DNA of 64,000 nucleotides from Patescibacteria group bacterium. Its GTDB lineage: Bacteria > Patescibacteriota > Saccharimonadia > UBA4664 > SCTI01. Shown here piece after piece: positions 1 through 64,000 of this stretch. Numbering within the stretch: position 1 is the first letter of the stretch; each line of letters opens with the position of its first letter. A program made the position numbers and the translations under genes. The stretch spans positions 160-64,159 of the forward strand of contig SCTI01000002.1 of the NCBI GenBank assembly GCA_004297735.1, given 5' to 3'. The notes under the pieces are model-generated. The model was not told where the DNA came from. It saw only the letters and a program-made list of their open reading frames with translations, and made no database searches.

Positions 1-154
1 CCCCCACCTTGGTTACCTGAGTTAAGTACAGCAAGGCTAAAACCGAGATCGCGGCAACCACTACTACGGTGGCCGAAACCGGACCAAGCTTCATGTCGGT
101 CTTGGTGCGGTAAAGATTTTGGTTGCGTCGCACAGCAAGTGTGGCGGTGCTCAT
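1..154 (-). CDS. Small single-TM membrane protein, partial at window edge; FtsL-like by position downstream of mraZ-rsmH
   Basis: Minus-strand ATG at 154-152 gives MSTATLAVRRNQNLYRTKTDMKLGPVSATVVVVAAISVLALLYL.. with one hydrophobic helix; dcw-cluster position after rsmH. Confidence 0.4.
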   Translation of the reverse strand, partial: MSTATLAVRRNQNLYRTKTDMKLGPVSATVVVVAAISVLALLYLTQVTKVG

Positions 155-343
155 AATTACTAATTTCCTGTTTATTTTTAAGTTTTAGTTTTTGGTTAAA
201 TCGTTTTTTGGTGCGGTTAGCGGCGCTCATCTCGTTTTTTGGTACACCGCTAACCGCGGCAAACTAGCGGCTATTTAGCGATCTAGCTTGCGAACTTGGA
301 TGCGTCGAGCACGCATGCTCTCTACTTTGATTGGAACTGACAT

Positions 344-1282
344 TCAGCCCTCCTTTTGGTTTTGGTTTATTTTCACTGCGGCTCGGAGTTTGGCGCTCCT
401 AGCACGCGGGTTAAAAGCATCTTCGGTACCGGCTACTGGTTTGGTGGTGAGCTTTTTAAGGCTGGCCACGTGGTCACAGGTGCAAACCGGCTGTTTTGGT
501 GGGCAGGTACAGTCTTTTGACTCGCGGTTAAAAAACTCTTTAACCAAGCCGTCTTCCAGCGAGTGAAAGCTAATGACCGCTATTCTGCCACCTGGCTTAA
601 GCAATCTAACTAGCTTTGGTAAAGCTTGCTCTAGCTGCTCTAGCTCTTGGTTGACGTGGATGCGCAAGGCCTGAAAGGTCTTGGTGGCAGGGTGAATCTT
701 GCTCGCTCCTCTACCGCCCACCGCTTGCTCAACAATTTTAGCTAGTTGAGTGGTGGTCGAAATCGGTCGTTGGCGTACTATCGCCGCCGCAATGCGACGT
801 GAGCGACGTTCACCGCCGTACTGGTAGATTAGATCGGCTAGATCTTTTTCTGACACCGCGTTAACCACGTCGGCCGCCGACGGCGACTGCGACTGGTCCA
901 TGCGCATGTCGAGCGGGGCTTCAGCCATAAAGCTAAATCCGCGCTCTGGGTTGTCAAGCTGTGGTGACGAAACCCCCAGATCCAACAAAACCATGTCGAC
1001 TAAACGACGATCATGTAACAGCTCTTCGGTAGCCGATAAATAATCGCGGCGCATAATCCGGACTCGATCATGGTTGTTAAATCGCTGCTGCAACGCGTGT
1101 ATAGCGCGATGATCGCGATCGGCCAAGATCAAGAAGCCGTCAGGAGCAATCCGCTCAGCAATTGCCGCAGCGTGACCGCCATATCCTGCCGTTCCGTCAA
1201 AGTACAGCTCACCTGGATTTGGATCCAGTAGCTTGACTGTTTGCTCTAAGAGCACCGGAACATGTTTGGCGACGTGGGTCAT
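344..1282 (-). CDS. rsmH: 16S rRNA (cytosine1402-N4)-methyltransferase RsmH (MraW)
   Basis: 312 aa; MTHVAKHVPVLLEQ..FDGTAGYGGHA..LLDLGVSSPQLD motifs typical of RsmH; follows mraZ. Confidence 0.9.
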   Translation of the reverse strand: MTHVAKHVPVLLEQTVKLLDPNPGELYFDGTAGYGGHAAAIAERIAPDGFLILADRDHRAIHALQQRFNNHDRVRIMRRDYLSATEELLHDRRLVDMVLLDLGVSSPQLDNPERGFSFMAEAPLDMRMDQSQSPSAADVVNAVSEKDLADLIYQYGGERRSRRIAAAIVRQRPISTTTQLAKIVEQAVGGRGASKIHPATKTFQALRIHVNQELEQLEQALPKLVRLLKPGGRIAVISFHSLEDGLVKEFFNRESKDCTCPPKQPVCTCDHVASLKKLTTKPVAGTEDAFNPRARSAKLRAAVKINQNQKEG

Positions 1283-1629
1283 TGGTATCTCGACTGTCCG
1301 TAGTTCGTGCTGGCTATCAGTTGGTGACGCGATAGCCTACGGCCAGAGTGGTTTTCAAGGTCACCTACTCAGTAGTCAGTGTTGTGTTTGAGATTTTTGT
1401 TTTTGTTGAGTGTGATGGCTATCGTATGAGCCATCGAGTTGTTGTGGTAAGGAACTGTCATAATTCCGTAAGAATTGTGGCACATTCCTTATAACGATTG
1501 TGTGAGGTGGAGTTGTTTGTTGCTAGGTGCCAGGATGTTTGAACGGATTCCTCGAACCGTCGTACTGACTACCAAGTAGCTAATCTTGAAGTTTTTGTTT
1601 TTGTTTTTAAAGGACGATGCCTGGTTAAG

Positions 1630-2031
1630 TTAGGTAGTTGAGGGAGTCTTGATGCGCCAGTAGCCTCCGGGCATTTTAGTGGCCACCACCTCTTTATTGC
1701 GATCAAAGCCGGCGTAACGGAGCAAATCCTGCTCTATTGTTATACGTCCCTGCTTTGAATCCATGGTGGTTTCCATCATGCCTTCGAGCAACTGATCGGC
1801 CATGTCGGCTAGCTCGCGATCAAAAACGATCGGAGTGGCTCCATTACCCTTCCACTGTCCACTGAGTGCGGTTTCCATTTCGTTGTTCCACACCGCCTCA
1901 CTGTACACATGTAGGTAGTTACCAAAGCCGCGAGTGATGATAACCTTACCGCTTTCAAATTCAGGGCGAAGTTCAGCTGGAATTGTCAGCCGATTTTTGT
2001 CGTCCAATTTGCGCTTAAAGTATCTCATCAA
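1630..2031 (-). CDS. mraZ: Transcriptional regulator MraZ
   Basis: 133 aa, two-repeat MraZ architecture (KLDDKNRLTIPAELR.. / KQGRITIEQDLLRYAG); first gene of dcw-type cluster. Confidence 0.8.
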   Translation of the reverse strand: MMRYFKRKLDDKNRLTIPAELRPEFESGKVIITRGFGNYLHVYSEAVWNNEMETALSGQWKGNGATPIVFDRELADMADQLLEGMMETTMDSKQGRITIEQDLLRYAGFDRNKEVVATKMPGGYWRIKTPSTT

Positions 2032-2089
2032 ACTCTTTCTGCCTCTCTTTCAACCCTCTATGTGCTACCTTGTGTAACCCATTGATTAG

Positions 2090-2145
2090 ATAATACTACC
2101 CACTGCTACCCACTGTCAACGATTTTCTCTATTATTTTACCCACT
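2090..2145 (-). promoter_or_regulatory. mraZ promoter with MraZ operator: three GTGGGTA direct repeats (minus-strand sense), two at 10-bp spacing inside the TTGACA-N18-TATTAT spacer
   Basis: plus-strand tacccac at 2096-2102, 2106-2112, 2138-2144; tgtcaa 2114-2119 and ataata 2090-2095 are the reverse complements of the -35/-10 boxes. Confidence 0.6.
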
Positions 2146-2159
2146 TTATGCATGAATAC

Positions 2160-2188
2160 AAAAAAGACCACCTAATCAGTGGTCTTTT
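2160..2188. terminator. Bidirectional intrinsic terminator (AAAAAAGACCAC-ctaatca-GTGGTCTTTT)
   Basis: Perfect 8-bp GC-containing stem flanked by A-tract and T-tract; lies 3' of the minus-strand ORF 2246-2539. Confidence 0.6.
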
Positions 2189-2245
2189 ACAATAATTGCT
2201 GGGGTTGGCGCATGTAGGGCTACTGCCCCACCTGCGCCGGAACGG

Positions 2246-2539
2246 CTACCCCAAGCGGCGCATCTCGTCGATCATGCCGTCGATCTCGCGAACGCGATTG
2301 CGTCGATGCCGACGCCCACCGTGGCGGACCGGAGGCTCGTGGAGACTCTTGGTCACCTCCTGCGGGCTGCATCCCCTCTCGCGAGCGATATAGCCGACAC
2401 GTAGCGCGGCCTGTTCGTAGCTGAGCCGATCGTCCACCGAAATCTCGTGCAGGGTCGGAACTGGGAAGCCCCACTCGATTAGGAGCCGTTTCGCATCCTG
2501 TTCCGAAAGCGTCTGATTCAAGTCAGGTGCAACTGTCAT
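2246..2539 (-). CDS. Hypothetical small protein, high-G+C autonomous mini-gene (98 aa from internal ATG with SD GGAGGT)
   Basis: ORF track 2246-2608; better start MTVAPDLNQ.. at 2539 preceded by GGAGGTCACGCCGT; own consensus promoter and terminator; G+C visibly above neighbours. Confidence 0.45.
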   Translation of the reverse strand: MTVAPDLNQTLSEQDAKRLLIEWGFPVPTLHEISVDDRLSYEQAALRVGYIARERGCSPQEVTKSLHEPPVRHGGRRHRRNRVREIDGMIDEMRRLG

Positions 2540-2577
2540 ACGGCGTGACCTCCGTGGTCGTTTGGGTACCGTTGCTG

Positions 2578-2612
2578 TGATTTTACAGATGTGAGCGTGT
2601 TTTGTCAATACT
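2578..2612 (-). promoter_or_regulatory. Consensus sigma70-like promoter TTGACA-N17-TAAAAT driving the 2246-2539 mini-gene
   Basis: minus-strand reading TATTGACAAAACACGCTCACATCTGTAAAATC; shares the ATTGACAAAA and CTGTAAAATC words with promoters at 19.9, 21.0 and 21.6 kb. Confidence 0.5.
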
Positions 2613-2647
2613 GTTAAACAAGTTTGACGAACAATATTAAATAATGA

Positions 2648-4036
2648 TTAAAACTTGTCGAGCTGAGCCTGAACTTCGTCCGCTAGCCCATCGATCTTAA
2701 CTCTCACCTGTTCCAAAGTATCGCGGTGACGAATGGTAACCGATTTGTCCTCTAGGGTGTCAAAATCAATCACAATACATAATGGCGTGCCAATCTCGTC
2801 CTGGCGGCGGTAGCGCTTGCCGATATTGCCGTTGTCGTCATACATAACCGCGCCGAACTGCTTTTTGAGGTCGGCGTAAACGTCCTTGGCAACCTTAACC
2901 AGCTCAGGCTTGTTGCGCAGCAGCGGCGATACCGCTACCTTTACCGGGGCTAATTGCGGCTTGAGCTTAAGCACGGTGCGGTCATTCTTGTCGTCCTGCC
3001 AGTAAGCGGCAGTCAGAATAGCCAGCACGGTTCGGTCCACCCCAAAGGTTGGCTCAATCACGTGCGGGATAAATCGCTGGTTGGTGGTTGGGTCGAGGTA
3101 GCCCACATCAACCCCACTGTGCTTGGCATGGTTGCTCAAATCAAAATCGGTGCGGTAAGCCAGGCCGTACAACTCCTTTACGCCAAACGGAAACTCAAAC
3201 TCAAAGTCGATCGTTTTTTTGGAGTAGTGAGCACGGTCAGCCTCGGGAACGTCCAGGTCGTGAATACTGGTCTTTGGCAGGCCAATCAGCTCCATCCAAT
3301 CGCGCATACGCTGCTCCCACTCGGCAAACTGCTGCTCCCACTCCCCTTCGGTCACAAAGTACTCAATCTCCATCTGTTCAAACTCGCGGGTACGGAAAAT
3401 GAAATCTTTAGGTGTGATTTCGTTACGAAAGGCCTTACCGATCTGCGCCAAACCAAACGGCAGCCGTGGATGAATACTATCCATAACGTTTTTAAAGTTT
3501 ACAAACATACCTTGAGCGGTCTCGGGGCGCATATAAACTTGGTTGGCGCTATCCTCGACCACCCCGGCCCGGGTCTCAAACATCAGATTGAACTGACGAG
3601 CGTCGCTCAGTTCGTTGCCCTCCGGGCTCTTGATGCCAAGCTCTTTAATCTTGGCGCTCATTTGGTCTAGCGTCATCCCAACTGGGTCAATATCATGCTC
3701 TTCCAGTAAATGATCCACGCGATAGCGTTTGCGGGTCTTCTTGTCCTCAACCAGTGGGTCGGCAAAGCCGGCGCCGGTGTGCCCACTGGCCTGCCAGACA
3801 CGAGCGTTCATTAAAATAGCGGCATCGACACCGTACATATCATCGCGACTATCAACAAAAAACTGCCACCACAGCTGTTTAATATTGTTTTTAAGCGCCA
3901 CTCCATAAGGACCATAATCCCAGGTACCAGCTAGACCGCCGTAAATTTCGGATCCCTGAAAAATAAAGCCACGTCGCTTGGCCAGCGAGACCAGTTCATC
4001 GATTGTAGGAGTTTGAGTGGTTTTTTTGTCGGCCAT
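2648..4036 (-). CDS. glyQS: Glycine--tRNA ligase (homodimeric alpha2 type)
   Basis: 462 aa; N-terminal FQGSEIYGGLAGTWDYGPYG and class II core typical of GlyRS. Confidence 0.9.
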   Translation of the reverse strand: MADKKTTQTPTIDELVSLAKRRGFIFQGSEIYGGLAGTWDYGPYGVALKNNIKQLWWQFFVDSRDDMYGVDAAILMNARVWQASGHTGAGFADPLVEDKKTRKRYRVDHLLEEHDIDPVGMTLDQMSAKIKELGIKSPEGNELSDARQFNLMFETRAGVVEDSANQVYMRPETAQGMFVNFKNVMDSIHPRLPFGLAQIGKAFRNEITPKDFIFRTREFEQMEIEYFVTEGEWEQQFAEWEQRMRDWMELIGLPKTSIHDLDVPEADRAHYSKKTIDFEFEFPFGVKELYGLAYRTDFDLSNHAKHSGVDVGYLDPTTNQRFIPHVIEPTFGVDRTVLAILTAAYWQDDKNDRTVLKLKPQLAPVKVAVSPLLRNKPELVKVAKDVYADLKKQFGAVMYDDNGNIGKRYRRQDEIGTPLCIVIDFDTLEDKSVTIRHRDTLEQVRVKIDGLADEVQAQLDKF

Positions 4037-4072
4037 AATGTGGCTTATTATAAGGCAAACCCGGTTAGCTGG

Positions 4073-4789
4073 CTACTCTAGCACCTGGGCGGCACGAAAC
4101 CGCTGACCAAAGGTGTGGTCGTAAAAGGCGTTGCAGGCCAGCATTGAATCAACCGCTAGATCGCTCACCGCCTCAATGCGCCGGATTGAACTCAGCGGGT
4201 TGGCCAACATCAATCGCCACAGCTTAATCTGGTCCTGGGTTAAGGGCAGATTGATTGAACCACAGCCGTCCCCAATTATGCCACCGTGCTCGACGCTCAA
4301 ACCATAATTACGGTGCGATTTTGCGCCATGACAGACAACACAGCCGTCCAGCTCCGGGCGGTAACCGAGTTGATCTAGCAAGCGCAGTTTAAACCACAGC
4401 TCGGTTACCGTGTCGGGGTTAGCCGGTATCTCCTTGAGCGTATCGTGCATCAAATCAAACAGCGCCGGGTGTTCCCCTTCGCCACTCAAGCGGTTGGTCA
4501 TCTCGGCAACCAAGTAGGCCAAGCGCATTGCATCGTAGTTATCACCAATCTTCAAATGCGACTGCAGTCGCGCCGAGGTGATAATATCGAGGTTCCGACC
4601 CTCGGTTAACATCAGATCCGATTCAGAGAACAGCTCTAGGTGTCCGGCCAGTTTGCTTTTAATCCGGCGCACCCCTTTGGCTACCGCGCGGATCACCCCC
4701 CGCTCCGGCGTAATTAGCACAATAATACGATCGGCCTCACCAAAGTTATGGCGGCCAATAATAATCCCTTTTGTCTGATAACTTGCCAT
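4073..4789 (-). CDS. recO: DNA repair protein RecO
   Basis: 238 aa; OB-fold N-terminus plus C-terminal Cys cluster (CVVCHG...CGS) as in RecO. Confidence 0.8.
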   Translation of the reverse strand: MASYQTKGIIIGRHNFGEADRIIVLITPERGVIRAVAKGVRRIKSKLAGHLELFSESDLMLTEGRNLDIITSARLQSHLKIGDNYDAMRLAYLVAEMTNRLSGEGEHPALFDLMHDTLKEIPANPDTVTELWFKLRLLDQLGYRPELDGCVVCHGAKSHRNYGLSVEHGGIIGDGCGSINLPLTQDQIKLWRLMLANPLSSIRRIEAVSDLAVDSMLACNAFYDHTFGQRFRAAQVLE

Positions 4790-4826
4790 GCCGTAAGTTT
4801 AGCAGGTATCTGGCGGACGCTTTGGT

Positions 4827-5213
4827 TTAAGCGGACGAGGTATTAAGCGCTACCATCACCTTTTTTACCACCTCATCCGGGGTATGGTGCGACTTAATTA
4901 GATAGTCGGTTACGCCCAGGGCTCGCGCCAGCTCTTGGTTCATGTCAACTTGAGCCTCACCAAGGTTGGTCAGCAAAATTACCGGTACGTTGCGCAATCC
5001 CGGCTTCTTTTTTATCTCTTTTAAAACGTGGAAGCCGTTCATTTTTGGCATCAAAATATCCAGTAAGATGATGTCGGGGGTGTAACCCTCTAATAAATTC
5101 AAGCACTCTTCGCCATTGGTAGCCACCACCACCTCATGACCCTCCATATCAAACTTGGCCTCATACATTTCAACCAGTACGCGATCATCTTCTGCCAACA
5201 TTATCTTTGCCAT
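4827..5213 (-). CDS. Single-domain response regulator (CheY-like receiver)
   Basis: MAKIMLAEDD...DIILLDILMPKMNG...K at expected positions; no output domain. Confidence 0.8.
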   Translation of the reverse strand: MAKIMLAEDDRVLVEMYEAKFDMEGHEVVVATNGEECLNLLEGYTPDIILLDILMPKMNGFHVLKEIKKKPGLRNVPVILLTNLGEAQVDMNQELARALGVTDYLIKSHHTPDEVVKKVMVALNTSSA

Positions 5214-5263
5214 TACTGTACCTCCATTCACTCGATTGGGCTTTGGTTCATCATTATACTACA

Positions 5264-7666
5264 CTACTGCAGCAGCGGAAGCTGCTTAGCAATTGGCAAG
5301 GTAAAGCTAAACCGACTGCCCTTGCCCTCACGGCTGCTAACCCAAATTTTACCACCATGTGATTCAACCAAATTCTTAACAATATAGAGTCCCAAGCCGG
5401 TACCGCCAGCCTGAACGCTCATTGGGTTGTAAATCCGGCCGAACTTCTGGAACAGACGCTCTAGGTGAGCCGGAGTGATGCCGACCCCTTCGTCTTTAAC
5501 GCTTATAACCAGCTCATTACCTTGAGCCTTAAAGTCGATTGAAACCTCGCTCTTAGGTAGAGAGTACTTAATGGCATTATCGACCAAGTTAACCAAAATC
5601 TGCCGCAACCTCACCTCGTCAGCCAACACCAGCGGCAGCTTGTGCTTGCGATTAATCTTTAGCATGATCTGGCGCTCAAATCCTTTGCTCGCCAGTTCGG
5701 CCACTACATCATTAATGAGCGGTTCAACCGCGGTTGGGGCAATTTTGAGCTTGATCTTGCCGCTTTCAATATAGCTAGCGTCCAGCAGATCTTCTACCAA
5801 ATGAATCATACGCTGGTTGGTCTGGTAGACCCTTTCCATAAAGTACAGTTGACGATCGGTTAATGGACCAAAATCCTTTTGCACCAACATACTCAAAAAC
5901 CCTTTAATCGCGGTTAATGGCGTGCGGAGTTCATGCGACACAATTGAGATAAAGTCGCTCTTAACCGCCTCTACCTCTTGCTCACGTTGAATGTTGCTAA
6001 TAATTACGATGCCGCTGGTCACGTTACCGCTGTCGTCAAAGATTGGCGAGCAGCTAATTTCGGTCCACAAAGCCTGGCCGTTCTTGGTCTCAATCAACTG
6101 CTGCCGCTTGGTAACAACCTCGCCTTCCTGTAGTACCTTCCGCAACGGTGTCAGCATCGCCATACTGGTACCTTCGGGAGTCATCGCCTTAACCACATCG
6201 TGGAACGACCGCCCAATCGCCTCCTGCATGGTAAAGCCGGTTAGCTTACTGGCGGCCGGGTTAAAACCAACCACCTTGGTATCACGGTCAAAGATCAGGA
6301 TCCCCTCTTCGGTAAAGGTAAACACCGCCTCCCATCGTTCACGGCGAGCGTTAACCTCGTTGTACAGCTCCCAGTTTTCAATGATCACCGCTAGCCGTGA
6401 GGCAACCAGTCGTAGCAGCTTGGCCTCGTGCGTGTTATAGGCCGAGTCTCGGTGGCTGACCTTGATCACGCCCAGGGCTTTAGAGTGGTAAGTGATCGGC
6501 ACGGTTAGCATGTGGCTTTTGGATATCGCCCCATCATCAATCTCTGGATTATAGGTTTGAGGTTTACGTCGCAAAAACGCCTCCACCACCGGATGATACG
6601 CCCCTAAATGCCACTGGCCGGCATGTTCATGAAAGTGCGTGCTGGTCGCCACCCGCTTAAGCAGCTGCGAATCGGGCTGATACAAGTAAATGCTGACGTT
6701 GGGCGACTCCAGCAGCTGGCTGATCATGGTTAAGTACTTTTTATAGATTTGATCAAAACGGAAACCAACAAAACCACTCAGTTCCGCCAGACTGGATAGC
6801 TCGCGTGAGTGCTTGTTAGCTAAGCGAGCCATCTTGTTGGTCTCAATCGTCTTTTCGACCAACGTGGTGACGTCTCTAGTGGTGATAATGGCGCCCTCGT
6901 ACCGATCGCCGCGAATTAACGGGCTAGCAACCAACTGTAAGTGCTGAATCTTCGACCCAAGATCGGCCTCGGCGTAAAAAGTGGTCTCCCGCCGCTGCTT
7001 AACCAGACCTAAAACCTTATTAATATCGGTATCAAAGCTCAAAAAGCTGGTTACTTCGGGTTGAGCCAAGGCCTCGGTGATTGGCTTGGCCGGCAGCACC
7101 TGGTTAATAATCTCGAACCGCGAACTAACCGTCGTGACCACATCATCGGCGTCAAGAATAATCATGCCAATACTGTGGTTTTGTTGAATCGCGCGCAGCT
7201 TTTCTTGCTCAGCGTACAGGTGGGTTTGGTCGCGAAGGTTGATAAGGACGCCCATAATGCCATCGTTAATGTCCCGATACGGACCCAGCACCGCCTCAAT
7301 TGAGGTGGAGCGATCATCGCAGGAGATTGACATGACCAAGCGCGATTCCTGGCCGGACAGAGCACGCTTAAGAGCTCCATCGGCGTTGTCGTAAGTCAGT
7401 GGCGTTTCGTCTGGGCTGCCGTTGGGCGACTCCACCAACCCCAGAAAGGTGCGGCCGTTAATCTGCTCTTCAGGCAAGCCAAGCAGACGTGCTGCGGCTG
7501 GATTACTGTAGGTGATTACCCCGTCTTGATCTAAACAAAGCAAGCCGTCACGCATACTCTCGCGCATTCGGTCCAACTCGTTTTTAACCTTGGCAGTGGC
7601 GACTTTGGCTGGTGCCGCCACAACCGGCTGCTGGTAGAAATTTGTGGTTCGCCGCGCCATCATCAC
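5264..7666 (-). CDS. Sensor histidine kinase with multiple PAS/GAF domains
   Basis: 800 aa; H-box [15 protein letters not shown] and HATPase_c G-boxes ([19 protein letters not shown]) at C-terminus; PAS-like repeats upstream. Confidence 0.85.
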
Positions 7667-7741
7667 CCTTGTTACTAGTACTTAAAGTACCATGATCCAC
7701 CAGATAGCCTCAAGCATAAGGGCTGTGTTCTGCTCAGTTAT

Positions 7742-8395
7742 CTACGGGTTGATTTTAGCGCCGGCAACGATGGTATTAAACTCGCCGACATACCTTTTAT
7801 CTTCGGTGATCAAAACGATGGTTTTGTCGCGCACCGGCACAATAATAACCACGCCTTCATGGCGCTGATCATCAATGGTCCCTTCAAGTTGGGTGGCGTC
7901 AATCCCCGAAACCTTGGTTCCCTTGCTAGTAACCTTTTTCTGCTTAATTAGGGTTTGATAGTCTTTAACCACATCGGCCTGGGACTGGCGCAGCAGCTTG
8001 AGGCGAAAAGCCTGGGTGTTGCGAGCATCCCGGTTGAGATTAATGGTCACCGTATCAGGGTTAGCGGCAAAATCAACTTGGGTTGGACCGGTGTTGTTAC
8101 GGCCGTAATAGGTGCTCCAGGTTTTGGGTATGGGCAGTACAAAGCCACCGTCTACCGCATCGGCGGTAAAGTTTTTAAATGGTAGTTCGTTAGCTTTGCG
8201 ATTTTCTTCAGCACTTTGCTGTTTTTGCTGTTCTCTAGCGCGCTGCGACTCAGCCTTAACTAAGGTGTTGAGATTACCACGAACATACTCATTGTCTCGG
8301 TAAGCTAGGACTGCTAGAACCCCAAAAACAACCATCCCAATGGCTAAGAAAATGGTAAGAATAAGATGGATGCTGATGCGTTTTTGTTCGTACAT
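7742..8395 (-). CDS. Hypothetical membrane-anchored protein
   Basis: 217 aa with N-terminal TM helix (ILTIFLAIGMVVFGVLAVLAY); no recognised domain. Confidence 0.5.
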   Translation of the reverse strand: MYEQKRISIHLILTIFLAIGMVVFGVLAVLAYRDNEYVRGNLNTLVKAESQRAREQQKQQSAEENRKANELPFKNFTADAVDGGFVLPIPKTWSTYYGRNNTGPTQVDFAANPDTVTINLNRDARNTQAFRLKLLRQSQADVVKDYQTLIKQKKVTSKGTKVSGIDATQLEGTIDDQRHEGVVIIVPVRDKTIVLITEDKRYVGEFNTIVAGAKINP

Positions 8396-8531
8396 TCTGG
8401 TTATGGTTATACCATGAAAAGATCTTTTGGAGCAAGGCTGGCCAATGCGGCCCTCTTTTTAAGTACTATTTTGAATTTAAGAAAATCTATAATATTCGCT
8501 GAATATTATATAAATTATCAAATTCGATAAA

Positions 8532-9008
8532 CTACCCTATTCGATACAAGTAGCTGTTGCGAGTTTTAGAGATCGGCTTGCGCGGCAGCTCAAACACATG
8601 ACAGACAACTCGGGTCGGTCGACTAAGCTCTGATTCGAGCTTAGCGTTTAGCTTGGCCATGTACCGATCAAGCAAAAAAGTGTAAATAACATCCGCTGGC
8701 GGCAAGGTAACCATCCAGTAATTTTGCAGCCTAACACTCACCTGCCGCCGATACGGCCAAGTCCGAGCGTACGACACCAACCACAGTAATGGATTCAGCT
8801 CATACCCAATAGCGTTAGCGCCTCGCCGCGCCGCGGCAATCAACACGGTTCCATCACCGGAGCCAAGATCAATTAAGGTCTCACCGGCCTGCAGTTCGGC
8901 TAGATCAAGTGCGCCCTCAAGCTCGCGTCGTTTAATTGGCAAGTATGGTGCGCCAAAAAAGGTTCCGGCCGCAAAGCACACCGCCAGTACAATCAGCAGC
9001 CACCACAT
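8532..9008 (-). CDS. Small class I SAM-dependent methyltransferase with N-terminal TM helix
   Basis: Motif I LIDLGSGDGTVLIAAARRGA; 158 aa. Confidence 0.6.
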   Translation of the reverse strand: MWWLLIVLAVCFAAGTFFGAPYLPIKRRELEGALDLAELQAGETLIDLGSGDGTVLIAAARRGANAIGYELNPLLWLVSYARTWPYRRQVSVRLQNYWMVTLPPADVIYTFLLDRYMAKLNAKLESELSRPTRVVCHVFELPRKPISKTRNSYLYRIG

Positions 9009-9259
9009 TACAGTAAGGTAGGAGGCTCACCGGCCCAGGCCGCTTCGGTTTCAGCTGGGGCAGCGGTATCAAAGCGCTGCTTGATCTTTTCAACCCGGTT
9101 CTCAACCTCGCCCAGCTCTTTCTTTAGCTCGCTGGCTAGCTCCATCCCCCGCTCAAACTTGGTTAAAGCAGCGTCTAGATCTACCTCGTCCGATTCAAAC
9201 CATTCGGTTATGGCCTCAAGCTCTTTTAATTTGGTTCCAAAATCTGGTTTTGCTGTCAC
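9008..9259 (-). CDS. xseB: Exodeoxyribonuclease VII small subunit
   Basis: 83 aa helical, FE..LEAITEWFE..DLD motif; overlaps xseA stop. Confidence 0.85.
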   Translation of the reverse strand: MTAKPDFGTKLKELEAITEWFESDEVDLDAALTKFERGMELASELKKELGEVENRVEKIKQRFDTAAPAETEAAWAGEPPTLL

Positions 9260-10497
9260 TACTTATCCACCTTTGCGTTGATGTTTCCTGCCGCCAATTG
9301 TACCACGAGCGAATCGCCAACGTTAACCTGCTGCGGCCCGGTAACCACCTGTTCACCCTTGCGTACAATGGCGTAACCGCGCTTTAGGGTGGCGGTCGGG
9401 TCATAGCTTCCTAGCAGGCGGCTGAGCGAGTTAAGGCGCTGCTGCTGCATGGCCAAAGTTTGACGCTGAGCGTTAAGTAGCCGCAACTCTAAGTTTTGCA
9501 GGCGGGCTTGCGGCAGCCGTACAAACCGCTCCAGTACATTAATTTGGCGAATAATGTGGTTCTGGTAACGATCGAGCCGGCCGCGAATGGTTTGTTCAAA
9601 CCGGCGTTGTCGGTGCCCAATGTCCTGTATCACCTCGGCTTTATCTGGAACCACAATTCGAGCCGCATCGGTAGGAGTAGCCGCTCGCACGTCGGCCGCA
9701 AAGTCAGCCAAACTAACGTCCACCTCATGGCCCACCCCAACCAAAGTTGGCACTCGACTACCAGCAATGGCGCGAGCCACCTCCTCGGTATTAAATGCCT
9801 GCAAATCCTCCAAACTACCGCCACCCCGGATCACCACCAGCACGTCGGGAACGCTGGCCTGTTGATTAAAGTACTCAATGGCACGCACAATTTGAGCTGG
9901 GGCCGGCTGTCCCTGCACCTGAACGTCGGCCAGCTGGATCTCCATTCCGCCCCAGCGTTGGCCTAAAATTTTAATAAAATCGGCGTAGGCCGCCGACTGG
10001 CCGGAGGTAACCAAGCCGAGTCGCTCTGGGAACCGCGGCAGCGCCCGTTTACGACTGGCCTCAAACAAACCCTCTTGCTGCAACTTGGCTTTGAGCAGCT
10101 CAAAGGCCCGCTTAAGCGCGCCCTCACCGGCCAGGCTCACCGACTTGACCGTCAGGCTGAACTTACCCCACTTGGTTACCTTTGGCACTCCGGTCACTCG
10201 AATCTTCATGCCATCTTCGATTGGAACTTTTAGCTGGTAGATTGGGATAAAGCACGGCAAAGTGGCGTCCTCATCCTTTAAATCAAAGAACACCCACTTG
10301 CCCTGATTAACCTTGTAGCTGGACACCTCTCCCTCGATCGTAACCGCCGGGAAGGCAAAGTTTAAGGTTTCGTTAAGGATATCTAAAAAGGCCTTAACGC
10401 CAATAATTTGATCTGAGGGTGGCTCCAGTAACTGCATACCTTTTAGTATATCAGGTACAATAGCTCTATGAATCACATTGTCATACTCGGACGCCAA
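9259..10497 (-). CDS. xseA: Exodeoxyribonuclease VII large subunit
   Basis: 412 aa; OB-fold N-terminus and catalytic core (IRGGGSLEDL..EVDVSLADFAADVRAATPT); 5' end overlaps divergent gene, true start may be internal MQLLEPP. Confidence 0.85.
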   Translation of the reverse strand: MASEYDNVIHRAIVPDILKGMQLLEPPSDQIIGVKAFLDILNETLNFAFPAVTIEGEVSSYKVNQGKWVFFDLKDEDATLPCFIPIYQLKVPIEDGMKIRVTGVPKVTKWGKFSLTVKSVSLAGEGALKRAFELLKAKLQQEGLFEASRKRALPRFPERLGLVTSGQSAAYADFIKILGQRWGGMEIQLADVQVQGQPAPAQIVRAIEYFNQQASVPDVLVVIRGGGSLEDLQAFNTEEVARAIAGSRVPTLVGVGHEVDVSLADFAADVRAATPTDAARIVVPDKAEVIQDIGHRQRRFEQTIRGRLDRYQNHIIRQINVLERFVRLPQARLQNLELRLLNAQRQTLAMQQQRLNSLSRLLGSYDPTATLKRGYAIVRKGEQVVTGPQQVNVGDSLVVQLAAGNINAKVDK

Positions 10498-11601
10498 CCA
10501 GAATTTGGCTTGGTAGAGCTTGAATCACGCCTATCGCCAAAACAGATCCAGCCCTGGGGCAGGTCTGCCGCCCTGCTTGAGCGGTCGATTAATCTAAGTG
10601 AGTTTGGGGGTGTTATTAAGGTCGGTCGAATCATCTACCAGGGCCCTGCTCGTGACATTAACGAGGCACCTCTCCCCCTTGACGAGCTGGTGGCCGAATC
10701 CGGCAAAACCACCTTTGGGCTAAGTTACTACGGGCTGAATGCCACCACCGCTTTTGTCCGCAAAACCGGGGTTGCTCTTAAAAAACGCTTAAAGGCCGGC
10801 GGATCGGTTAGGTTTGTGGCGCCACAAACCGGCATCCACCTATCGGCCGCTCAGGTAAAATTTAATGGCTTGTTAAAAAATGGCCATGAGTTACTAATAG
10901 TGATTAATAAGCAGCAGATGGTGGTGGCAATTACCGAACAGGTTCAAGATATCGATAGTTACGCCGCGCGCGACCACCAGCGTCCGACTCGCAGCGCCAA
11001 GGTGGGCATGCTACCACCAAAGCTGGCCCAGATTATGGTTAACACCACTCACGGCAATGAGGTTTTTGATCCCTTTTGCGGCACCGGTGTGATTCTACAG
11101 GAGGCGGCCCTGCTTGGACGTCGGGTGGGTGGCTCCGATCTGTCTGCAGATATGGTTTCGGCCACCCGCGAAAATATGAAATGGCTGAATGATATTGCCG
11201 CCTCCGCTATAGCAGCCGACGAGGCGCTTGAAGCCGACGCTAGAGCGGTTAGACTGCCCTCTGCGAAGGCATCAATTGTTTCCGAAGGCTACCTTGGTCC
11301 CAACATGAGCAGTAAGCCCACCTTAAAGCAGTTAGGGCCGATTCGGGATGAAATGCTGGCGCTTTACCGCGATAGTTTACGCAACTGGGCGGAGCAGCTT
11401 GAGTCGGGTTCCGAGATTGCAATTACCGTACCAGCTTGGCAAACCGCCGATGGCGGCCAGCAGCTACTGGGAATTGTTGACCTGCTACCTGATTTAGGGT
11501 ATACTTTGAGGCAGTTTGCGCATGTCCGTAGTGACGCGCTAATATATCGGCGACCAAACCAGATAGTTGGTCGTCAATTATTAATCTTAAGGAAGAGTTA
11601 A
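10468..11601 (+). CDS. Putative RNA methyltransferase (class I SAM MTase, DPFCGTG N2-guanine/N6-adenine type)
   Basis: 377 aa; DPFCGTGVILQEAALLG motif as in RsmD/RlmL/Trm11-type enzymes; substrate unknown. Confidence 0.5.
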   Translation: MNHIVILGRQPEFGLVELESRLSPKQIQPWGRSAALLERSINLSEFGGVIKVGRIIYQGPARDINEAPLPLDELVAESGKTTFGLSYYGLNATTAFVRKTGVALKKRLKAGGSVRFVAPQTGIHLSAAQVKFNGLLKNGHELLIVINKQQMVVAITEQVQDIDSYAARDHQRPTRSAKVGMLPPKLAQIMVNTTHGNEVFDPFCGTGVILQEAALLGRRVGGSDLSADMVSATRENMKWLNDIAASAIAADEALEADARAVRLPSAKASIVSEGYLGPNMSSKPTLKQLGPIRDEMLALYRDSLRNWAEQLESGSEIAITVPAWQTADGGQQLLGIVDLLPDLGYTLRQFAHVRSDALIYRRPNQIVGRQLLILRKS

Positions 11602-11894
11602 TGTCAAAGACAAAAGCTGGCGGTACAGCTAAAAACGTACATGATTCACCAGGACAACGGCTTGGTGTTAAGTTGTTTGGTGGTCAGTTAGCTATTCCTG
11701 GTAACATTATTGTCCGACAGCGCGGCAGCCGTATGGAAGCCGGAGATGGCACCCGCATGGGTAAAGACCATACCATTTTTGCCACCCGAGCCGGGCGGGT
11801 TAAGTTTACCCTTAAGCAGATTACTAAGTTTACTGGCTCAAAGGTTCGTCGTCAGATCGTAAGTATCGAAGACGAGCAGCCAACCAAGAAATAA
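11601..11894 (+). CDS. rpmA: 50S ribosomal protein L27
   Basis: MSKTKAGGTAKNVHDSPGQRLGVKLFGG... classic L27 N-terminus. Confidence 0.9.
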   Translation: MSKTKAGGTAKNVHDSPGQRLGVKLFGGQLAIPGNIIVRQRGSRMEAGDGTRMGKDHTIFATRAGRVKFTLKQITKFTGSKVRRQIVSIEDEQPTKK

Positions 11895-11914
11895 CTTTTA
11901 TATTTAGGTGAATT

Positions 11915-11946
11915 TAAAAAACCGCCATCTTAGGCGGTTTTTTTGT
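11915..11946. terminator. Bidirectional intrinsic terminator (AAAAAACCGCC-atctta-GGCGGTTTTTTT)
   Basis: GC stem flanked by A- and T-tracts between convergent rpmA and ctpA. Confidence 0.75.
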
Positions 11947-11966
11947 TGCTGTCTTGATCTTAAAAT

Positions 11967-13142
11967 TTACTTCGACAGCTCCTGAATCGCCCGTTCCAGC
12001 TGTGGATCACGGCCGGCGTTCAAGTCAGCCTGCTCCAGCTTAACCTCGATATCAGGCTTAATTCCAACCTTATCAATCCCTTGCCCGCTAGGGGTAAACC
12101 AGTGCGCTACCGTCACCTTAAGCTCAGCGCCATCACCCAGCTTAATTACTTCCTGCACGCTACCCTTACCAAAGCTCTTTTCGCCCAACAGTTGGCCGGC
12201 TTTGTTGTCGCGTAAAGCACCAGCCACAATCTCGCTCGCCGAGGCGCTACCCTCATTAATCAACACCACTAGCGGCAATCCAACCAGCTGGCCGCCACCG
12301 GTAGTCTGGAGTCGCTCAACCGTCCTACCCTGACGCCGCTCCTCTACCACCGTCTTGCCATCAGGCAAGAACTGGCTCGAAACATCAACCGCACCATCCA
12401 AGTACCCACCAGGATTGTTGCGCAGGTCCAAAATCACCTTGGTCGCACCCTGAGCCTTAAGATCAGCGGCGGCCTGCTGGAGCTTAGCTACAGTATCGCT
12501 GCCAAACTGCGTTAGCTGAATATAGCCAATGCCATTCTCTTTCATACTCGACTTAACGCTTGGCACCGTGATCACGTCGCGCACAATCTTAATCTCAATT
12601 GGCTCGCTGCTGCCCCTGATTATCTTAAGCGTTACCTCGCTGCCTTTTGGCCCGCGAATCTTACTTACAGCCTCGTCCAGCGTCATGGTTGAGCTGTCTT
12701 GGCCGTTGATGCTAATAATTACGTCTCCAGCACGCACTCCGGCCTTAGCGGCCGGGCTATCAACAATTGGCGAAACCACGGTCAGCTTGTTGTTGCGAAT
12801 CGCCACCTCGGCGCCTACGCCCGATAAAGTACCATTTAACTGGTCTTCAAGATCCTTGGCTTCCTTTGGCTTAAGGTAAACCGTATAAGGATCTCCCAAT
12901 CCGGCTACCAGCCCGGCCTTCGCACCTTCCAGCGTATCGTTTGGCTTAACCTCACCATCAAACTTTTTAACCAGGGTGTCGTATATCGATGATAGTTCGT
13001 TAAAATCAGGGCGCTCATTTGCGGCCGGACCGCCAAACGTCACCACCGTTGGGGCCAGCTGACCACCAACAAACCCAATCGCTAGCAACACCACCGCTAT
13101 CAGGGTGTTGCGCACACTAAATCGAGAGGGTTCTGGATTCAA
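11967..13142 (-). CDS. ctpA: Carboxyl-terminal processing protease (S41) with PDZ domain
   Basis: 391 aa; N-terminal TM, PDZ segment, S41 core with GSASASEIVAGAL serine motif. Confidence 0.8.
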   Translation of the reverse strand: MNPEPSRFSVRNTLIAVVLLAIGFVGGQLAPTVVTFGGPAANERPDFNELSSIYDTLVKKFDGEVKPNDTLEGAKAGLVAGLGDPYTVYLKPKEAKDLEDQLNGTLSGVGAEVAIRNNKLTVVSPIVDSPAAKAGVRAGDVIISINGQDSSTMTLDEAVSKIRGPKGSEVTLKIIRGSSEPIEIKIVRDVITVPSVKSSMKENGIGYIQLTQFGSDTVAKLQQAAADLKAQGATKVILDLRNNPGGYLDGAVDVSSQFLPDGKTVVEERRQGRTVERLQTTGGGQLVGLPLVVLINEGSASASEIVAGALRDNKAGQLLGEKSFGKGSVQEVIKLGDGAELKVTVAHWFTPSGQGIDKVGIKPDIEVKLEQADLNAGRDPQLERAIQELSK

Positions 13143-13164
13143 AAACTTACCTTTTATTAACTAA

Positions 13165-14295
13165 TTAGAAGTGGATAAAGTACAAATTATCTGATGGGAT
13201 AGTCATTACACTGTATTCGCCAGCGTTATTGAAATTATACTGACTTACAGTAATCATACGTCCTGAAACTGATTCAACATACATAGCATGGCCATATGGC
13301 CCGGCAGTTGTAATGGCAACATCTCCTGGTCGAGGGCTTCCATCAACAGGTATGCCTTCGGCTTGGGCGTTTCCAGGCCACTGCTTGGCGTTCCCCCTAC
13401 CTCCCCAGTATGGCATACGACGTCCGGAATTGGCTACTCGGAAGGCGGTGTAGCTAACACATTCTCGGTTATACATACCCCATCTATCTATAAGTGTGTC
13501 TTTCGGGGCATTACACCATGTGGATGGATAGCCTCCCCCGCAAGGGGTGCCTCCGGAAGGTATGCCTCCAAAACGTGATGCCAAAATAGCCGCTTGCTGC
13601 TTTTTAAGCTCCTCGGCCTTGGCTGAGCTGGCCTTAGCCTGCTCGGCGTACTTCGCCTCATCACCCCTGGTCGAAGCCAAAAGATTTGACTGCTCATTTT
13701 GCTGAATTGCCAACGCCTGAGATAAATTAGTCTGGTTTCTAATTGCCAAATCTAAATCAGCCTGCTGCTTTTCTAGCTCTTCCTTTTGTCGCTGAACCTC
13801 TTTAGCGGCTTCCTGAACGTGATCCTTTAAGGTGTCTAAGTACTGCTGGCGGTCAACATACTCGCTAAAGCTTCGGCTCGAAGCCAACATTTCGAGTGGC
13901 GAAACCTTAGACTCCTGGTAGATAACGCGGACGTTCTCGTCTAGCACCTGCTTTTTTAATGCCAGTTTATCTTTGGCATCATTAATATCTTGAGTTAGCT
14001 TCTGAGCCTTGGCCTTGTTAGCGGCAATTTGCGAGCGAATCGCCTGCGACTGCGCCGCAATCTCGGCCAGCTTGTTGGCCAGCGTGTCGCCCTGAGTTCT
14101 TAAGGTAGCCGCCTGCTGTTGGTTGCGAGCCGCATCGGCGTTAGCGGCCGCGATTTGCTCCTCTAGCGTGGCGGCGTGGGCCGCTACCGGCGCCAACACC
14201 AAACCCAACGCTAGAACCAGCGCTGTTATGGTTTTAAAACTGAAATTTTTGTTTTTTGGTGAAACCATACTAATTAGGTGTTCGCCCCTTAACAC
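13165..14295 (-). CDS. PcsB-like secreted peptidoglycan hydrolase: coiled-coil plus C-terminal CHAP domain
   Basis: 376 aa; signal peptide, long Q/A/K-rich coiled coil, CHAP domain with Cys (YNRECVSYTAFR) and His (GHAMYVESV); immediately downstream of ftsX-ftsE. Confidence 0.75.
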   Translation of the reverse strand: MLRGEHLISMVSPKNKNFSFKTITALVLALGLVLAPVAAHAATLEEQIAAANADAARNQQQAATLRTQGDTLANKLAEIAAQSQAIRSQIAANKAKAQKLTQDINDAKDKLALKKQVLDENVRVIYQESKVSPLEMLASSRSFSEYVDRQQYLDTLKDHVQEAAKEVQRQKEELEKQQADLDLAIRNQTNLSQALAIQQNEQSNLLASTRGDEAKYAEQAKASSAKAEELKKQQAAILASRFGGIPSGGTPCGGGYPSTWCNAPKDTLIDRWGMYNRECVSYTAFRVANSGRRMPYWGGRGNAKQWPGNAQAEGIPVDGSPRPGDVAITTAGPYGHAMYVESVSGRMITVSQYNFNNAGEYSVMTIPSDNLYFIHF

Positions 14296-14417
14296 TGTTT
14301 ACTATACCCCTTTAGGTTTAATAATTCAATAGCGGTTATGATTCAGGCGCCTTAGCGCTTACGCCAAGAGCACGAGAGGTATTATGGCTGAGTTTTAATC
14401 TGGAATCAACCGGCTAA

Positions 14418-15341
14418 TTATAGCTTGAGATAGCGTTTTAGGGCGACCATACTCGAAGCGGTGCCAATTAAAATTCCTAAAGCCAAAAGCGCAAACACCA
14501 CCAGCACCACATTATCTTGGAGCAGCTTAACTACGATTCCGGTGTCGACGTAGTTACCAAGCCGCGGCGCCCCCTTTAAGATCACGGTGTAGGTAAACGC
14601 AATCGCGATAAAGGCCGCAATAATGCCATACAGGGCGGCCTCAAAAATGAACGGCCCACGAATATACCAGTTGGTAGCGCCCACCAGCTTCATGATCTCA
14701 ATCTCCTCCCGGCGGGTAAAGATGGCCATGCGGATGGTGTTAAAGATGATCAAGGTTGAGATGATCACGAACACGACCGAGGCAGCCAGCCCGGTAGCCT
14801 TAAAGAAGTTTGAGGTTTGAATGATCCGGTCGATGGTGGCCTTGCGATCGCCACTGTAGCTAATCGGCTCCCGATCAGCCAGTAGCGGCTTGAACTCCGA
14901 CTGGTTCACCACCGCCGTAATTGGGTCGAGCTTGTTTGGGTCCTTGGCTTTAATTTGGAGCGAAGCCGGCAACGGGTTATCGGTCTCGGTTACCGCCTCG
15001 AGCAGCTTGGGGTTATCCTTGTTTTGCTCACGATACTGCTTGAGCGCCTCGGCCTTGGTCACCAAAACCACTCCCTGAACGTTATCGGTCTGCTCTAACT
15101 TAACCTTGAGTGCCTTAATTTGATCGGGGGTGGCGGAGTCCTTAAGGTACACCGACACATCAATCTTACCAACCACCTCTTTAATGGTTGAGTTGAGGGC
15201 GACGGTGGCCACGTAAGAGACGGCTACCAGAGTAAGCGTAATGGTCATGACGGCTGTAGCGGCGGTGCTTAGCCAAGCGTTGCGGGCAAAGTTGTGCAGC
15301 CCGGTCTTGGTGATCCGGGCGGCTGTTAGCGGATTGATCAT
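14418..15341 (-). CDS. ftsX: Cell division permease-like protein FtsX
   Basis: 307 aa, 4-TM FtsX topology with large extracellular loop; overlaps ftsE by 4 nt. Confidence 0.85.
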   Translation of the reverse strand: MINPLTAARITKTGLHNFARNAWLSTAATAVMTITLTLVAVSYVATVALNSTIKEVVGKIDVSVYLKDSATPDQIKALKVKLEQTDNVQGVVLVTKAEALKQYREQNKDNPKLLEAVTETDNPLPASLQIKAKDPNKLDPITAVVNQSEFKPLLADREPISYSGDRKATIDRIIQTSNFFKATGLAASVVFVIISTLIIFNTIRMAIFTRREEIEIMKLVGATNWYIRGPFIFEAALYGIIAAFIAIAFTYTVILKGAPRLGNYVDTGIVVKLLQDNVVLVVFALLALGILIGTASSMVALKRYLKL

Positions 15342-16018
15342 AGAGCGTACTTCCCCTGCTCTTCGTCCTTGATGATCCGGCCGCGCTGAATGGTAATAAC
15401 CCGCCGCTTGAGCGAGTTTACGATCTCTTTGTTGTGAGTGGTTAACAGGACGGTGGTGCCAAACCGGTTAATCTTTAGCAATAATTCAATGATTTCCCAA
15501 GCATTCTTGGGGTCCAGGTTGCCGGTAGGCTCATCGGCCACCAGGATCTTGGGTTGGCGAACAAGGGCGCGCGCAATCGCGACACGCTGGCGCTCACCAC
15601 CGGATAGTTCGCGCGGAAAGTTCTTTTCTTTACCGCTGAGGCCGACCAGCTGAAGCACGCGGGGCACGCTGCGCTTAATCTCACGGTTGGGAGCGCCGGC
15701 CACCTCAAGCGCAAAGGCCACGTTTTCGTGCACGTTACGGCTTGGTAGTAGCTTAAAGTCCTGGAACACCACGCCAATTCGGCGGCGCAGGTGCGGCACG
15801 TTCTTATACACAATGGTGTCATAATCCAGCCCGCCCACAATAATCTTGCCGGAACTTTGAACCTCTTCGCGGGTAAGCAGTTTAATCAGCGTCGATTTGC
15901 CAGCACCGGACGCACCCACGATAGTCACAAACTCCTTGGGTTGGATGTGCAGATTCAGCCCGCTTAGGGCAATCTGCTTGTTCGGGTACATTTTGGTAAC
16001 GCGATCAAACAGTATCAC
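15338..16018 (-). CDS. ftsE: Cell division ATP-binding protein FtsE
   Basis: 226 aa ABC ATPase: Walker A GASGAGKST, signature LSGGERQRVAIARAL, Walker B ILVADEPTGNLD. Confidence 0.9.
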   Translation of the reverse strand: MILFDRVTKMYPNKQIALSGLNLHIQPKEFVTIVGASGAGKSTLIKLLTREEVQSSGKIIVGGLDYDTIVYKNVPHLRRRIGVVFQDFKLLPSRNVHENVAFALEVAGAPNREIKRSVPRVLQLVGLSGKEKNFPRELSGGERQRVAIARALVRQPKILVADEPTGNLDPKNAWEIIELLLKINRFGTTVLLTTHNKEIVNSLKRRVITIQRGRIIKDEEQGKYAL

Positions 16019-16068
16019 GTGGCTATTTTAGCACTAATGAGCCTATAGCCAAAGTGTTTATGGTTCTT

Positions 16069-17178
16069 TTATTGACCAACCCGACTCGACAGATACGCCT
16101 CAATAAATGGATCTAGATCGCCATCTAGCACCGCCCCCGCCTGACTGGTTTCATGCTTGGTACGCTCATCCTTTACCTTGGTATAGGGGTGCAGCACATA
16201 ATTGCGAATTTGGTTGCCCCAGGCTGCCTCCTGGTTCTCGCCGCGTAACTCACCCAGCTCAGTCTTTTGCTGCTGCAACATTAGCGCAGTTAACCGAGCT
16301 TTAAGAATTGCCAAGGCTTTTTCTTTGTTCTGCAGCTGACTGCGCTCGTTTTGAATCGCGACTACGGTACCGGTCGGAATATGGGTAATCCGAACCGCCG
16401 AATCGGTGGTGTTAACGCTCTGGCCACCGTGACCACCGCTCCGATACACATCCACTCGCAAGTCTTGCTCATCCAGCTCAAACTCTTCGGGGCGATCCAG
16501 CTGTGGCAACACCTCAACCCGAGCAAAGCTGGTTTGGCGCTTAGCATCAGCATTAAATGGACTTTGACGGACCAGACGATGCACTCCGCTCTCCCCCTTT
16601 AGCTTGCCGTAAGCGTACTGGCCATTAACCTCAACCGTCACGCTCTTAATGCCAGCCTCCTCGCCGTCGGACCGCTCAACCACCTCGGCCTTCCAGCCGG
16701 CCTTTTCAAAATACCGTAAATACATCCGCAGCAGCATCTCGGCCCAGTCCTGGGCATCGGTGCCACCAGCACCGGCAAAGATAGAAATAATAGCGTTGTT
16801 GCGATCGTAAGTACCCGACAGTTTCAGCTCAAACTCTTTGGCGGCAAAAGCCTGCTGCAAGCGCTCCAGGTTGGCCTGCAGATCGCCGGCCATCGACTCG
16901 TCGCCCAGCTCGGCCAGCTCCTTAGCTACCATTACGTCCTTATGTAAACCAACCCACTCCTCTAAATGACTCCTTAGCCCTGCCGCCTGCTGGCTAATCG
17001 CCGCCGCGGCTTGCGAGTCATCCCAGAATCCTGGCGCCTGCATCTGAGCATCAAGCTCCTCCAAGCGTCCCTGCTCGGCCTCGAGCCCCAAGCGCCGCAT
17101 GGCCTCCTCGACCAGCAGCTGTAGCTCAACAAACTGTTTAACAATTGATTGCATGATGAATATTATACCTGAAACCAC
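16069..17178 (-). CDS. prfB: Peptide chain release factor 2 (single ORF, no +1 frameshift)
   Basis: SPF tripeptide (VRQSPFNA) and GGQ ([10 protein letters not shown]); continuous frame. Confidence 0.85.
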   Translation of the reverse strand: MVSGIIFIMQSIVKQFVELQLLVEEAMRRLGLEAEQGRLEELDAQMQAPGFWDDSQAAAAISQQAAGLRSHLEEWVGLHKDVMVAKELAELGDESMAGDLQANLERLQQAFAAKEFELKLSGTYDRNNAIISIFAGAGGTDAQDWAEMLLRMYLRYFEKAGWKAEVVERSDGEEAGIKSVTVEVNGQYAYGKLKGESGVHRLVRQSPFNADAKRQTSFARVEVLPQLDRPEEFELDEQDLRVDVYRSGGHGGQSVNTTDSAVRITHIPTGTVVAIQNERSQLQNKEKALAILKARLTALMLQQQKTELGELRGENQEAAWGNQIRNYVLHPYTKVKDERTKHETSQAGAVLDGDLDPFIEAYLSSRVGQ

Positions 17179-17307
17179 AAAAAGCCCCGTACCTGATACC
17201 TTTACCGGTATCCGATGGGGCGATTTGTGGGCTTATCGCGTGCGACAAGCGCCAACTAGAGTAACGGGCCCGAAGGCCCGCTGCCTCTAATTAACGATGC
17301 GTTAACC

Positions 17308-18006
17308 TTATCGGTTGAGTAGCTTTTTAGCCAAGGCACGCTTACTGCGGCGGTAAGCCATCACAGCGTAACCAAGAGCACCACTACCAGCCATGGCCAT
17401 CAGGCCAGCCTCAGGACCGGTCTCCGGAAGAGTGGTCGGCTGAGCGGCGGCTGGGGTAGCCGGAGTCTTTGGCTGCTCGGTAGTAGTAGTTGGGCAGTCA
17501 ACCTGGGCCTTAAACTGGACGAAACGAATCTGTTGGGTCGAAACACCAACGCTAGAAACGGTAACGCCACCGTTTAAGATGCCGTCGGGCAGGCTATTCA
17601 AAACCACGTTGTTCGGGTCAAGCAGCTGGGTGCTACCTGGAACATAGCTCAAACGAGCGGCACTTGAAAGGTTTACACCCGCAGTGTCGGTAATCTGAGT
17701 TGGGTTGGCGTCAGCAGCGGTTACGGTAACCATTGAGCTGTGACTGGTTCCAACAGTGGTAGGCAAAGTAGCCTTAACGTTAACATTGTTGATTGGGTCT
17801 GGACCCGGGTTGTGAATACGTACCTTAAAGGTAACAACCTCACATGGTTTGGCGGTTACAGGATCACCAAAAGTGGTGTTCTGAGTATCGTTCTTTACGC
17901 GATAGATGTTACCGCCCTCGATCTGACCGGCGGCCATTACGGGGGTAGCAACTAAGCTGACGACTGCAACAGCAGCTACAGCGGAAGTCTTAAGATTGAA
18001 GTTCAT
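17308..18006 (-). CDS. Secreted cell-wall-anchored protein with C-terminal LPETG sorting signal
   Basis: Signal peptide MNFNLKTSAVAAVAVVSLVATPVMAAG; C-terminus TTLPETG + hydrophobic segment + RRSKR. Confidence 0.75.
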   Translation of the reverse strand: MNFNLKTSAVAAVAVVSLVATPVMAAGQIEGGNIYRVKNDTQNTTFGDPVTAKPCEVVTFKVRIHNPGPDPINNVNVKATLPTTVGTSHSSMVTVTAADANPTQITDTAGVNLSSAARLSYVPGSTQLLDPNNVVLNSLPDGILNGGVTVSSVGVSTQQIRFVQFKAQVDCPTTTTEQPKTPATPAAAQPTTLPETGPEAGLMAMAGSGALGYAVMAYRRSKRALAKKLLNR

Positions 18007-18194
18007 AGTCTTCTCCTTTCTGATGCTTTCGCACACAGAAAATTAGTTATCTTACGAAGTGATTCGTTAACGCATGTTATTTAGTTGTAAACGTACCACC
18101 TCTGTAAGAGAGACGGTAGACAGGCTAGATAGTCACAGATTATCAAGTTGGGTTGGGGCGGGGCTCGAAAGCCCCACCCCATTGATACCCAGAA

Positions 18195-19517
18195 CTAGTG
18201 CATCGCCGCGGTCACCGTGGTGGTGGTCCCCGGTGTGTCCGAGTCGGTGATGACGACCGCGGAGTCGAACGACCCGGGTGTCCCGGGCGTCTCGGCCTTG
18301 ACGTCGGTGTTACCCGTCGTCGTGACCGTGCCGCCGGTGCCGGTCGCGGTAGCCGTGATCGTCACCATGCCCGCGACCGAAGTCGCCCACATGGTCACCC
18401 GGTAGCACTTGGTGCCGGTCGGGCACGGTGTGCCATCCCAGCGGTACGGAACCGAGATCTTGCCGGCAAACCAGGCCGACGCGTTGCCGCTGGTGATGAC
18501 CGCGTCACCGCTGGCGCCTTCACCCGAAGCCTCGTAGTAAACCTGGCAGTTGCCAGTCACGAAGATGTGGGCGCAGGTCGTCAGCTGGATCGACGGCGGT
18601 GGAATCACCGGCGGAGGCGGCGTGACCGGGGGCGGCGGCGGAGGCGGAACCTCCTTCTTGCAGATATCCCCGTTCACCGTCACGTAGTTGCCGTTGCCGA
18701 CCACCACGATGCTGCACTCCGCAACGATCACGAAGCACTGCTGGATCTGCGAGTTCCACACGTGGTTCTGCTCGGCCTTGCACTGCTGCTCAGCCGAAAC
18801 CACCTGGCCGGGGGTTGCGGTTGGCGGGACCTCAGCCGTCGGCGGGATCTTGCGAACCAGCCGCCTCTTGACCGACTTGACCTTCTTGACGAAGGCCCGG
18901 ACATACGTCTTGCACTTCTGCCACTTCTTGCCGGCCACCACGTTACGGCAGTAGGCCTTCATGAAGGGGCGATACGAGACGCACTCCTTGTACTTCTGGT
19001 GGTAGGTGGTGCTCGTCTCGATCGTCTCGTCGACGTACACCTCCGTCTCACCGGTCGCGTCGTTGTGCACGAACTGCTCCGGCGAGATCGAGATGACCTT
19101 GCTGGTGGGCTTCCCCACCGGCTTCGGCTTCCCGACCCGCTTCTTGCTCGTCGACCGAACGGCCAGCACACCCATGTGGGAATGCCGGTAGTTGCCGTCG
19201 AATGTCGAGTAGACGCCCCCGCTGCACGAGGTGTTGAACGACAGCGTGTAGCCGCCCGGGGTGGTCGTGAAGACCACCTTCGGCGACTGCAGGAACGCCA
19301 TGACCGACTGGTCCTGGTGCATGTAGCCCTGCTCGATGAGCTTGCGCTTCATCGAAGGCAGGAACTTCTTGCCCGCCGGCGTCTTGTAATACGCGACGGC
19401 GCCGGCCTTCGAGGTGAAGCCCGGACCGCAGTACGCCTGGGCCGGCGCGGCGGCGCCGAACGACATCAGGATCGCCGCCACCACGGCGGCGATCGACAGC
19501 ATGACCTTGCGGAACAT
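18195..19517 (-). CDS. Hypothetical secreted Cys-rich protein with poly-Pro linker and Thr/Gly-rich C-terminus; high-G+C xenolog
   Basis: Start chosen at MFRKVMLSIAAVVAAILMSFGAAAPAQA (signal peptide) preceded by GGAGGT; ORF track extends to 19781 in frame; PPPPPPPVTPPPPVIPPPS linker; G/C-rich third positions. Confidence 0.55.
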   Translation of the reverse strand: MFRKVMLSIAAVVAAILMSFGAAAPAQAYCGPGFTSKAGAVAYYKTPAGKKFLPSMKRKLIEQGYMHQDQSVMAFLQSPKVVFTTTPGGYTLSFNTSCSGGVYSTFDGNYRHSHMGVLAVRSTSKKRVGKPKPVGKPTSKVISISPEQFVHNDATGETEVYVDETIETSTTYHQKYKECVSYRPFMKAYCRNVVAGKKWQKCKTYVRAFVKKVKSVKRRLVRKIPPTAEVPPTATPGQVVSAEQQCKAEQNHVWNSQIQQCFVIVAECSIVVVGNGNYVTVNGDICKKEVPPPPPPPVTPPPPVIPPPSIQLTTCAHIFVTGNCQVYYEASGEGASGDAVITSGNASAWFAGKISVPYRWDGTPCPTGTKCYRVTMWATSVAGMVTITATATGTGGTVTTTGNTDVKAETPGTPGSFDSAVVITDSDTPGTTTTVTAAMH

Positions 19518-19883
19518 GGTGACCTCCAGGGTCGTGGGACGGATGAACTTGATGAATCGGCTGACGAACTTGTCAGCCGTCTGGCGGGTGAGGTGCACGT
19601 TGGGCATGACCCCTCCTTTCGGATGGCTGACAAGACTACCGCGTAGCCCAACTACGCGGTTACGGTGATGTGTACCGAAACCTGGGAATATATCGTGGGC
19701 GGCACAAATATATTCCCAGAGTACGGCACACAGCCTAATCGCGTAGAGGACTGTGCAAATGTCTAGTTCTATAGGTATCAAGGGTCTTGATGACCCATGA
19801 CTATCTAGCTTGTCAATGTCCCCTCATCTGAACCAGTTCGGTTGATTTCTCCACCTCACCTCTGTTCTTCAGAGTGAATATAA

Positions 19884-19916
19884 CAATATATCATGCTTAT
19901 GCATTTTTGTCAATAC
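19884..19916 (-). promoter_or_regulatory. Consensus promoter TTGACA-N17-TATATT upstream of the 18195-19517 gene
   Basis: minus-strand reading AAGTATTGACAAAAATGCATAAGCATGATATATT; related to promoters at 2.6, 21.0, 21.6 kb. Confidence 0.5.
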
Positions 19917-20032
19917 TTAAGCTGTATAAAATGCTTATGATTTTAGTGCATTCTCATAAGATATAATTCCTGTGCTTGGGGCCAGATCGTACAATCTGAT
20001 CTGACCCCAGTTCTCTATCTATTCCGAACCTG

Positions 20033-20956
20033 TTAACGTTCGGCGGTCCAGGTTGAGACCATGGCAGAGGCGCGGAGTTCATTGGCCGTGAAGCCTCTGT
20101 TCTCGTTGTTCCGCCCGAACTGCCCTGTATTCCAAGGGTCTGCCAGGTAGAACTTGCCCTGCTTAAAGCCGCGGATCACCAAAAAGTGTCCGCCTCCTGT
20201 AAACGGTCCAGGAGCAAAGAGAATGATCGCGAGACCACCTCTTTGAACGGTATTGGCTACCAAACCGAGATCTCCTCCTGTGCGGCGGGCCTCAAGCCCC
20301 ATACTCAGGAGGGCGGTCAAGATGATGTCTCCGCCACCATGGAAGTAGCTCAACACTCCACCCTGGATAATCTGACTGCAGTACTTGCGAGCCAGACTAA
20401 CAGGAGAGACCCTGCTTCCAGGATGAAGCGTCCGGCCCACCATAGTGAGAGCCGTCACGCCGCAACCCGAACCCTTGATCGTTCTGCCGCCACCGAGGCG
20501 ACAAAACGGCTTGCCTCCCCACTTCTTCGAGGTTTGGTTGAGGCTGACCATCGGATAATGTCCACCGATGGTGTAGCCAAATCCCCTCTTAAAGGGGCGG
20601 ATGTGCGCGCCTGATTGACGCTGAGGGTTCGACGGATGGCGACGAGCCGGCTTGGTGGCCGACTTCGGTGCCTTATCGGTACCCTCTTCTCCCTTCACAA
20701 TCCCCAGATCTTCAATGGTTGTCTCATCTGGAGGAAGCGGCGGGAGCTCGGTCGCAACCGGCGGGGGTGCCTCCGTCGAAGGGGGCAAGGTTTCTTCGGG
20801 TGGGGGCGAAGAATTTGGATCCTCAACCACCACCGTTTCACCGTTACCGGTGATGACGGTTTGAGCCATACCCGAAGCGGGTGCCCAGGTCGCGATCGCC
20901 AGCGTAGCGCTGGCAACCAAAGCCAGGATAATGCTGATGAAGCGTGACATGTACAC
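20033..20956 (-). CDS. Secreted protein with C39-like (papain-fold) cysteine peptidase domain; high-G+C xenolog
   Basis: Signal peptide, Pro-rich linker, then GSGCGVTALTMV (catalytic Cys motif like GCGPTSLAMV), GGGHFLVIRG (His motif), ADPW as in Peptidase_C39_2; SD AGAGGTG. Confidence 0.6.
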   Translation of the reverse strand: MYMSRFISIILALVASATLAIATWAPASGMAQTVITGNGETVVVEDPNSSPPPEETLPPSTEAPPPVATELPPLPPDETTIEDLGIVKGEEGTDKAPKSATKPARRHPSNPQRQSGAHIRPFKRGFGYTIGGHYPMVSLNQTSKKWGGKPFCRLGGGRTIKGSGCGVTALTMVGRTLHPGSRVSPVSLARKYCSQIIQGGVLSYFHGGGDIILTALLSMGLEARRTGGDLGLVANTVQRGGLAIILFAPGPFTGGGHFLVIRGFKQGKFYLADPWNTGQFGRNNENRGFTANELRASAMVSTWTAER

Positions 20957-21002
20957 CTCTAGAGGTTGAATTTTCAGAGAACGTGTCCCTTTACGGGATA
21001 TT

Positions 21003-21036
21003 ACACTATATAATACTTTTGTTTTTTTGTCAATCT
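21003..21036 (-). promoter_or_regulatory. Consensus promoter ATTGACAAAAAAAC..TATA(T/G) upstream of the C39-like gene
   Basis: minus-strand reading AGATTGACAAAAAAACAAAAGTATTATATAGT. Confidence 0.45.
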
Positions 21037-21142
21037 AAGAATCGACTATGTTTAATCTGGTTTTCATCTGTTGAGCGTGGATTCGTGGGAGGTAAAGTGG
21101 GGCCCTGGAGCGGCAGAGTTGCCGCCCCAGGGTTGAGTCGCA

Positions 21143-21430
21143 TCAAAAGCAGGGCCGATGGGCCCAGTACTGGACCGAGTATGAGGGGTAGCCAGCCACC
21201 CTGACTACCTCGACCCAGCGAGTGAGCAGAGGCGCCGAGATGGTGACTTCCTCAAAGTCAAGGCACATCCGGTAAAGCTTTCCGCTGCTGCTCCATCCGG
21301 TGTTGTTGTACGGGCTTGCCGGGGCCTTGGTTGCTGCGGCTGCCCAAAAACAGCACAAGCCGGCCGACAGCAGCATGATGAGCAGGAATGCTCGCCAGCC
21401 CCGGCGGTACAACGACATCAGGTGTGACAT
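21143..21430 (-). CDS. Small hypothetical membrane/secreted protein; high-G+C
   Basis: 95 aa, SD GAGGAGGG 9 nt upstream; N-terminal hydrophobic segment AFLLIMLLSAGLCCFWAAAA. Confidence 0.45.
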   Translation of the reverse strand: MSHLMSLYRRGWRAFLLIMLLSAGLCCFWAAAATKAPASPYNNTGWSSSGKLYRMCLDFEEVTISAPLLTRWVEVVRVAGYPSYSVQYWAHRPCF

Positions 21431-21586
21431 AATCTGGCACCCTCCTCAGGGCTTCAAGATCTACAGATCGTGAACTTCTGCGGTAGGGCATCCGTGCCCC
21501 TCCTATGTGGTTGCTTTCCTATCTGATACGACTCTGGGTGACTTGATCACCCACGAATCAACACATCGCTGTCAACGTACGATGGA

Positions 21587-21620
21587 CAAATATACCATAA
21601 AGCTTACGTTTTGTCAATGA
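21587..21620 (-). promoter_or_regulatory. Consensus promoter TTGACA-N17-TATATT upstream of the 21143-21430 gene
   Basis: minus-strand reading TCATTGACAAAACGTAAGCTTTATGGTATATT; contains CTGTAAAATC word also present in the 2.6-kb promoter. Confidence 0.45.
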
Positions 21621-21701
21621 TTTTACAGCACTGTATAGCTGATTTAATTACCAGTTAATTAAAAATTCGACAGATAGAACGATCTGGATTATGGTCGATA
21701 T

Positions 21702-21947
21702 ATGAACTATATTGATCAGCCTGGCTACGAGGAGTTTAAGGAAGCAATAAAGCGCTTCCACCCCGACACTCAAGAGCGTTTATTGCGCATACATGCTAAA
21801 AATGAGCAAAGGTGGAGAGCTCACGATGAAGATTTTTACGCAGTTATTGAGGATACAACTCAGATGAAGAAGTTATTACGACGGATTAAAAAGCGTCTTG
21901 ATGCATTTGAAAATAAGTCTAAAGCGGTCGGGACAAGAAAAGCCTAA
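21702..21947 (+). CDS. Hypothetical small basic protein (native G+C)
   Basis: 81 aa ORF divergent from the GC-rich array; no recognised domain. Confidence 0.35.
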   Translation: MNYIDQPGYEEFKEAIKRFHPDTQERLLRIHAKNEQRWRAHDEDFYAVIEDTTQMKKLLRRIKKRLDAFENKSKAVGTRKA

Positions 21948-24556
21948 CGTCGTTTTTTGCGTTTTTTGTTTGCCTTTTTAGAGCCCCCAGATGAGCTCTT
22001 TTGTCGTCTAGCAGCACGGTTGCCACCAGATGGAGCAACCTCTTCCCCATCTGATCCGGCCTGGCTCATATCGCTGAGCTCGTGGGCCTGGGCAGCGGCC
22101 CGGGTCATAGCGGTCTGGACCTGTTCACCGGCTGGTTCAATGGTCAGGCTGGCGCGTAAGATTGAATTGGCAATCTCCGCCTCCATAATCTGGATCAGCC
22201 GATTAAATAGGTTGTGACTTTCGCGCTTGTACTCAATTAACGGATCGCGCTGACCAATGGCACGCAGGCCAATACCTTCACGCAGTCGCTCCATGGCCTC
22301 CAGGTGCTCAATCCATAACCGGTCGAGTATCTGCAGGTAAACCAGCCGCTCCAGCAAGCGCATCGCCTCCGACCCCATCTGTTGTTCCCTGGAATCATAC
22401 AGCTTAGCGGTGTAACCAATTAGGATTTGAGCCACATCTCGCGGGTCAGCATCCTTAACCTGATCTATTACCGACTGGTCCAACATCATGCCGGCCTGGA
22501 CCTGTTCAACCACCTTATCGGTATCAAGTATGCCGGTACGCTGATCGGTGTGAGCTTCAACCAACACCGTCATCTCGTGAGCCAGCATCTTCTCAATCTC
22601 TTCCCTCAGGTTGGCGTGCTTGAGCGCCGCCTTGCGTCGGCTGTAAATCACCTCACGGTGTCGGTTCATTACATCGTCAAACTCAACCACCTGCTTGCGA
22701 ATGTCGAAGTTGTGCCCCTCCACCTTCTTTTGGGCGTTTTCAAGACTACGACTAACCACGCCGCTCTCAATCGGCGTTTCGTCGTCAACACCTAGACTTT
22801 GCATCAAACCGGCCACTCGCTCGCCACCAAAGATGCGCATCAGATCATCTTCGAGCGAGACATAAAAACGGGTTGAGCCTGGGTCACCCTGGCGCCCAGC
22901 GCGACCACGCAGCTGGTTGTCGATCCGACGAGACTCGTTGCGCTCGGTACCAATTACGTACAAACCGCCAACCTCCTGCACTCCTTCGCCCAACACAATA
23001 TCGGTACCACGACCGGCGATGTTGGTGGCAAGCGTCACCGCCCCCGGCTGGCCGGCATCGGCCACAATTGAGGCCTCGCGTTCGTTGTTTTTGGCGTTGA
23101 GCACTCGGTGCGGAATCTTAGCCTTACTTAGCAACTGGCTCAGCATTTCGTTCTTAGCGATTGAGGCAGTACCAACCAACACCGGCTGACCGGCCTGGTG
23201 TCGCTCGGCAATATCACCCACCACGGCGTTAAACTTACCCATCTGAGTACGATAAATTCGATCTGGATGGTCAATTCGGATATTGGGTTTGTTGGTTGGA
23301 ACCACCACCACATCTAGCTCATAGACCTTAAAGAACTCCTCTTTTTCGGTCGCGGCGGTACCGGTCATACCGGCCAGCTTCTGGTAAAGGCGGAAGTAGT
23401 TCTGGAAGGTGATGGTGGCTAGCGTCATCGATTCCTGACGAATCTCAACCCCCTCTTTGGCCTCAATCGCCTGGTGTAGACCCTCGCTGTAGCGACGACC
23501 GTGCATTAAGCGACCGGTGAACTCGTCCACAATAATGATCTCGTTTTCGCGCACCACGTAATCTCGATCCTTGAGGTAGAGCGACTGAGCCTTGAGCGAC
23601 TGCTCAACGTGGTGAACGTCCTCAATCCGACCGGCTTCGTAAACATTATCAACACCTAAAGCCTTTTCCAGCTTACAAATACCATCGTCGGTAACACTGA
23701 CCGCCTTTTGCTTTTCGTCCAAGGTGTAATCTGTCCCCTCCTGTAAACCCTGGGCCAAGCGGGCAAACTGACGATACTTGTCGGTGCTTTCGCCGGCCGG
23801 GGCGCTAATGATGAGTGGAGTCCGTGACTCGTCAATCAAGATAGAGTCGACCTCGTCAACAATGGCGTAGGCCAGATCACGCTGCACCATCGCTGGCTCT
23901 TCATTAACCATATTGTCGCGCAAGTAATCAAAACCAAACTCGTTGTTGGTACCGTAGGTAATATCGGCGGTATAGGCTTCGCGGCGGCTAACCGGGCGCA
24001 GATGTTTGAGTCGGACGTCGTCAACACCTTCGGCCCCATAGTCCGGATCGTACAGATAAGCTGATACACCAAAGGTCGCCTGTGGCACAATCACCCCGGT
24101 GGTCAAGCCAAGCGCATGGTAAATCTGAGCCATCCAGCCGGCGTCACGTCGTGCCAGATAGTCGTTAACGGTCACCACGTGAACGCCCTTACCGGCCAAA
24201 GCGTTAAGGTAGGTTGGCGCGGTAGCAACCAGGGTCTTACCCTCACCGGTCCGCATTTCGGCGATTTTACCCTGGTGGAGCACGATTCCGCCGATTAGCT
24301 GGACATCATAATGGCGCTGGCCAATGGTGCGCCTGGCGGCTTCGCGAACCGTGGCAAAGGCTTCGGGCAGGAGATCATCGATGCCGACACCTTCTTTGGC
24401 AAGCTGATCTTTGAGCTTTTGGGTCTGATCTTTGAGCTTAGCATCGGATAATTTCTTGGTTTTGGCTTCGAGTGCGTTGACCTGTTCAACCAGCCGCTGA
24501 GCGCGGTTGACTTCGCGGGAACTGGTATCGCCAAAAATGCGCTGCAACAACTTCAT
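21944..24556 (-). CDS. secA: Preprotein translocase ATPase SecA
   Basis: 870 aa; DEAD-like motor motifs (MRTGEGKTLVA, DEVDSILIDE), preprotein cross-linking and wing/scaffold domains. Confidence 0.95.
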   Translation of the reverse strand: MKLLQRIFGDTSSREVNRAQRLVEQVNALEAKTKKLSDAKLKDQTQKLKDQLAKEGVGIDDLLPEAFATVREAARRTIGQRHYDVQLIGGIVLHQGKIAEMRTGEGKTLVATAPTYLNALAGKGVHVVTVNDYLARRDAGWMAQIYHALGLTTGVIVPQATFGVSAYLYDPDYGAEGVDDVRLKHLRPVSRREAYTADITYGTNNEFGFDYLRDNMVNEEPAMVQRDLAYAIVDEVDSILIDESRTPLIISAPAGESTDKYRQFARLAQGLQEGTDYTLDEKQKAVSVTDDGICKLEKALGVDNVYEAGRIEDVHHVEQSLKAQSLYLKDRDYVVRENEIIIVDEFTGRLMHGRRYSEGLHQAIEAKEGVEIRQESMTLATITFQNYFRLYQKLAGMTGTAATEKEEFFKVYELDVVVVPTNKPNIRIDHPDRIYRTQMGKFNAVVGDIAERHQAGQPVLVGTASIAKNEMLSQLLSKAKIPHRVLNAKNNEREASIVADAGQPGAVTLATNIAGRGTDIVLGEGVQEVGGLYVIGTERNESRRIDNQLRGRAGRQGDPGSTRFYVSLEDDLMRIFGGERVAGLMQSLGVDDETPIESGVVSRSLENAQKKVEGHNFDIRKQVVEFDDVMNRHREVIYSRRKAALKHANLREEIEKMLAHEMTVLVEAHTDQRTGILDTDKVVEQVQAGMMLDQSVIDQVKDADPRDVAQILIGYTAKLYDSREQQMGSEAMRLLERLVYLQILDRLWIEHLEAMERLREGIGLRAIGQRDPLIEYKRESHNLFNRLIQIMEAEIANSILRASLTIEPAGEQVQTAMTRAAAQAHELSDMSQAGSDGEEVAPSGGNRAARRQKSSSGGSKKANKKRKKRR

Positions 24557-24607
24557 AACCTGGTTATTTTAGCACATTTCTCCAGGTGTGACAGGCTCTT
24601 TAAGTGA

Positions 24608-24985
24608 CTACTGTGTATCAACTGGTGGGTAATCAGATTCAGCGACTTGATTACCTCGCCGACGCGGACGGTGCGAGCTATGCTTATCCTTATACTTGAT
24701 AATCTGGGACTTTAGCTTTTGCTCAACAATATCAACCGCAGCATACAAGTTAACCGTGCCCTCCTTGGCAAACATGTCTACGCCGGGCACGTCTAGACGC
24801 ACCTCGCAAATATACTGGTAGCCCTCGCCGGCGCTTTTATCAAACTCCAGTACCACCTTACCCTTGGCGATGGCATGACCTTTGGGCATGTAACGATCCA
24901 GCTGACCAATCTTACGCCCTACGTAGTCCTGTAGCTTGTCGTCCAGCTCCTCGTGATGGCGAGCGGTTAACTGTAGGTTAATCAT
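24608..24985 (-). CDS. hpf: Ribosome hibernation promoting factor / RaiA family
   Basis: 125 aa, beta-alpha-beta-beta-beta-alpha fold signature (MINLQLTARHHEELDDKLQDYV...). Confidence 0.75.
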   Translation of the reverse strand: MINLQLTARHHEELDDKLQDYVGRKIGQLDRYMPKGHAIAKGKVVLEFDKSAGEGYQYICEVRLDVPGVDMFAKEGTVNLYAAVDIVEQKLKSQIIKYKDKHSSHRPRRRGNQVAESDYPPVDTQ

Positions 24986-26208
24986 AGCGTCTTACCTCCA
25001 TAGTAGGTTTGCAGGGCTTCTGGTATGGCCACAGTACCATCCTCGGCCTGATGATTCTCAAGCAACGCAATTAGCAGGCGACTGGTTGCCACGGCGGTGC
25101 CATTTAGGGTATGCACGTGCTCCAGGCTACCATCTTCCTTTCGGGCGCGAATATTTAAGCGGCGAGCCTGATAATCAGTCACATTACTACAGCTGGTGAG
25201 TTCGCGATAGCTGCCATCAACCGGGCTCCAGTACTCAATGTCGTACTTCTTGTAGGCCGGGGCACCCAGATCGCCAGCCGCAATCCGTACCAGCCGATAC
25301 GGGATCTCTAGTTCATGGCAGATCCGTTCCTCAACCTCAACCAGCTTTTGATGCCATTTTTCGCTATCTTCGGGCGAGCAGAACACATACATTTCTAACT
25401 TATTAAACTGATGCACTCTGTATAAGCCCTTACTGTGTTTGCCGTAAGCCCCCGCCTCCTGGCGATAAGCCGGACTGTAGCCAGCATAGAGTAGCGGCAG
25501 CTGATCGGCTTCCAGGATTTCGTCGGCATGATAGCCGGTTAGCGGGATTTCGGCGGTAGCAATCAAGTTAAGGTCGTCGCCCTCAATCTCGTAGATCTGG
25601 CGCTCCTCACCGCGAGGGCTAAAACCGGTCCCGTTCATGGTGCGAGTGTTAGCCATATGCGGCACGCTCATTAGAGTAAAGCCCTCTTTTTCAAGCAGAT
25701 CCATGGCCATGTTTACCACCGCCATCTCGAGGCGGACCAAGGCGCCCTTTAAAAAGTAGAACTTGGCGCCGGCCACCTTGGCGCCACGCTCGAAGTCAAT
25801 CCAGTCGTTGGCTTCACCAAGAGTTAAATGATCCTTAACTCCGTCGCGCTTTTCGGCCTTGCCCCAGGTCCTTTCCTCACGATTATCCTCTTCCCCGCCT
25901 TCGGGTGTGTCAGTGGCAAGCAAGTTTGGAATCTGTTGCAGAACTGCATCCAGCTTTTCGGTGGTTTGCTTAAGCTGTTTTTCGAGCGGTTCAAGCTCGG
26001 CCTTGGCCTGCTGTAGGGCCTTGAGCTCATCCTCGCTAGGCTTACCCTTAACGTTCAGCTGGGCGCGGAGCTGCTCAACCTTGGCAATTTGCTGGGCGCG
26101 ATCGGCATCAAGTTTGATGGCTGCCTTTATATCAACCTTAATTCCTCTCTGCTCAGCTGAGGTTTGGTAATCTTCGGGGTTGGCTCGGAGGTTTTTGATA
26201 TCAATCAT
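24982..26208 (-). CDS. serS: Serine--tRNA ligase
   Basis: 408 aa; N-terminal coiled-coil arm and class II core motifs. Confidence 0.9.
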   Translation of the reverse strand: MIDIKNLRANPEDYQTSAEQRGIKVDIKAAIKLDADRAQQIAKVEQLRAQLNVKGKPSEDELKALQQAKAELEPLEKQLKQTTEKLDAVLQQIPNLLATDTPEGGEEDNREERTWGKAEKRDGVKDHLTLGEANDWIDFERGAKVAGAKFYFLKGALVRLEMAVVNMAMDLLEKEGFTLMSVPHMANTRTMNGTGFSPRGEERQIYEIEGDDLNLIATAEIPLTGYHADEILEADQLPLLYAGYSPAYRQEAGAYGKHSKGLYRVHQFNKLEMYVFCSPEDSEKWHQKLVEVEERICHELEIPYRLVRIAAGDLGAPAYKKYDIEYWSPVDGSYRELTSCSNVTDYQARRLNIRARKEDGSLEHVHTLNGTAVATSRLLIALLENHQAEDGTVAIPEALQTYYGGKTL

Positions 26209-26286
26209 AATAGCTTTATTATAGCGTGCCTAAAGGCTTTTTTATAGGTTGATTGTTACACAAATCAAGCCAAACTCCGGTCTTTA

Positions 26287-27822
26287 TTAGCTTTGTCGCT
26301 TCAAGCGTTTTGTTAGCCAATCGCGATCAAGACTGGCCAAGAACCAGCCCGCCTTTGGACCGTATAGCTTACCCAGGATGACTTGATAAAGCGCCTGGAA
26401 GGCTTCTTTGGGTTGGAGCTCGGCCTCATCTTTGGCGGCATAAATCAGCTGGTGCATGGTTTGGCCATCAATATCGCCAGAATGATCTTCAATTTTAGTA
26501 GCAAGTAGGTCGAGGAACTTCTGCTGGGCGGCGCTAAGGTCGGCTTGAGGAAGCTCTTTTTGAACCTGGAATTTTACTTCATCCGGAGCGTATTTTTCGA
26601 GCCAGTTTTTGACAAAGGTGAGTTCGGCAATAATGATATCGCGCTCGTTTTCAACCTCGTCTTTGTAATCGGTGCGGCGGAGTACTTCGAGCGTTTGCCC
26701 CTCGTCTCCCTGGGCGGCCTGATACACCTGAACCAGGTGCTTAAACGGTACGCTGGAAATCACGCGTTTGGTGTCACCGGCCACCGCAAAGTTGTAGGCA
26801 TCACGAAACTCATGATCCGGATCATCCTGAACGGCAGCAAACTCATCGATTAAGTTATAGAGGCCTTGACCGGGATCAAAGATCAGCTTTCGCTCGGGGC
26901 GGCTGCGAACAATAAAGTAACGCAGGATTTCAGCCGGCATAATTTTGAGAGCTTCTTCAGGGGTAACTCCATTACCCTTTGATGAGCTCATCTTGATATT
27001 TTCGCCAGGACGATGAATGTGACCGTAGCGCGCCGCATCGTACGGCGGCTCGATGCCAAAAATATCGCGAGCAAAATCTACGCCGGTGTCGTACGAGCTA
27101 CCGGAGGCGCCATGCTCTTGGGCGCCAAATGGCTCAACCTGCACGCCTAGCAGAGCCCAGCGCGCCGGCCAGTCGAGACGCCAATCGAGCTTTACTCGTC
27201 CATCATTAAATGGCGTATCGTTAATGGTTTCTTTATCTTTATTGAAAGTATTGAGCTCTCCCTTGGCAAACCGGTTGTCTTCCTGTAACACCGTTACCGG
27301 AGTCCAGTCGGCCGGTAGTTCACGGTTTGATTTTGCTTTAAAGATTTCGCGAATGCGATCAACTTTTGAAAGTGCCTGAGTAATGTACGGAGCCATCTTG
27401 CCAGGCTGATACAGGTCACGGTAGCTTCGAATAATCTCCGGCTTGATTCCCATTGGCTCAAGATGCTGCTCAAACTCAGCAAAAAAGTGGTCGGCATAGG
27501 ATCCGTACTTTGAATCGGTTGGGTTTGGCACCAAACTAATTGGCCAACCCACATACTGCTCAAACTCCTTTGGTAAAAAGTCATAGCGTTTACGTAATGG
27601 GTCAAAGTCGTCCACCACGTGAAGATGGCGAGCCTGGCGACCACGCTGGCGCACCGCCCAGGTTAAGGCCTCGGCGGTCATAATCTCACGGAAATGCCCA
27701 ATGTGGTATGAGGCCGATGGCGAAATGCCGCTCGACACGATAATCTCGCCGTCTGGGTAGCGGCGGATAATCTCGTCGGCGGCTAGGTCGAGCCAAAAAT
27801 TGCTGGTTTTGGTTTCGCTCAT
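26287..27822 (-). CDS. lysS: Lysine--tRNA ligase, class I (LysK-type)
   Basis: 511 aa; VSSGISPSASYHIGHFREIMTAEAL (HIGH region of class I LysRS) and KMSSSKGNG (KMSKS). Confidence 0.7.
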   Translation of the reverse strand: MSETKTSNFWLDLAADEIIRRYPDGEIIVSSGISPSASYHIGHFREIMTAEALTWAVRQRGRQARHLHVVDDFDPLRKRYDFLPKEFEQYVGWPISLVPNPTDSKYGSYADHFFAEFEQHLEPMGIKPEIIRSYRDLYQPGKMAPYITQALSKVDRIREIFKAKSNRELPADWTPVTVLQEDNRFAKGELNTFNKDKETINDTPFNDGRVKLDWRLDWPARWALLGVQVEPFGAQEHGASGSSYDTGVDFARDIFGIEPPYDAARYGHIHRPGENIKMSSSKGNGVTPEEALKIMPAEILRYFIVRSRPERKLIFDPGQGLYNLIDEFAAVQDDPDHEFRDAYNFAVAGDTKRVISSVPFKHLVQVYQAAQGDEGQTLEVLRRTDYKDEVENERDIIIAELTFVKNWLEKYAPDEVKFQVQKELPQADLSAAQQKFLDLLATKIEDHSGDIDGQTMHQLIYAAKDEAELQPKEAFQALYQVILGKLYGPKAGWFLASLDRDWLTKRLKRQS

Positions 27823-27906
27823 ATGATGTGATTTTACCTTAGTTATTGCTTTCTATAAACCAAAATGAGCCCGAGTGGGCTCATTTACCGGTGATCAAAG
27901 TCTATT

Positions 27907-28383
27907 TTATTCGATATGCTTGATCTTGTAGGTCATAGTGCCCGAAGGAACCGAAATCTCAACCTCTTCACCCTTGCCCTTGCCCATAAGCGCCTGGCCG
28001 ATTGGTGACTCATTCGAAATCTTACCGAGCTCCGGATTGGCCTCGGTGGAGCCAACGATGGTGTACTTCTGTTCACCATCTTCAAGCTCCAAGTGTACGG
28101 TCGAGCCAATATCAACCTTGTCGGTCTTTTTGGGAGCCTTAATGATTACCACGTTGCGCAAAATCTGCTCAACCTCGGCAATGCGCCCTTCCACAAATGA
28201 CTGGTGCTCTTTGGCAGCATCCCAAGAAGCGTTTTCGCTAAGGTCACCAAACTCCTTGGCCTCCTTCAGCTCCTTAGCAATCTGGGGACGCTGATTTTTG
28301 GTCAAATCCTCCAGCTCGGCCTTGAGCTTTTCAACGCCTTCCTTGGTTAGGTAAAACTCTTTTTTAGTTGTAGGTGCACTCAT
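27907..28383 (-). CDS. greA: Transcription elongation factor GreA
   Basis: 158 aa; coiled-coil N-domain and FKBP-like C-domain; GDLSENA acidic tip motif. Confidence 0.9.
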   Translation of the reverse strand: MSAPTTKKEFYLTKEGVEKLKAELEDLTKNQRPQIAKELKEAKEFGDLSENASWDAAKEHQSFVEGRIAEVEQILRNVVIIKAPKKTDKVDIGSTVHLELEDGEQKYTIVGSTEANPELGKISNESPIGQALMGKGKGEEVEISVPSGTMTYKIKHIE

Positions 28384-28629
28384 GTGTGCCTCCTTTCTTG
28401 TTCCCTCATTTTTTGCTTGGCATAAAAACGCCCGAGGAAAAACCTCGGTGCCAGGCAGAGTCTATAAGCTTAAAAGTAAGTGCGGACACTTACGATGTAA
28501 TGTATTGTCCCGCAGCCAACGCCTAAGGTCAAGCGTTACTCTTGTTAATGTGGTTTAAAAGCAGTATTTGGGCTTAACAAAGGTAAAGTTTTTAAATACA
28601 AGCGTTGTTATTGACTGACATTAGCGTCT

Positions 28630-30681
28630 TTATTTAACGCAGCCGCCAGGCCGCTTAAAGCACCACGCTAGCGTTTCGCGAGTGGCCGGAGCAGCATATT
28701 GAGCGCCTTCACCCGAGTTTTCAACCAAGATAACTGTGACGATTTGCGGATCATCATACGGGGCGAAAGCGGTGAACCAGGCATGTGGCTTGCGCTTACC
28801 ATTGGGATCGGTCTCGGCGGTACCGGTTTTACCGGCAACCGGTACCGGTACCTCTCGCTCCATCTGGCAGCAGGCGGTACCGTAGGATTCAGATACCACC
28901 TTGCGCATGGCTTGGCGAATGAGCTGAATATTGGCCGGGCTAATAAAGTTTTGGCGGACAACTTCGGTGCTGCTAGCGCGGATGGTGCGACCACCGGCAT
29001 CTTGGACCTCTTTTAAAATATGCGGCTTCAACACATTGCCGCCGTTAGCCACCGCCGCCGTAGCCACCGCCATTTGCAAGGGTGAGGCGCGGAGGTCACC
29101 CTGCCCAACCGAAATGTTGTAGGTGTCTCCCAGGTACCACCCCTCACCACTAGCCTTCTTTTTACTGGCCGGAGTTGGTACTAGGCCGGCGGTTTCACCC
29201 GGCAGGTCAACTCCGGTCTTAGCCCCTAGGCCAAACTTGTTATAGTAAGCCGTCAACCGATCAACCCCTAAGCCGGCAATATTACCAAAACCACCACCAA
29301 CGGTATAAAAGAAGACGTTTGAGCTAACCGCAATCGCTCGTGAAATGTTAACCACTCCCAAGCCACCCTCTTCGTACGAACGAAAGGTGTACTTGGTGTT
29401 GGGGTCATACCGGTTAGGCACCTCCAGCGAACCGGTATCGTTCACGGTGGTAGATGGAGAAATAACTCCTTCTTGCAAGCCGGCTGAGCCGATTAACGGC
29501 TTGATGATCGAGCCAACCGGGTAGGCTCCGCCCATCGCCTTGTTAAACAGCGGTTGCGCCGAGTCATTAAGCAGCCGGCTGTAATCACTCTGACCAATAC
29601 CCTTAGCAAACAGGTTGTTGTCGTAGCTAGGCAGGTTGACCGCCGCCAATATCTCGCCGGTTTTTGGGTTGAGCGCAATCCCGCTAGCACGCGGACTGCC
29701 GCTAGCCTGCATCTGCTTTTTTATCGCTTCGGTCATCTGCTGTTGTAGCTCGGTGTCGATGGTTAGAACTAGGTTAGAGCCAGGCACCGACGGCTGCGAA
29801 CTAAGCAGCTTGATTGGCCGACCCGACGCGTCGACCTCGGTCTGCTCGCGTCCGTTTTGGCCGCGTAGCTCCTTTTCGTACTGCAGCTCCACCCCTAGTT
29901 TACCGGCATAATCGGTTGGGGCGTAATCGGGGTTGCGAATTAAGTCCTGTTCGCTAACTCTACCGGTATAGCCCAATATCGCCGAGAGCAAGGTTTGGTC
30001 GCGGTAGTCTCGGATCGGGTTTACATCTAAACTAAATCCCGGTGTGGTGGCCGACAGCTGATCAAAGTCGAGGGCGGTCTCGCGCGGCACATTATCGGCA
30101 ACCAGTCGCGGCTGTGTGGCCGCCAAACAGTCAAATTCGGCCCTAAACTGTGGCGTACCAGCTTTAAGCGCTTGATCTATACAGGAGCGTTCAACGCGTT
30201 GCTCAATCTCTTGCCCACTTACCCCCAGAGAAGCGCCAACGGTAGCGTAAATCTGACGACGGTGATTGATGTCACGCGGCAGCAAGCTGGGTATTACCGT
30301 AACATCAAAGCTAGCCAGGTTCTGGGCCAAGGTCACCTTGTTGCGATCGTAAATAACCCCTCTTGGCGCCCTAGTTACCTTTTGGCGCAGGCGGTTTCCG
30401 TCGGCGAGCCCAAGATTACGGTCGCCATCAATAATCTGCAAGCGAAACATTTGAATCGCTAGTACCGCCATCACCAAAAAAACCGCCCCCACAATAATAA
30501 TCAAGCGGCGTCGGCTGGTAGGAGTTTCGATCACTCCCGCCTCGGCGTCGGCTGGCAGAATGGCCTCAATCCATCTTTCGTTACCACCCTGATCACGCTT
30601 AATCACTGGATCGCCCTTATGGGGTGACTGCTCGCCACCAAAACCGAATATAGGCTCTTTGGCTTTACGGCTCACAGCCAA
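28630..30681 (-). CDS. mrdA: Penicillin-binding protein 2 (elongation transpeptidase)
   Basis: 683 aa; SxxK (GSIIKP), SxN (SSNVFF), KTG (AGKTGTAE) motifs; follows mreBCD. Confidence 0.85.
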   Translation of the reverse strand: MAVSRKAKEPIFGFGGEQSPHKGDPVIKRDQGGNERWIEAILPADAEAGVIETPTSRRRLIIIVGAVFLVMAVLAIQMFRLQIIDGDRNLGLADGNRLRQKVTRAPRGVIYDRNKVTLAQNLASFDVTVIPSLLPRDINHRRQIYATVGASLGVSGQEIEQRVERSCIDQALKAGTPQFRAEFDCLAATQPRLVADNVPRETALDFDQLSATTPGFSLDVNPIRDYRDQTLLSAILGYTGRVSEQDLIRNPDYAPTDYAGKLGVELQYEKELRGQNGREQTEVDASGRPIKLLSSQPSVPGSNLVLTIDTELQQQMTEAIKKQMQASGSPRASGIALNPKTGEILAAVNLPSYDNNLFAKGIGQSDYSRLLNDSAQPLFNKAMGGAYPVGSIIKPLIGSAGLQEGVISPSTTVNDTGSLEVPNRYDPNTKYTFRSYEEGGLGVVNISRAIAVSSNVFFYTVGGGFGNIAGLGVDRLTAYYNKFGLGAKTGVDLPGETAGLVPTPASKKKASGEGWYLGDTYNISVGQGDLRASPLQMAVATAAVANGGNVLKPHILKEVQDAGGRTIRASSTEVVRQNFISPANIQLIRQAMRKVVSESYGTACCQMEREVPVPVAGKTGTAETDPNGKRKPHAWFTAFAPYDDPQIVTVILVENSGEGAQYAAPATRETLAWCFKRPGGCVK

Positions 30682-31193
30682 GATCCTCGACGAAGCTCGC
30701 TGGTAATCCGCGCGCGCCGGTCGCGAGTAAGTTCGCGCACCGCAAACAAAACTCCGACCACAATCACATTAAAAATCGCTTCGATTCCGGTTCGCTGAAC
30801 CACTACCGCCCAGTCGATGCCGGCGGTAGAACCAACCACTCCCAGTACAATAAATAGATTGGCGACTATTGTACTAATCACCACCACCGCGGCCGCTAAC
30901 GAAAACGACTCGGCGTACAAACCAAACTGACGGGCCGAGATTATAGCGAGCGTTACCACCGTAAAGAAAGCTGTACGCAAGCCAAAATCACTGCCGCTGG
31001 CTAAATCAAGCAGTAAGCCACATAGCACGGCGCTAGCTACCGCCGTAGTGGCCCTAGCCCACAGTGCCGTCACCACCACCACCGCCAGCACCACATTAGG
31101 CATAACTCCCAGCGGTCGAACATGGCTAAACCAAGATAGCTGCAACCAGACCGCCGCCAAAAGTGCTCCAACCTGCATAACAATTGCTAGCAT
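30672..31193 (-). CDS. mreD: Rod shape-determining protein MreD
   Basis: 173 aa polytopic membrane protein between mreC and pbp2. Confidence 0.6.
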   Translation of the reverse strand: MLAIVMQVGALLAAVWLQLSWFSHVRPLGVMPNVVLAVVVVTALWARATTAVASAVLCGLLLDLASGSDFGLRTAFFTVVTLAIISARQFGLYAESFSLAAAVVVISTIVANLFIVLGVVGSTAGIDWAVVVQRTGIEAIFNVIVVGVLFAVRELTRDRRARITSELRRGSWL

Positions 31194-31212
31194 ATCTTAC
31201 CTCCGCTCCAAG

Positions 31213-32019
31213 TTACGGCTGCGAAACCACATAAACCACCTCTAAGCGATTAAAGGCCACTCCCGAGGTTACCTGAGCCACCTGGAACACCCCGTTGTCG
31301 CGGCGTTCAACCGTCTGCACCTTGCCAATAATCAAGCCCTTAGGTATCTCGCTGCCGGTACCGGCGGTCACCACCGTATCGCCAGGCGAAACCGTTTCGG
31401 TTTGAGCAATCTTGTCCATAACCAAACCGCCACCAATCTGGCCGTAAATGGTACCGGTTGGTCGATTTGGCGCGTCCTGGTCGAGGGCGGTCACTCGAAA
31501 AGTCGGGTCAATCACCAAAAAGACCTTGGCGGTGGTAGGCGTAACTTCTTGCACCGTACCAACCAGGGCTCCCTGACTAATCACCGCCATCCCCGACCTT
31601 ACCCCATCGGTGCTGCCGCGTCCGATAGTAATAAACTGGCGAAAATTATCCGGTTGATACCCTATCACTTCGGCCCCAATTAGCTTGTCGGGTCGAACGC
31701 CACCCAGATTAAGCTGCTTGCGTAGCTCGTCGTTTTGCGCCGCAACCTCAACCTCTTGGCTCAACCGCTGCTTTAAATCGGCCACCTCACTACGAAGCTG
31801 CTGGTTTTCCTTAGCCAAGCCTCCAATCGAGGTTGCGGCGGTTAGCCAGCCGGAGGTTGACGCGCTCATCTTGCTCAAAATGCCGGCAAATGGAGCGCCA
31901 ATGGTTGCCACGCCGCTCTGAACCGGACGCAACAGACCGGCCGAACCAAGCGCTACCAGCAACAAGCCAATTGCCATCAGGCCTAAAATCTTTCGCTGTA
32001 CGCTACGCCCTCGCTTCAT
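31213..32019 (-). CDS. mreC: Rod shape-determining protein MreC
   Basis: 268 aa; N-terminal TM, coiled coil, beta-rich C-domain. Confidence 0.8.
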   Translation of the reverse strand: MKRGRSVQRKILGLMAIGLLLVALGSAGLLRPVQSGVATIGAPFAGILSKMSASTSGWLTAATSIGGLAKENQQLRSEVADLKQRLSQEVEVAAQNDELRKQLNLGGVRPDKLIGAEVIGYQPDNFRQFITIGRGSTDGVRSGMAVISQGALVGTVQEVTPTTAKVFLVIDPTFRVTALDQDAPNRPTGTIYGQIGGGLVMDKIAQTETVSPGDTVVTAGTGSEIPKGLIIGKVQTVERRDNGVFQVAQVTSGVAFNRLEVVYVVSQP

Positions 32020-32031
32020 ATCATTCCCGCC

Positions 32032-33072
32032 CTACTTAAACTGGGTTGGCACCAAGATATCCTTGAGCGTATCGATATCCTCTAGCACCAGACCGGTCCC
32101 CCGCGCCACCGCCGTTAGCGGGTCATCGGCCACGTGTACCGGCATCTTAGTTTGCTGCATCAGTAGAGCATCCAGGCCTTTAAGTAAGGCGCCGCCGCCC
32201 GCCAAAACAATGCCACGCTCCAAAATGTCCGCCACCAGCTCTGGCGGAGTCTCCTCGATCGTGATCTTAACCGCCTCAACAATCTCGCGAACACTCTTAG
32301 CTAGCGCCTTCCGAATCTGCTCATTGGTTACCTGAACCTCTTTTGGCAAACCGGTCACCAAATCACGCCCCCGCATCGGCATCGACTTAGGCTTGTCTAG
32401 CTGGTGAGCCGCTCCGACCGTTACCTTAATCTGCTCAGCGGTCCGCTCACCAATAGTCAGGTTGAACTCATCGCGAGCAAACTGGATAATGTCTTCGCTT
32501 AGTTCGTCACCGGCAACCCGGATACTGCGGCTGGCCACAATCCCACCCAGCGAAATCACCGCGACCTCGGTGGTACCACCGCCAATATCGACAATCATTG
32601 AACCGGCTGGATCCTGAATTGGCAGTCGACAGCCGATCGCCGCGGCCATTGGCTCTTCGATGAGGAAGGTCTGGCGGGCGCCGGCGTTGGTGGCGGCGTC
32701 TTCCACCGCGCGCTTTTCCACCTCGGTTACGCCGCTGGGGATGCCAACCACCACCCTTGGTCTGGCCAGCAAGTTCCAGCGCTGGGGATGCACCTTGTCG
32801 ATAAAGTAGCGCAACATCTGCTCGGTAACCTCAAAGTCGCTGACAACACCGTCTACTAGTGGTCGGGTCGCCACAATACTGCTGGGAGTACGCCCAACCA
32901 TCTTTTTAGCCTCGTCACCAATGGCTAATACCTGGTTGGTTTTGGTGTTAATTGCCACCACGCTTGGTTCGTTGATCACAATCCCACGGCCGCGCACATA
33001 CACCAGGGTGTTAGCGGTCCCTAGATCGATCCCAATATCGTGCGAAAATCTTCCGAGTAGTCGGTCAAACAA
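32032..33072 (-). CDS. mreB: Rod shape-determining protein MreB (actin-like)
   Basis: 346 aa; IGIDLGTANTLVYV phosphate-1 and actin-fold motifs. Confidence 0.95.
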   Translation of the reverse strand: MFDRLLGRFSHDIGIDLGTANTLVYVRGRGIVINEPSVVAINTKTNQVLAIGDEAKKMVGRTPSSIVATRPLVDGVVSDFEVTEQMLRYFIDKVHPQRWNLLARPRVVVGIPSGVTEVEKRAVEDAATNAGARQTFLIEEPMAAAIGCRLPIQDPAGSMIVDIGGGTTEVAVISLGGIVASRSIRVAGDELSEDIIQFARDEFNLTIGERTAEQIKVTVGAAHQLDKPKSMPMRGRDLVTGLPKEVQVTNEQIRKALAKSVREIVEAVKITIEETPPELVADILERGIVLAGGGALLKGLDALLMQQTKMPVHVADDPLTAVARGTGLVLEDIDTLKDILVPTQFK

Positions 33073-33339
33073 TGTCTATACCAGCGTTACCATCTTGAGT
33101 TAGTTTAACAGGTTTGAGGGGTTTGAGGCTAGGGGTGACTTAGGGCGGCTTCACCTCCATGTGCTGTTTTGTAAAATGGGCTGTTTAAAGATTTTTAAAC
33201 GAGAGCAGCCGCGCGCTACCTGAGAATATTCCTTTAAAAAGTAAATTTTGGCCCTCACACCTGTTAAAAGATCCTTAAACAGGTGTTTTGCTATAATTAG
33301 AGCTAAGAGCTCTTCACATCTGACCGAAAGAAGTCGCAC

Positions 33340-33510
33340 ATGGCCATTAAACACGACTGCACTTACGAGGAGTTCGAACCCCCCGAAATTCGTCGCGTCC
33401 GCGAGCGCCTCCAGGAGCAGCTGGCCAGACAAGGCATCGCCCTCCGAGGTCGACCTCCTGTCTGGGTTGTCGGCGCCAGCATCAAGCCTGTTTCAACCAG
33501 AACCAAGTAG
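33340..33510 (+). CDS. Small hypothetical GC-rich ORF (56 aa) with own extended -10 promoter and terminator
   Basis: ATGGCCATTAAACAC... to TAG at 33508-33510; not in ORF track (<60 aa); preceded by TGcTATAAT and followed by hairpin+T-tract. Confidence 0.3.
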   Translation: MAIKHDCTYEEFEPPEIRRVRERLQEQLARQGIALRGRPPVWVVGASIKPVSTRTK

Positions 33511-33515
33511 CTCAA

Positions 33516-33560
33516 CGGGCCCGGGTGGAATGTTCCTACCCGGGCCGCAGTGTTTTTTAT
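33516..33560 (+). terminator. Intrinsic terminator (GGCCCGGGTGG..CCACCCGGGCC + TTTTTTATT)
   Basis: GC stem then T-tract on the plus strand in the 500-nt mreB-proS intergenic region. Confidence 0.6.
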
Positions 33561-33575
33561 TGAGTAATAATTAGA

Positions 33576-34823
33576 TTATTTGAAAAGTTTGAGAGCTTCG
33601 GCGTGCGAGACAAGCTTTGACTCCGCTTCGTTACGACGTTTTACTTCGACACTGTTTTCTTTGAGCGTCTTAGGGCTAACCGTTAATCGGACCGGCATAC
33701 CCATCAGGTCGGCGTCGGCGAACTTGGCGCCAGCTGGAATGTCACGGTCGTCGTAAATTGTTTCAATACCCTGCGCTTTAAGGTCAGCGTAGAGCTTGTC
33801 GGCGGCCTTGACGACGTCTTCATCCTCACCGATTCGAACAATGTGAGCCTTTGCCGGCGCAATCTCTTCTGGCCAAATCATGCCTTTATCGTCGTGGAAC
33901 AGCTCAATCAGTACGCCCATAACGCGCGCCGGGCCAATACCGTAAGAACCCATGATGACCGGCTTAACCGAGCCATCCTCATCGGTAAACTTGAGACCGA
34001 GTGGGTCGGAGAACTTGGTACCGAGCGTAAAAATGTTACCAACCTCGGAGGCGTTAACCTTTTCGAGCTTGTTTTTATCGAGGCCAAGATCGTTAAGGAC
34101 CTCATCGGTGTAAACCTCTTCGTTGACGGCCAGCTTCTTGTCGCGATCTAGGTAAATAACATCCTCTCCGGCCTCAATTATGGCCTGGAACTCATGCGAG
34201 TACTTGCTAAAACTGCCGCCGCTGGCAAAAGTAATAAAGGTGTGGTCACCGATTCCAAGGCGCTGAAATACTTTGGTGTAAACCTCTTTCATTTTTTCGT
34301 AATACTCATCATGCTGCTTTTGGTCGCGGCTAAAGGAATAGAGGTCCTTCATAATAAACTCGCGCGTACGCATGATGCCGCTCTTGGCCCTAACCTCATT
34401 GCGGAACTTGGCCTGGAACTGGTAAACATACTGCGGCAGATCACGGTAGCTGCTAATGTTTTCAGCCATTAGCTCGGTTAGCGGCTCTTCGTGAGTAAAA
34501 CCAAGACCCAGCTCGGTGTCGTTGTGCAACTTGGTGCGGAACCAAACGTCGACCTGCTTATCGTCCCAACGGTTGGTTTTTTGCCACAGTTCGGGCGGCT
34601 GCAGCGCGGTCATGGTTAGTTCCTGGCCGCCGGCTGCATTCATCTCTTCGCGGATGATGCCAATAATGCTGTTGAGCGTCTTGAGGCCCAGCGGCAGCAT
34701 AACGTAAGCACCGGCCATCTGCTTATGAACAAAGCCCGCTCGCAGCAGTAGCTGAGCGCTAATTGCCTCCTCATCCCTGGGAGCTTCACGTCTAGTCTTG
34801 GTAAAAAGTTGAGATAGTTTCAT
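33576..34823 (-). CDS. proS: Proline--tRNA ligase (short form lacking insertion editing domain)
   Basis: 415 aa class II; MRTREFIMKDLYSF motif 2 region. Confidence 0.85.
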   Translation of the reverse strand: MKLSQLFTKTRREAPRDEEAISAQLLLRAGFVHKQMAGAYVMLPLGLKTLNSIIGIIREEMNAAGGQELTMTALQPPELWQKTNRWDDKQVDVWFRTKLHNDTELGLGFTHEEPLTELMAENISSYRDLPQYVYQFQAKFRNEVRAKSGIMRTREFIMKDLYSFSRDQKQHDEYYEKMKEVYTKVFQRLGIGDHTFITFASGGSFSKYSHEFQAIIEAGEDVIYLDRDKKLAVNEEVYTDEVLNDLGLDKNKLEKVNASEVGNIFTLGTKFSDPLGLKFTDEDGSVKPVIMGSYGIGPARVMGVLIELFHDDKGMIWPEEIAPAKAHIVRIGEDEDVVKAADKLYADLKAQGIETIYDDRDIPAGAKFADADLMGMPVRLTVSPKTLKENSVEVKRRNEAESKLVSHAEALKLFK

Positions 34824-34825
34824 GT

Positions 34826-35581
34826 TTAGCTTTGGCTGATTGCAATAAAAGCAATGTAGTTATTAAAGGCGTGCAGTGCGATTCCTGGGATGATCGACCC
34901 AAGCCGTACGTACAAGAAACATAGTACCAGACCAATCACGAAGGTGTATACAATCACATTGGGCTGAACGTGAGCCAAGCCAAACAAAAAGCTCGATATG
35001 GCCGCCCCGGCGATTAAGCCAAATCGCTTTGATAGGGCTGGAAAGACAAAGCCACGAAACACCGTTTCTTCGACAAAAGCCGGTAGAACAACCAAGACCA
35101 CCGGCAGCCACCCTCTCAAGCTGGTTGCCAAGCCATCAAAATCGTTGGTCTGCGGCTCATCTGGATTAAAACCGGGAACCAGCAGTTGCACAACGACGTA
35201 CAGTATTTGCACCACTAAAATAAAGGCGATGAATAATCCGCCAATATACAGCAGCGCCTTCCACCAGCTAAACCCGCGAAAGCCAAGGTCGCGCCAGTTT
35301 GCACCGGTTCGATGTAAAAGGTAACCAATAATCGCTAACGACCCAATGGCATCAACGATAGCAAAGATTAAGTTCGCCTCCGGCTTATTGGAGTTAATTA
35401 GCTCATTAAATGGCTGGAAAACAGGGAACAACCCGGCTGCAACGGCGAACCATACATAAAAAGCAAATGGCAGAACCACCCAAGCGCCAGCAAACAAAGC
35501 CAAGGCATGTCGGGCGCTCCATGGCACCGAGCGTAAACGCTGAGCGGTGCTAGTACTAGTTGAGGCGCTGGATGTCGACAA
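34826..35581 (-). CDS. CPBP family intramembrane metalloprotease (CAAX protease/Abi)
   Basis: EExxxR (FVEETVFRG), FxxxH (LFGLAHV), HxxxN (HAFNN) motifs in polytopic protein. Confidence 0.75.
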   Translation of the reverse strand: MSTSSASTSTSTAQRLRSVPWSARHALALFAGAWVVLPFAFYVWFAVAAGLFPVFQPFNELINSNKPEANLIFAIVDAIGSLAIIGYLLHRTGANWRDLGFRGFSWWKALLYIGGLFIAFILVVQILYVVVQLLVPGFNPDEPQTNDFDGLATSLRGWLPVVLVVLPAFVEETVFRGFVFPALSKRFGLIAGAAISSFLFGLAHVQPNVIVYTFVIGLVLCFLYVRLGSIIPGIALHAFNNYIAFIAISQS

Positions 35582-36635
35582 AGGTCACCACGACCATTAA
35601 GGCGATTAAAGCGGCAAAACCAATGGTATGTACGGTAGCCTCAAAGCGTTCCGACAGCCGTCGGCGGGTAAGCTTTTGGGCAGCGATTAAGGTCCAGCGC
35701 CCACCGTCTAGGGCGGGCAGCGGTAGAGAGTTTAGCACCGCTAACGATACCGAGATTGAGGCGACAAACAACAGTACGTACGACACTCCAAAGTAAGCCA
35801 TGTTGGCCAAAATCGACACAATTCCAACCGGACCGGCTACCTGCTGACTCACCTGCCCCTGCGTTAGCAAGCCGGCTACCAAACCACCAAAAGCCGCCAG
35901 TGTAGCCCACACCATCTGGGCGGTCAAACCGGCCGCGGTGATTACCGCGTCTACCGGACGATACTGTAGCTTGTAGGTTTGAATTGGTGTGACTCCAAGT
36001 TGGCCCTGTTTTTCGTCAGCGCCACGCAAAGTAGTTGTAATGGTGCGAGTGCCCTGGTCACCTGCAACCTCAAAGCTAACCGTTTGGCCGGCCTGAGCCT
36101 TGGTGAAATCAAGCAACTGCTGCTCCGATTCCAGGGGCTGGCCGTTGGCGCTTAACACCACCTCTCCCCGCTCAATTCCCGCCTTAGCGGCCGGTGAATC
36201 TTTGGCGACCGATACCACCATTACCTGTTTGGGCTGATCGTAGGTTGGTTGGCCAAAGCTAAACTGATTGGCCAGTACCGGTGGCAGCCCACTAATACAT
36301 AGTCCGAGCAAGATGATGTAAGCGGCAACCAAGTTCATGGTGACTCCGGCAAACAAAATCTTGGTCTTTGACCAAAAACTGGCCGCGTTAAAACTGCCAG
36401 CCCCTTGGTCTGCCGTATCCTCACCCTTGAGTTTGACAAATCCGCCCAACGGCAACCAGTTGATTGAATAAACCGTCCGGCCGACTTTTTTGCCAATAGC
36501 GCGGGGCGGGAAACCAAAACCAAACTCCTCTACCTCAACCCCGCTACGCCTGGCCGCCACAAAATGACCCAGCTCGTGCACAAACACCAGTAGTCCAAAA
36601 ATTGCAATTACTAACAGAATAATAAGCAAGCTCAT
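35556..36635 (-). CDS. rseP: Site-2 zinc metalloprotease RseP (M50) with PDZ
   Basis: HELGHF HExxH motif in TM1, PDZ domain, LDGG motif. Confidence 0.85.
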   Translation of the reverse strand: MSLLIILLVIAIFGLLVFVHELGHFVAARRSGVEVEEFGFGFPPRAIGKKVGRTVYSINWLPLGGFVKLKGEDTADQGAGSFNAASFWSKTKILFAGVTMNLVAAYIILLGLCISGLPPVLANQFSFGQPTYDQPKQVMVVSVAKDSPAAKAGIERGEVVLSANGQPLESEQQLLDFTKAQAGQTVSFEVAGDQGTRTITTTLRGADEKQGQLGVTPIQTYKLQYRPVDAVITAAGLTAQMVWATLAAFGGLVAGLLTQGQVSQQVAGPVGIVSILANMAYFGVSYVLLFVASISVSLAVLNSLPLPALDGGRWTLIAAQKLTRRRLSERFEATVHTIGFAALIALMVVVTFVDIQRLN

Positions 36636-36669
36636 CTCCTTCTATTGTAGCTAACTTGACGCCCTAGGG

Positions 36670-37362
36670 CTATACGCCAAAGTTACGTTTACGTTTGGCG
36701 TACTCGGTTAAGGCCGCGTCAAACTCAGCCTCATTAAAGTCGGGCCACATTACATCGCTAAAGTACAGCTCGCTGTAGGCCGACTCCCAAATTAGGTAGT
36801 TGCTTAAGCGCTGCTCTCCCGATGTCCGGATAATTAAATCTGGGTCGGGAATACCGGCAGTTGATAAGTGCTCCCCAAAGCTAGATTCGTCAACCGACTT
36901 TACCCCGCTGGCCAGCAGCTTGTTGACCGCCTCTACAATATCGCGGCGCCCACCGTAGTTAAAACAAATATTAATGGTGCCGCCGCTGTTGTGGCGAGTA
37001 AGTTTTTGCAACTTGTCAAAGCCCTCCAGCAGACCTTCATCAACCCCTTCGCTGGAGCCAATAATATTAATGCGGATGCCTTTATCGTGCAGGCGTTTGC
37101 CCTCTTCTTTTAGGACCCAACCCACCAATTTCATCAAATAACCAACCTCTTCTTCGGTGCGAGACCAGTTTTCGGTCGAAAAAACGTAGCCGGTCACGTA
37201 CTTCACCCCTCGGTCAAAGGCCAAGTCGGCAATTTTGAGCAGGTTTTGGTAACCAGCCTTATGGCCCTCTTTGGTTTCGAGCCCTTTAGCCTTGGCCCAG
37301 CGGCGATTGCCATCTGGAATTACAGCGACATGAGTGGGTGTGGTAGGACTGGTTTGCGACAT
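36670..37362 (-). CDS. uppS: Undecaprenyl diphosphate synthase (cis-isoprenyl transferase)
   Basis: HVAVIPDGNRRWAKAKG and downstream motifs. Confidence 0.9.
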   Translation of the reverse strand: MSQTSPTTPTHVAVIPDGNRRWAKAKGLETKEGHKAGYQNLLKIADLAFDRGVKYVTGYVFSTENWSRTEEEVGYLMKLVGWVLKEEGKRLHDKGIRINIIGSSEGVDEGLLEGFDKLQKLTRHNSGGTINICFNYGGRRDIVEAVNKLLASGVKSVDESSFGEHLSTAGIPDPDLIIRTSGEQRLSNYLIWESAYSELYFSDVMWPDFNEAEFDAALTEYAKRKRNFGV

Positions 37363-37386
37363 GATTGGTATTATAGCGCGGACGGA

Positions 37387-37947
37387 TTAAACCGTCATGA
37401 GCTCGGCCTCTTTGGCCTTGGCAATATCGGTAATTTTTTGCTTGTACTGGTCAATCTTTTTGTTAAGTGACTGTTCGGCAAACTTCATATCATCCTGAGT
37501 CGCCTGCTTGTCCTTTTCTAGCTTTTTGACCTCATTAAGCACGTCATGGCGAATGTTGCGCAAGCTAATGTTACACTGCTCCACCTTGTTGCCAAGTTCT
37601 TTAACGATCTGGCGGCGGCGCTCCTCGGTCATTGGCGGGACATTCAAGCGCACAGCGTTACCGTCGCTAGCCGGGTTAAGACCCAAAGCCTGGTCCTCGC
37701 GAATGGTCTTTTCGATTACCGCTACCAAGTTCTTATCCCACGGGCTAATGGTGATGGTTTGTGCATCAGGTGTGGTGATGGTGGCTACGGCTTTAAGCGG
37801 CGTCTGCTGACCCCACTGCTCCACCATAATGTTTTCGACCATGCTGGTCTGGGCTCGACCGGTTCGCAAACTGTTGAGTTCATCTTTAAGATGCTCAATC
37901 GCCTTATCCATCCGCCCATCGGCGGCGCTCACCACCTGTGTCACCAT
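37387..37947 (-). CDS. frr: Ribosome recycling factor
   Basis: 186 aa; typical RRF helical-bundle sequence. Confidence 0.9.
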   Translation of the reverse strand: MVTQVVSAADGRMDKAIEHLKDELNSLRTGRAQTSMVENIMVEQWGQQTPLKAVATITTPDAQTITISPWDKNLVAVIEKTIREDQALGLNPASDGNAVRLNVPPMTEERRRQIVKELGNKVEQCNISLRNIRHDVLNEVKKLEKDKQATQDDMKFAEQSLNKKIDQYKQKITDIAKAKEAELMTV

Positions 37948-37948
37948 T

Positions 37949-38539
37949 TTACAGCTCCCCGCCTAGCTCAATGCGCTTAAACTGACGAATCACAATTCGT
38001 TCACCCAGCTTAGACGACAGATCGGTCATCATTTGCTCAATGGTTTGATCGCCATCCTTAATAAATGGCTGCTTGGTTAAACAAACACTTTCGTAAAACT
38101 TAGCCAACTTACCATCAATAATCTTATCGGCAATCTCGGCTGGCTTGCCTTCAACGTCAACCGCAAACACCTCTTTTTCCTTAGCAATCTCTGCCTCTGG
38201 CACACTCTCTGGGTCCAGGTACTGGGGGTTAGCAGCGGCTATCTGTAGCGCCATATTGCGAGCAAACTCCTGAAAGTCCTCGGTGCGAGCCACAAAATCG
38301 GTCTCACAGTTGACCTCAACCAGGACACCAATCTTGCCACCGTGAACGTAACTCGCGATGGTGCCTTCTTTAGCCTCGCGGTCGCCACGCTTGGCCACCC
38401 GGGCGGCACCCTTTTTACGCATGGCGGTTACCGCGGCTTCAAAGTCACCACCGGCTTCAACCAAAGCCTTTTTGGCGTCCATCATGCCGGCGCCGGTTAG
38501 CTCTCGCAGTTTCTTAATATCGGCTACTTCTACGCTCAC
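37949..38539 (-). CDS. tsf: Elongation factor Ts (short form)
   Basis: 196 aa; N-terminal UBA-like [16 protein letters not shown]. Confidence 0.9.
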
Positions 38540-39285
38540 TTAACCTCTCCTTCTTTTTTGGTATCTTCTTTAGCATCCTCAACCGGAGCCTTTTGGGCAT
38601 GTAGTTTAGCGCCTTCAGCGACGGCGGCAGCGATTCGGCCGGTAATCAACTGAATCGACTTGATCGCATCATCGTTGGCTGCAATTGGGTAGTCGGCCAA
38701 ATCCGGGTTGGCGTTGCTGTCGGCCACACCAATCACGGTTAGACCCAAGTTACGAGCCTCGGCAATGGCAATGTGGTCACGCGTCATGTCGACCACAAAG
38801 ACCGCCTTTGGCAGCTCGTCCATCTTTTTAATACCGCCAAAAATACGCTCCAAATGGTTCTTTTCGTTGGTCAGGTCCAGGACCTCTTTCTTGTTGTACT
38901 TACCAGCAAAGTCACCCGACTCCAAGCCAGCTTCAAGCTCCTTAAGTCGCTCCACGCGACTGCGAATGGTACGGAAGTTGGTCAAAAGACCACCCAGCCA
39001 GCGCTCGGTTACATAAGGCATACCGGCAGCCTCAGCTTCCTTTTTAATAATCGCTTGGGCCTGGCGCTTGGTGCCAACAAATAGCACGCTGCCGCCGTCT
39101 TCGGCAATCTTGCAAGCGGCCTTTTCCGCCTCCTCAAGCTGCTCAGCGGTCTGAGTTAGGTCAATAACGTGAATACCGCTGCGAGCCCCAAAAATGTACG
39201 GGCGCATCTGCGGGTTCCAACGACGAGTCTGGTGGCCAAAATGAGCACCAGCTTCCAATAACTGTTTAATAGTTTGATCTGCCAT
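38536..39285 (-). CDS. rpsB: 30S ribosomal protein S2
   Basis: 249 aa; [17 protein letters not shown] signature. Confidence 0.95.
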
Positions 39286-39413
39286 AAATTGTCTCCTTAG
39301 TCTTTGCTTCAGGCGACCGCTGAGTTTTAGGTTCGGCGGAGGATTGATGCCTGAGCTGTAACGTTAATCAATGCAACTTGGTTAGAATACCAGATTTGAG
39401 AGGTTTGGGCAAG

Positions 39414-39989
39414 CTATTGAGCCGGCCGCACCCACATTCGTTCAACCCAACCATTTCTGGGTTCTTCAAACGTATCATCGGTTGAATTAAATCCAAGCTT
39501 TTTGAGGATTTTTACGCTTGGAGCATTACTATCTTCACAAAATGCCACGAACTCTGTTATCTCCATACTAGTCTGAGCCATCTGCATTAAGGCTTGAATT
39601 GAAGCGGTAACGAGGCCCCTGCCCCTCATCGAAGGGTCGAGAAAATAACCAAAACCGATCACGGTTGGGTTGGGCGTTCCGGACATGTAGCCATTGTCCT
39701 GCCATAAGTTGACCCAACCCACCATATTATCTTGCTGCACAAGGGTGTAGCGAAGGATATCAGGCTTACTTTGGCCTCTCCTAATCTCATTGACCACATC
39801 TGCCTCGTTGAGCATTTTGGAGGCCACAGTGACACGGTCGCGTATGCTCGGATCAGCCTCGAGTATTTCAATAGTCCTTTTAGCATCAGATTCCTGTACT
39901 AACCTCAGGTAGACATCATCTTGCACTTGGACTTTTTGTAGTGCCGGAATTTGGTGTAAGTCTCTTGCAATATTTTTTGGCTTTGTCAT
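39414..39989 (-). CDS. GNAT family N-acetyltransferase
   Basis: 191 aa; acetyl-CoA binding motif RGRGLVTASIQALM. Confidence 0.65.
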   Translation of the reverse strand: MTKPKNIARDLHQIPALQKVQVQDDVYLRLVQESDAKRTIEILEADPSIRDRVTVASKMLNEADVVNEIRRGQSKPDILRYTLVQQDNMVGWVNLWQDNGYMSGTPNPTVIGFGYFLDPSMRGRGLVTASIQALMQMAQTSMEITEFVAFCEDSNAPSVKILKKLGFNSTDDTFEEPRNGWVERMWVRPAQ

Positions 39990-40080
39990 ACCAAAACTAT
40001 ACTATAAATTTTTGAGATCAGAATTCGTTAATATTAGTTGTTTACGATAAATAGGCCTGGTGGATACGGTCTCACGACGA

Positions 40081-40152
40081 GGGGCCGAGCTGGTGCTATA
40101 CTTTGGCTTCGTCACCCGCTGTATTGGGGTTCGATTCCCCATAGCTCCACCA
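40081..40152 (+). ncRNA. 72-nt tRNA-Ala/tmRNA-TLD-like mini-RNA; no anticodon/D arms recognisable
   Basis: Acceptor 5' GGGGCCG pairs with 3' TAGCTCC via G3:U70; 37-nt body; T-arm TGGGG-TTCGATT-CCCCA; discriminator A + encoded CCA; 3' end CATAGCTCCACCA identical to tRNA-Ala/tmRNA ends; terminator 13 nt downstream. Confidence 0.5.
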
Positions 40153-40164
40153 GGTTAATAAACA

Positions 40165-40193
40165 AAAATAGCCGCCCGGAGCGGCTATTTTTG
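40165..40193. terminator. Bidirectional intrinsic terminator (AAAAATAGCCGC-ccgga-GCGGCTATTTTT)
   Basis: Perfect 12-nt arms including A/T tracts immediately after the mini-RNA. Confidence 0.7.
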
Positions 40194-40317
40194 TAGTCAG
40201 TGTTGTCGGGCCAGTGCCACAGCTCCACCAGATACATTCGATACCTTTGTATCGATTTGATTGTAGCGCATTCTACTCCTTGACGCCATCCCCTTTTTCA
40301 GGTAAGATGGTCGAGTT

Positions 40318-40713
40318 ATGAAAACCGATATTCATCCGACATTATTCGACACCAAGGTGCACTGCAACGGTTGTGATACCAACTTCACTACTCGCGCCAC
40401 GGTGCCAGAGATCACAGTTGAGATTTGTTCGAACTGTCATCCGTTCTACACCGGCAAGCAAAAGCTGGTGGATACCGCTGGTCGCGTTGAGAAGTTTGAG
40501 GCTCGCCGTAAGGCCGCCGAGGCCAAGAAGGCCGCTAGCTTAAAGGCAGCCGATGTTAAGGCTGAGCGTGAGGCCAAAAAGGCTCAAAAGAACGACCCTG
40601 AGCTTAAGGAAATTGCCGAGGAGCTCAAGGATCAGACCATTGATGAGCCAGCCGAGGTTGATGCTCCGGCTCCAGAAGCTGAGACCGAAAAGACCGATTC
40701 AACCGAATCTTAA
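40318..40713 (+). CDS. rpmE: 50S ribosomal protein L31 with Lys/Ala/Glu-rich C-terminal extension
   Basis: [25 protein letters not shown]...[13 protein letters not shown]; promoter TTGACG-N17-TAAGAT upstream. Confidence 0.85.
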
Positions 40714-40779
40714 ATAATTATTAAACTTAGCAGCACGTTCGTTATTCGGCGTGCTGTTTTGTTATGATGGAGTACAGAT

Positions 40780-41826
40780 ATGGATGCCACCGAGCAAAAA
40801 ACCCGCGAGGAGTACGGTCAGCTAGAACAAAAGCTGATGGATAGCTCGTTGTTTGGTACGCCAGAATACGTAAAAGCGGCTAAGCGTCAGACCGAGCTAA
40901 AGCCCTTGATGGCGCTGTACGATGAGCGACGGCTGGTTGAGGATGATTTAAAGGCGCTGGAAGATCCAGAGATGGCCGAGCTAGCCGCTGGCGAACGGCC
41001 AGGCCTAGAGGCGCGGTTGGCCGAGGTTCAAGACAAGTTAAAGGTAGCTCTGGTGCCCAAAGATCCAAATGACGGCAAAAACGTAATTATTGAGATTAGG
41101 GCCGGGGCCGGCGGTGATGAGTCGACCTTGTTTGGCGCTGAGCTTTTTAGGGCTTACAGCCGCTACGCCGAAGCTCGTGGCTGGAAGGTAGAGGTTGATA
41201 GCGAAAGCCCCAGTGATGTTGGTGGCTACAAAGAGATTGTGTTTGAGATCCGCGGTGACGGTGTCTATGGCGACATGAAGTACGAGTCGGGCGTGCACCG
41301 CGTCCAGCGCGTACCGGCCACCGAATCGCAAGGCCGAGTTCATACCTCGACCATAACCGTTGCGGTACTGCCGGAGGCCGAGGAGACTGAGCTGGCGATC
41401 AACGAGAATGATTTGCGCATCGACGTGTTTCGAAGCGGTGGCCACGGTGGCCAGAGCGTTAACACTACCGACTCGGCGGTGCGTATTACTCACCTACCTA
41501 CCGGCACGGTGGTAACCTGTCAGGACGAAAAGAGTCAGCTTAAAAACAAGCAAAAGGCTATGGGCGTGCTACGCTCTCGCCTGCTGGCCCAAAAGCTTGA
41601 GGCCGAGCAGCGCGAAAACCGCGAGGCGCGCCTGGCTCAGATTGGCACCGGCGATCGTAGCGAAAAGATTCGCACCTATAACTTCCCCCAAGACCGCATT
41701 ACCGATCACCGTATTGGCCGCACCCAGCACGGTCTCCCGCAGTTTATGGCCGGTGAAATTAGCGGCATGATTGAGGCCCTAAAAGCCGAAGATCTTAAAC
41801 GGGCATTAGAAACTGCAGGCCTGTAA
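40780..41826 (+). CDS. prfA: Peptide chain release factor 1
   Basis: PxT tripeptide ([10 protein letters not shown]) and GGQ ([10 protein letters not shown]). Confidence 0.9.
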
Positions 41827-42632
41827 TGACGGTTGGGCAGCTAATTGAACAAAGCGTTGCGCAGTTAGAGGTCGCCGGGGTTACCGGGGCAAGACTGGAC
41901 GCCCAGCTGCTAATTGCTCATGCGGTCGGGCGCAACCGCGCCTGGGTGATGGCTCACCCGGAGTTTGAGCTAGGCTTAGATCAGCTAGAGCTAGTAAAAG
42001 ACTTGATGCAACGACGTGCTCAGCGTGAGCCGGTCGTTCATTTAACAAACAAGCGTGAATTCTACGGTTTAGAGTTTTACATTAACGCCGATGTGCTCAC
42101 CCCTAGAGCCGAAACCGAACAGATGGTTGAGTGGGCGGTAAAGAGCGCCCCCAAAGACTCCCGCTTAATTGACGTTGGCACCGGTAGTGGCGCGATCGCG
42201 GTGGCGATTGCCAAGCAGCGGCCGGACCTCAAGATTATGGCAACCGATGTTACCGACGAGGCTTTGGCGGTGGCGCGGCAAAATATTGCGGCTCACAAAG
42301 TTCAGGTTGAGCTGGTTAAATCCGACCTATTTGAATCGGTTAAGGGTGAGTTTGATACGGTGGTAACCAACCTGCCCTACCTGCAAGATGACGCCGAACT
42401 GATGCCCGAGGTGCAAAAGGAGCCGGCGGTGGCTCTGCACGGCGGAGCGGACGGCCTTGATCTGTACCGTCGCTTTTTGCAGCAGCTGCCCTCGCACTTA
42501 CGCCCTGGCGGCTATCTGTTTACCGAATGCGACCCCTGGCAGCACGCCGGCTTAATTGAAGCCGCTGCAAATCAGCAGCTTTTACTGCAGCAAGAGGGTT
42601 ATTTTATTTTGGGATTTCAGCTCGCGAGCTAA
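41826..42632 (+). CDS. prmC: Release factor glutamine N5-methyltransferase PrmC (HemK)
   Basis: 268 aa; DVGTGSGAIAV motif I and NLPY (VVTNLPYL) motif IV; overlaps prfA stop. Confidence 0.85.
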   Translation: MTVGQLIEQSVAQLEVAGVTGARLDAQLLIAHAVGRNRAWVMAHPEFELGLDQLELVKDLMQRRAQREPVVHLTNKREFYGLEFYINADVLTPRAETEQMVEWAVKSAPKDSRLIDVGTGSGAIAVAIAKQRPDLKIMATDVTDEALAVARQNIAAHKVQVELVKSDLFESVKGEFDTVVTNLPYLQDDAELMPEVQKEPAVALHGGADGLDLYRRFLQQLPSHLRPGGYLFTECDPWQHAGLIEAAANQQLLLQQEGYFILGFQLAS

Positions 42633-42633
42633 A

Positions 42634-43779
42634 CTACTGCCGAGGCGCCTCACCCAGCGTTACCTCAATTGTCTGCTGCTGGCCATCACGCCACACCGTC
42701 AGCTTAACCTTATCTCCAGGCTTGTAATCGTTAATTAAGGTTGAGAGACTGTGATCTTCATCAATGGTCTTGTTGTTAACCTTAATAATAATGTCGCCCT
42801 CTTTTAATCCGGCCTTAGCGGCGGGACTGTCGGCCGCTATTGCGGGCTGACCCTGACTGCTGGTTAAGTAGGCACCGGCGGTGACCTTAAGGTCGTTACT
42901 GGCGGCAAACTCCTTGGTTACAGGTATGTAGCGCACTCCAATGTAAGCCTTTACTATCTTCCCCTGGGTTTTAACCGTTTCTAGCTGGGCTGCAATTTGG
43001 TTGATGGGAATAGCAAACCCTATACCCTGGGCATTACCCGCCACAGCGGTATTGATACCAATCACCTTACCGGTCAGATCCACCAGCGGACCACCCGAGT
43101 TGCCAGGATTAATGGCGGCATCGGTTTGAAAAAGATTCTGGAGCTGCTCAACCTTGTTGCCCTGCTGATCACCGGCAGCCACCGGGCGCCCTAAGCCCGA
43201 AATGATACCGGTGGTAACGGTGTTTTCAAACTGCCCAAGCGCGTTTCCGATCGCCATAACCTGCGTACCAACCTGAATCTTTGATGAGTCACCTAGCTCA
43301 GCCGCTTTTAGCCCACTGGCTTTGATCCGTAAAAAGGCAGTGTCATTTTGGGCGTCACGCGCCACCACCTGCACATCCTTATACTCCTTACCTTCCGAGG
43401 TAAAAACGGTTAGATTACTGGCACCTTCAATCACATGGTTGTTGGTGATGATCAAGCCATCCGAACTGGCAATAACCCCAGTACCGGCGCCCTGGGTGGT
43501 TTGTGAGGCCCCAAAAAAGCTAAAGCCGGTTGATTCCGAGGTGATCGAGACCACACTCGGTGAGACCTTTTTTGCCACCTCGATCGTGGCCGAACTTTGT
43601 TCTAATAAGATTGACTGTTTGCTAACAGGAATCAAGCCCGGCACCAGCCGAGCCAGTCCAAAAGTGGTTAAAGACCCGCCAATAATGCCGCAGATCAATG
43701 CCACTAGTACAAATCGCCCGGCAAATGGACGGGGCGTTAGCGGATTTGATTTAGTTGGTTTTGCCTCGGTATCTGTCAT
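42634..43779 (-). CDS. htrA: HtrA/DegP-family serine protease with PDZ
   Basis: Catalytic triad context, GNSGGPL serine motif, C-terminal PDZ; N-terminal TM. Confidence 0.85.
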   Translation of the reverse strand: MTDTEAKPTKSNPLTPRPFAGRFVLVALICGIIGGSLTTFGLARLVPGLIPVSKQSILLEQSSATIEVAKKVSPSVVSITSESTGFSFFGASQTTQGAGTGVIASSDGLIITNNHVIEGASNLTVFTSEGKEYKDVQVVARDAQNDTAFLRIKASGLKAAELGDSSKIQVGTQVMAIGNALGQFENTVTTGIISGLGRPVAAGDQQGNKVEQLQNLFQTDAAINPGNSGGPLVDLTGKVIGINTAVAGNAQGIGFAIPINQIAAQLETVKTQGKIVKAYIGVRYIPVTKEFAASNDLKVTAGAYLTSSQGQPAIAADSPAAKAGLKEGDIIIKVNNKTIDEDHSLSTLINDYKPGDKVKLTVWRDGQQQTIEVTLGEAPRQ

Positions 43780-43821
43780 CCGATTATACTCCTCTACCCC
43801 TTGAATTAGATTAAGATTTGA

Positions 43822-44580
43822 TTAAATCGTGCCATTCCAGCGAGTGCCAGCAATCACAATTGCCAGCAGCGCCGCGCCAATGGCCACATACTCAATTAGC
43901 CGACTGCGACTTAGTCGCTTAAGGCTGTGAGCGGTGACAATACTAACGAAACAATAACCTATACCCGCTATTATAATAGCGGCTTGCGGCACAATTATAT
44001 AGCCTCCCCCAATATCATAGTTAACCTGCCAGATGTACAACACCCACCCTACCTGAGCGGCTACTAAACCCCAGGTTGCCGCTAAGATATTGGCGGCCTT
44101 TTGTTGAGTCGATTCAAGCAGCCAGCGAGCGTTGGCGTAACTGGCTAACCATAACACCACCAACATAACCGCATCCGGCCAGTGCCAAAAGGCGGTGGCT
44201 AAAAAGATGGCCGAAACCGCTAAAAGCTGGCCCACACCAGCAATCAGCGGGTATAGTCTTGGCTGCTGCCATCGCCATAATATTACCGACCAAGTGGCAT
44301 AAAAGATGGCAAGCGTAAGCTGGCTGGCCACCGGGAATACCGCTTGCCCAACCGGGGGCTGGTTCAACCCGATCAACACCACCACGCTCAGCCCGGCCAG
44401 TATTTCGGGTGTTAACCCAATTAGAGCCCTGTGGCTACGCCCTCGCCGATACCATCGAACTGCTGCTACTACTAGCACCAAAGTGGCGGCCAGCCAAGCA
44501 AAGCCATAGTGGCTTAAGAGCAGCACCGTAATGGCAAGAGCTAGCTGAACGAGAGCGAAAAAAAAGACGGTTAGAGTCAT
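43822..44580 (-). CDS. Hypothetical polytopic membrane protein
   Basis: 252 aa with about 7 hydrophobic helices; no recognised motif. Confidence 0.45.
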   Translation of the reverse strand: MTLTVFFFALVQLALAITVLLLSHYGFAWLAATLVLVVAAVRWYRRGRSHRALIGLTPEILAGLSVVVLIGLNQPPVGQAVFPVASQLTLAIFYATWSVILWRWQQPRLYPLIAGVGQLLAVSAIFLATAFWHWPDAVMLVVLWLASYANARWLLESTQQKAANILAATWGLVAAQVGWVLYIWQVNYDIGGGYIIVPQAAIIIAGIGYCFVSIVTAHSLKRLSRSRLIEYVAIGAALLAIVIAGTRWNGTI

Positions 44581-45965
44581 GGCTGTGTTGGTAGTTGATA
44601 ATCCTTACCCACCATTATAACAATGTCTGCCGAAGATGCAGGTTTAGCCGCTGGATCCCCCTTAACCACCGGCGCTTTAAAGCGCTGCTGTAGGTACCTA
44701 ACGGTATATGGCTTGGTGCCATTGCTGTAGTCAACCAGCTGAGTGGTGGGTTGCTGCTGAGTTGCCGTAGTTGTACCAACCACCTGGTAACTATAGGCCG
44801 ATAACTGGCGGTTCAGCCGATCGGCCAGACCGGTTCGGCCGCTGGCGTTAACAATCTCAATCTTAGGTGACTCTTTCTTAAGGTAGCCATCGGCAAAAAT
44901 GGTATGAACCAGCTCTTGAATCTCGCTGTAGTCAAACGAGCCTGCTCGAGGCAGTAGAATCGATCCAGCCCCCTTAAAGGTGTTAGAGCCATTAACCAGT
45001 AGGCCACCCTCTTCGTTGGTGAGAACCTTGGTTGTTATGGTGTCGGTTTTAGCATCTTTTAATAACTCTGCTAATTTTTGCACTTCGTTTAGCTGCAAGT
45101 CCATCCGAACATGATCGCCAATGCCGTCAATTAAAGCGCTCATCTTGATTGGATTGGTTAAGGTCTTAGCGGCCAAAACTTCGTGGCGCAGAGCGAGGAG
45201 TACCTCTTGCTGACGCGCGGCTCGCCCAAAATCACCCTCGCATACTCCATGACGACATCGGACGTACTTTAAGGCGGTGGCTCCGTTTAGTTTTTGTGCT
45301 CCCGGCTTGAGCGAAAATGGGCAGTAATTACGGCCGTTATCGCAGGGATAATCGGGATCATAAAGCGCTTTTTCGGGATTAACCTGGACGCCCCCTACCG
45401 CATCAACCGACTGCTTAAAGGCCCCAAAATCGGCTTGAATGTAGTAATGAATTGGCAGGTCCAGGATTTGGCTAACCACCTGTTTTGACAGCTCCGGACC
45501 ACCATAGGTGCCGGCAGCGTTAATCTTAGCCGCACCATAACCTGGAATTTTAACGTACAAATCACGCGGGATGCTCAGCATGGCTACATCCTTATGGATT
45601 GGATCAATGCTGGCCACCATAATGGTGTCGGTAAGCGCGCCGGCGGTGTGCTCTGCTCCGCCCACGCCTAGCAAGAGGATGTTAATCCGGCCATCTCCCT
45701 CCCCTTTTAGGCGGGTTGGGTCAATTTGGCCTTTAAGCGCAGGGGCGCCTTGGCTCGGCTTAGCAACCACTTTTTGGCTAGCTAAAACCGCCTTAACGCT
45801 CAGCATAGCTAAAACCGCCAGTACGAGCGAGATAATAATTACCCCAATGTGCTGACGGCGATCAAGAATAGTGCCGGCGATCCGGCGGCCAAAACTAGTG
45901 CTTGATGCTCCCATTGCAATCCAGTATATCAAACTATAAGCGTAAGCGTAAAAGCTTGCTGCCAT
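44577..45965 (-). CDS. LytR-CpsA-Psr (LCP) family cell-envelope phosphotransferase
   Basis: N-terminal TM; LCP core LLLGVGG...DTIMVASI...LSIPRDLYV. Confidence 0.75.
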   Translation of the reverse strand: MAASFYAYAYSLIYWIAMGASSTSFGRRIAGTILDRRQHIGVIIISLVLAVLAMLSVKAVLASQKVVAKPSQGAPALKGQIDPTRLKGEGDGRINILLLGVGGAEHTAGALTDTIMVASIDPIHKDVAMLSIPRDLYVKIPGYGAAKINAAGTYGGPELSKQVVSQILDLPIHYYIQADFGAFKQSVDAVGGVQVNPEKALYDPDYPCDNGRNYCPFSLKPGAQKLNGATALKYVRCRHGVCEGDFGRAARQQEVLLALRHEVLAAKTLTNPIKMSALIDGIGDHVRMDLQLNEVQKLAELLKDAKTDTITTKVLTNEEGGLLVNGSNTFKGAGSILLPRAGSFDYSEIQELVHTIFADGYLKKESPKIEIVNASGRTGLADRLNRQLSAYSYQVVGTTTATQQQPTTQLVDYSNGTKPYTVRYLQQRFKAPVVKGDPAAKPASSADIVIMVGKDYQLPTQP

Positions 45966-46642
45966 CTAGTTTAATCGGTATACTTGGGTCTAGTAATTTT
46001 CTTATTGTGAACCCAGATCTTAACCACCCTAACTCAACCACCGCTACCAGCGGCGAACCGACACCGTCCTTAGTTGAACGGATTTTTTCTCATTGGCTGG
46101 TTAGCTGGGTGATTATACCGGCCGCACTCATTTTCCTGCTACACAACTTTGTGTTTAGCGCTTACCACGTGGTTGGCAGCAGCATGATACCCAACCTGCA
46201 CGACTCTGACTACTTAATCATCTCTAAGGTCGGAAAGACGGTTAGCGGACTGAGCGGTCAAAAGTACACCGCTGAGCGTGGTCAAATCGTGGTCTTCCAC
46301 TACCCTAAAGAGCCACAATACGACTTTGTTAAGCGGGTGGTTGGATTGCCGGGAGAGCGAGTAGTGGTTAGAGATGGCAAGATCACCGTTTATAATACCG
46401 AACACCCAAATGGTTTTGATCCCGACACCACTCACACCACTACCGGCAGCTACACTCAGGCCGGACCGGACGATGAGCCGATTGACGTCACGGTGCCAGA
46501 AGGCAACATTTTTGTGGTTGGCGACAATCGTACACCCAATGGCTCCACCGACTCACGCGAATGGGGCTTTTTACCTAGCAGCGATATCGTGGGTAACGTG
46601 GTGCTTCGACTCTACCCGCTTAACTCAATTAAACTGTTTTAA
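45902..46642 (+). CDS. lepB: Signal peptidase I (S26)
   Basis: Catalytic Ser in VVGSSMIPNL, Lys region, GDNRTPNGSTDSREWG box E; 5' end overlaps divergent LCP gene so true start is probably downstream/non-ATG. Confidence 0.8.
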   Translation: MMLPLQSSISNYKRKRKSLLPSSLIGILGSSNFLIVNPDLNHPNSTTATSGEPTPSLVERIFSHWLVSWVIIPAALIFLLHNFVFSAYHVVGSSMIPNLHDSDYLIISKVGKTVSGLSGQKYTAERGQIVVFHYPKEPQYDFVKRVVGLPGERVVVRDGKITVYNTEHPNGFDPDTTHTTTGSYTQAGPDDEPIDVTVPEGNIFVVGDNRTPNGSTDSREWGFLPSSDIVGNVVLRLYPLNSIKLF

Positions 46643-47537
46643 GTTTTTGCAATAATTGATCAAGCTCGGCTTGATCGCGATAACTCAGTACCAGGCTTCC
46701 GCCCTTGGCGCCGGCTTTAGCTCGTACCGAAACACCTAAACGCTGCGACACCGCCTTAATGGTGTCGGCAGAGACTGTAATTGAGTTTGAAGCTGGGCTC
46801 TTGTGAACGGATTGAGGGGCGGTAGGGGCATTAGCCTGCTGCGCTAGCGCCTCAGCCTGGCGGACGCTCAGACCCTGGTCGATAATTGCTTTCAGTAGGC
46901 CTTCCCGTTCGTCTGGGTTCACGGCCAGAATGGCACGACCATGAGCCTCCGATATCTTGCCGGCAGCTAATGCCTGCAAGGCCGCTTCGGGAAGTTGCAG
47001 TAAGCGCAGCTGGTTCGAAATCGTTGATTTGGCTCGACCCACCCGCTTGGCTACCTGGTCTAGCGACAGATTAAACTCGTCCATTAGCTTCTTGTAGGCC
47101 ACCGCCGCCTCAAGCGGGTTGAGGTTGGCGCGCTGGACGTTTTCGATCAAGGCCAGCTCTAGCTTTTGCTGTTCACCAAAACTTCGCACTATTACCGGTG
47201 CGGTGGCTTGACCGGCCAGCTTACTAGCCCTCAGTCGTCGCTCGCCAGCAATCAACTGGTAGCGGTCACCGTCTTGGCTGACAACCAGCGGCTGTAACAC
47301 GCCGTGCTCTTTAATTGAGCTCGCCAAAGCCTCCAGCTCGGCTTGATCAAACTGGGTTCGAGGTTGATGTGGGTTGGGGTCAATTTGCTCAACCTTAATT
47401 AGCTGAACGGCTTCACCTAAGTTGGCGGCTGAACTAGTGGCGATTGCGCCCGACTCGGCTGGCTCTACCCCCGTGGGCTCCAATTTGGTGGGTATCAGCG
47501 AATCTAAGCCTCGCCCTAAACCGCGTGGTTTACTCAT
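46629..47537 (-). CDS. parB: Chromosome partitioning protein ParB (Spo0J)
   Basis: ParB box GERRLRA, HTH, 302 aa. Confidence 0.85.
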   Translation of the reverse strand: MSKPRGLGRGLDSLIPTKLEPTGVEPAESGAIATSSAANLGEAVQLIKVEQIDPNPHQPRTQFDQAELEALASSIKEHGVLQPLVVSQDGDRYQLIAGERRLRASKLAGQATAPVIVRSFGEQQKLELALIENVQRANLNPLEAAVAYKKLMDEFNLSLDQVAKRVGRAKSTISNQLRLLQLPEAALQALAAGKISEAHGRAILAVNPDEREGLLKAIIDQGLSVRQAEALAQQANAPTAPQSVHKSPASNSITVSADTIKAVSQRLGVSVRAKAGAKGGSLVLSYRDQAELDQLLQKLKTV

Positions 47538-48349
47538 GCTGCCACCTTCTTTTTAGCAGCCTCAGCGGCGCCCTTTTTGGTCTTAGCCTGAGCCTTGGCT
47601 CGCTTGGTCACCTCTTTGGCGAGAGCGTTGTAGCTACGAGCACCCTTACTCCATTTGTCGTAGTGGCTGATTGGCTGACCGTAGCTGGGAGCCTCAGCTA
47701 AGCGAACGTTACGAGGGATAATGGTGTCAAAAACCTTGTCGGGAAAATGACGCTTAACCTCTTGGTGCACCTGTGCACTTAGAGTGGTACGACCGTTATG
47801 CATGGTCAAAACCACCCCCATTAAATCTAGTTCTGGGTTGAGCGCCTGGCGCACTCGCTGAACGGTCTGAATTAGCTGGCCAAGACCTTCAAGAGCGTAA
47901 AACTCGGCCTGGACCGGGATAATAAGCGAGTCGGCGGCGGTTAGGCCATTAACGGTCAACAACCCGAGCGATGGCGGGCAATCAATTAAAATGTAGTCGT
48001 ATGGTAGATCCTGGAGCGCTTGCCGCAGCTTAAACTCGCGCTGCTTGGTGTCGACCAGCTCTACCTCGGCGGCCGCTAAAACTGGGGCGGCAGGCAGCAC
48101 CACGACGCCGTTGTAGTTGGTGCGCAGAGCGGCTTCGTGGGGGTGAACATCACCGGTCAGCACGTCATATAAACTGGTGTCGACCATACTCTTATCCACG
48201 CCCAGACCGCTGGTGGTGTTACCCTGAGGGTCCAGATCGACCACCATTACTCGCGCCGAACCTTTGGCTAAAAATGCAGCCAAATTAATGGTGGTGGTGG
48301 TCTTTCCGACTCCCCCTTTTTGGTTAGCTATCGCGATAACGTGTGCCAC
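47534..48349 (-). CDS. parA: Chromosome partitioning ATPase ParA (Soj)
   Basis: Deviant Walker A KGGVGKTT; 271 aa with basic C-tail. Confidence 0.9.
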   Translation of the reverse strand: MAHVIAIANQKGGVGKTTTTINLAAFLAKGSARVMVVDLDPQGNTTSGLGVDKSMVDTSLYDVLTGDVHPHEAALRTNYNGVVVLPAAPVLAAAEVELVDTKQREFKLRQALQDLPYDYILIDCPPSLGLLTVNGLTAADSLIIPVQAEFYALEGLGQLIQTVQRVRQALNPELDLMGVVLTMHNGRTTLSAQVHQEVKRHFPDKVFDTIIPRNVRLAEAPSYGQPISHYDKWSKGARSYNALAKEVTKRAKAQAKTKKGAAEAAKKKVAA

Positions 48350-48399
48350 TCGAACCCTCTTTGTATTAGCTGAATTATACCATCAACGAGCTTGTGTTT

Positions 48400-49263
48400 C
48401 TATGGTTTTGGAGTGACCGCTACTGGTGTGGCTACCACCACAATGCGCTGAGTTTCACGGACATCGTTACAGGTGTAAATTGTTAGCTGCGGTGTCGCGG
48501 TCTGGTTGAGCACCGCCACTTCGGTACGAGGCACCACTCGCTTGGCTTGAACCGCATACTGACGACGGGTACCCTGGTTGTCGACCAAAATCAGGTCGCC
48601 TACCTCTAGCTTATCGAGATTATATAGCGTGGTGGTGTTGGGCGGCAGATACTTAAACCGGTGGCCGGCCAACACGTAGTTACCACTGTCTACGCTACCG
48701 GTTTGATTCCAGACTCCCTCAGCCCGATCCAATACCGTTAAATCGGCACCAGCCAGCACCGCTGTATCCACCCCAATCTTGGGTATCACCAGTCGGTTTT
48801 GGGTGGTTGGTGCGGCCTGCGTAAAGGTTGGTGACGGTTGAACCGCGGTAGCCGGCTGCGATGGCGCGATCATGTGGCCAACTCGATACTGGACCTCGGG
48901 TACCCAAGGGTATAGGGCGATGGCCGCGGCCAAAAAGGTTGCCACTAGGCTAGCGCGAACCACCCAACGATAGCGACCTAGATGCCGCCGCCAGTGCGAA
49001 TAAGCCGCCCGCAAGTGCTCGGCGTTGAACTGTCGCTGAACCGCCGCGGTGTCCGCCAGAACCTGCTGCACCGAGTCCGGCTGTAGTTTAAAAAAGCGAG
49101 GCTCACTGGTCAGCTGCAGCTGAAGATCAATGGGGACTTGTTTGCAAACCTTGTTGCGGCTATCTAGAAAATATCGGTATGGCCCCTTCTCCCAGGTTTG
49201 GTCGGGGCTGAACAGACTTGGAGGAGACTGCAGGTAGGCTGAGCGACTAAAAGAAGGTTGCAT
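48400..49263 (-). CDS. Sortase family transpeptidase
   Basis: TM anchor then sortase core: catalytic His (VLAGHR), TLxTC-like LTIYTCN Cys, conserved Arg; adjacent to LAATG-bearing protein. Confidence 0.65.
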   Translation of the reverse strand: MQPSFSRSAYLQSPPSLFSPDQTWEKGPYRYFLDSRNKVCKQVPIDLQLQLTSEPRFFKLQPDSVQQVLADTAAVQRQFNAEHLRAAYSHWRRHLGRYRWVVRASLVATFLAAAIALYPWVPEVQYRVGHMIAPSQPATAVQPSPTFTQAAPTTQNRLVIPKIGVDTAVLAGADLTVLDRAEGVWNQTGSVDSGNYVLAGHRFKYLPPNTTTLYNLDKLEVGDLILVDNQGTRRQYAVQAKRVVPRTEVAVLNQTATPQLTIYTCNDVRETQRIVVVATPVAVTPKP

Positions 49264-50635
49264 AGCGGCGCCTGGCCCAGACTAAGCCAGCCAGCGAAAC
49301 CGCCATTGCCGCCGCGCCGGCCAAACTTAATATAACTGCGTTGTCGCCGGTAGCAGCTAGGCTAGATGAGCTGGCGGCGGATCCGCTGTTGGTTGTAGCC
49401 GCAGGGGCGGTACTGGTAGCTGCTGGCGCAGACGAACTAGCCACCGGCTCCGGCGTGGCAGCTGCCACAGCTACCACCAGGGTTAGCTGAGTTTGCCCAA
49501 CTGTAGCACCGCTACCATCGGTCGCCACTACGGTAACCTGATGCTGACCGTTGGCGATGCTCTGATCAGCGGTTACGGTCCAGTTACCACTCGAGTTCGA
49601 GGTGGCCTTAAACGACTTGCCGTCAACCGTAACGGTAACGGTAGAGTTTGGCTCGCTGGTACCGCTAAAGACCGGGTTAGCAGTGGTCACGTTGGTGGGA
49701 TTAGCTACGGCTACTCCGCTCACCGACTGTACCGCGGTAGCCTTGGCGGCCGCGGCCTGCACGATAAAGGCTGGCGTGGTGCTGGTGGCACCACCAAACT
49801 GAACCCACTCGCTAGCCTGATCGCCAACCTTAGCCCTGGCCTGCCACTGATACTGGCCATCATCGAGATTATCCACCGTCACACTTGGATTGAGATTGCT
49901 GCCATTAGCCGAAACCGCCGAGCCGGTATGAGTGGCCTCACCAGTAAACGGAGTGCCAATCGGTCGGACCTCAACCTCGGGCGTAACCGAGCCGCTGTTG
50001 GCATCGGTCTCAATAGTAAAACTAAGCTTAACGCTCTTTTGCTGTACCGTCCCACCGGCTGCCACCGCTTCACCGCTGGCGGTGAGCTGCTTTAAGCTGG
50101 TCGGATTAACCGCCTCAACCTCTTTAGTTGGGGCCTTGGGCTGCTCTTTTTTGGGCTGATTTAAAAACCACCAGCCAATCGCGGCGCCAACCGCAACCAG
50201 TAGTAAGACAATTAAGCCGACAACCAGCGGCCAGCGACGCTTAGGCGGCTCGGGAGCGTTTGGTACCGGTCGCGGTTCTGGTGGAGGTGGCGGAGTTTCG
50301 GCAGGCGTAGGCGCTGGGGCCGGCTTAGGGGTAGCCTCAGGAGCCTTTTTGGCGGCCGCCCTTACATACGAAGCCTTTGGCGCGGTGCTCATGCTGGTAG
50401 CTAGCGGCGTTTGGTTTACCGGGTTAGGAGCCGGGACCGGGCGGGCATGAAAAGCGCTCGCCTCATAGGCGTTGGCACTGGTGGTATTAATCTGATTGTT
50501 GGTACCCGATCCATTCAGCAGATTCATCCGCGGATTATTGGTTGGATTCGGGGTACCGCTGGTAAGTGAATCCATACTCCGTCCGTTATCACACGTACTT
50601 GAATTAAGCATAGCAATAACCATAAGCAGATTCAA
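49247..50635 (-). CDS. Cell-surface protein with Pro-rich region, TM signal-anchor, Ig-like beta-rich repeats and C-terminal LAATG sorting signal
   Basis: ..SSSLAATGDNAVILSLAGAAAMAVSLAGLVWARRRYATFF at C-terminus (LAxTG + hydrophobic + RRR). Confidence 0.65.
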   Translation of the reverse strand: MNLLMVIAMLNSSTCDNGRSMDSLTSGTPNPTNNPRMNLLNGSGTNNQINTTSANAYEASAFHARPVPAPNPVNQTPLATSMSTAPKASYVRAAAKKAPEATPKPAPAPTPAETPPPPPEPRPVPNAPEPPKRRWPLVVGLIVLLLVAVGAAIGWWFLNQPKKEQPKAPTKEVEAVNPTSLKQLTASGEAVAAGGTVQQKSVKLSFTIETDANSGSVTPEVEVRPIGTPFTGEATHTGSAVSANGSNLNPSVTVDNLDDGQYQWQARAKVGDQASEWVQFGGATSTTPAFIVQAAAAKATAVQSVSGVAVANPTNVTTANPVFSGTSEPNSTVTVTVDGKSFKATSNSSGNWTVTADQSIANGQHQVTVVATDGSGATVGQTQLTLVVAVAAATPEPVASSSAPAATSTAPAATTNSGSAASSSSLAATGDNAVILSLAGAAAMAVSLAGLVWARRRYATFF

Positions 50636-50721
50636 GGGCTTTTAAGCGTTTTTTAATGATTACACACATTAAAAAACCGGCCGCCTAGCCGGAATCTTAA
50701 TAGCTTTGATTAATCGGCTAG

Positions 50722-51039
50722 CTAAGCCGACTTAGCCTTACCAATTGAGGTGACCTTAATCTGGGTGTAGCGCTGACGGTGACCGGTCAACTTTTTAACC
50801 CGCTTTTTGGCCTTAAACTTGAGCACCTTAATCTTATCGCCCTTGGTCTCGCCCAAGACCTCAGCCGCTACGACCACGCCCTTAACTCGAGGCGCGCCTA
50901 CCTCAACCTTATCGCCATCAATTACCATTAAAGGCTCAAAGGTCAGTTTTTTGGCGTCATCAGATACCAGATCAATTTCTAGGGTCTGGTTTGGCTCAAC
51001 TAAATGCTGTTTGCCGCCGGCTAAAATTACTGCTTGCAT
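50722..51039 (-). CDS. rplU: 50S ribosomal protein L21
   Basis: MQAVILAGGKQHLVEPNQTLEIDL... typical L21. Confidence 0.85.
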   Translation of the reverse strand: MQAVILAGGKQHLVEPNQTLEIDLVSDDAKKLTFEPLMVIDGDKVEVGAPRVKGVVVAAEVLGETKGDKIKVLKFKAKKRVKKLTGHRQRYTQIKVTSIGKAKSA

Positions 51040-51109
51040 GGGTATATAACCACTTAAATAACCTCACCACTATAACCAAAATCTTCAGGTTTGTAAAGAA
51101 GTAAAGGCG

Positions 51110-52222
51110 CTACGACCCAAACTGAATCTTTTTACGCCTAATCGCGATCGATTCCAGAAGGCCGACTGCGATTAGCGACACCAACAAGCTGGTGCCTCCG
51201 TAGCTGATAAATGGCAGTGGAATACCGGTCACCGGCATCAGCCCAATATTCATACCAATATTAATAAACAGGTGGAACAGCAGCATGGTGACCACGCCGA
51301 CCGCTACAAACACCCCAAAACGATCTTCGGCTCTTGAAGCAATGTAGATCCCGCGTAGCAACAGTACGGTAAATAGCAGTAGCACGATCAGGCCGCCAAT
51401 AAATCCCATTTTTTCGCTTAACACCGCAAAAATAAAATCGGTGTGTTGTGATGGTAAAAAGTTAAGTTGCGACTGACTACCGGCGGCCAACCCGCGCCCG
51501 TACAGCTGCCCACTACCCACCGCGATCGTAGACTGAACCACGTTGTAGCCGGTGCTAAGCGGGTCGGCGGTTGGGTTTAAGAACACCTCTAGACGGGCGC
51601 GCTGGTACGGTTTAAGCACAAACTGGATAAAGATTGGCAGGCTTACCACGGCGGCACCAAACAGCGCCGCAAAGTAGGTCCAGCGCACCTGGGCCATTAT
51701 CGCCATTACCAGCCAAATAGCACCAAACACTAGGGCCGTTCCTAGGTCTGGCTGAGCCAACACCAGCAGGCCAGGGACCGCCACATACAGTAACGAGATC
51801 GCCACCGGGCGAATTCGATCCATTGAGTCATAGTTGGCACTAAAGTACTTAGCCAACACCAAGATCATCACAATCTTAGCGAACTCCGATGGCTGAAACT
51901 GGAAAAAGCCAAGATCAATCCACCTGGTAGCACCCAGGGCAGTCTTGCCCAATACAAAAACCGCCAACAAGCTGACCAACATCGCCACATACAAAACCGG
52001 GGTAACCTTGCTCCAGCCACGGTAGTCCATGCGCGCCGCAAGCCCGAACCCAACCAACGCAATAACTAAAAAATAAACTTGGTGAGCAGCGTCCACCGGC
52101 GCAACCAAGTTAGCCGCCTTAAACGAGGTTGAGTAGATTACCACCACCCCCACAAGAGACAGTGCAAGCGCTGCGCCAAACAGCACCCAATCAAAGTTTT
52201 TCCAGAACCGCGACTTAAACAT
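51110..52222 (-). CDS. SEDS family peptidoglycan glycosyltransferase (RodA/FtsW)
   Basis: 370 aa, 10-TM SEDS topology and motifs; RodA vs FtsW not resolved. Confidence 0.8.
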   Translation of the reverse strand: MFKSRFWKNFDWVLFGAALALSLVGVVVIYSTSFKAANLVAPVDAAHQVYFLVIALVGFGLAARMDYRGWSKVTPVLYVAMLVSLLAVFVLGKTALGATRWIDLGFFQFQPSEFAKIVMILVLAKYFSANYDSMDRIRPVAISLLYVAVPGLLVLAQPDLGTALVFGAIWLVMAIMAQVRWTYFAALFGAAVVSLPIFIQFVLKPYQRARLEVFLNPTADPLSTGYNVVQSTIAVGSGQLYGRGLAAGSQSQLNFLPSQHTDFIFAVLSEKMGFIGGLIVLLLFTVLLLRGIYIASRAEDRFGVFVAVGVVTMLLFHLFINIGMNIGLMPVTGIPLPFISYGGTSLLVSLIAVGLLESIAIRRKKIQFGS

Positions 52223-52467
52223 TAAGTTCTATTATACGCGGTAAGCCGGGTCAACAAAATCTACCAAGACCCTGGTGGAACTGTTGGGGCGCCTCTCTAA
52301 CCCAGATTCTGGCAGATAGCAGTTTTACACGCTATTTGCAGGGTGGGCATTTGACTATCGGATGGCGCTTTGCGCATGCTGAAGACCCACCGATCGGTGG
52401 GTCCCGAGGTCCACTGGCAAGGGGACGCGGGGCAACGTACTACAACCCCGCAAAGGAGGTGGAGTAC

Positions 52468-52653
52468 ATGGGAAAGCCAAAGTTCGACACCCAGTCGAAC
52501 AACTCGAATGCGTGGGTCGGTGTCCGCGAAGGTCAGGACAGATCATCCGGCAAGACGCATACCGAGATCATCGTGCATGACAAGAGCAACAACGATCACG
52601 CTCACGTCGGCATCGATAAGAGCGGCAATCAGATATATCGCCGTGATCGCTAA
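52468..52653 (+). CDS. Hypothetical small polar protein (61 aa)
   Basis: SD AAAGGAGGTG 7 nt before ATG (MGKPKFDTQSNNS...); GC hairpin after stop. Confidence 0.45.
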   Translation: MGKPKFDTQSNNSNAWVGVREGQDRSSGKTHTEIIVHDKSNNDHAHVGIDKSGNQIYRRDR

Positions 52654-52699
52654 ATAGCGACACCGAGGCCCTTCCGGCCTCGGGCCGGGAGGGCCTCAT

Positions 52700-53026
52700 C
52701 TATACGCGGCGCGTCAGGCCATCCTCGCGAGCTACTCCCTCACCGAACGCCGATGCAATCGCGCTGTAGCGCGCGAGGAGCACCAGAGCGTTCGCAATCT
52801 CGCCATGCTCAGCCGGTACGAGAAACTCTCGCATCCACGCTGAGTTCGGAGTCGCAGCCATTATGTCCGCGAGCACAGCAGCCTCTTCGGGATCTGCTGC
52901 CGCCCAACGATCACGAATCAGCTTCGAAGCTTGATCGATCGATCGGTCATCGAAGTCGTCCTCGTCGAAGCGACGGCGCATTTCATCGCGCAGCTCGACC
53001 AAGTCTTGTAATTCACTGTTACCCAT
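52700..53026 (-). CDS. Hypothetical acidic protein (108 aa), islet cargo
   Basis: ORF with G/C-rich third positions; divergent from recombinase gene. Confidence 0.45.
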   Translation of the reverse strand: MGNSELQDLVELRDEMRRRFDEDDFDDRSIDQASKLIRDRWAAADPEEAAVLADIMAATPNSAWMREFLVPAEHGEIANALVLLARYSAIASAFGEGVAREDGLTRRV

Positions 53027-53268
53027 GGCTTTATTGTCGAACAGGCCAGCGACTCATGCAAGCACGAGCGTGTCCAATCGCCCGTCCGATCGCGTCAGAG
53101 TGCTCGCTCCTGAACTTCCCGCATTCAGGCGCTTTCCGCTCGATTAAGGCCTAGGACTATCTAGGGCCCTTTGCCCTCCCTTACTACAAACGCCTCCAGA
53201 TCTGGCAAAATACGTATTGGCTTAACTACTGATACGAGCTAAGATCCTTAACGAAAGGAGGTGCACAT

Positions 53269-55002
53269 ATGAGTGAAAGTGATAAAACTGTGACTCTCGC
53301 TCAAGCGCCCAAGAAGGCGCTGGTGTATCTCCGTGTGTCCTCGGCCCAGCAGGCCGAGACCGACTACGACGTTGAGGGCTTCTCGATCCCAGCTCAGCGC
53401 GAGGCCTGCAGGCGCCGTGCCGCGGAGCTAGAAGCTGAGGTCGAAGCAGACTTCGTCGATCGCGGCGAGTCGGCCAGAAGCGCTGACCGCCCAGCCCTGC
53501 AACGGATGCTGGCCAGGCTTGAAGCCGGCGGCATCGATTACGTCATCGTCCACAAGCTGGATCGACTGGCGCGTAACCGGGCCGACGACGTCGAGATCGC
53601 GATGCGGATCAAGGCAGGCGGTGCGGTGCTGGTCTCCGTCACCGAGAACATCGATGAGACGCCATCCGGGATGTTGGTTCACGGAATCATGTCCTCGATC
53701 GCCGAGTTCTATAGCCGCAACCTGGCCTCAGAGATCGTCAAAGGCTCCCGGCAGAAGGCCAAGAACGGCGGCACGCTGACCCGGGCGCCCATTGGGTACC
53801 TGAACGTGCGCGAGTTCGTAGATGGCCGCGAGATCCGCACTATCGGTATCGACGAGGAACGAGCGCCGTACGTGCAGCTGGCGTTCGAGCTCTACGCCAC
53901 CGGCAACTACTCGCTGTCGCAGCTCTCCACGCTGCTCGAACACCAGGGGCTGCGTTCCCGGGCTACTCGCCGGCGGCCGAGCGTCCCGGTCACGGCCAGC
54001 AAGCTTCAGGCGATTCTGCGCAACCCGTACTACAAGGGCATCGTCTCCTACCAAGGCGAGAGCTTCCCCGGTCGGCATCAGCCGCTCGTTGACGACGATC
54101 TGTTTGAGCGAGTCGGCCAAGTCCTCTCCGGCAAGAAGCTCAGTGGCGAGCGGGACCGCAAGCACCGTCACTACCTCAAGGGCTCGCTCTACTGCGGCGA
54201 GTGCGGCCGCCGTCTGACGTTCAGTCGCAACACCGGCAATGGTGGCTCCTACGACTACTTCGTCTGCAGTGGCAAGCAGCGCAAGACCTGCAGCCAGGGA
54301 TATCTGCGCACCGATCACATCGAGGCTGAGGTCGAGAAGCTCTACGCGACAGTCCAGCTGACGACCAAGCAGCGCGCAGAGATCCGCCGCCTGGTTGAGA
54401 CACACCTCGATGCCATGCGGGCGGTGACCGACGCCGAAGCCAACAAAGCCACGGCTGAGATCACAAAGCTGCTGCGCGAAGAACGCAAGCTGCTTGAGCT
54501 GTACTACGCAGACCTCGTGAGCCGCGAGGCCTACGCCGAAGAGACCAAGCGGATTGCCGACGGCAAGCGGGCCGCCCAGCGACGTATTGACGAAGCTTCA
54601 GGAACTACACAGGAGCTACTCGAGGCACTCAACCGTGCGCTGGAGATGACAACCAACGCGCACAAGACCTACCTGATGTCCGACTTCACCGGACGCCGCC
54701 TAATGAACCAAATGTTCTTCAAGCGGATCGAGGTCAAGGCCGACGAGATCGATGACGTCAAGCTCTCCGACCCCTACGCCCAGCTACTGGCCCAGGACCT
54801 GCTGGCAGAAGCCGAGGAAGCCGCCAGAGAGGCCGCCGCTACCGGCGTCTGGGAGGCCCCGGAACTTCAGGCCGAACCGGCCACAGGGCCCGGAAACCAA
54901 AGAACCCTCGGCCTTTCTTTGGCCGAGGGTTCCATTAGTACTGCTGTCATGGAGCTGTGGGGATTCGAACCCCAAGCACGAAGATTATCGGTCCTTTGCT
55001 AG
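53269..55002 (+). CDS. Large serine recombinase (resolvase/invertase N-domain + recombinase domain + zinc ribbon + coiled coil)
   Basis: LVYLRVSSAQQ catalytic-Ser motif; CGECGRRL...C..C zinc ribbon; 577 aa; last about 17 codons read into the tRNA-like target sequence; SD AAAGGAGGTG. Confidence 0.85.
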   Translation: MSESDKTVTLAQAPKKALVYLRVSSAQQAETDYDVEGFSIPAQREACRRRAAELEAEVEADFVDRGESARSADRPALQRMLARLEAGGIDYVIVHKLDRLARNRADDVEIAMRIKAGGAVLVSVTENIDETPSGMLVHGIMSSIAEFYSRNLASEIVKGSRQKAKNGGTLTRAPIGYLNVREFVDGREIRTIGIDEERAPYVQLAFELYATGNYSLSQLSTLLEHQGLRSRATRRRPSVPVTASKLQAILRNPYYKGIVSYQGESFPGRHQPLVDDDLFERVGQVLSGKKLSGERDRKHRHYLKGSLYCGECGRRLTFSRNTGNGGSYDYFVCSGKQRKTCSQGYLRTDHIEAEVEKLYATVQLTTKQRAEIRRLVETHLDAMRAVTDAEANKATAEITKLLREERKLLELYYADLVSREAYAEETKRIADGKRAAQRRIDEASGTTQELLEALNRALEMTTNAHKTYLMSDFTGRRLMNQMFFKRIEVKADEIDDVKLSDPYAQLLAQDLLAEAEEAAREAAATGVWEAPELQAEPATGPGNQRTLGLSLAEGSISTAVMELWGFEPQARRLSVLC

Positions 55003-55016
55003 ACCAACTCAGCCCC
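54950..55016 (-). ncRNA. Truncated tRNA-Ala/tmRNA-TLD-like mini-gene (paralog of 40081-40152), 3' CCA region replaced by islet
   Basis: minus sense GGGGCTG-AGTTGGTCTAGCAAAGGACCGATAATCTTCGTGCT-TGGGG-TTCGAAT-CCCCA-CAGCTCC-A; G3:U70; body and T-arm homologous to the 40.08-kb copy. Confidence 0.45.
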
Positions 55017-55144
55017 GCGTAAAAGCCATTGCTACCACCAAGGCATTTACAGTATTTCAAACAGTTATTAACAAAAAATTATCGATTTGACATGGAATGC
55101 AAAAATGTTAATCTATATCTGTACGAGGATTATCGGTCCTACCT

Positions 55145-55173
55145 AAAAAACCGGCCATCATGGCCGGTTTTTT
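55145..55173. terminator. Bidirectional intrinsic terminator (AAAAAACCGGCCA-tca-TGGCCGGTTTTTT)
   Basis: 3' of ileS on minus strand and 3' of islet on plus strand. Confidence 0.75.
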
Positions 55174-55185
55174 AGTGCCTATTTT

Positions 55186-58137
55186 TTAGCTCTTCTTCAA
55201 CGAGATTATCAGCTCTTCCCCATCAACTTTGGTGTGCTGCGTATCCTCAAAGTGATCCGAACCGCTCGTCACCTTCTCCGCCAAAACCTCTTGGGCAATT
55301 GTCGCCTGATGCTCTTTGAGGGCCTCGCTGAGATCTTTTGCTTCACCGACTACGTCAAAGTTGAGCTCGATTCGGTCATCAACTTGGAGACCAGCCCGTT
55401 TACGCAAGTTCTGAACATGGCGAACCACATCGCGCATGATGCCCTCGCGCTTGAGTTCGGGAGTGATAGTGGTGTTAATCTCTACACCTGATTTGTACTC
55501 ACCAGACGCCCTCTCGAACTTGACCTCCTTAACGTTCAGCTCTTCTTTAGCGATATTTAATAAACTTTCTTCCAATGGATCTGTCCACTGCAGCGTAGCC
55601 ATACTGAGTGGCTGACGAACCTTGATACCCGTGCCTCTTGCCCTGAGCTCGAGCCCCTGGGTAATGAGCCTTCGTAGAACGGTCATGCGTTCTAATAAAT
55701 CCTCATCAATCTCCCCGGTCTCCGGCCAGTCGCTCAGATGAACCGAAGCTGGAACGTCCATACCGGCAGTCAGCTCGCGCCACAGCTTATCGGACACAAA
55801 TGGACTCCACGGCGCCAGTAGCTGCGCGATTCGCGCCATGGCGTAATGCAGCGTGGCGTAGGCGGCCTGCTTGTCGCCATCATCCTCACTCTTCCAAAAG
55901 CGGCGGCGACTGCGGCGCACGTACCAGTTAGACAGATCATCGATCAGCTCGCGAATTGGACGGGTCGCCTTAGCGATTTGGTAGGCATCGGCCTGCTTGG
56001 TCGATTCGGCAATGGTTTGGTTGAGGCGAGCGAGTAGCCACTGGTCCAAAATGTTGTCGCTGTCTGGCTGGGTTAGAGTTTTTGGCGGCTGCCAGTTGTC
56101 TACCTCGGCGTAGGTACTAAAGAAGCTATACACGTTCCAGAGTCGAAGGAAAACGTTGCGCGCGGTCTCCTGCACGGCCTCGGACGAAAAACGAACATCC
56201 TCACCGGCCACAACCGGGCTCGACATCAAGAAGAAGCGCAGACTATCGGCACCCTGCGTACTAAAGAGCTCGGCTGGATCGGGGTAATTTTTTAATCGTT
56301 TACTCAGCTTTTTGCCATCGGCGGCCAGGACGAGCCCGTTCACGACCACGTTTTTATAGGCCGGCTTATCCATTAGGGCGGTCCCGAGTACGTGTAGGGT
56401 GTAGAACCAGCCGCGAGTCTGGTCCAGACCTTCGGCAATAAACTCAGCCGGGAAGGCCTTGGCGAAGCCATCTTTATGCTCAAACGGATAGTGATCCTGG
56501 GCGTATGGCATCGCCCCGCTCTCAAACCAACAGTCAAACACCTCTTCGGTGCGTTTGTAGGTTTTACCATCGCGTTTAATAACGATTTCATCAATGCCGG
56601 GACGGTGCAGATCAAACTCTTTATCGTGGCCACTGAGCTCACGGAGTTCGTCGAGACTACTAATGACGATGATGTCCTCAGTATCCTCCACGTTCACCCA
56701 AATTGGTAGCGGCGCGCCCCAGAACCGGTTGCGGCTAAAGTTCCAGTCACGCGCGTCGGCCAGCCAGTTACCAAAGCGACCTTGTTTAATGTGATCTGGC
56801 ACCCAGTTAACCTGGTTGTTGTTGGCGACCAGTTTTTCGCGCAGATCGGTTACCTTAATAAACCAGCTTGGAGTCGCAAAGTACATCAGCGGAGTCTCAC
56901 AGCGCCAGCAGAACGGGTAGGTGTGCTCAAAGGTTTCGGCGGCGAAGATGCGGCCCTTGGCGGTCAGGTCGGCGATAATGTGTGGGTCGGCGTCCTTAAA
57001 GAAGGTGCCAACGATTGATTCCAGGCCGTCAACTTGCTTGAGAGCTTCAACCATGACGCCAAATCCGTCCACGCTTTCGATGAGCGGCAGATTTTCGCGC
57101 TTACCAAGCTCTAGGTCGGTCTCGCCATAGCGCGGCGCGACATGGAGGACCCCGGTGCCGTCTTCAAGGCTAACCGAGTCATCGGCGTAGACTTGATGCG
57201 CATTATTAAGCTGGGCTTCGTCGGTTACTGCGAGCTTATACAGCGGCAGATACCGCTTGCCCACCAAATCGCTTCCTTTGTGCTCTGCGACCACCTTGTA
57301 GTCGGCTTTGCGCAGCTCCAGCTCGCTTAGGCGCTTCTTAGCCAAGATGAGTCGCTCGCCTCGCTTCCACTCCTCACCTTCACCCGAATTGGTCAGCTCA
57401 ACCGTGACGTATTCAGCTTTTACGTCAACCGCCAGAGCAGCGTTAGCTGGCAATGTCCACGGCGTAGTGGTCCAGGCAAGCAGCGAGGTGTTTTCATCAT
57501 CTTTTAATTGGAACTTAACGTAAACGCTGGGGTCGGGCACGTTATCTTTGTAGTTTTGATTAACCTCAAAGTTACTTAAGGTGGTGGCGCAACGCGGACA
57601 GTACGGGCTAGAACGAAAACCGCGGTAAACCAATCCTTTTTCGTGCAGCTGACTCAACACCCACCAGACGCTTTCAATGTAGTTATCGTCCAGGGTGGCA
57701 TAGGAGTTTTCTTGATCGCTCCAGCGACCCAGGCGAGTCATAAACTCTTCCCACTCATTCTTATACTTAAAGACGCTGGCGCGGGCAGCTTCATTAAACT
57801 TATCTACACCAAGCTCCAGAATCTGGCGCTTGCTGGTTATGCCTAGCTGTTTTTCAACCTCATTTTCAACCGGTAAACCATGGGTGTCCCAGCCGTTGCG
57901 GCGCGGGACATAGTAGCCGCGCATGGTTTTATAGCGGGTGATTGAATCTTTTTCGGTCAGAGCCACCACGTGACCATAGTGCGGCAAGCCGTTGGCAAAT
58001 GGCGGGCCGTCATAAAAGCTGAATCGATCGCTGCCCTGACGCTGCTCAACGCTTTGTTCGAAGGTTTTTTCATCCTTCCAAGTCTTGAGCATCTCGGCTT
58101 CGAAGGCGGGAAAGTCGGCTGGCTGGGCTTTTTTCAT
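55186..58137 (-). CDS. ileS: Isoleucine--tRNA ligase (type 2, eukaryote-like)
   Basis: 983 aa; GPPFANGLPHYGH (HIGH) and KLSKR (KMSKS-like); size and N-terminus typical of type-2 IleRS. Confidence 0.9.
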   Translation of the reverse strand: MKKAQPADFPAFEAEMLKTWKDEKTFEQSVEQRQGSDRFSFYDGPPFANGLPHYGHVVALTEKDSITRYKTMRGYYVPRRNGWDTHGLPVENEVEKQLGITSKRQILELGVDKFNEAARASVFKYKNEWEEFMTRLGRWSDQENSYATLDDNYIESVWWVLSQLHEKGLVYRGFRSSPYCPRCATTLSNFEVNQNYKDNVPDPSVYVKFQLKDDENTSLLAWTTTPWTLPANAALAVDVKAEYVTVELTNSGEGEEWKRGERLILAKKRLSELELRKADYKVVAEHKGSDLVGKRYLPLYKLAVTDEAQLNNAHQVYADDSVSLEDGTGVLHVAPRYGETDLELGKRENLPLIESVDGFGVMVEALKQVDGLESIVGTFFKDADPHIIADLTAKGRIFAAETFEHTYPFCWRCETPLMYFATPSWFIKVTDLREKLVANNNQVNWVPDHIKQGRFGNWLADARDWNFSRNRFWGAPLPIWVNVEDTEDIIVISSLDELRELSGHDKEFDLHRPGIDEIVIKRDGKTYKRTEEVFDCWFESGAMPYAQDHYPFEHKDGFAKAFPAEFIAEGLDQTRGWFYTLHVLGTALMDKPAYKNVVVNGLVLAADGKKLSKRLKNYPDPAELFSTQGADSLRFFLMSSPVVAGEDVRFSSEAVQETARNVFLRLWNVYSFFSTYAEVDNWQPPKTLTQPDSDNILDQWLLARLNQTIAESTKQADAYQIAKATRPIRELIDDLSNWYVRRSRRRFWKSEDDGDKQAAYATLHYAMARIAQLLAPWSPFVSDKLWRELTAGMDVPASVHLSDWPETGEIDEDLLERMTVLRRLITQGLELRARGTGIKVRQPLSMATLQWTDPLEESLLNIAKEELNVKEVKFERASGEYKSGVEINTTITPELKREGIMRDVVRHVQNLRKRAGLQVDDRIELNFDVVGEAKDLSEALKEHQATIAQEVLAEKVTSGSDHFEDTQHTKVDGEELIISLKKS

Positions 58138-58420
58138 GGGGTCTCCTGTAGGTCCGACCTAGCAAAGGGTCGGACCTCTTATCTAGTGGGTAATCTTTTG
58201 TTAATCTAGCTTATTCGAGAAAGGTCGGACCCTTTGCTAGGTCGGACCCTAAACACACAAAACCTCTCGTCGGCAGGAGTCCAATGTGGACGGTTCCATC
58301 CTGCTTCCCGAGAGGGCACTTAATTCGCACTTTTTACGCCGTACTCGCGTCTGGTTCTACTTGGTCTAAACCGTTCTTCCAGCTGCTTCGCGGGTGATAA
58401 CCGCTCATGAACCGAGGTTC
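58138..58420 (-). promoter_or_regulatory. ileS leader: T-box riboswitch candidate of the ultrashort-Stem-I type plus 26-bp inverted repeat next to the SD
   Basis: minus sense: GCGG-UUAUCAC-CCGC hairpin with AUC(A) in terminal loop; antiterminator-like GCAGGA-[UGGAACC]-GUCCA-cau-UGGAC-UCCUGC (rc of 58273-58304); then 25/26-bp IR 58151-58176 vs 58223-58248 ending 13 nt before AGGAGA SD. Confidence 0.5.
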
Positions 58421-58460
58421 AATGCATGTGTAATTGTACCCTTACAATACCGGTATTTTA

Positions 58461-58721
58461 TCAGCCTAGCAAGCTGTTGGCGCCCTGGACCAACAGCTGC
58501 ATTAGCAAAAAAGCGACCAGCGGAGCAAAATCAATCATCTGTGTCTTTGGCAGAATCATCCGAATTGGTATTAATACTGGCTCGGTTAAATCAACCAATA
58601 GCGCGCCAAAACCGCCCTTGGGGTTTGGGTCGATCCAGCTCATTAATACGCGCGCCAATAAAACGATATTAAAAATAAAGACAAATAAATTAATAAAATT
58701 TAAAGAAAACTCGGCTAGCAT
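58461..58721 (-). CDS. yggT: YggT (YlmG/Ycf19) family membrane protein
   Basis: 86 aa, two TM helices, typical YggT sequence; precedes ileS as in Gram-positive division clusters. Confidence 0.75.
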   Translation of the reverse strand: MLAEFSLNFINLFVFIFNIVLLARVLMSWIDPNPKGGFGALLVDLTEPVLIPIRMILPKTQMIDFAPLVAFLLMQLLVQGANSLLG

Positions 58722-58725
58722 TGGC

Positions 58726-59070
58726 TTATAAACCGCCTCGGTAGGCGTCGGCCACTCGCTGTGGAGCCGGTAGCTCGCTCTCCCATTTTGCGGTCAAGGA
58801 GCCATCGCCATCGGTCACTAGTATCGCCGGTCGCTGCATTACCCCATACAGCTCGGCCAAAGCGATGCCGTCGCGGCTGTCCGCGTCAAGCAAATCAACC
58901 GTAATACCCTCTTCACGCTCAAGTTTGCGCACCAAGTAGTCAATGTGGCGATCAGCCGGGGTACTTTTAGTAAACAGCAACGTAACTTTCATGCTTACAA
59001 GTATACCAAATATAAAAGCGCTTTCGCGCCCCGAGTCATTTGTGACCCGAGGCGCTAACCAGTAGCTCAT
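58726..59070 (-). CDS. Hypothetical protein with thioredoxin/glutaredoxin-like fold lacking CxxC (alternative start MKVTLLF at 58992)
   Basis: Strong SD GGAGGAAT before ATG at 59070 overlapping upstream stop (ATGA coupling); MKVTLLFTKSTPAD..ITVDLLDADSRDGIALAELYGVMQRPAILVTDGDG resembles Grx beta-alpha-beta-alpha pattern without cysteines. Confidence 0.4.
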   Translation of the reverse strand: MSYWLAPRVTNDSGRESAFIFGILVSMKVTLLFTKSTPADRHIDYLVRKLEREEGITVDLLDADSRDGIALAELYGVMQRPAILVTDGDGSLTAKWESELPAPQRVADAYRGGL

Positions 59071-59357
59071 GCCAGGGATTCCTCCGGCGGCTCAACGTCG
59101 CAAACACCCCTCAACCAGAGCTCGGTATCGAGCTGGTGCGCGAAGCGCTTGAGGCTGAGATTGCGCCCAACCTTGACGTCAACCGAGACGGAGGTCGAAA
59201 AGTCTCTACCCTCGCCAAAGCGCTCAAGCGCTCGGCGATCCTCCGGGCTGATGTATTCTGGTCCACCTATTCCAGAGTGGTCCAGGCGAACCAGCAACTT
59301 GCAGGCAGATAAGGCTGATTTGACGGTCAGGCGATACGTGGGCGGCTCCTTAAGCAT
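59067..59357 (-). CDS. Hypothetical protein (96 aa), GC-rich
   Basis: SD GAGGAGGAG before ATG (MLKEPPTYRL...); translationally coupled to downstream ORF. Confidence 0.4.
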   Translation of the reverse strand: MLKEPPTYRLTVKSALSACKLLVRLDHSGIGGPEYISPEDRRALERFGEGRDFSTSVSVDVKVGRNLSLKRFAHQLDTELWLRGVCDVEPPEESLA

Positions 59358-59764
59358 TACTCCTCCTCGCAATTGGTGACCCAACAAAAAAGAGTCCGCT
59401 TGGACTCCCTACTGCGTTTGCTTGTGCGTTTAAGCTACGATGAAGTCCGAGGTTGATGGCCAAGCATCAGCAGGCCGCTCACGACGAGCAGGACTACGGT
59501 GACGAGACTGTTACCAACGGTCTTCATACGGCTTAGACTACGCCTCCAATTTAATGATGTCAACAGATTAAGATAAGAAAGTTTCGGACCGGGCCCGACG
59601 CCTTCCCTTTGCAGAGAAAGTGTCGGAACCCAGCCCGTGTCTGCCCTCGGCCGTCAACCGAAGGCTAGATGTAGATCACTATCCTTTCCACCCCTGGTCG
59701 TGATCAAAATACCAAGGGATAACCTCGCCGACGGGATGCCGGCAAGACTGCTGCGACGGACGAC

Positions 59765-62700
59765 CTAGCTGCAGCCGGCGGTGCTGCCACAGCTATTGCA
59801 GACGGGGCAAGGCCCACCCTTGCGAACCATCAAGCCACCGCAATCGGAACAGATGCCCGCCACGGACAGGCCGAGGTAGGTAAGCGGCTGCTCCGCAGGC
59901 GAATCCGGCTTGCTACCGTCACCGGTTGTCGAAACAGCAAGCTCCTGCTGAGCTGCCTCCGCGTACTCGACCGGAGTCGACCCACCGGCATCCTCAGCCA
60001 TCTTGCGCTTGCGCACCTCAGGCGTCAAGATGCCGAGCTCCTCCTGGACATCCGTATCCAGGAAGCGGCTGGCCAGCCAGCGCATGATGTAGTCCGGCAG
60101 ACTCTTGGCGAACGGGATCTCGATGTTCTCGGTGATCCCTTCCGGCTCGAATCGCACGAAGCTGAACTTCTCCACCAGCGTCTCAAGCGGCACCCCGTAC
60201 TGGAGCGCGATCGAGATCGCCGTGGCGAAGGAGTTCATCATGCCCTTGAGCGCTGAGCCTTCCTTGCCGAGACCGTTGATGAAGATCTCTCCCATCGTCC
60301 CGTCCTCGTACATACCGGCCACAATGTAGCCTTCGTGACCTCCGAGGACGAACTTGTGAGTGATCGACTTGCGCTCCCGCGGCATCCTCCGGCGAGCCGG
60401 TGTGCCGCGAGCGATCTCGACGAGGATCAGGGTGATCATCTCCGACTCGTCCGCCGTCAGGACCTTGCGGTCACCAATGAGGGACTCGTAGAGATCGCCG
60501 ACTGCCTTGAGTGTGGGCACGCCCTTGATCAGGGCATGCTCGAACACCTCGCACAAGGCCTCGACCGCCGCGCGCTGGATCGGCTCGCCGAGCTCAACGC
60601 CCGACTCGCCCTTACCCATCTGCGCGTCCGTGCGCAGCGCCTGGGCGGTCTTGGACCCATCGCGGTAGATGGCCAGAGCCTTGACGCCGAGGCGCCAGGC
60701 CTGGGTGTACGCGTCAGCGATGTCCTCGACGGTGGTCTCCTGCGGCATGTTGACCGTCTTGGAGATCGCACCGCTGATGAACGGCTGAACCGCACCCATC
60801 ATCTTGATGTGGCCCATGTGGCTGATCGCCCGCTCGCCGACCGCGACATCGAACACCGGCAGGTGCTTCGGGTCGAGACCCGGAGCGCCGATGATCGTGC
60901 CGTGCTCGGTGATGTACTCCTCGATGACCTCGATCTTCTGGTCGTTGTACCCGAGGGTACGCAGAGCCAGCGGAACCGTCCGGTTAGGGATGGTCATCTG
61001 ACCGCCACCAACCAGCTCCTTGAACTTGACCAGCGAGAAGTCCGGCTCGACGCCGGTGGTGTCGCAGTCCATCAGGAACGAGATCGTCCCCGTCGGTGCG
61101 AGCACCGTGGCCTGCGCGTTGCGGTAGCCGTGCTGCTCGCCGAGCGTGACCGCCTGATGCCAGGCAAGGCGCGCCTCGGCCAGCAGATCCATGTCACGAA
61201 TGTGACCATCCGGGATCTGCTGTGCGGCGTCATGGTGCATCCGCATCACCTTGTTGTGCGGCTCGCGGTTATCGGCGTACCTGTCGTACGGACCGATGGC
61301 CGCCGCGATCTTGGCCGACTGAGCGTAAGCCCGACCGGTCATGAGCGCGGTGATGGCCGCCGCCGTTGCCCGACCCTTGTCGGAGTCGTACGGCATGCCG
61401 TTGGCCATCAGGTAGGCACCGAGGTTGGCGTACCCCAGGCCGAGCTGACGGAACGCTCGCGCGTTATCACCGATCTCCTCCGTCGGGTAGGACGAAGGGC
61501 CAACGATGATCTCCTGCGCCAGGAACACGATGTCCACCGCTTGCTTGAAGCGCTCGGTGTCGAACGTGCCATCCTCACGCCGGAACTTCATCAGGTTCAG
61601 CGAGGCCAGGTTGCAGGCCGAGTCATCGACATGCATGTACTCGCTGCACGGGTTCGAGGCGTTGATGCGCCCCGAGTTCGGATCGGTGTGCCACTGGTTG
61701 ATGGTGGTGTCGTACTGCACGCCAGGGTCGGCACAGCGCCAGGCCGCCTCCGCGATGTCTCGCATCAGGTCCCGAGCCGGAATCGGATCGCCGACCGGAT
61801 CCCCGGTCTTGCGAGCGATCAGGTGCCAGTCCTCGTCGTTCTCGACCGCCTGCATGAACTCGTCCGACACGCGGACCGAGTTGTTGGCGTTCTGGTACTG
61901 AACGTGCCTGAAGCCGCGACCGTCGATGGACATGTCGAAGCCCTTTTCCTGCAGAGCCCCGGCCACCTCTTCGGCCTCGACCTTACACCAGATGAACTCC
62001 CGGATGTCCGGGTGGTCCACGTCCAGCACTACCATCTTGGCCGCCCGACGTGTCTTGCCGCCGGACTTGATGGTGCCGGCCCAGGAGTCGGCGCCACGCA
62101 TGAACGACACCGGTCCGCTGGCCGTGCCGCCCTTGCTCAGCGGCTCCATCGAACCGCGGATCGCCGACAGGTTGATGCCGGAACCGGAGCCGCCGCGGAA
62201 GATCTTACCCTCCCGCGTGTTCCAGTCCAGGATCGAATCCATCGTGTCCTCGACACTCAGGATGAAGCAGGCCGAGCACTGCGGGTTCTCTTCGAACCCG
62301 ACGTTGAACCAGACCGGGCTGTTGAAAGCCGCCGCCTGGTCCAGCAGCAGGAAGAGCAGCTCGTCGTAGAAGATCGAGGCCGGGTGATCGGGCTCCTGCT
62401 CACGCAGAACCTCGATCTTCCCCCGCCCAGGACCGAAGTAGCCCCTGGCCATACCCCACTGGGTGATGGTCTTGGCAACCCGGCCGGTCATCTGCCTGAC
62501 CGAGCGCTCACGCGTCGGTGAGCCCAGCTGTCCGCGGAAGTACTTCTGCGCCACGATGTTGGTGGCGTTCTGGCTCCACAACTTCGGGAACTCGACGTCC
62601 TTCTGCTCGAACGCGACCTTGTCGCCGTGACCGATGCGCGCGTCACGGGTCTCCCAGTCGACGGTGTCGAACGGGTGCACGCCCTCCTTGGTGAAGTAGC

Positions 62701-62782
62701 GCGTGATCTTGAGAGGCTTGCTAGCTACGCCGTTATGGGGCGCCGCCAGCGTCTGCTGACCTTCGGTTTCGGTCGATGCCAT
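59765..62782 (-). CDS. nrdJ: Ribonucleoside-diphosphate/triphosphate reductase class II (adenosylcobalamin-dependent), high-G+C xenolog
   Basis: 1005 aa; class II RNR core; C-terminal Cys-rich zinc ribbon CSDCGGLMVRKGGPCPVCNSCGSTAGCS; G/C-rich third positions unlike adjacent nrdR. Confidence 0.85.
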   Translation of the reverse strand: MASTETEGQQTLAAPHNGVASKPLKITRYFTKEGVHPFDTVDWETRDARIGHGDKVAFEQKDVEFPKLWSQNATNIVAQKYFRGQLGSPTRERSVRQMTGRVAKTITQWGMARGYFGPGRGKIEVLREQEPDHPASIFYDELLFLLLDQAAAFNSPVWFNVGFEENPQCSACFILSVEDTMDSILDWNTREGKIFRGGSGSGINLSAIRGSMEPLSKGGTASGPVSFMRGADSWAGTIKSGGKTRRAAKMVVLDVDHPDIREFIWCKVEAEEVAGALQEKGFDMSIDGRGFRHVQYQNANNSVRVSDEFMQAVENDEDWHLIARKTGDPVGDPIPARDLMRDIAEAAWRCADPGVQYDTTINQWHTDPNSGRINASNPCSEYMHVDDSACNLASLNLMKFRREDGTFDTERFKQAVDIVFLAQEIIVGPSSYPTEEIGDNARAFRQLGLGYANLGAYLMANGMPYDSDKGRATAAAITALMTGRAYAQSAKIAAAIGPYDRYADNREPHNKVMRMHHDAAQQIPDGHIRDMDLLAEARLAWHQAVTLGEQHGYRNAQATVLAPTGTISFLMDCDTTGVEPDFSLVKFKELVGGGQMTIPNRTVPLALRTLGYNDQKIEVIEEYITEHGTIIGAPGLDPKHLPVFDVAVGERAISHMGHIKMMGAVQPFISGAISKTVNMPQETTVEDIADAYTQAWRLGVKALAIYRDGSKTAQALRTDAQMGKGESGVELGEPIQRAAVEALCEVFEHALIKGVPTLKAVGDLYESLIGDRKVLTADESEMITLILVEIARGTPARRRMPRERKSITHKFVLGGHEGYIVAGMYEDGTMGEIFINGLGKEGSALKGMMNSFATAISIALQYGVPLETLVEKFSFVRFEPEGITENIEIPFAKSLPDYIMRWLASRFLDTDVQEELGILTPEVRKRKMAEDAGGSTPVEYAEAAQQELAVSTTGDGSKPDSPAEQPLTYLGLSVAGICSDCGGLMVRKGGPCPVCNSCGSTAGCS

Positions 62783-62936
62783 TGAGCATCTTCCCCTTTC
62801 TGCCTACAGGCAGTCGTTGATAGGCTGCCTGGCGGCAGTACTACGTAGTTGGCTTGTCAAAGACCTTTCGGATACAAACGTACTGTTAGATACCCGTGAG
62901 ATGGCTGCGCGAAGCAGCTACCACACGGACCCCCAA

Positions 62937-63401
62937 CTATCTTTTTAATGGACGGCGCTTTAGTCTAGCCAGTTCGGCTTCAAACGACTCCACATCGGTA
63001 AAGGAGCGATACACGCTAGCAAAGCGGACATAAGCCACGTCATCAAGCTCCAGCAAGTGATCCATGGCCAGCTCGCCAATTCGCTCCACCGACACCTCCG
63101 GCTCCCCCAGCGAACGAAGTTCACGCTCAATCTGGTTGATGGTTTCCTCAAGCTGCGAAGCGGCAACCGGACGCTTTTCGCAAGCCCGGTACAGCCCGCC
63201 AGCCAGCTTTTGACGATCAAATGGCTCACGGCGGCCGTCCTTCTTTATAATGGTCAGTCGAGGCTGTTCGGTTCGTTCGTAGGTGGTAAAACGAAAGCTA
63301 CACTTTAGACACTGACGCCGACGGCGGATTTGAGCGCCGTCCTCTAAGTCGCGCGACTCAATCACCTTAGAATCTAAGTAACCACAATCTGGGCATCTCA
63401 T
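62937..63401 (-). CDS. nrdR: Transcriptional repressor NrdR
   Basis: MRCPDCGYLDSKVIESR zinc ribbon + ATP-cone; 154 aa; native G+C. Confidence 0.9.
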   Translation of the reverse strand: MRCPDCGYLDSKVIESRDLEDGAQIRRRRQCLKCSFRFTTYERTEQPRLTIIKKDGRREPFDRQKLAGGLYRACEKRPVAASQLEETINQIERELRSLGEPEVSVERIGELAMDHLLELDDVAYVRFASVYRSFTDVESFEAELARLKRRPLKR

Positions 63402-63605
63402 ACCGAAACAGTCTCCCCTACACCGATTTAAAATGAGCGATTAACACCACCCTTGGTGTATTATTCTTGTGCTTACTCCATATCTAGCGTAAGCACTATC
63501 TACTATAACGCTTGTGCTCCTATGGATGTCAATCTTGATTTTAGGTATAAATGTTAGGTAAATAATTTTGACCTAGGTTCACTTCGCGTGAACCAGGTCC
63601 ACAGT

Positions 63606-64000
63606 CTAGTGCTTGCGGCGGCGGATGAAGGCCGGTACATCCAGGTCGTCATCGCTAACTCGACCGGTAACCGCGCCGGCGGCTCGCTGGATTAGCGAAC
63701 GAGCACCCTTTTTAGCAGGCTCGGGCGAAGCGCTGGGCTTGGCGGTCTTTTTTGGCTCATCATTAAATAGATCGTGGTCGTCATCGTCGTGATCAGCTGG
63801 GGTGGCCTCGTCTTCCGGCTCAATTGAGCTAACGGTGGGCTGAGGTTTCTTGGCAAACAGGTCATCTTCATCAGCCGTGCTGTCGGCCGAATCGATCGAA
63901 GCTGAGCTGGTTTGTTCATCAATAAAAGGCTTGGCGGCAAACCGATGGGCCACCGGCTGTGGTTCTGGCTCCGGCTCATCAACCTTAATATCGATGGCGG
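63606..64000 (-). CDS. ftsZ: Cell division protein FtsZ, C-terminal part (gene continues beyond window edge)
   Basis: Acidic disordered linker ending in conserved C-terminal peptide DDLDVPAFIRRRKH; frame stays open to position 64000 (track M is a GTG). Confidence 0.6.
   Translation of the reverse strand, partial: AIDIKVDEPEPEPQPVAHRFAAKPFIDEQTSSASIDSADSTADEDDLFAKKPQPTVSSIEPEDEATPADHDDDDHDLFNDEPKKTAKPSASPEPAKKGARSLIQRAAGAVTGRVSDDDLDVPAFIRRRKH

Follow-up and report, generated by a model that had tools for sequence, protein, structure and literature searches.

What is the high-GC block that separates rodA from ileS in this Saccharimonadia (CPR) genome, and how did it come to lie against the 3′ end of a small tRNA-like gene? 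The window, the whole 64,000-nucleotide stretch that was analysed, contains a 2,674-bp mobile islet at 52276-54949, between rodA and a 67-nt minus-strand tRNA-like gene. A first-pass annotation, made from sequence alone, had described a high-G+C 2.7-kb block between rodA and ileS encoding a 577-aa large serine recombinase (LSR) and two small ORFs, and had attributed it to site-specific integration by a serine recombinase at the 3′ end of the RNA gene. The description holds with small coordinate corrections only, and its main interpretation is supported by the analyses presented here.

The islet and its recombinase

The features of the islet and its immediate surroundings, in window coordinates, are as follows.

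51110..52222, minus strand: rodA (FtsW/RodA/SpoVE family; Pfam PF01098, E 2e-107), the left host gene
52223..52275, minus strand: displaced host DNA, with the minigene's native CCA (52273-52275), its hairpin/U-tract trailer and the conserved rodA −10 region (ACCGCGTATAAT)
52276..52279, no strand: left copy of the 4-nt core TGGA (TCCA in RNA sense), the sole stretch common to both junctions between diagnostic B-type and P-type mismatches
52280..52305, no strand: distal attP arm (P′), ACTGTTGGGGCGCC..., in RNA sense CCCCAACAGTT; an imperfect mimic of the target's T stem and acceptor 3′ strand
52468..52653, plus strand: cargo orf61, 61 aa, a called gene in an identical Logan contig
52700..53026, minus strand: cargo orf108, 108 aa, convergent with orf61 and forming a conserved pair with it
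53269..55002, plus strand: LSR, 577 aa (PF00239, PF07508, PF13408), its last 17 codons antisense to the minigene
54901..54949, no strand: element-proximal arm, comprising a 12-13-bp hairpin (54901-54933), conserved in the homologous loci L083-L085, and the attP P arm (...ATTAGTACTGCTGTCA)
54950-54953: right copy of the crossover core, inside the 3′ end of the minigene
54950..55016, minus strand (55016->54950): tRNA-Ala/tmRNA-TLD-like minigene, 67 nt, recognised from an ends-only Rfam tmRNA match, its fold, orthologues and a paralogue
55186..58137, minus strand: ileS, the right host gene (Pfam tRNA-synt_1/Anticodon_1 on the called gene)

The islet consists of an intact LSR and a conserved pair of small ORFs. 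Its GC content is 0.605 over 52291-54949, compared with 0.53-0.57 in the flanking host DNA, and falls to the host level at 54950. Orthologues of rodA were found at more than 20 Saccharimonadia loci, and in most relatives, including about 18 more distant genomes, only 18-70 bp separate the ileS stop from the rodA start, with no RNA gene between them. A 3.3-kb insert in the same spacer of another locus, L009, is glycosyltransferase DNA unrelated to the islet.

Neither cargo ORF matches Pfam, PHROGs, NCBIfam or PADLOC, and the initial description of a tiny cargo of unknown function survives these HMM searches. Only five homologues of orf108 (57-60% identity) were found among 5.8 billion proteins. 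The sole one examined as DNA (L151) lies convergent to an orf61 homologue in a high-GC element with a tyrosine integrase. A foreign origin of the islet is likely, given its GC content (0.605 against 0.53), the short ileS-rodA distance in the relatives and the recurrence of the cargo pair in this unrelated high-GC element.

The recombinase carries an N-terminal resolvase domain (PF00239, residues 17-168, E 2.5e-33), followed by the C-terminal Recombinase (PF07508, E 2e-13) and Zn_ribbon_recom (PF13408, E 3e-12) domains, and it matches PHROG 95 (integrase) with an E-value of 6e-97. Residues Y20, R22, S24 and Q28 are invariant over 30 homologues, the window LSR included, and the window enzyme retains every residue that is invariant in this set. 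The enzyme is intact, and the possibility that it is a pseudogene, which would have counted against integration, did not materialise. Scores with the NCBIfam Ccr and XisF models are far under their cut-offs, and no Phage_integrase (tyrosine recombinase) domain is present in the islet.

More than 5,000 LSR homologues were found, forming a large clade that resides chiefly on high-GC contigs, with some members in CPR genomes. A G[LFI]EP C-terminal tail, which corresponds to the antisense T loop, is present in 100 of the 120 best homologues. All three homologue contexts examined as DNA (L083, at 71% LSR identity, L084 and L085) show the conserved hairpin, a gap of 7-10 nt and then a tRNA-Ala 3′ end on the opposite strand, with spacing and reading frame as in the window. 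A survey of LSR families and their targets, suggested at the outset, places relatives at tRNA 3′ ends with matching geometry.

Viral sequences offered little further guidance. A viral-contig scan with the single LSR sequence gave no match; with an LSR alignment as query it recovered only relatives at 46% identity or less, of which 4/8 had the T-arm tail and none lay beside a full tRNA. No close LSR was found in isolated phages, whose nearest enzymes are about 24-27% identical. With about 27% identity as the closest approach to any phage isolate or characterised LSR, genomic context is the only basis for inferring site preference. The C-terminal tails, the three DNA contexts and the filled and empty sites described below indicate that this clade characteristically adjoins tRNA 3′ ends.

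Junctions, empty sites and a model of integration

In two related Saccharimonadia, L150 and L152, which contain no LSR or islet DNA, the orthologous minigene at this ileS-rodA locus is uninterrupted and ends in CCA. Their empty site reads GGGGCUG...CAGCUCCACCA and continues into a homologue of window 52275->52223; the displaced host segment (52223..52275) thus aligns to the sequence 3′ of the intact minigene in both genomes. The rodA −10 block within it is conserved in L144, L147, L148 and L150. Had relatives shown the GC-rich genes in place and no uninterrupted tRNA-like gene, integration would have been refuted; the comparison gave the opposite result and favours it.

Judged by the empty sites, the crossover falls within TCCA, where the acceptor stem ends and the discriminator lies. 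The sequence across the right junction is CAGCTCCA|TGACAG and that across the left one CAGTTCCA|CCAGGG, with the B-type and P-type diagnostic bases switching around the common TCCA. The recombination sites can be reconstructed as follows.

attP: ...GTACTGCTGTCA-TGGA-ACTGTTGGGGCGCC...
attB: ...AAGACCCTGG-TGGA-GCTGTGGGGATTCG...; in the sense of the other strand, ...CAGCTCCA-CCAGGGTCTTGG...

The left-edge motif CAACAGTTCCACCAGG (minus sense, 52271-52286) had been taken for the displaced 3′ terminus of the RNA gene, which is partly correct: from the CCA onward it is displaced host DNA, but the remainder, the P′ arm, belongs to the element. Comparison with L150 and L152 shows that this arm is not host DNA, and it matches the target 3′ end at 13/14 positions with one indel. 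The islet is not bounded by terminal repeats of 13 nt or longer, and the lack of long direct repeats at the junctions is expected for a serine recombinase. The reconstructed attP shows no clear inverted-repeat symmetry. For L083-L085, a search of the available DNA, which stops short of the distal ends, recovered no distal att sites, and the attP mimic is therefore documented for the window element alone.

At the opposite edge the LSR ORF runs antisense across the junction into the RNA gene, as originally noted. The hairpin of the proximal arm is kept in L083, L084 and L085 with a compensatory T-A/C-G change, and the peptide it encodes is poorly conserved. It scores as terminator-like on the minus strand, 16 nt past the discriminator. 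In the reconstructed excised (attP) form, the LSR is 574 aa long.

The anatomy of the islet, the empty sites, the junction logic and the clade-wide geometry are shown. That a small element was integrated at the minigene 3′ end by serine-recombinase site-specific recombination is likely, with catalysis by the LSR and its present activity inferred. In the proposed model, an element comprising the LSR and the two-gene cassette would have entered the chromosome using the 3′ end of the 67-nt minigene in the ileS-rodA spacer as attB, through a 2-bp crossover within TCCA, which comprises the final bases of the acceptor stem together with the discriminator. The minigene would retain everything up to A73, leaving its encoded CCA and native hairpin/U-tract trailer 2.7 kb away beside rodA, and would acquire the element's conserved hairpin 16 nt downstream. 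Because the LSR gene straddles attP, integration would replace its last 14-17 codons by an antisense reading of the T arm. The RNA is inferred to stay functional once CCA is re-added post-transcriptionally.

The minigene would have served as target on account of its tRNA-Ala sequence in the acceptor stem and T arm; metagenomes contain canonical tRNA-Ala genes in which both are exactly the same. Neither an excised circle nor an unoccupied allele of the same strain was seen, and the sole other contig with these proteins, an identical Logan contig, is arranged alike.

The target RNA gene and its upstream copy

The minigene has a 7-bp acceptor stem (GGGGCUG/CAGCUCC) with a G3:U70 pair, invariant in 4/4 sequences, a T arm (UGGGG-UUCGAAU-CCCCA) and discriminator A73, followed by TGA in place of CCA. 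The CCA is encoded in L150, L152 and a paralogue, and is displaced by the islet in the window copy. The RNA gene had been described at first as 67 nt on the minus strand with these end features and the islet in the place of CCA, all of which held. In its 35-nt interior, a conserved UUGG connector is accompanied by a variable loop on a 4-bp central stem; a D stem is missing, as is any conserved 7-nt anticodon loop. The minimum free energy fold has a z-score of −2.7, and in an alignment of four sequences 98.4% of cells are paired, compared with 44-59% in slid controls, with four pairs showing compensatory change.

Standard searches do not assign this gene to a known class. ARAGORN made no tRNA or tmRNA call across the whole window or in L150. 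Rfam at gathering thresholds found no family in the window, and no match to the tRNA model RF00005 was listed. Below threshold, the tmRNA model (RF00023) matches only the two ends of the minigene, at 32.6 bits (E 1e-10; gathering score 47). Scores across the copies are 32.6, 41.5 and, for the paralogue, 29.7 bits, all under 47, with 312-320 model positions replaced by 5-22 nt. Posterior probabilities are high for the aligned ends, and the central stem of L150 falls on helix P2 of the model.

The minigene thus meets the end features of a tRNA (7-bp acceptor stem, T arm with a UUCRAAU loop, discriminator and CCA) but not the cloverleaf, and by the tests run it is neither a tRNA nor a tmRNA. A decoding role for loops resembling anticodon loops (GAU, AAC, CAC) was rejected because no anticodon stem is conserved at those columns. 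We regard the gene as a member of a small, previously undescribed RNA family with a fast-changing central loop, whose function is unknown. A tblastn search of the window and the loci, which leaves out the remainder of the genome, found no SmpB-like ORF with an approximate E. coli SmpB query. The presence of at least two copies, together with absence from relatives, argues against a single essential copy partnered with SmpB.

A metagenome scan with the minigene acceptor stem and T arm returned five ordinary tRNA-Ala genes only and no further minigene. The second copy in the window and the remaining features upstream of the minigene are listed here.

40081..40152, plus strand: paralogous minigene, 69 nt + CCA, between a GNAT gene and rpmE (covariance model R1, 34.1 bits, E ~2e-6)
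55017..55062, minus strand: minigene leader, 46 nt, 100% identical to L152
55087..55178, plus strand: candidate divergent small RNA, with TTGACA (55087-92), 16 nt and TAATCT (55109-14), then a 5′ region with the 18-nt copy (55123-55140) and the bidirectional ileS terminator (55143-55175)

The paralogue has one acceptor-stem mismatch and is followed by a terminator (40162-40194) and a 15-nt copy of its own 3′ end (40217-40231). A 15/18 match of the paralogue to the beginning of the adjacent GNAT gene does not exceed the genome-wide background (rank 1108/3196) and is not claimed.

An 18-nt repeat (54978-54995 and 55123-55140) had been attributed to integration or excision scars. The repeat itself is confirmed: the copies are 17/18 identical and form the only match pair at three mismatches or fewer in 64 kb (chance expectation 0.04; two matches in 0/100 shuffles). 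The scar interpretation failed. Equivalent upstream copies are present in the islet-free L150, L152 and L144 and co-vary with the minigene interior, and the repeat belongs to the host locus. Across three genomes the minigene loop co-varies with its upstream copy, four loop substitutions being mirrored 145 bp away. Genomes that share 71-77% identity in the flanking genes match at 87/87 scaffold positions and at 17/26 loop positions. Mutagenesis of the DGR type was rejected, there being no reverse transcriptase and the copy differences being C/T rather than adenine-specific.

Within the leader, the CCUUGGUGG stretch is complementary to the 3′ end and trailer, CCACCAGGG, and the two sides change jointly (GCACUUGGUG/CACCAAGUGC in L150; GCCUUGGUGG/CCACCAAGGC in L152). 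A target-site duplication around the minigene (TTGGTGG...TTGGTAG) was set aside in favour of another explanation: the leader contains one of the two sequences and the terminator strand the other, and each shows complementarity to the CCACCA 3′ end.

On the opposite strand, the scan tool detects a promoter-like site orthologous to that of the candidate small RNA in L152, L150, L144 and L147; the window's own site is under its threshold. The terminator, promoter-like block and upstream copy are common to the window, L144 and L147. Predicted duplexes with the minigene interior reach −36.3, −35.0 and −40.7 kcal/mol for cognate pairs, compared with −15 to −25 for non-cognate ones. A bolder reading, which is no more than possible, is that Saccharimonadia possess in these genes a new family of anticodon-less, alanine-identity tRNA-like RNAs. 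The hypervariable loop would pair with the 5′ end of a divergent small RNA from the ileS terminator region, as a scaffolded antisense or sponge pair of strain-variable specificity whose scaffold is exchanged intact, and the gene, through its tRNA-Ala-like 3′ end, would also serve as landing site for a large, uncharacterised clade of tRNA-3′-end serine integrases.

Alternative explanations and known systems

The tRNA-like gene might itself be part of the mobile element, as cargo or a carried att fragment, so that the whole 2.96 kb between ileS and rodA arrived together. The short, RNA-free spacers of the roughly 18 more distant genomes agree with this, as does the absence of the minigene from the closer relatives L144, L147 and L148. 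It is contradicted by L150 and L152, which have the minigene at the locus without LSR or islet DNA, by the occurrence of the terminator, promoter-like block and upstream copy in L144 and L147 as well, and by the drop in GC at 54950; we consider it very unlikely. A dead relic of tRNA-Ala or ssrA, its middle lost and the rest kept by chance, is a less remote but still unlikely alternative, in which the LSR used a surviving attB-like 3′ end and the repeat and loop variation are functionless. The minigene aligns with a canonical tRNA-Ala if 6 nt are taken as deleted and the anticodon arm as replaced, its absence from L144, L147 and L148 makes it dispensable, and no promoter-like site was found on its own strand; expression data are lacking. 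Against decay, three orthologues preserve the acceptor stem (7 bp, G3:U70), T arm, A73 and CCA, and the paralogue nearly does so; the compensatory pairs, the paired fraction relative to slid controls, the identical scaffold beside diverged flanking genes and the mirrored loop substitutions likewise speak against it.

A third alternative is harder to dismiss, although we lean against it: the islet may be an immobile remnant of a larger conjugative or mobilisable element with the same LSR, its transfer genes lost, rather than a minimal autonomous element. TrwB-like, Replic_Relax and N6_N4 methyltransferase genes lie upstream of the LSR in L084 and L085, L083 has HEPN and phage-like genes, and the window element has only two small ORFs. 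No recombination directionality factor (RDF) or transfer gene is recognisable in the islet, which may thus be stranded. Conversely, one clean recombination event would account for both junctions, the LSR has its full length, no gene in the islet looks truncated and the cargo pair is a conserved module.

Integration into the 3′ end of a host RNA gene remains the preferred reading, and that target invites comparison with tmRNA. Like the tRNA-like domain of tmRNA, and like the reduced jakobid mitochondrial tmRNAs that lack an mRNA-like region (Jacob et al. 2004, cited in PMC11915505), the minigene combines a G3:U70 acceptor stem, a T arm, a D-loop-like UUGG and ACCA with no anticodon arm. Unlike tmRNA, it has no tag reading frame or pseudoknots, its interior is 35 nt, there are two or more paralogous copies in 64 kb, close relatives lack the gene and its loop is hypervariable. 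The 3′ETS of the glyW-cysT-leuZ precursor of E. coli is a tRNA-linked RNA sponge, a tRNA-type transcript part of which is complementary to a small RNA. In the present case such a part would instead lie inside the minigene body, replacing the anticodon arm, and the partner would be encoded adjacent on the other strand, although neither RNA is shown to exist. A structured, anticodon-less RNA in at least two copies that looks chargeable with alanine would, if expressed, represent a new small-RNA class in reduced CPR genomes.

Serine integrases are workhorses of genome engineering and are thought to avoid tRNA genes. The window LSR shares with characterised enzymes (phiFC1/EFC-1 integrase, CcrB/CcrC and XisF) a three-domain architecture, the lack of long repeats and a short crossover core, with only about 24-27% identity to the nearest phage enzymes. 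LSRs of the phiC31 and Bxb1 types likewise have three domains, a short core and no long repeats. To our knowledge, no characterised LSR targets tRNA ends, the known ones using protein-coding genes or intergenic sites, which is consistent with PMC7192596. The evidence here points to a whole clade using tRNA 3′ ends; its attB sites would be short, predictable and near-universal, and could be tested as portable landing sites.

The arrangement resembles the tRNA/tmRNA islands of tyrosine integrases (Williams 2002; Islander/TIGER, PMC7192596, PMC12884075) in having the integrase gene at the island end beside the RNA gene, a 3′-end insertion and an RNA left intact to the discriminator. It differs in that the enzyme is a serine recombinase, a 4-nt core and a 13/14 imperfect mimic take the place of a long identical repeat, the encoded CCA is not restored by the window element and the target is an anticodon-less minigene. 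Serine-integrase islands in t(m)RNA genes were flagged by TIGER in 14/297 cases (Mageeney et al. 2020, PMC7192596), with the caution that this use "has not been reported previously" and still has to be proved by experiment. Compared with those cases, the association described here spans a clade, with 100 of the 120 best homologues, three DNA contexts and a pair of filled and empty sites in agreement.

A GC-rich insertion at the 3′ end of a host minigene

The window's genome belongs to the Saccharimonadia (TM7/CPR): protein searches with RodA, L21, IleS and YggT returned their best matches from Saccharimonadia MAGs, and the window RodA is TAK88847.1, 'Patescibacteria group bacterium'. The rodA-ileS interval spans 2,963 bp and holds a 577-aa ORF, two small ORFs and, at its right, a tRNA-like sequence (the minigene). 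GC content is 0.605 in 52291-54949, against 0.53-0.57 in the surroundings.

Features of the rodA-ileS region
51110-52222, minus strand: rodA, left host gene
52468-52653, plus strand: small ORF, 61 aa, convergent with the 108-aa ORF
52700-53026, minus strand: small ORF, 108 aa, convergent with the 61-aa ORF
53269-55002, plus strand: large serine recombinase (LSR) ORF, 577 aa, with Resolvase, Recombinase and Zn_ribbon_recom domains
55016->54950, minus strand: minigene, 67 nt, with a 7-bp acceptor stem containing G3:U70, a canonical T arm and discriminator A
55186-58137, minus strand: ileS, right host gene

In about 18 Saccharimonadia species rodA starts 18-70 bp from the ileS stop and the spacer is empty; the whole spacer content is therefore derived in the window's lineage. 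Closer relatives (84-89% identity) were obtained by protein search with RodA, and their contigs were compared at ileS-rodA. Two of these loci, L150 and L152, lack a recombinase but have a 67-nt orthologue of the minigene at the corresponding position. Past its 3′ end, CAGCTCCACCA, come a hairpin/U-tract and the conserved rodA -10 block, and window positions 52275->52223 align with this downstream sequence. The minigene occurs there without the recombinase, and its downstream sequence matches the window's left flank; it is therefore a host gene specific to this lineage, and the GC-rich block was inserted into its 3′ end. Two further relatives (L144 and L147) retain the ileS terminator and the adjoining conserved block and lack the minigene, and in another (L148) the spacer is only 19 bp.

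Other DNA also occupies this spacer. At L009 6655-9900, in another Saccharimonadia genome, two glycosyltransferase genes and a hydrolase-like gene, unrelated to the islet, are inserted. L152 carries tatA (on the opposite strand) and an 806-aa ORF without a Pfam match between its intact minigene and rodA (7160-9983). As this stretch occupies the position equivalent to that of the window's LSR islet, the region 3′ of the minigene is a possible hot spot for insertions.

The right junction reads, in RNA sense, ...CCCCA CAGCTCCA|TGACAGCAGTACTAAT..., and the left junction ...GGCGCCCCAACAGTTCCA|CCAGGGTCTTGG.... Host-type bases (the C of GCTCC and a trailing CCAGGG) and element-type bases (the T of GTTCC and a trailing TGACAG) switch across a shared TCCA, which confines the exchange to this four-base core, acceptor positions 70-72 plus the discriminator. 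The inserted DNA amounts to 2,674 bp (52276-54949, core counted once). A repeat search found no long terminal repeats at the islet ends, consistent with integration by a serine recombinase. An imperfect mimic of the target T-stem and acceptor strand, CCCCAACAGTT (13/14 with one indel), lies in the distal attP arm.

The first-pass annotation had read the islet as inserted into the 3′ end of a tRNA-like gene, and the empty sites support this as real. Its view of the left-edge motif as the displaced terminus held only in part: host DNA begins at CCA, and the remainder is the attP-arm mimic. Its observation that the recombinase ORF runs through the junction also held. The ORF spans attP; the LSR ends in ...VMELLGRLSNPDSGR (574 aa) in the reconstructed excised form and in ...VMELWGFEPQARRLSVLC (577 aa) in the integrated form.

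Insertion would deprive the minigene of its encoded CCA and of the trailer with which its leader pairs (CCUUGGUGG/CCACCAGGG), for which the element's hairpin would substitute; equivalent leader/trailer pairs change together in L150 and L152. In this view rodA would keep its conserved -10 block, but with 2.7 kb now separating it from ileS and the minigene.

Structure of the minigene family

Within the minigene, 35 nt stand in place of the D arm, anticodon arm and variable loop of a tRNA. Across the whole window ARAGORN detected no tRNA or tmRNA, and no Rfam family reached its gathering score. In E-value mode the Rfam tmRNA model aligned the two ends of the minigene while skipping 312 internal positions (32.6 bits against a gathering score of 47); for the L150 minigene it places the central stem on helix P2, at 41.5 bits, still under 47. 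Both canonical identities failed their defining tests: as a tRNA the minigene lacks a D stem and an anticodon arm, and as a tmRNA it lacks coding and pseudoknot domains.

A covariance model found a paralogue at window 40081-40149 (34.1 bits, E about 2e-6). The resulting four-sequence alignment (window copy, L152, L150 and paralogue) shares an acceptor stem, a 4-bp central stem closing a variable loop, a T arm, a UUGG connector, invariant G3:U70 and A73; CCA is encoded in all three copies free of islet disruption. Paired cells make up 98.4%, against 44-59% with slid partners, and both sides change in four pairs, three of them in the central stem, although these values rest on only four sequences in an alignment fitted to the model.

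Flanked by a GNAT acetyltransferase gene and rpmE, the paralogue (40081-40152; 69 nt plus CCA) has G3:U70, a perfect T arm and AUAC/GUAU as its central stem, with a strong terminator after it (40162-40194). At 40217-40231, 78 nt downstream, 15 nt (CCACAGCTCCACCAG) repeat the 3′ end of the ileS-rodA minigene exactly and are possibly an old att remnant. The minigene model also gave weak matches in two relatives, about 1.2 kb upstream of ileS (L011 5773-5847 and L007 5463-5538). For one of them ARAGORN reports a tRNA-Asp whose anticodon (atc) is odd, and for the other nothing; unusual or intron-bearing tRNAs have been described in Patescibacteria (PMC13011429), and these two may be of that kind.

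The minigene loop and its upstream copy

The 18-nt repeat involving the minigene is real and far beyond chance. Its interpretation as an integration/excision scar, proposed from the sequence alone, failed: equivalent copies exist in islet-free L150 and L152. A copy of the minigene loop lies just past the ileS terminator, on the same strand, in all three genomes with an ileS-rodA minigene, as AGGACCGATAATCCTCGT against AGGACCGATAATCTTCGT in the window, AGACTAACACTCTTCGTGT against GGACTAACACTCTTCGTGT in L152 and ATTCACAACCCTAGC against ATTCACAACCTTAGC in L150.

When the window is compared with L152, leader (46 nt) and arms match at 87/87 positions and the 26-nt interior at 17/26, with four interior substitutions mirrored in the upstream copy. 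The leaders alone (window 55017-55062, L152 7047-7092) are 100% identical. Flanking ileS and rodA DNA is only 71-77% identical. L150 is closer to L152 (84% nucleotide identity in rodA), yet its module matches at only 65%. This contrast suggests that a module of about 116 nt was exchanged laterally, with the loop adjusted to match the upstream copy at that locus.

On the opposite strand, a scan tool detected an orthologous promoter-like site (TTGAC[ACGT], 16-18 nt, TAnnnT) in L152, L150, L144 and L147; the window's TTGACA-16-TAATCT falls under its threshold. A transcript from this site would be 50-65 nt long, with the loop complement at its 5′ end and the bidirectional ileS terminator at its 3′ end. 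Cognate duplexes reach -36.3, -35.0 and -40.7 kcal/mol, against -15 to -25 for non-cognate pairs and an average of about -15 for shuffles. The partner site is the best non-self match for the loop within the window, at rank 3-4 of 3,196 windows.

The minigene and the candidate divergent RNA may form an antisense or sponge pair, an inference made without expression data. Gene conversion between the loop and its upstream copy is an alternative. Ordinary divergence does not explain how the loop can differ, and still be matched, on a scaffold that stays identical. Within the finding as a whole, the newest and least certain part is the minigene family with its co-varying partner, including the candidate antisense or sponge pairing.

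The recombinase clade and its cargo

More than 5,000 LSR homologues were found at E below 1e-20, the best 120 being 48-71% identical; among isolated phages no relative exceeds about 27% identity. An alignment of 30 from the top 120 gives the C-terminal consensus ...GSxVxxxVELAGLEPATS, which is a tRNA acceptor 3′ strand and T arm translated antisense. A G[LFI]EP tail falls within the last 45 residues in 100 of the best 120; the GCUCCA type (VEL...) accounts for about a third and LVPLRGFEP marks another large group, implying, from protein tails, several tRNA species.

Only three clade contexts were read at the DNA level. The LSR of L083 (71% identity; host-side GC 0.53) adjoins a complete tRNA-Ala(CGC), that of L085 a complete tRNA-Ala(GGC), and that of L084 the 3′ half of a tRNA-Ala whose full gene lies 3.3 kb on, past an AbiGi islet. 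The tandem in L084 (9685-13041: LSR element, 43-nt tRNA-Ala 3′ half, 3.2-kb AbiGi islet, complete tRNA-Ala) could reflect two successive integrations at one tRNA. All three share the same conserved upstream hairpin, equally spaced from the tRNA end. A compensatory T-A/C-G difference occurs in this hairpin although the peptide encoded there is poorly conserved, and in the window the hairpin scores as terminator-like on the tRNA's strand. Canonical tRNA-Ala genes on high-GC metagenome contigs have an acceptor stem and T arm exactly as in the minigene, which therefore offers the tRNA-Ala 3′ end used by this clade. Target recognition by the LSR protein is inferred rather than shown; no evidence suggests RNA guidance of integration.

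The L084 and L085 elements carry TrwB-like, Replic_Relax and methyltransferase genes, whereas the window's element carries only the small convergent pair, to which searches for known families gave no assignment. The 108-aa protein has only 5 homologues among 5.8 billion proteins. The pair (52468-53026) recurs at L151 7001-7589, in a GC-rich element with a tyrosine integrase, HTH regulators and a methyltransferase. A perfect 20-nt palindrome in the islet, GACCCACCGATCGGTGGGTC (52384-52403), lies upstream of the 61-aa ORF and may be an operator or binding site.

According to PMC7192596, no use of t(m)RNA genes by S-Int had been reported before 2020, and the evidence consisted of 14 computational cases. 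The islet is the same kind of island as the known t(m)RNA-type islands, but its insertion is attributed to a serine recombinase from an uncharacterised clade that targets tRNA genes, and its target is a non-canonical minigene.

Follow-up and report, generated by a model that had tools for sequence, protein, structure and literature searches.

Evidence for a divergent T-box riboswitch with an ultrashort Stem I upstream of ileS in Saccharibacteria

We found that the ileS leader at positions 58404-58251 (minus strand) of the window, the whole 64,000-nucleotide stretch of DNA that was analyzed, is an authentic but highly divergent T-box riboswitch, judging from its sequence and those of its orthologues. 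By the same comparisons, this T-box subfamily is kept upstream of ileS in many Saccharibacteria and is also present in Peregrinibacteria. We think it probable that the leader is a divergent tRNA-Ile T-box that switches between Stem III and a nested terminator, and that an inverted repeat downstream has no part in the switch. The window leader has a complete set of T-box modules, all of them common to 27 orthologous leaders. The features, all on the minus strand, are:

58408..58421, minus strand: 5' hairpin UGAACC-UCG-GUUCA, just upstream of Stem I (from sequence; in the MFE fold)
58390..58404, minus strand: Stem I, GCGG-UUAUCAC-CCGC, 4 bp with a 7-nt terminal loop (from covariation)
58398-58396, minus strand: specifier AUC (Ile) in the Stem I terminal loop, with a conserved purine, A, at 58395
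58349..58385, minus strand: Stem II, with lower helix CUGG/CCAG, S-turn-like purines GAAGAA/AGUAGAA and upper helix CGGU..ACC(A)
58349-58337, minus strand: Stem IIA hairpin CGC-GAGUACG-GCG
58330-58327, minus strand: IIB partner GUGC, which pairs with GUAC of the IIA loop
58325-58317, minus strand: linker purines AAUUAAGUG (from sequence)
58316-58307, minus strand: Stem III, CCC-UCUC-GGG, then AA (from sequence; a local hairpin when strand X is blocked)
58304-58299 and 58278-58273, minus strand: helix A1, GCAGGA/UCCUGC (from covariation)
58298-58292, minus strand: T-box bulge UGGAACC, 7 nt, in which N is A at 58295
58291-58279, minus strand: helix A2, GUCCA-CAU-UGGAC (from covariation)
58269-58263, minus strand: strand X, CGAGAGG, the putative terminator 3' strand, which pairs with CCUCUCG of Stem III
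58262-58251, minus strand: U-tract UUUUGUGUGUUU, directly after X and before the inverted repeat
58151..58248, minus strand: lineage-specific insert of ~100 nt between the U-tract and the Shine-Dalgarno sequence (SD)
58240-58248, 58223-58231, 58168-58176 and 58151-58159, minus strand: four GGTCNGACC palindromes
58209-58190, minus strand: AU-rich core of the insert, CUAGAUUAACAAAAGAUUAC
58147-58142, minus strand: SD AGGAGA (GGAG at 58146-58143), with the ileS ATG at 58137-58135
55186..58137, minus strand: ileS, isoleucyl-tRNA synthetase, 983 aa (Pfam tRNA-synt_1, Anticodon_1, DUF5915)

An earlier reading of this DNA, made from the sequence only, had proposed a T-box with an ultrashort Stem I, and the modules and their covariation in orthologous leaders bear this out. 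The sequence features that it described were all found on the minus strand, with the repeat arms slightly longer. It overlooked Stem II and the IIA/B pseudoknot, Stem III, the strand CGAGAGG and the U-tract, as well as the status of the repeat as an insertion relative to most orthologues.

The leader fold is supported by orthologues. Base-paired cells made up 94.1% in 26 aligned leaders (RNAalifold and pair counts), whereas shuffles had 74% and slid controls 31-44%. Double-sided changes were present at 20 of the 23 pairs in these 26 leaders, a result equalled by none of 500 shuffles, and the leader fold compared to shuffles had z = -6.9. Stem I covaries (GCGG/CCGC, GUGG/CCAC, AUGG/CCAU). Its loop contains an invariant AUC followed by A or G in all 26 aligned ileS leaders, and the window presents AUC+A in a 7-nt terminal loop, as first read. 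In Stem II, compensatory changes were found at 8 of 8 alifold pairs. The IIA/B pseudoknot is GUAC:GUGC in the window and takes several forms in the close clade: GUAC:GUAC (L082), CCAC:GUGG (L083 and L086), GCAC:GUGU (L088) and GCAC:GUGC (L090), these compensatory variants being read by eye and not formally counted. The hairpin upstream of Stem I is retained in the close clade (GGACU/GGUUC in L088), with a hairpin at the equivalent place in L003 and L007; it is possible that this hairpin is an accessory element that stabilizes the 5' end.

In the tRNA 3'-end sensor, A1 was fully paired (6/6) in 27 of 27 leaders with 9 distinct helix sequences, A1 and A2 both covary in the 26-leader alignment, and the UGG and ACC of the bulge are invariant in the aligned leaders. 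The antiterminator-like A1/UGGNACC/A2 element that had been picked out by inspection is canonical. Its bulge and helices are kept and covary in 30+ orthologous leaders, and because of this conservation the comparison points to a T-box.

A match to the Rfam T-box model, RF00230, had also been suggested as a check, and here the outcome was negative. The window had no match at the gathering threshold or at E<=10, either in 601 nt or in 201 nt, and none of 16 orthologous loci had a match at gathering. One orthologue, L003, aligned to RF00230 module by module with 22.8 bits (E = 0.0027), far lower than the gathering threshold of 93 bits. In this alignment, GAA...AGUAG of L003 was matched to Stem II and CG..CGUUA to the IIA/B region. 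A covariance model built from leaders of the family (R1) scored the window at 152.7 bits, and it also recovered the non-seed leaders L021, L067 and L061. The model from aligned leaders recovered Peregrinibacteria leaders as well. About half of Saccharibacteria ileS genes had no leader in the search with R1. Catalogued T-boxes are mainly from Firmicutes, Actinobacteria, Chloroflexi and Deinococcus-Thermus, and the catalogues rest on RF00230 or on a translational Ile model searched in Actinobacteria only. Both of these models would miss the Saccharibacteria family.

The region downstream of the pseudoknot appears to contain the expression platform. The window sequence AAGUG-CCCUCUCGGG-AA fits the RRRxG-Stem III-AA motif as defined in a review (PMC7583486). 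With X blocked, 22 of 27 leaders were predicted to form a local Stem III hairpin. It was missing in L001, L004, L006, L012 and L028, and in the window it has only 3 bp (-3.7 kcal/mol); both observations count against the reading that we favor. Strand X, downstream of A1', forms a helix with the Stem III loop and the 3' side of that stem; in the leader MFE this outer helix encloses intact A1 and A2. The nested hairpin was the MFE in 26 of 27 leaders and was more stable than the X-blocked state by 1.4-13 kcal/mol (-25.6 versus -17.0 kcal/mol in the window). Because MAFFT left the variable Stem III/X region out of register, we assessed the outer helix sequence by sequence, without column counts. 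Cognate X-Stem III duplexes had a mean of -12.0 kcal/mol, compared to -5.9 kcal/mol for non-cognate duplexes, and 0 of 20000 permutations were as good. For X pairing relative to shuffled X, the median z was -2.5. Pairs between the two strands are compensatory: CCUCUCG/CGAGAGG in the window, CCACUUGG/CCAGGUGG in L088 and GUCGUUACUUUUG/CAAAAGUGACGAC in L076. There is a U-tract 3' of X in every leader.

A canonical terminator made from the A1/A2 3' strands was not what we found. No downstream complement of the A1' or A2' strands was detected, and A1/A2 stay intact in 26 of 27 Saccharibacteria leaders. The canonical overlap with A1'/A2' is present in relatives from Peregrinibacteria and Sysuimicrobiota (L067, L061, L074). 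One leader, L044, has a stand-alone terminator, which also counts against our reading, and a simple terminator scan of 58000-58800 did not call the nested hairpin. Based on the predicted folds, the hairpin and U-tract together resemble an intrinsic terminator whose competitor would be Stem III, not A1/A2.

We propose that the anticodon (GAU) of uncharged tRNA-Ile would pair with AUC and its 3' NCCA with UGGN, and that the docked tRNA complex would keep the small local Stem III and the flanking purines in place. Without that complex, X would invade Stem III at its loop and 3' side, and thus the proposed switch is between Stem III and the nested terminator. Invasion would close the long hairpin, with A1/A2 intact inside it and the U-tract at its end, and transcription would therefore stop before ileS.

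At the N position of the bulge, the A that had been noticed as an anomaly is real. It is fixed across 9 related leaders, with U in ~21 others and C in one. Besides the window, N = A leaders come from ERZ23498390 and ERZ27314201 (ENA) and Ga0098074 (JGI), the N = C leader from DATIII01, and N = U leaders from OY970378 and DATDME01, among others. Bacterial tRNA-Ile normally carries A73, and UGGA opposite this usual discriminator would be an A-A mismatch, which counts against the favored reading. Given N = A in the clade, either its tRNA-Ile would have U73 or an A-A mismatch would be tolerated. An ARAGORN scan of the window and of 58 of the 90 loci gave no tRNA-Ile. Watson-Crick pairing between N and N73 is found in the majority of T-boxes (TBDB). 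The UGGA and UGGC variants predict the discriminator bases of tRNA-Ile in reduced genomes, a prediction that is simple and directly checkable.

The ileS orthologues in Saccharibacteria MAGs are 72-89% identical, and in the window 4 nt separate the end of AGGAGA from the ATG (58137). We found no promoter in a consensus scan of 58000-58800. There is a -10-like TACAAT at 58438-58433, which we do not claim as a promoter because its position is not conserved in relatives. Leader-peptide attenuation by the mini-uORFs in the spacers of L088 and L090 was rejected; the mini-uORFs are not conserved.

The leader had been likened to the atypical ileS T-boxes of Actinobacteria. The ultrashort Stem I supports this likeness. 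The leader is unlike the actinobacterial translational type because the hairpin and U-tract follow the sensor in every member. We consider it very unlikely that the leader is a translational T-box of that type, in which tRNA would control access to the SD and the U-rich tract would be part of the ribosome-binding region, although descriptions of an ultrashort Stem I whose terminal loop holds the specifier have so far been limited to translational ileS T-boxes. In addition, the window SD (ACAGGAGACC) pairs with GGUUUUGUGU of the U-tract region in the MFE, with or without the insert, and GGAG has a P(unpaired) of ~0.1-0.3. However, this U-tract:SD pairing is weak (G-U and A-U) and unlinked to the tRNA-sensing helices, and SD accessibility varies from 0.09 to 0.79 among close relatives. 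In orthologues, the SD is 5-15 nt downstream of the hairpin and U-tract and is not complementary to X or to the A1'/A2' strands; that is, conserved complementarity that could sequester the SD via A1'/A2' was absent. A G+C-rich helix followed by 8-12 U-rich nt, found in 27+ leaders, is the signature of intrinsic termination. It is also conceivable, but extremely improbable, that the window T-box is a decaying relic, no longer coupled to ileS because of the N=A mismatch and the 100-nt insertion. Such decay could be read from the mismatch of UGGA with A73, the window leader without an Rfam match, and the many Saccharibacteria ileS genes (about half) that have no leader at all. In contrast, N=A and all helices are kept in 9 leaders even though 4-fold sites are only 38-56% identical between sublineages (window-L086, window-L088 and L086-L088), the insert is absent from 3/4 of the lineages with N=A, the family model gives the window the high score cited above, and neither the terminator nor the U-tract of the window is disrupted.

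The 27-bp inverted repeat is a single-copy, clade-specific insert that lies outside the T-box switch. The repeat and its four palindromes are present as first described from the sequence; the arms (58151-58177 and 58222-58248) are slightly longer than was claimed, 27 nt with 96% complementarity and 44 nt apart. Of the 5 GGTCSGACC sites in the window (0.45 expected), 4 belong to the ileS leader repeat. The sequence of the repeat arm is single copy in the 64-kb window. The insert is missing from 20+ orthologous leaders, and L086, L087 and L089 have a diverged homologous insert at the equivalent position. Its core is identical at 20 of 20 positions between the window and L086, with the palindromes kept, while 4-fold sites are only 48% identical. 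We found one match to the core in JGI metagenomes, in an ileS leader at the equivalent position on a 282-kb contig with one core copy, and 0 matches in IMG/VR; dispersed copies of the core were thus not found in either collection. Permissive Rfam matches on the inverted repeat were miRNA-like and were judged spurious.

Several functions for the repeat were considered and rejected. It had been suggested as a translational sequestrator or antisequestrator. Most family members lack the repeat, and it does not include the SD. The SD pairs with the U-tract, this pairing is the same after in silico deletion of the repeat, and in L086-type leaders the SD is open. A tie to the neighboring serine recombinase was rejected because L086, L087 and L089 have the element and no recombinase. 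An internal promoter in the AU-rich core was represented by poor hexamers only, on both strands. A GGTCNGACC regulon was also rejected, with no other site cluster in the window or loci.

It is possible, and we suggest it tentatively, that the insert is a structured processing or stability module in the read-through mRNA. Its hairpins would flank an AU-rich single strand, and the 27-bp stem of the window would be long enough for RNase III, which cuts a 23-bp stem in a Staphylococcus aureus T-box leader (PMC7913692). Rather unlikely, in our estimate, is that the repeat is a selfish MITE (RUP/Correia-like) or other palindromic insertion with no regulatory role, tolerated in the spacer by virtue of folding on itself. 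Its size (~98 bp), perfect-like 27-bp terminal inverted repeats and, in the window, TA on both flanks also fit a mobile element, as does its patchy phylogeny: it is in the window and the L086 group and absent from the sister lineages of both. SD pairing is unaffected by it in silico, and L086 and L087, although 98% identical at 4-fold sites, have had their loops entirely replaced. However, a mobile element would not readily account for a single copy in the 64-kb window, or for a core with no match in IMG/VR and a single one among all JGI metagenomes, which also lies in an ileS leader. The core and four sites are conserved while neutral sites are near saturation, and the L086-type copy lacks TA flanks and a long terminal repeat, with ~10-bp terminal symmetry. 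The earlier reading had also suggested a DNA operator, and no second site cluster was found in 64 kb. We regard as unlikely that the GGTCNGACC palindromes are operators for a dimeric or tetrameric regulator, giving ileS a second, protein-based control (such as a roadblock, or regulation of a promoter inside the AU-rich core). The GGTC/GACC half-sites are identical in 15 of 16 sites in four genomes, the central base and the inter-site spacers (6-8 nt) are free, and two sites stand on each side of an AT-rich core; protein binding would also be consistent with half-sites that are strictly conserved about a free central base. Against this, none of the 90 loci has another site cluster, the core has no sigma-70-like promoter on either strand, and a centre-to-centre distance of 16-17 bp puts neighboring sites on opposite faces of the helix. 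No regulator gene sets element-bearing neighborhoods apart from element-free ones. The T-box stems are equally invariant over equal evolutionary distance, and therefore conserved stem sequence alone is no argument for protein binding.

Small palindromic MITEs such as pneumococcal RUP and neisserial Correia elements are ~100 bp long with terminal inverted repeats of ~26-27 bp. The insert resembles them in length (~100 bp), in its ~26-27-bp repeats, in the TA flanks in the window and in forming a hairpin in the 5' UTR of an mRNA. Unlike them, it is single copy, at one locus only in two sublineages, and the core and sub-repeats of the window insert are conserved beyond neutral expectation.

We compared the leader to other known systems. 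Ultrashort ileS T-boxes are known from Mycobacterium smegmatis, M. tuberculosis and Nocardia farcinica (Sherwood et al. 2015, as outlined in PMC7583486 and bioRxiv 10.1101/2023.02.28.530422). Like these, the leader precedes ileS, has a short Stem I with AUC and a purine in the terminal loop, lacks a distal elbow-binding (IDTM) module, and contains Stem II with an S-turn, IIA/B, Stem III and A1/UGGNACC/A2. It differs from their published descriptions in its candidate-phyla-radiation (CPR) hosts (Saccharibacteria and Peregrinibacteria), in having a hairpin and U-tract, apparently for termination, where theirs have an SD sequestrator, and in N, which is A in the clade of the window and U in theirs. 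With transcriptional T-boxes of the RF00230 type (Bacillus subtilis tyrS and glyQS) it shares the 7-nt UGGNACC bulge between A1 and A2, the RRRxG-Stem III-AA motif, and a terminator-like OFF structure with a U-tract that is thermodynamically favored over the ON structure. In contrast to canonical T-boxes, which have a long Stem I with a K-turn, a specifier internal loop and distal T-loops, its Stem I has 4 bp. For the 5' strand of its putative terminator the leader uses the Stem III loop and 3' side, whereas theirs is formed by the A1/A2 3' strands, and RF00230 scores are far below gathering, with none for the window. According to reviews, fast tRNA capture by transcriptional T-boxes generally requires a long Stem I, a rule that counts against the terminator reading. 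The S. aureus met T-box (PMC7913692) also has a long G+C-rich duplex between the sensor and the coding region, and the 27-bp duplex of the window is long enough to make it a candidate for RNase III cleavage, by which leader and mRNA would be separated. In S. aureus the duplex is the terminator; the window duplex belongs to a distinct insert 3' of the terminator, and the diverged insert of relatives has only 9-15-bp local hairpins.

A fuller reading, to which we give somewhat less than even weight, is that the Saccharibacteria leaders are an uncatalogued T-box subclass that combines an ultrashort Stem I with a co-transcriptional terminator and in which Stem III transduces the signal from the tRNA 3' end. 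The downstream strand would displace the 5' strand of Stem III, with the Stem III loop as the toehold, and A1/A2 would be folded in both states. The UGGA sensor would mean that tRNA-Ile of the clade has a non-canonical U73 (G73 in L001). The four palindromes and the core would be a second regulatory layer acquired on ileS.

T-boxes in two lineages of the CPR widen the known range of these riboswitches and bear on the origin of T-boxes within Terrabacteria. The covariance model R1 is usable for annotating leaders of the Saccharibacteria type. An ultrashort Stem I together with an apparent terminator challenges the rule that transcriptional T-boxes have a long, elbow-binding Stem I. The swapped element appears to be Stem III and not A1/A2, and the family can therefore serve as a natural test case for the role recently defined for Stem III.

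We found that the region upstream of ileS in this member of the Saccharibacteria (TM7, candidate phyla radiation [CPR]) contains the modules of an ultrashort T-box leader. The closest relatives of the IleRS are from Saccharimonadia MAGs; identity is 72% with GTDB representatives and reaches 89% with metagenome assemblies. The leader is in the 323-nt spacer between yggT and ileS. The elements proposed in the sequence-only reading were present: Stem I (GCGG-UUAUCAC-CCGC), A1 (GCAGGA/UCCUGC), A2 (GUCCA-CAU-UGGAC), and the bulge UGGAACC. In addition, AAGUG-CCCUCUCGGG-AA fits the published T-box motif RRRxG-Stem III-AA (PMC7583486). The features are:

58461-58721, minus strand: yggT, upstream of ileS
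58404-58390, minus strand: Stem I
58298-58292, minus strand: T-box bulge
58269-58263, minus strand: strand X (CGAGAGG), complementary to CCUCUCG (Stem III loop and 3' side)
58262-58251, minus strand: U-rich tract UUUUGUGUGUUU, adjoining X with no gap
55186-58137, minus strand: ileS (IleRS, 983 aa; Pfam)

A small hairpin (UGAACC-UCG-GUUCA; 58408-58421, minus strand) directly precedes Stem I. It is retained in the close clade (GGACU/GGUUC in L088; L numbers denote ileS loci from other genomes), has a counterpart at the same position in L003 and L007, and could mark and protect the leader's 5' end. There is also a -10-like TACAAT at 58438-58433; its position is not conserved.

No Rfam family was detected at gathering threshold across the window's 64 kb, and the T-box model RF00230 was absent from the window even at E<=10, in a search space of only 601 or 201 nt. 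Rfam made no T-box calls in 16 orthologous loci. Despite this failed test, strong covariation supports interpreting the leader as a T-box with an ultrashort Stem I. The 27 Saccharibacteria ileS leaders had one set of modules in one order; about half of the fetched Saccharibacteria ileS loci had no leader. From an alignment of 26 leaders, RNAalifold recovered Stem I, both halves of Stem II, A1, and A2. In this alignment 94.1% of cells were paired, compared to 74% in shuffles and 31-44% with partners slid. Changes were double-sided in 20 of 23 pairs, and none of 500 shuffles reached the observed covariation values. In the aligned leaders, AUC and its flanking purine were invariant in the Stem I loop, as was UGG-ACC in the bulge. 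Compensatory variants of the IIA/B pseudoknot, read by eye and present even in the close clade, were GUAC:GUGC, GUAC:GUAC, CCAC:GUGG, GCAC:GUGU, and GCAC:GUGC. The orthologue L003 had a sub-threshold match to RF00230 (22.8 bits, where gathering requires 93; E = 0.0027 with 301 nt searched) that aligned position by position with Stem II (GAA...AGUAG), Stem IIA (CG...CGUUA), GuG-Stem III-AA, and AGGGUGGUACCGC.

A covariance model built from the leader alignment (R1) scored 152.7 bits for the window and, outside its seed, matched L021 (a Saccharibacterium) and L067 and L061 (both Peregrinibacteria). In the two Peregrinibacteria leaders (L067 2790-2961, 79 bits; L061 2265-2438, 52 bits), Stem I is ultrashort with the loop CUAUCAC, but the A1' strand takes part in a canonical terminator. 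At least two CPR phyla and two types of expression platform are thus represented in the subfamily. In L021 (1-146), the T-box is 1.2 kb upstream of ileS, ahead of a small membrane-protein-like ORF and a further coding stretch, and apparently controls a small operon ending in ileS.

The expression platform does not look like the A1/bulge/A2 antiterminator and sequestrator near the SD that had been suggested. Instead, strand X directly follows A1' and is followed by the U-rich tract. In 26 of the 27 Saccharibacteria leaders, the MFE structure of the discriminator region was a nested hairpin (outer helix of X with the Stem III region, internal loop, A1, 7-nt bulge, and A2) ending at the U-rich tract. 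With X blocked in silico, 22 of the 27 formed a local Stem III hairpin. The terminator state was more stable than the X-blocked state by 1.4-13 kcal/mol across the family (-25.6 vs -17.0 in the window). Duplexes of X with the cognate Stem III region averaged -12.0 kcal/mol, compared to -5.9 for non-cognate pairs (0 of 20000 permutations as good); against shuffled X, the median z was -2.5. The outer helix covaries: CCUCUCG/CGAGAGG in the window is replaced by CCACUUGG/CCAGGUGG in L088, CCUCUCUUGG/CCAAGAGAGG in L015, and GUCGUUACUUUUG/CAAAAGUGACGAC in L076. Where Stem III is long, X almost repeats the sequence of the Stem III 5' strand; this is a classic strand-swap arrangement in which the Stem III loop could serve as a toehold. 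No downstream complement to the 3' strands of A1 or A2 was found in the Saccharibacteria leaders; a canonical overlapping terminator is present in the relatives L067, L061, and L074 (Sysuimicrobiota).

Based on these predicted structures, we infer that the leader would act on transcription, with Stem III as the exchanged element. Against this, a local Stem III hairpin is missing in five members, Stem III in the window is only 3 bp, and the terminator of L044 (2793-2986) is free-standing (CGCCGCAA/UUGCGGUG and a U-tract, downstream of Stem III, A1, and A2, which are intact), with no competing pairing evident. Translational control through the SD has little support: the SD is complementary to none of the sensor strands, is 5-15 nt past the U-tract in orthologues, and differs widely in predicted accessibility (0.09-0.79) between close relatives.

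The bulge position N, the expected partner of tRNA base 73, had been flagged as an anomaly because it is A. This is not peculiar to the window: eight relatives (L082, L083, and L085-L090; IleS identity 75-100%) also have A, L001 has C, and 18 other Saccharibacteria leaders plus L021, L067, and L061 have U. Four-fold degenerate sites are only 38-56% identical between the N = A sublineages, so the A has long persisted in a riboswitch that is otherwise intact. tRNA-Ile in this clade may have U73, or an A-A mismatch may be tolerated; scans of the window's 64 kb and of fetched loci found no tRNA genes.

The inverted repeat is a separate, lineage-specific insert. It was present as proposed, with a somewhat different extent: arms of 27 nt at 58151-58177 and 58222-58248, 96% complementary and 44 nt apart. 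GGTCSGACC occurs five times in the 64 kb (0.45 expected), four of them in the inverted repeat region. The distance from bulge to start codon is ~155 nt in the window vs 55-115 nt in most family members, because there an insertion of ~100 nt (58151-58248) separates the U-tract from the SD. This insert is missing from the closest relatives (L082-L085) and from L088; at the same position, L086, L087, and L089 have a homologous, diverged copy. Both forms keep four GGTCNGACC palindromes, the AU-rich core CTAGATTAACAAAAGATTAC, and AGAT-R-AGAGGTC. Paired palindromes are separated by spacers that vary in sequence and length between the two forms, so the perfect 27-bp repeat is a feature of the window alone; L086-type RNAs are predicted to fold as two local hairpins with the core open between them. 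On the IleS tree, each of the two lineages with the insert has a sister lineage without it, implying two losses, two gains, or transfer. Neutral sites between the two carriers are 48% identical, near saturation, and the conserved blocks therefore argue for constraint.

The spacer between terminator and start codon has been remodelled in every sublineage of this clade. Those of L088 (6475-6530) and L090 (1300-1381) hold two or three direct copies of UUAAUGAA, which create mini-uORFs (MNF*, MKL*, MKI*), and that of L090 also has an in-frame upstream AUG. L086 (2071-2166) and L087 (2888-2983) are from genomes 98% identical at ileS four-fold sites. Their inserts differ completely in the loop between the first two palindromes (CGTCTG vs TCGGAG) and at two positions in the second loop. 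Change is much faster than neutral, in the loops only.

The insert had been suggested to be a sequestrator or antisequestrator. The SD is outside the insert, the MFE structure pairs it with the U-tract region, and this pairing is unchanged when the insert is removed in silico; the insert is therefore neither. We tentatively rank first a candidate RNA-level processing or stability module: the hairpins flank an AU-rich single strand, and, by analogy, the 27-bp stem is within the size range of the stem that RNase III cuts in a Staphylococcus aureus T-box leader (PMC7913692). A domesticated or selfish palindromic insertion, ranked second, seems rather unlikely, and a DNA operator, ranked third, is more doubtful still. 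The insert is single-copy (its arm is unique in the window), and the window and compared loci have no other palindrome clusters. A single exact match to the core was found in the JGI metagenome collection, also an ileS leader, and none in IMG/VR.

A large serine recombinase (577 aa; Resolvase, Recombinase, and Zn_ribbon_recom; 53269-55002, plus strand) and two small ORFs reaching ~52700 are between ileS and ftsW, and look like a ~3-kb integrated mobile-element remnant. In L082, L085, L086, L088, and L090, ftsW-rplU directly follows ileS; L083 has two other genes between. The recombinase region is unrelated to the palindromic insert, as L086, L087, and L089 carry the insert without it.

Our literature search found no mention of T-boxes with Saccharibacteria, Patescibacteria, TM7, or the candidate phyla radiation, and the TBDB translational Ile model was searched only in Actinobacteria. 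The leader belongs to a T-box subfamily of CPR bacteria that we could not find described. The published ultrashort class is described as translational, and according to a 2020 review, a long Stem I with the elbow-binding motif is generally required for transcriptional T-boxes. From the modeled structures we infer that this subfamily would have a nested terminator competing with Stem III alongside its ultrashort Stem I, and an ultrashort Stem I in a transcriptional switch is a combination unexpected from the literature.

Follow-up and report, generated by a model that had tools for sequence, protein, structure and literature searches.

In Streptomyces and other Actinomycetota, nrdR and nrdJ form an operon (nrdRJ), and NrdR regulates its own synthesis through tandem NrdR boxes. 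The consensus of such a box is acaCwAtATaTwGtgt, and the boxes occur as tandem 16-bp palindromes about 31-32 bp apart at nrd promoters. The composition of transferred genes is the subject of the Lawrence-Ochman model of amelioration, and a hypothesis of GC-biased gene conversion has been put forward for bacteria. According to an excerpt of PMC6459318, the taxonomic distribution of ribonucleotide reductases (RNRs) suggests extensive horizontal gene transfer, and part of another study describes a C-terminal cysteine-rich zinc-finger domain in most class II RNRs (PMC5704485).

The window, i.e. the whole 64-kb stretch of DNA analysed here, belongs to a Saccharimonadales (Patescibacteria) genome and contains no tRNA. 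The gene order ftsZ-nrdR-nrdJ-small ORF-yggT-ileS is kept in five Saccharimonadales lineages, in which the identity of NrdR falls to 68% and that of IleS to 72%; it is seen at the loci L001/L003, L167, L084 and L085 and at one further locus. The features of the region, in the direction of transcription, are as follows:

63502..63532, minus strand: promoter-like site of the nrdR-nrdJ unit, read from the sequence (TTGACA at 63532-63527, 19-nt spacer, TATAGT at 63507-63502)
63444..63490, minus strand: tandem NrdR-box-like 16-mers, ACGCTAGATATGGAGT at 63490-63475 and ACACCAAGGGTGGTGT at 63459-63444, just downstream of the -10
62937..63401, minus strand: nrdR, native repressor with Zn-ribbon and ATP-cone (PF22811 and PF03477); GC3 0.555, z = -0.6
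62800..62839, minus strand: two hairpins, ACTGCCgccaGGCAG and ACTGCCtgtaGGCAG, within the 5' leader of nrdJ; the Shine-Dalgarno sequence AAAGGGG comes next, at 62799-62793
59765..62782, minus strand: nrdJ, encoding a predicted class II (adenosylcobalamin-dependent) RNR of 1005 aa, Solirubrobacterales type, with TSCPD domain and Cys-rich C-terminal tail; GC3 0.858
59584..59598, minus strand: terminator-like hairpin found by the consensus scan, about 170 nt past the nrdJ stop
59435..59527, minus strand: conserved small ORF MKTVGNSLVTVVLLVVSGLLMLGHQPRTSS, 30 aa, hydrophobic, with its own promoter-like TTGACA
59389..59410, minus strand: intrinsic-terminator-like hairpin after the 30-aa ORF, nine-pair stem and T run, 89-95% identity among relatives
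59067..59357, minus strand: accessory small ORF, 96 aa from ATG; GC3 0.68, z = 2.2
58726..58992, minus strand: conserved 88-aa protein with a predicted thioredoxin fold, 4 nt upstream of yggT; GC3 0.60, z = 0.3
58461..58721, minus strand: yggT, native (Pfam PF02325), downstream anchor of the conserved order, syntenic in all relatives

The sequence-only reading had taken the block for a disruption of the ancestral ftsZ-yggT-ileS synteny. The relatives give no sign of a recent disruption: nrdR-nrdJ lies between ftsZ and yggT in all five lineages examined. Contigs with matching gene order and native flanks on both sides come from at least four samples or sources (NCBI MAGs, JGI, ENA, Logan). The backbones of L001 and L003 are approximately 96% identical at the nucleotide level, and backbone synonymous sites among the five lineages are close to saturation. 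No mobility gene adjoins nrdJ, and the gene occupies the same slot in all five lineages, i.e. neither a patchy distribution nor an island was found. A serine recombinase (53269-55002) lies beyond ileS and represents a separate insertion; this recombinase island is evidently recent and has a GC3 of 0.77.

By family models and its active-site stretch, the nrdJ product is predicted to be a class II, adenosylcobalamin-dependent RNR. It contains the Pfam domains Ribonuc_red_2_N (PF08471), Ribonuc_red_lgC (PF02867) and TSCPD (PF12637), and scores 1333.7 bits against NCBIfam NF005122 (cut-off 859; residues 5-1005) and 594.6 bits against TIGR02504 (cut-off 399.95). Among solved structures, 7B9P and 7B9Q come closest. 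The NPCSEY active-site stretch with the radical cysteine is conserved as SNPCSEYM in the alignment to 7B9P (E = 2.6e-165), and 1XJE (Thermotoga NrdJ) matches at E = 1.3e-53.

The claim that this gene is G+C-rich, with wobble positions dominated by G and C, proved correct: nrdJ has a GC content of 0.640, and its GC3 compares with a mean of 0.582 (sd 0.045) in 51 backbone genes (z = 6.2). In nrdJ, phenylalanine is encoded by TTC in 37 of 37 cases vs 20% in pooled window genes (rpsB 1/7, tsf 0/8), isoleucine by ATC in 56 of 60 vs 30%, and lysine by AAG throughout (44/44). This usage copies that of a genuine Solirubrobacteraceae nrdJ (L166, whose contig, of 71% GC, is genuine and has SDR, FMO and TetR genes) and is opposite to that of native genes. 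The G+C-rich block had, however, been drawn too wide. The 3' region (59388-59764), at 54% GC, does not differ from the backbone; the ORF at 58726-59070 has a GC3 of 0.57, and the one at 59067-59357 is only marginally raised. In a 100-nt GC profile the rise and fall coincide with the ends of the nrdJ coding sequence, and it is to this sequence that the compositional anomaly is confined.

The regulator gene has the backbone-like composition ascribed to it earlier, and its product scores 197.6 bits against TIGR00244 (cut-off 124.65). The nearest named homologs of this NrdR are from Saccharimonadales, and it is only 44-49% identical to the NrdR proteins encoded beside actinobacterial nrdJ. In a search of genome contigs the NrdR matches listed were mostly from unrelated phyla, with only L004 close (71% identity); the L004 contig ends just past nrdR.

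We infer that TTGACA...TATAGT would act as the promoter of the nrdR-nrdJ unit; the two hexamers are conserved across the six relatives aligned. A consensus promoter scan of 58100-63700 called no sigma-70 site, the pair being passed over because of its 19-nt spacer. The candidate NrdR boxes stand 31 bp apart, start to start, and in L001, L003, L084 and L167, as in the window, the pair is conserved with this spacing. Candidate box 1 agrees with the consensus in 12 of its 16 positions. Candidate box 2 keeps the ACAC...GTGT arms around a G-rich centre, and falls below the reporting threshold of 11/16 in the window while reaching 11/16 in L167. The tandem pattern, itself derived from these very sequences, occurs once in the 64 kb and in none of 100 shuffles. 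Of the palindromes pointed out by the sequence-only reading, ACACCAAGGGTGGTGT is real but lies at 63444-63459 and not at 63453-63468, whereas GCACTATCTACTATAACGC covers the -10-like TATAGT and is no box; the partner of ACACCAAGGGTGGTGT is the candidate box ACGCTAGATATGGAGT at 63475-63490. Its remark that no box precedes nrdJ stands, none having been found there in the window or in five relatives. As nrdJ has no boxes of its own, the two genes are most likely transcribed together, with repression of nrdJ acting via the promoter of nrdR.

In L001, L003 and L167, as in the window, the twin hairpins of the nrdJ leader are conserved; L084 and L085 have degenerate forms. RNAalifold found little covariation in the hairpins. 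Rfam gave no match in the window at gathering thresholds, therefore no cobalamin or other riboswitch.

Downstream of nrdJ, the window, L001 and L003 have a conserved stem in the hairpin at 59584..59598, and the alignment shows counterparts of it in L167 and L084. The 30-aa ORF is native-type and lies outside the foreign block; its nucleotide identity among the window, L001, L003 and L167 is 85-91%, vs 52-63% in the adjacent 3' UTR. The accessory ORF at 59067..59357, which has no match among the Pfam and NCBIfam family models, occurs in the window, L001 and L167; in L003 an unrelated ORF takes its place. The translational coupling of this ORF to the one at 58726-59070, suggested earlier, is doubtful: the conserved Met of the downstream ORF is at 58992, where the five-lineage alignment fixes its start. 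An AF2 single-sequence model of the resulting 88-aa protein (pLDDT 83.6) predicts a thioredoxin fold, since the top-ranked Foldseek matches are nearly all thioredoxins or thioredoxin-fold proteins, with TM-scores mostly of 0.6-0.7. The protein lacks CxxC, having STPAD or similar at the motif position, and no cysteine occurs in any of six orthologs; it is thus predicted not to be a redox-active thioredoxin or NrdH-like member.

Outside the syntenic Saccharimonadales loci, the nearest named relatives of NrdJ are from Solirubrobacteraceae, Baekduia and Conexibacter, and the 80 nearest metagenomic loci all (80/80) sit on contigs of 59-76% GC. In the NrdJ tree, which is neighbour-joining (NJ) only, the window, L001/L003, L084 and L167 join the Solirubrobacteraceae proteins P0005/6/7/12 with 91% bootstrap. 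The composition of nrdJ thus deviates from its genome and matches the donor group, and the tree (NJ only) conflicts with the affiliation of the organism. This bears out the earlier proposal of an RNR from a high-G+C donor beside a native regulator: NrdJ is nearest to the Solirubrobacterales type and NrdR to Saccharimonadales. Clustering of NrdJ with the lineage's own relatives, which had been named as an argument against that proposal, is indeed found, but trivially, as these relatives hold the same foreign-type gene.

Among 5.8 billion database sequences the window NrdJ has no match above 76% identity, its own entry apart, and a look-up of its exact sequence gave no contig. The Saccharimonadales proteins are 0.80-0.85 identical to L166 vs 0.77-0.81 among themselves. 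At four-fold sites the relation is reversed, with 0.63-0.75 between Saccharimonadales nrdJ genes vs 0.51-0.55 against L166, which indicates a probable common ancestry of nrdJ in four lineages. Protein support for a single origin is thin, since no more than two residues are common to the four lineages while being rare in actinobacteria; as, in addition, L085 falls outside the 91% clade, one acquisition and several are not separable. The window shares with L001 30 otherwise rare residues and a linker insert. This lineage-specific linker of about 30 extra residues, between the barrel and TSCPD, occurs only in the window, L001 and L003; its segment has a GC3 of 0.84-0.90, and no sampled actinobacterium could donate it. 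L001 and L002 encode the same NrdJ protein and may be two assemblies of one sample.

High GC3 is not peculiar to the window. The values for nrdJ in four relative lineages are 0.883, 0.833, 0.842 and 0.867, vs approximately 0.4-0.65 in backbone genes. Because the anomaly is common to the whole group of relatives, it signals neither a recent acquisition nor one private to the window genome. The gene is still losing GC: polarised synonymous changes, strong-to-weak against weak-to-strong, number 28:8 in the window, 46:5 in L167, 29:6 in L084 and 22:13 in L001, and the excess spans 1.7-19:1 by lineage and outgroups. For the window, L001 and L167, IleS has about as many changes one way as the other (about 1:1).

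This loss is, at the same time, much slower than neutral. On the window branch the strong-to-weak rate per strong site is about 5% in nrdJ vs about 13% in IleS, and all classes of synonymous change are approximately two-fold lower than in IleS. Of the Phe, Tyr, Asn, Ile, Lys and Gln codons in nrdJ, 231 of 237 end in C or G, against a neutral expectation of at most 0.83 that holds even with acquisition only at the window-L001 ancestor (P ~2e-12); for the whole gene the neutral expectation of GC3, calculated from correlations, is at most about 0.75. Retention is codon-specific: TTC, TAC, AAC, ATC, AAG and CAG are kept at about 85-100%, and GAT, CAT, GGT and GCT are tolerated. The same pattern is seen in the five lineages and in lower-GC3 family members, e.g. 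L145 and L096.

Several candidate causes were considered. Translational selection behind TTC, ATC and AAG was rejected, as rpsB, tsf, frr and rplU use TTT and ATT. A 728-aa antisense ORF (60335-62521) was set aside as a source of synonymous constraint, since such an ORF is probably just what a GC3-rich frame tends to produce. A recent transfer from one Saccharimonadales genome to another, with hitch-hiking flanks, was also rejected, since identity among lineages is only 52-78% in the 3' UTR and in the nrdR-nrdJ spacer.

Signs of mosaicism were found in nrdJ of L001, where nt 346-602 (about 260 nt) is 97.7% identical to L166 (6 differences in 257) and has about 23 differences from its sibling L003. 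The longest exact L001-L166 match, 125 nt, exceeds those of all 712 control pairs, and the GC3 of the tract is 0.966 vs 0.894 in codons 201-700 (p = 0.013). Triplet permutation tests gave p = 5e-5 for L001 and p = 0.0013 for a tract at nt 760-1004 of the window gene. The L001 tract suggests that patchwise recombination with actinobacterial alleles may be continuing. It may also be an assembly chimera, as the mosaic tracts come from metagenome assemblies, in which co-assembly of similar nrdJ genes could create such structures. In the window genome there is no sign of fresh import, because GC3 is homogeneous along nrdJ (dispersion test p = 0.18) and none of the sampled actinobacterial genes shares with it a tract above about 90% identity.

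Based on these observations, we suggest, with a probability of roughly 0.6, that the nrdJ coding sequence is a clade-wide xenolog placed behind a native nrdR, and that its slow drift is braked chiefly by patchwise recombination. Native nrdR, its promoter with the tandem candidate boxes, and nrdJ would form a two-gene unit of deoxyribonucleotide supply. The nrdJ coding sequence alone would have come from Solirubrobacterales-type Actinomycetota, entering the slot in the ancestor of a group of Saccharimonadales lineages and not in the window genome. The protein would then have evolved fast in each lineage, while its synonymous sites drifted towards native composition several times more slowly than those of the backbone, and therefore all lineages would still be donor-like in codon usage. 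The proposed brake is repeated homologous recombination, patch by patch, with actinobacterial alleles (possibly host DNA) and with other Saccharimonadales alleles, to which selection or GC-biased conversion on the synonymous sites may add. Recombination is the most likely cause of the slow drift, yet it is the least secure step. The four-fold sites of Saccharimonadales are more alike mutually than to any actinobacterium, which fits vertical descent with constrained sites better than frequent import from diverse donors.

A distinct, though less probable, possibility is one ancient acquisition without later import, with a force acting on the nrdJ synonymous sites (mRNA or codon selection, or GC-biased conversion), the mosaic tracts being assembly artefacts or exchange among Saccharimonadales only. 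The mutual likeness of the Saccharimonadales four-fold sites, the homogeneous GC3 along the genes of the window, L084, L167 and L085, the high GC3 even in the lineage-specific linker, the two-fold reduction of every class of synonymous change relative to IleS, and a single codon-specific pattern extending to L145 and L096 all agree with it. Ordinary translational selection nevertheless fails, because native highly expressed genes prefer TTT and ATT, and nrdJ is not at a selected equilibrium, since strong-to-weak changes exceed the reverse in every comparison. Moreover, gene-specific selection on GC3 has no known mechanism in a symbiont of small population size, and the near-identity of the L001 tract to L166, together with its raised GC3, argues against an origin without later import.

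The remaining explanations carry far less weight. Reverse transfer to Solirubrobacteraceae, or a native gene of intrinsically high GC3, is very unlikely; P0005/6/7/12 do nest within the clade that holds the Saccharimonadales sequences (NJ), but this clade is embedded in a very large high-G+C radiation, nrdJ has the composition of actinobacterial and not of Saccharimonadales genomes, and the substitutions in Saccharimonadales run from strong to weak. The actinobacterial proteins also sit on short branches, and L166 is closer to the Saccharimonadales proteins than these are to each other. A recent private acquisition by the window genome, with too little time to ameliorate, to which the sequence-only finding would most simply point, is less likely still and already contradicted: GC3 and codon usage do look as fresh as in the recombinase island, but slot and anomaly recur in five lineages whose backbone synonymous sites are nearly saturated, the rare residues and linker insert are common to the window and L001, and the database holds nothing closer than 76% besides the window's own entry. 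Least plausible of all is an artefact of assembly or binning that joined an actinobacterial nrdJ into a Saccharimonadales contig. The gene is compositionally alien and all sequences are metagenomic; however, identical order and native flanks recur across different samples and sources, and the Saccharimonadales nrdJ genes are distinct from all actinobacterial genes sampled and resemble one another at synonymous sites.

According to part of PMC10633639, cultivated Saccharibacteria live on Actinobacteria. Solirubrobacterales, the order of the proposed donor, are therefore a testable host candidate for uncultured soil Saccharimonadales. A doubtful extension of the preferred reading is that, in soil Saccharimonadales, gene conversion from likely-host Solirubrobacterales goes on patch by patch and keeps nrdJ actinobacterium-like, with DNA taken up via natural competence. 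If true, the host genome would supply the template for repairing an essential gene in an epibiont prone to drift, and nrdJ would be a molecular marker for the hosts of uncultured soil Saccharimonadales. The L001 tract shared with Solirubrobacteraceae, if real, would be direct evidence of ongoing DNA flow from host to epibiont; an excerpt of one earlier study, which compared pairs in culture, reports no evidence for lateral transfer (PMC8406219). No paper on a transfer of nrdJ into Saccharibacteria came up in our literature searches. As donor codon usage has outlasted neutral expectation, high GC3 cannot be read as 'recent transfer', and the nrdJ case is a useful caution for compositional detection of horizontal transfer.

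Compared with nrdRJ of Streptomyces, the locus likewise has nrdR directly upstream of the class II RNR gene and two 16-bp box-like palindromes 31 bp apart at the nrdR promoter, with nrdJ devoid of boxes. It differs in that nrdR is of Saccharimonadales and nrdJ of Solirubrobacterales type, and the box centres are degenerate, with AGGG in place of the A/T-rich core. The adjacency of the two genes was not inherited from the donor, because nrdR precedes nrdJ at only 3 of the 80 Solirubrobacterales-type loci sampled. NrdJ resembles other class II RNRs with a Cys-rich tail in its succession of Ribonuc_red_2_N, barrel and TSCPD, its NPCSEY stretch and its tail CSDCGG...CPVCNSCGSTAGCS; unlike them it has the longer barrel-TSCPD linker and is at most 76% identical to any protein outside its own lineage.

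As the Lawrence-Ochman model of amelioration describes, nrdJ drifts to host composition with strong-to-weak changes in excess, but at least 2.5 times more slowly per site than backbone synonymous sites and in a codon-specific manner, whereas a simple model would predict a GC3 of about 0.75 or less. As in documented RNR transfers, an essential RNR, foreign by phylogeny and composition, resides in an otherwise native genome. Unlike in those cases, the foreign segment comprises the coding sequence only, in a conserved native slot and clade-wide, its donor codon usage has been kept well past neutral expectation, and one relative has a tract nearly identical to a present-day actinobacterial gene. 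The transfer of an RNR is itself ordinary and its persistence here is unusual, making this locus a clear case of a single essential, actinobacterial-type coding sequence in a native, conserved operon slot across CPR lineages.

In the window (64 kb, 53.4% GC), the genes in question are all encoded on the minus strand and, read along it, follow one another as listed:

ftsZ 3' end, minus strand: first feature of the block, preceding nrdR
62937-63401, minus strand: nrdR; Zn-ribbon and ATP-cone domains (Pfam), TIGR00244 above cut-off
59765-62782, minus strand: nrdJ, class II (B12-dependent) ribonucleotide reductase (RNR); Pfam Ribonuc_red_2_N, barrel and TSCPD domains, NCBIfam NF005122
stretch of about 700 nt on the 3' side of nrdJ, minus strand: small ORFs
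58726-58992, minus strand: conserved 88-aa ORF
58461-58721, minus strand: yggT
55186-58137, minus strand: ileS

The nrdJ product matches NF005122 over its full length (1334 bits versus the NCBIfam cut-off of 859), and its NPCSEY active-site stretch aligns with solved class II RNRs. At NCBI, the identical NrdJ and NrdR proteins carry the organism label "Patescibacteria group bacterium".

With 64.0% GC and a GC3 (G+C at third codon positions) of 0.858, nrdJ stands far from the backbone, for which 51 window genes served as reference (mean GC3 0.582, sd 0.045; z = 6.2), while the GC3 of nrdR is 0.555. These values bear out the sequence-only reading, which described nrdJ as G+C-rich and nrdR as backbone-like. 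It also extended the anomaly to the 3' UTR and the small ORFs, and this part does not hold: the 377 nt after the nrdJ stop codon have 54% GC, as does the nrdR-nrdJ spacer, the 88-aa ORF has a GC3 of 0.60, and the ORF at 59067-59357 is marginal (GC3 0.68, z = 2.2). The GC anomaly is restricted to the nrdJ coding sequence, and the small ORFs, including a 30-aa ORF described below, are native in composition. Codon choice in nrdJ copies that of L166, a genuine Solirubrobacteraceae nrdJ on a contig of 71% GC, and is the reverse of that of native genes: Phe is encoded by TTC in 37/37 cases (native genes 20% pooled; rpsB 1/7, tsf 0/8), Ile by ATC in 56/60 (30% pooled) and Lys by AAG in 44/44 (65% pooled). 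A 728-aa ORF antisense to nrdJ (60335-62521, plus strand) was not accepted as a gene, as it is an expected by-product of the GC3-rich sense frame. Elsewhere in the window, 18195-19781 (minus strand) appears, by its composition, to be a second strongly foreign-looking gene (GC3 0.862, z = 6.3), with actinobacterium-like codons (Phe TTC 14/15, Lys AAG 32/32). It encodes a predicted secreted, Cys/Pro/Thr-rich protein with a signal peptide and a poly-Pro run, for which no Pfam or NCBIfam match was found.

Besides the window's own protein, the top NrdJ matches were two proteins of 76% identity, followed by proteins of Solirubrobacteraceae MAGs (about 72%). All 80 of the nearest nrdJ loci in JGI metagenomes are located on contigs of 59-76% GC, mostly with an nrdJ GC3 of 0.9-0.98. 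The context of L166 is truly actinobacterial, its nrdJ being surrounded by SDR, flavin monooxygenase, TetR and chloride-channel genes. In a neighbour-joining NrdJ tree (185 sequences, 916 conserved columns), the window and its relatives L001/L003, L084 and L167 cluster with the Solirubrobacteraceae proteins P0005, P0006 (encoded by L166), P0007 and P0012 with 91% bootstrap. The closest relatives of NrdR, on the other hand, are syntenic Saccharimonadales proteins (68-92% identity); nrdR adjoins nrdJ in only 3 of the 80 actinobacterial loci, and the NrdR proteins encoded there are only 44-49% identical to that of the window. The proposal of a foreign enzyme, acquired from a high-G+C donor, under a native regulator is therefore supported. 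A locus of the same family, L145 (Ga0214923_10020995), has a GC3 of only 0.71 on a contig of 59% GC, yet uses TTC for Phe in 36/37 cases; it may represent another recipient lineage of this nrdJ type or belong to the donor group as one of its less GC-rich members.

Both NrdJ proteins of 76% identity are encoded on contigs, L001 (JGI, 282 kb) and L003 (Logan), with the order ftsA-ftsZ-nrdR-nrdJ-small ORFs-yggT-ileS-ftsW-rplU. The same order was found in L167, L084, one further JGI contig and L085 (GCA_035479795.1, labelled Candidatus Saccharimonadales), whose NrdR proteins are 89%, 82%, 78% and 68% identical to that of the window, respectively (IleS of L085, 72%). In L001, L003, L167, L084 and L085 nrdJ alone is GC3-rich (0.883, 0.882, 0.833, 0.842 and 0.867, respectively; backbone genes about 0.4-0.65). 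As nrdR-nrdJ occupies the same ftsZ-yggT slot across these relatives, it belongs to the conserved order of this group and has not recently disrupted an ancestral ftsZ-yggT-ileS synteny, as had been supposed. The anomaly noticed in the sequence is real and its interpretation as a transfer is right in its core; the transfer is, however, not recent but occurred in an ancestor of a group of Saccharimonadales lineages, and only the nrdJ coding sequence is foreign. Between ftsW and ileS, a stretch of about 3 kb (52230-55180) looks like a recent insertion, because ileS is directly followed by ftsW in L001, L002 (which has the same NrdJ as L001), L084 and L085. It carries a large serine recombinase (53269-55002, plus strand; Resolvase, Recombinase and Zn_ribbon_recom domains; GC3 0.77, z = 4.2), only 25-27% identical to phage integrases, and no clear att-like repeats were found flanking it.

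Across 893 conserved codons, the amino-acid identity of each Saccharimonadales NrdJ is higher with L166 (0.80-0.85) than with other Saccharimonadales NrdJ proteins (0.77-0.81). Four-fold sites give the opposite ranking: the window, L001, L084 and L167 share 0.63-0.75 with one another versus 0.51-0.55 with L166, which does not exceed the background between actinobacteria (0.55-0.62). The simplest reading of these alignments is that the four genes descend from a common ancestor and that protein evolution then sped up in each lineage. The shared stem of the four lineages was short, since only 2 otherwise rare residues unite them; the window and L001 share 30 such residues and a longer linker. NrdJ of L085, at 60% identity to that of the window and 67-69% to many Solirubrobacterales proteins, may derive from the same transfer or from a separate one.

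The transfer of RNR genes as such is well known, and the case is of interest because donor codon usage has persisted beyond the neutral expectation; literature searches of the searchable library found no paper describing this nrdJ case. Polarised synonymous changes in nrdJ run predominantly from C/G to A/T (28:8 against the reverse in the window, 46:5 in L167, 29:6 in L084, 22:13 in L001), and the gene is therefore off equilibrium and decaying towards native composition; in IleS of the window, L001 and L167 both directions are balanced. This decay is slow, as only about 5% of strong (C/G) sites changed on the window branch in nrdJ versus about 13% in IleS. The backbone third-position strong/weak correlation is r = 0.16 for window-L084 and 0.11 for window-L085, from which a neutral nrdJ with a GC3 of 0.97 at these ancestors would be expected to have fallen to about 0.75 or less. 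Even against a deliberately generous neutral bound for Phe, Tyr, Asn, Ile, Lys and Gln codons (0.83 C/G-ending, with acquisition as late as the recent common ancestor of the window and L001), the observed 231/237 is a significant excess (P ~2e-12). Retention is codon-specific: TTC, TAC, AAC, ATC, AAG and CAG are kept at about 77-100% (mostly >85%), whereas GAC and CAC are down to 50-79%. This pattern was seen in 6/6 of the Saccharimonadales nrdJ genes examined, from five lineages, one of which contributes both L001 and L003, and the lower-GC3 members of the actinobacterial nrdJ family show it too.

Ordinary translational selection fails to explain the retained codons and was ruled out, because native highly expressed genes favour TTT and ATT. 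The leading explanation is that recombination with alleles of actinobacteria, possibly the hosts, has repeatedly replaced patches of the gene, which would preserve donor codon usage. L001 and L003 represent almost identical strains (backbone nucleotides about 96%, IleS 98.9%, NrdR 100% identical), but identity between their NrdJ proteins is just 92%, with differences clustered in two parts of the gene. In nt 346-602, L001 differs from L166 at 6 of 257 nt (97.7% identity) versus about 23 from L003 (p = 5e-5, triplet permutation test), and immediately outside this tract the differences from L166 are common to L001 and L003. The longest exact L001-L166 match, 125 nt, exceeds the longest in each of 712 actinobacterial pairs with comparable overall identity that served as controls, and GC3 in the tract is 0.966 versus 0.894 in codons 201-700 (p = 0.013). 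By the same test, L003 carries an L167-like tract (nt 184-442, p = 2e-4) and the window a weaker L166-like one (nt 760-1004, p = 0.0013). These tracts suggest that nrdJ recombines patchwise, with alleles of actinobacteria as well as between Saccharimonadales, although all compared sequences are metagenome assemblies, in which shared k-mers may have produced chimeric paths. The source metagenomes include 3300006790 and SRR14570218. Selection or biased conversion acting on synonymous sites is a serious rival as the means by which donor codon usage is preserved; the window's own nrdJ is spatially homogeneous in GC3 (p = 0.18) and has no tract near-identical to any sampled donor. Outside nrdJ, L001 and L003 are only 55-80% identical in two short regions (L001 13334-13694 and 2063-2947), one being the accessory ORF that follows nrdJ and the other a small-ORF region upstream of a HIT-family gene; both are probably local hypervariable or replaced segments.

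The 88-aa ORF, 4 nt upstream of yggT, starts at 58992 and not at 59070 as originally read, and its product is conserved in 5/5 Saccharimonadales lineages. A thioredoxin fold is predicted for it (pLDDT 83.6; Foldseek TM-score mostly 0.6-0.7); it contains no cysteine anywhere and is therefore not a redox-active thioredoxin or NrdH. The accessory ORF at 59067-59357 occurs in the window, L001 and L167; in L003 a different ORF takes its place. The interval separating it from nrdJ contains a highly conserved hydrophobic 30-aa ORF, MKTVGNSLVTVVLLVVSGLLMLGHQPRTSS (59435-59527, minus strand), which has a promoter-like TTGACA of its own and is followed by a strong terminator hairpin (59389-59410). This unit is 85-95% identical in nucleotides among the window, L001, L003 and L167, versus only 52-63% in the neighbouring 3' UTR, and could encode a short membrane peptide or act as a small RNA.

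Upstream of nrdR and in the nrdJ leader the following elements were recognized:

63532-63527, minus strand: TTGACA, promoter-like, conserved
63507-63502, minus strand: TATAGT, promoter-like, conserved
63490-63475, minus strand: ACGCTAGATATGGAGT, NrdR-box-like 16-mer, after TATAGT
63459-63444, minus strand: ACACCAAGGGTGGTGT, NrdR-box-like 16-mer, 31 bp start to start from ACGCTAGATATGGAGT
62800-62839, minus strand: twin hairpins, back to back, before the Shine-Dalgarno sequence of nrdJ

The twin hairpins have an identical stem (ACTGCC...GGCAG) and are retained in four lineages, while two others have them in degenerate form; there is little covariation, and no Rfam match was found. They could pair in alternative ways. 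Both 16-mers are kept in L001, L003, L084 and L167, and, in agreement with the initial reading, no NrdR-box-like site occurs upstream of nrdJ in any lineage examined. In the Streptomyces nrdRJ operon, nrdJ is co-transcribed with nrdR from an NrdR-repressed promoter; by analogy, we infer that nrdJ of the window is likely co-transcribed with nrdR under NrdR repression.
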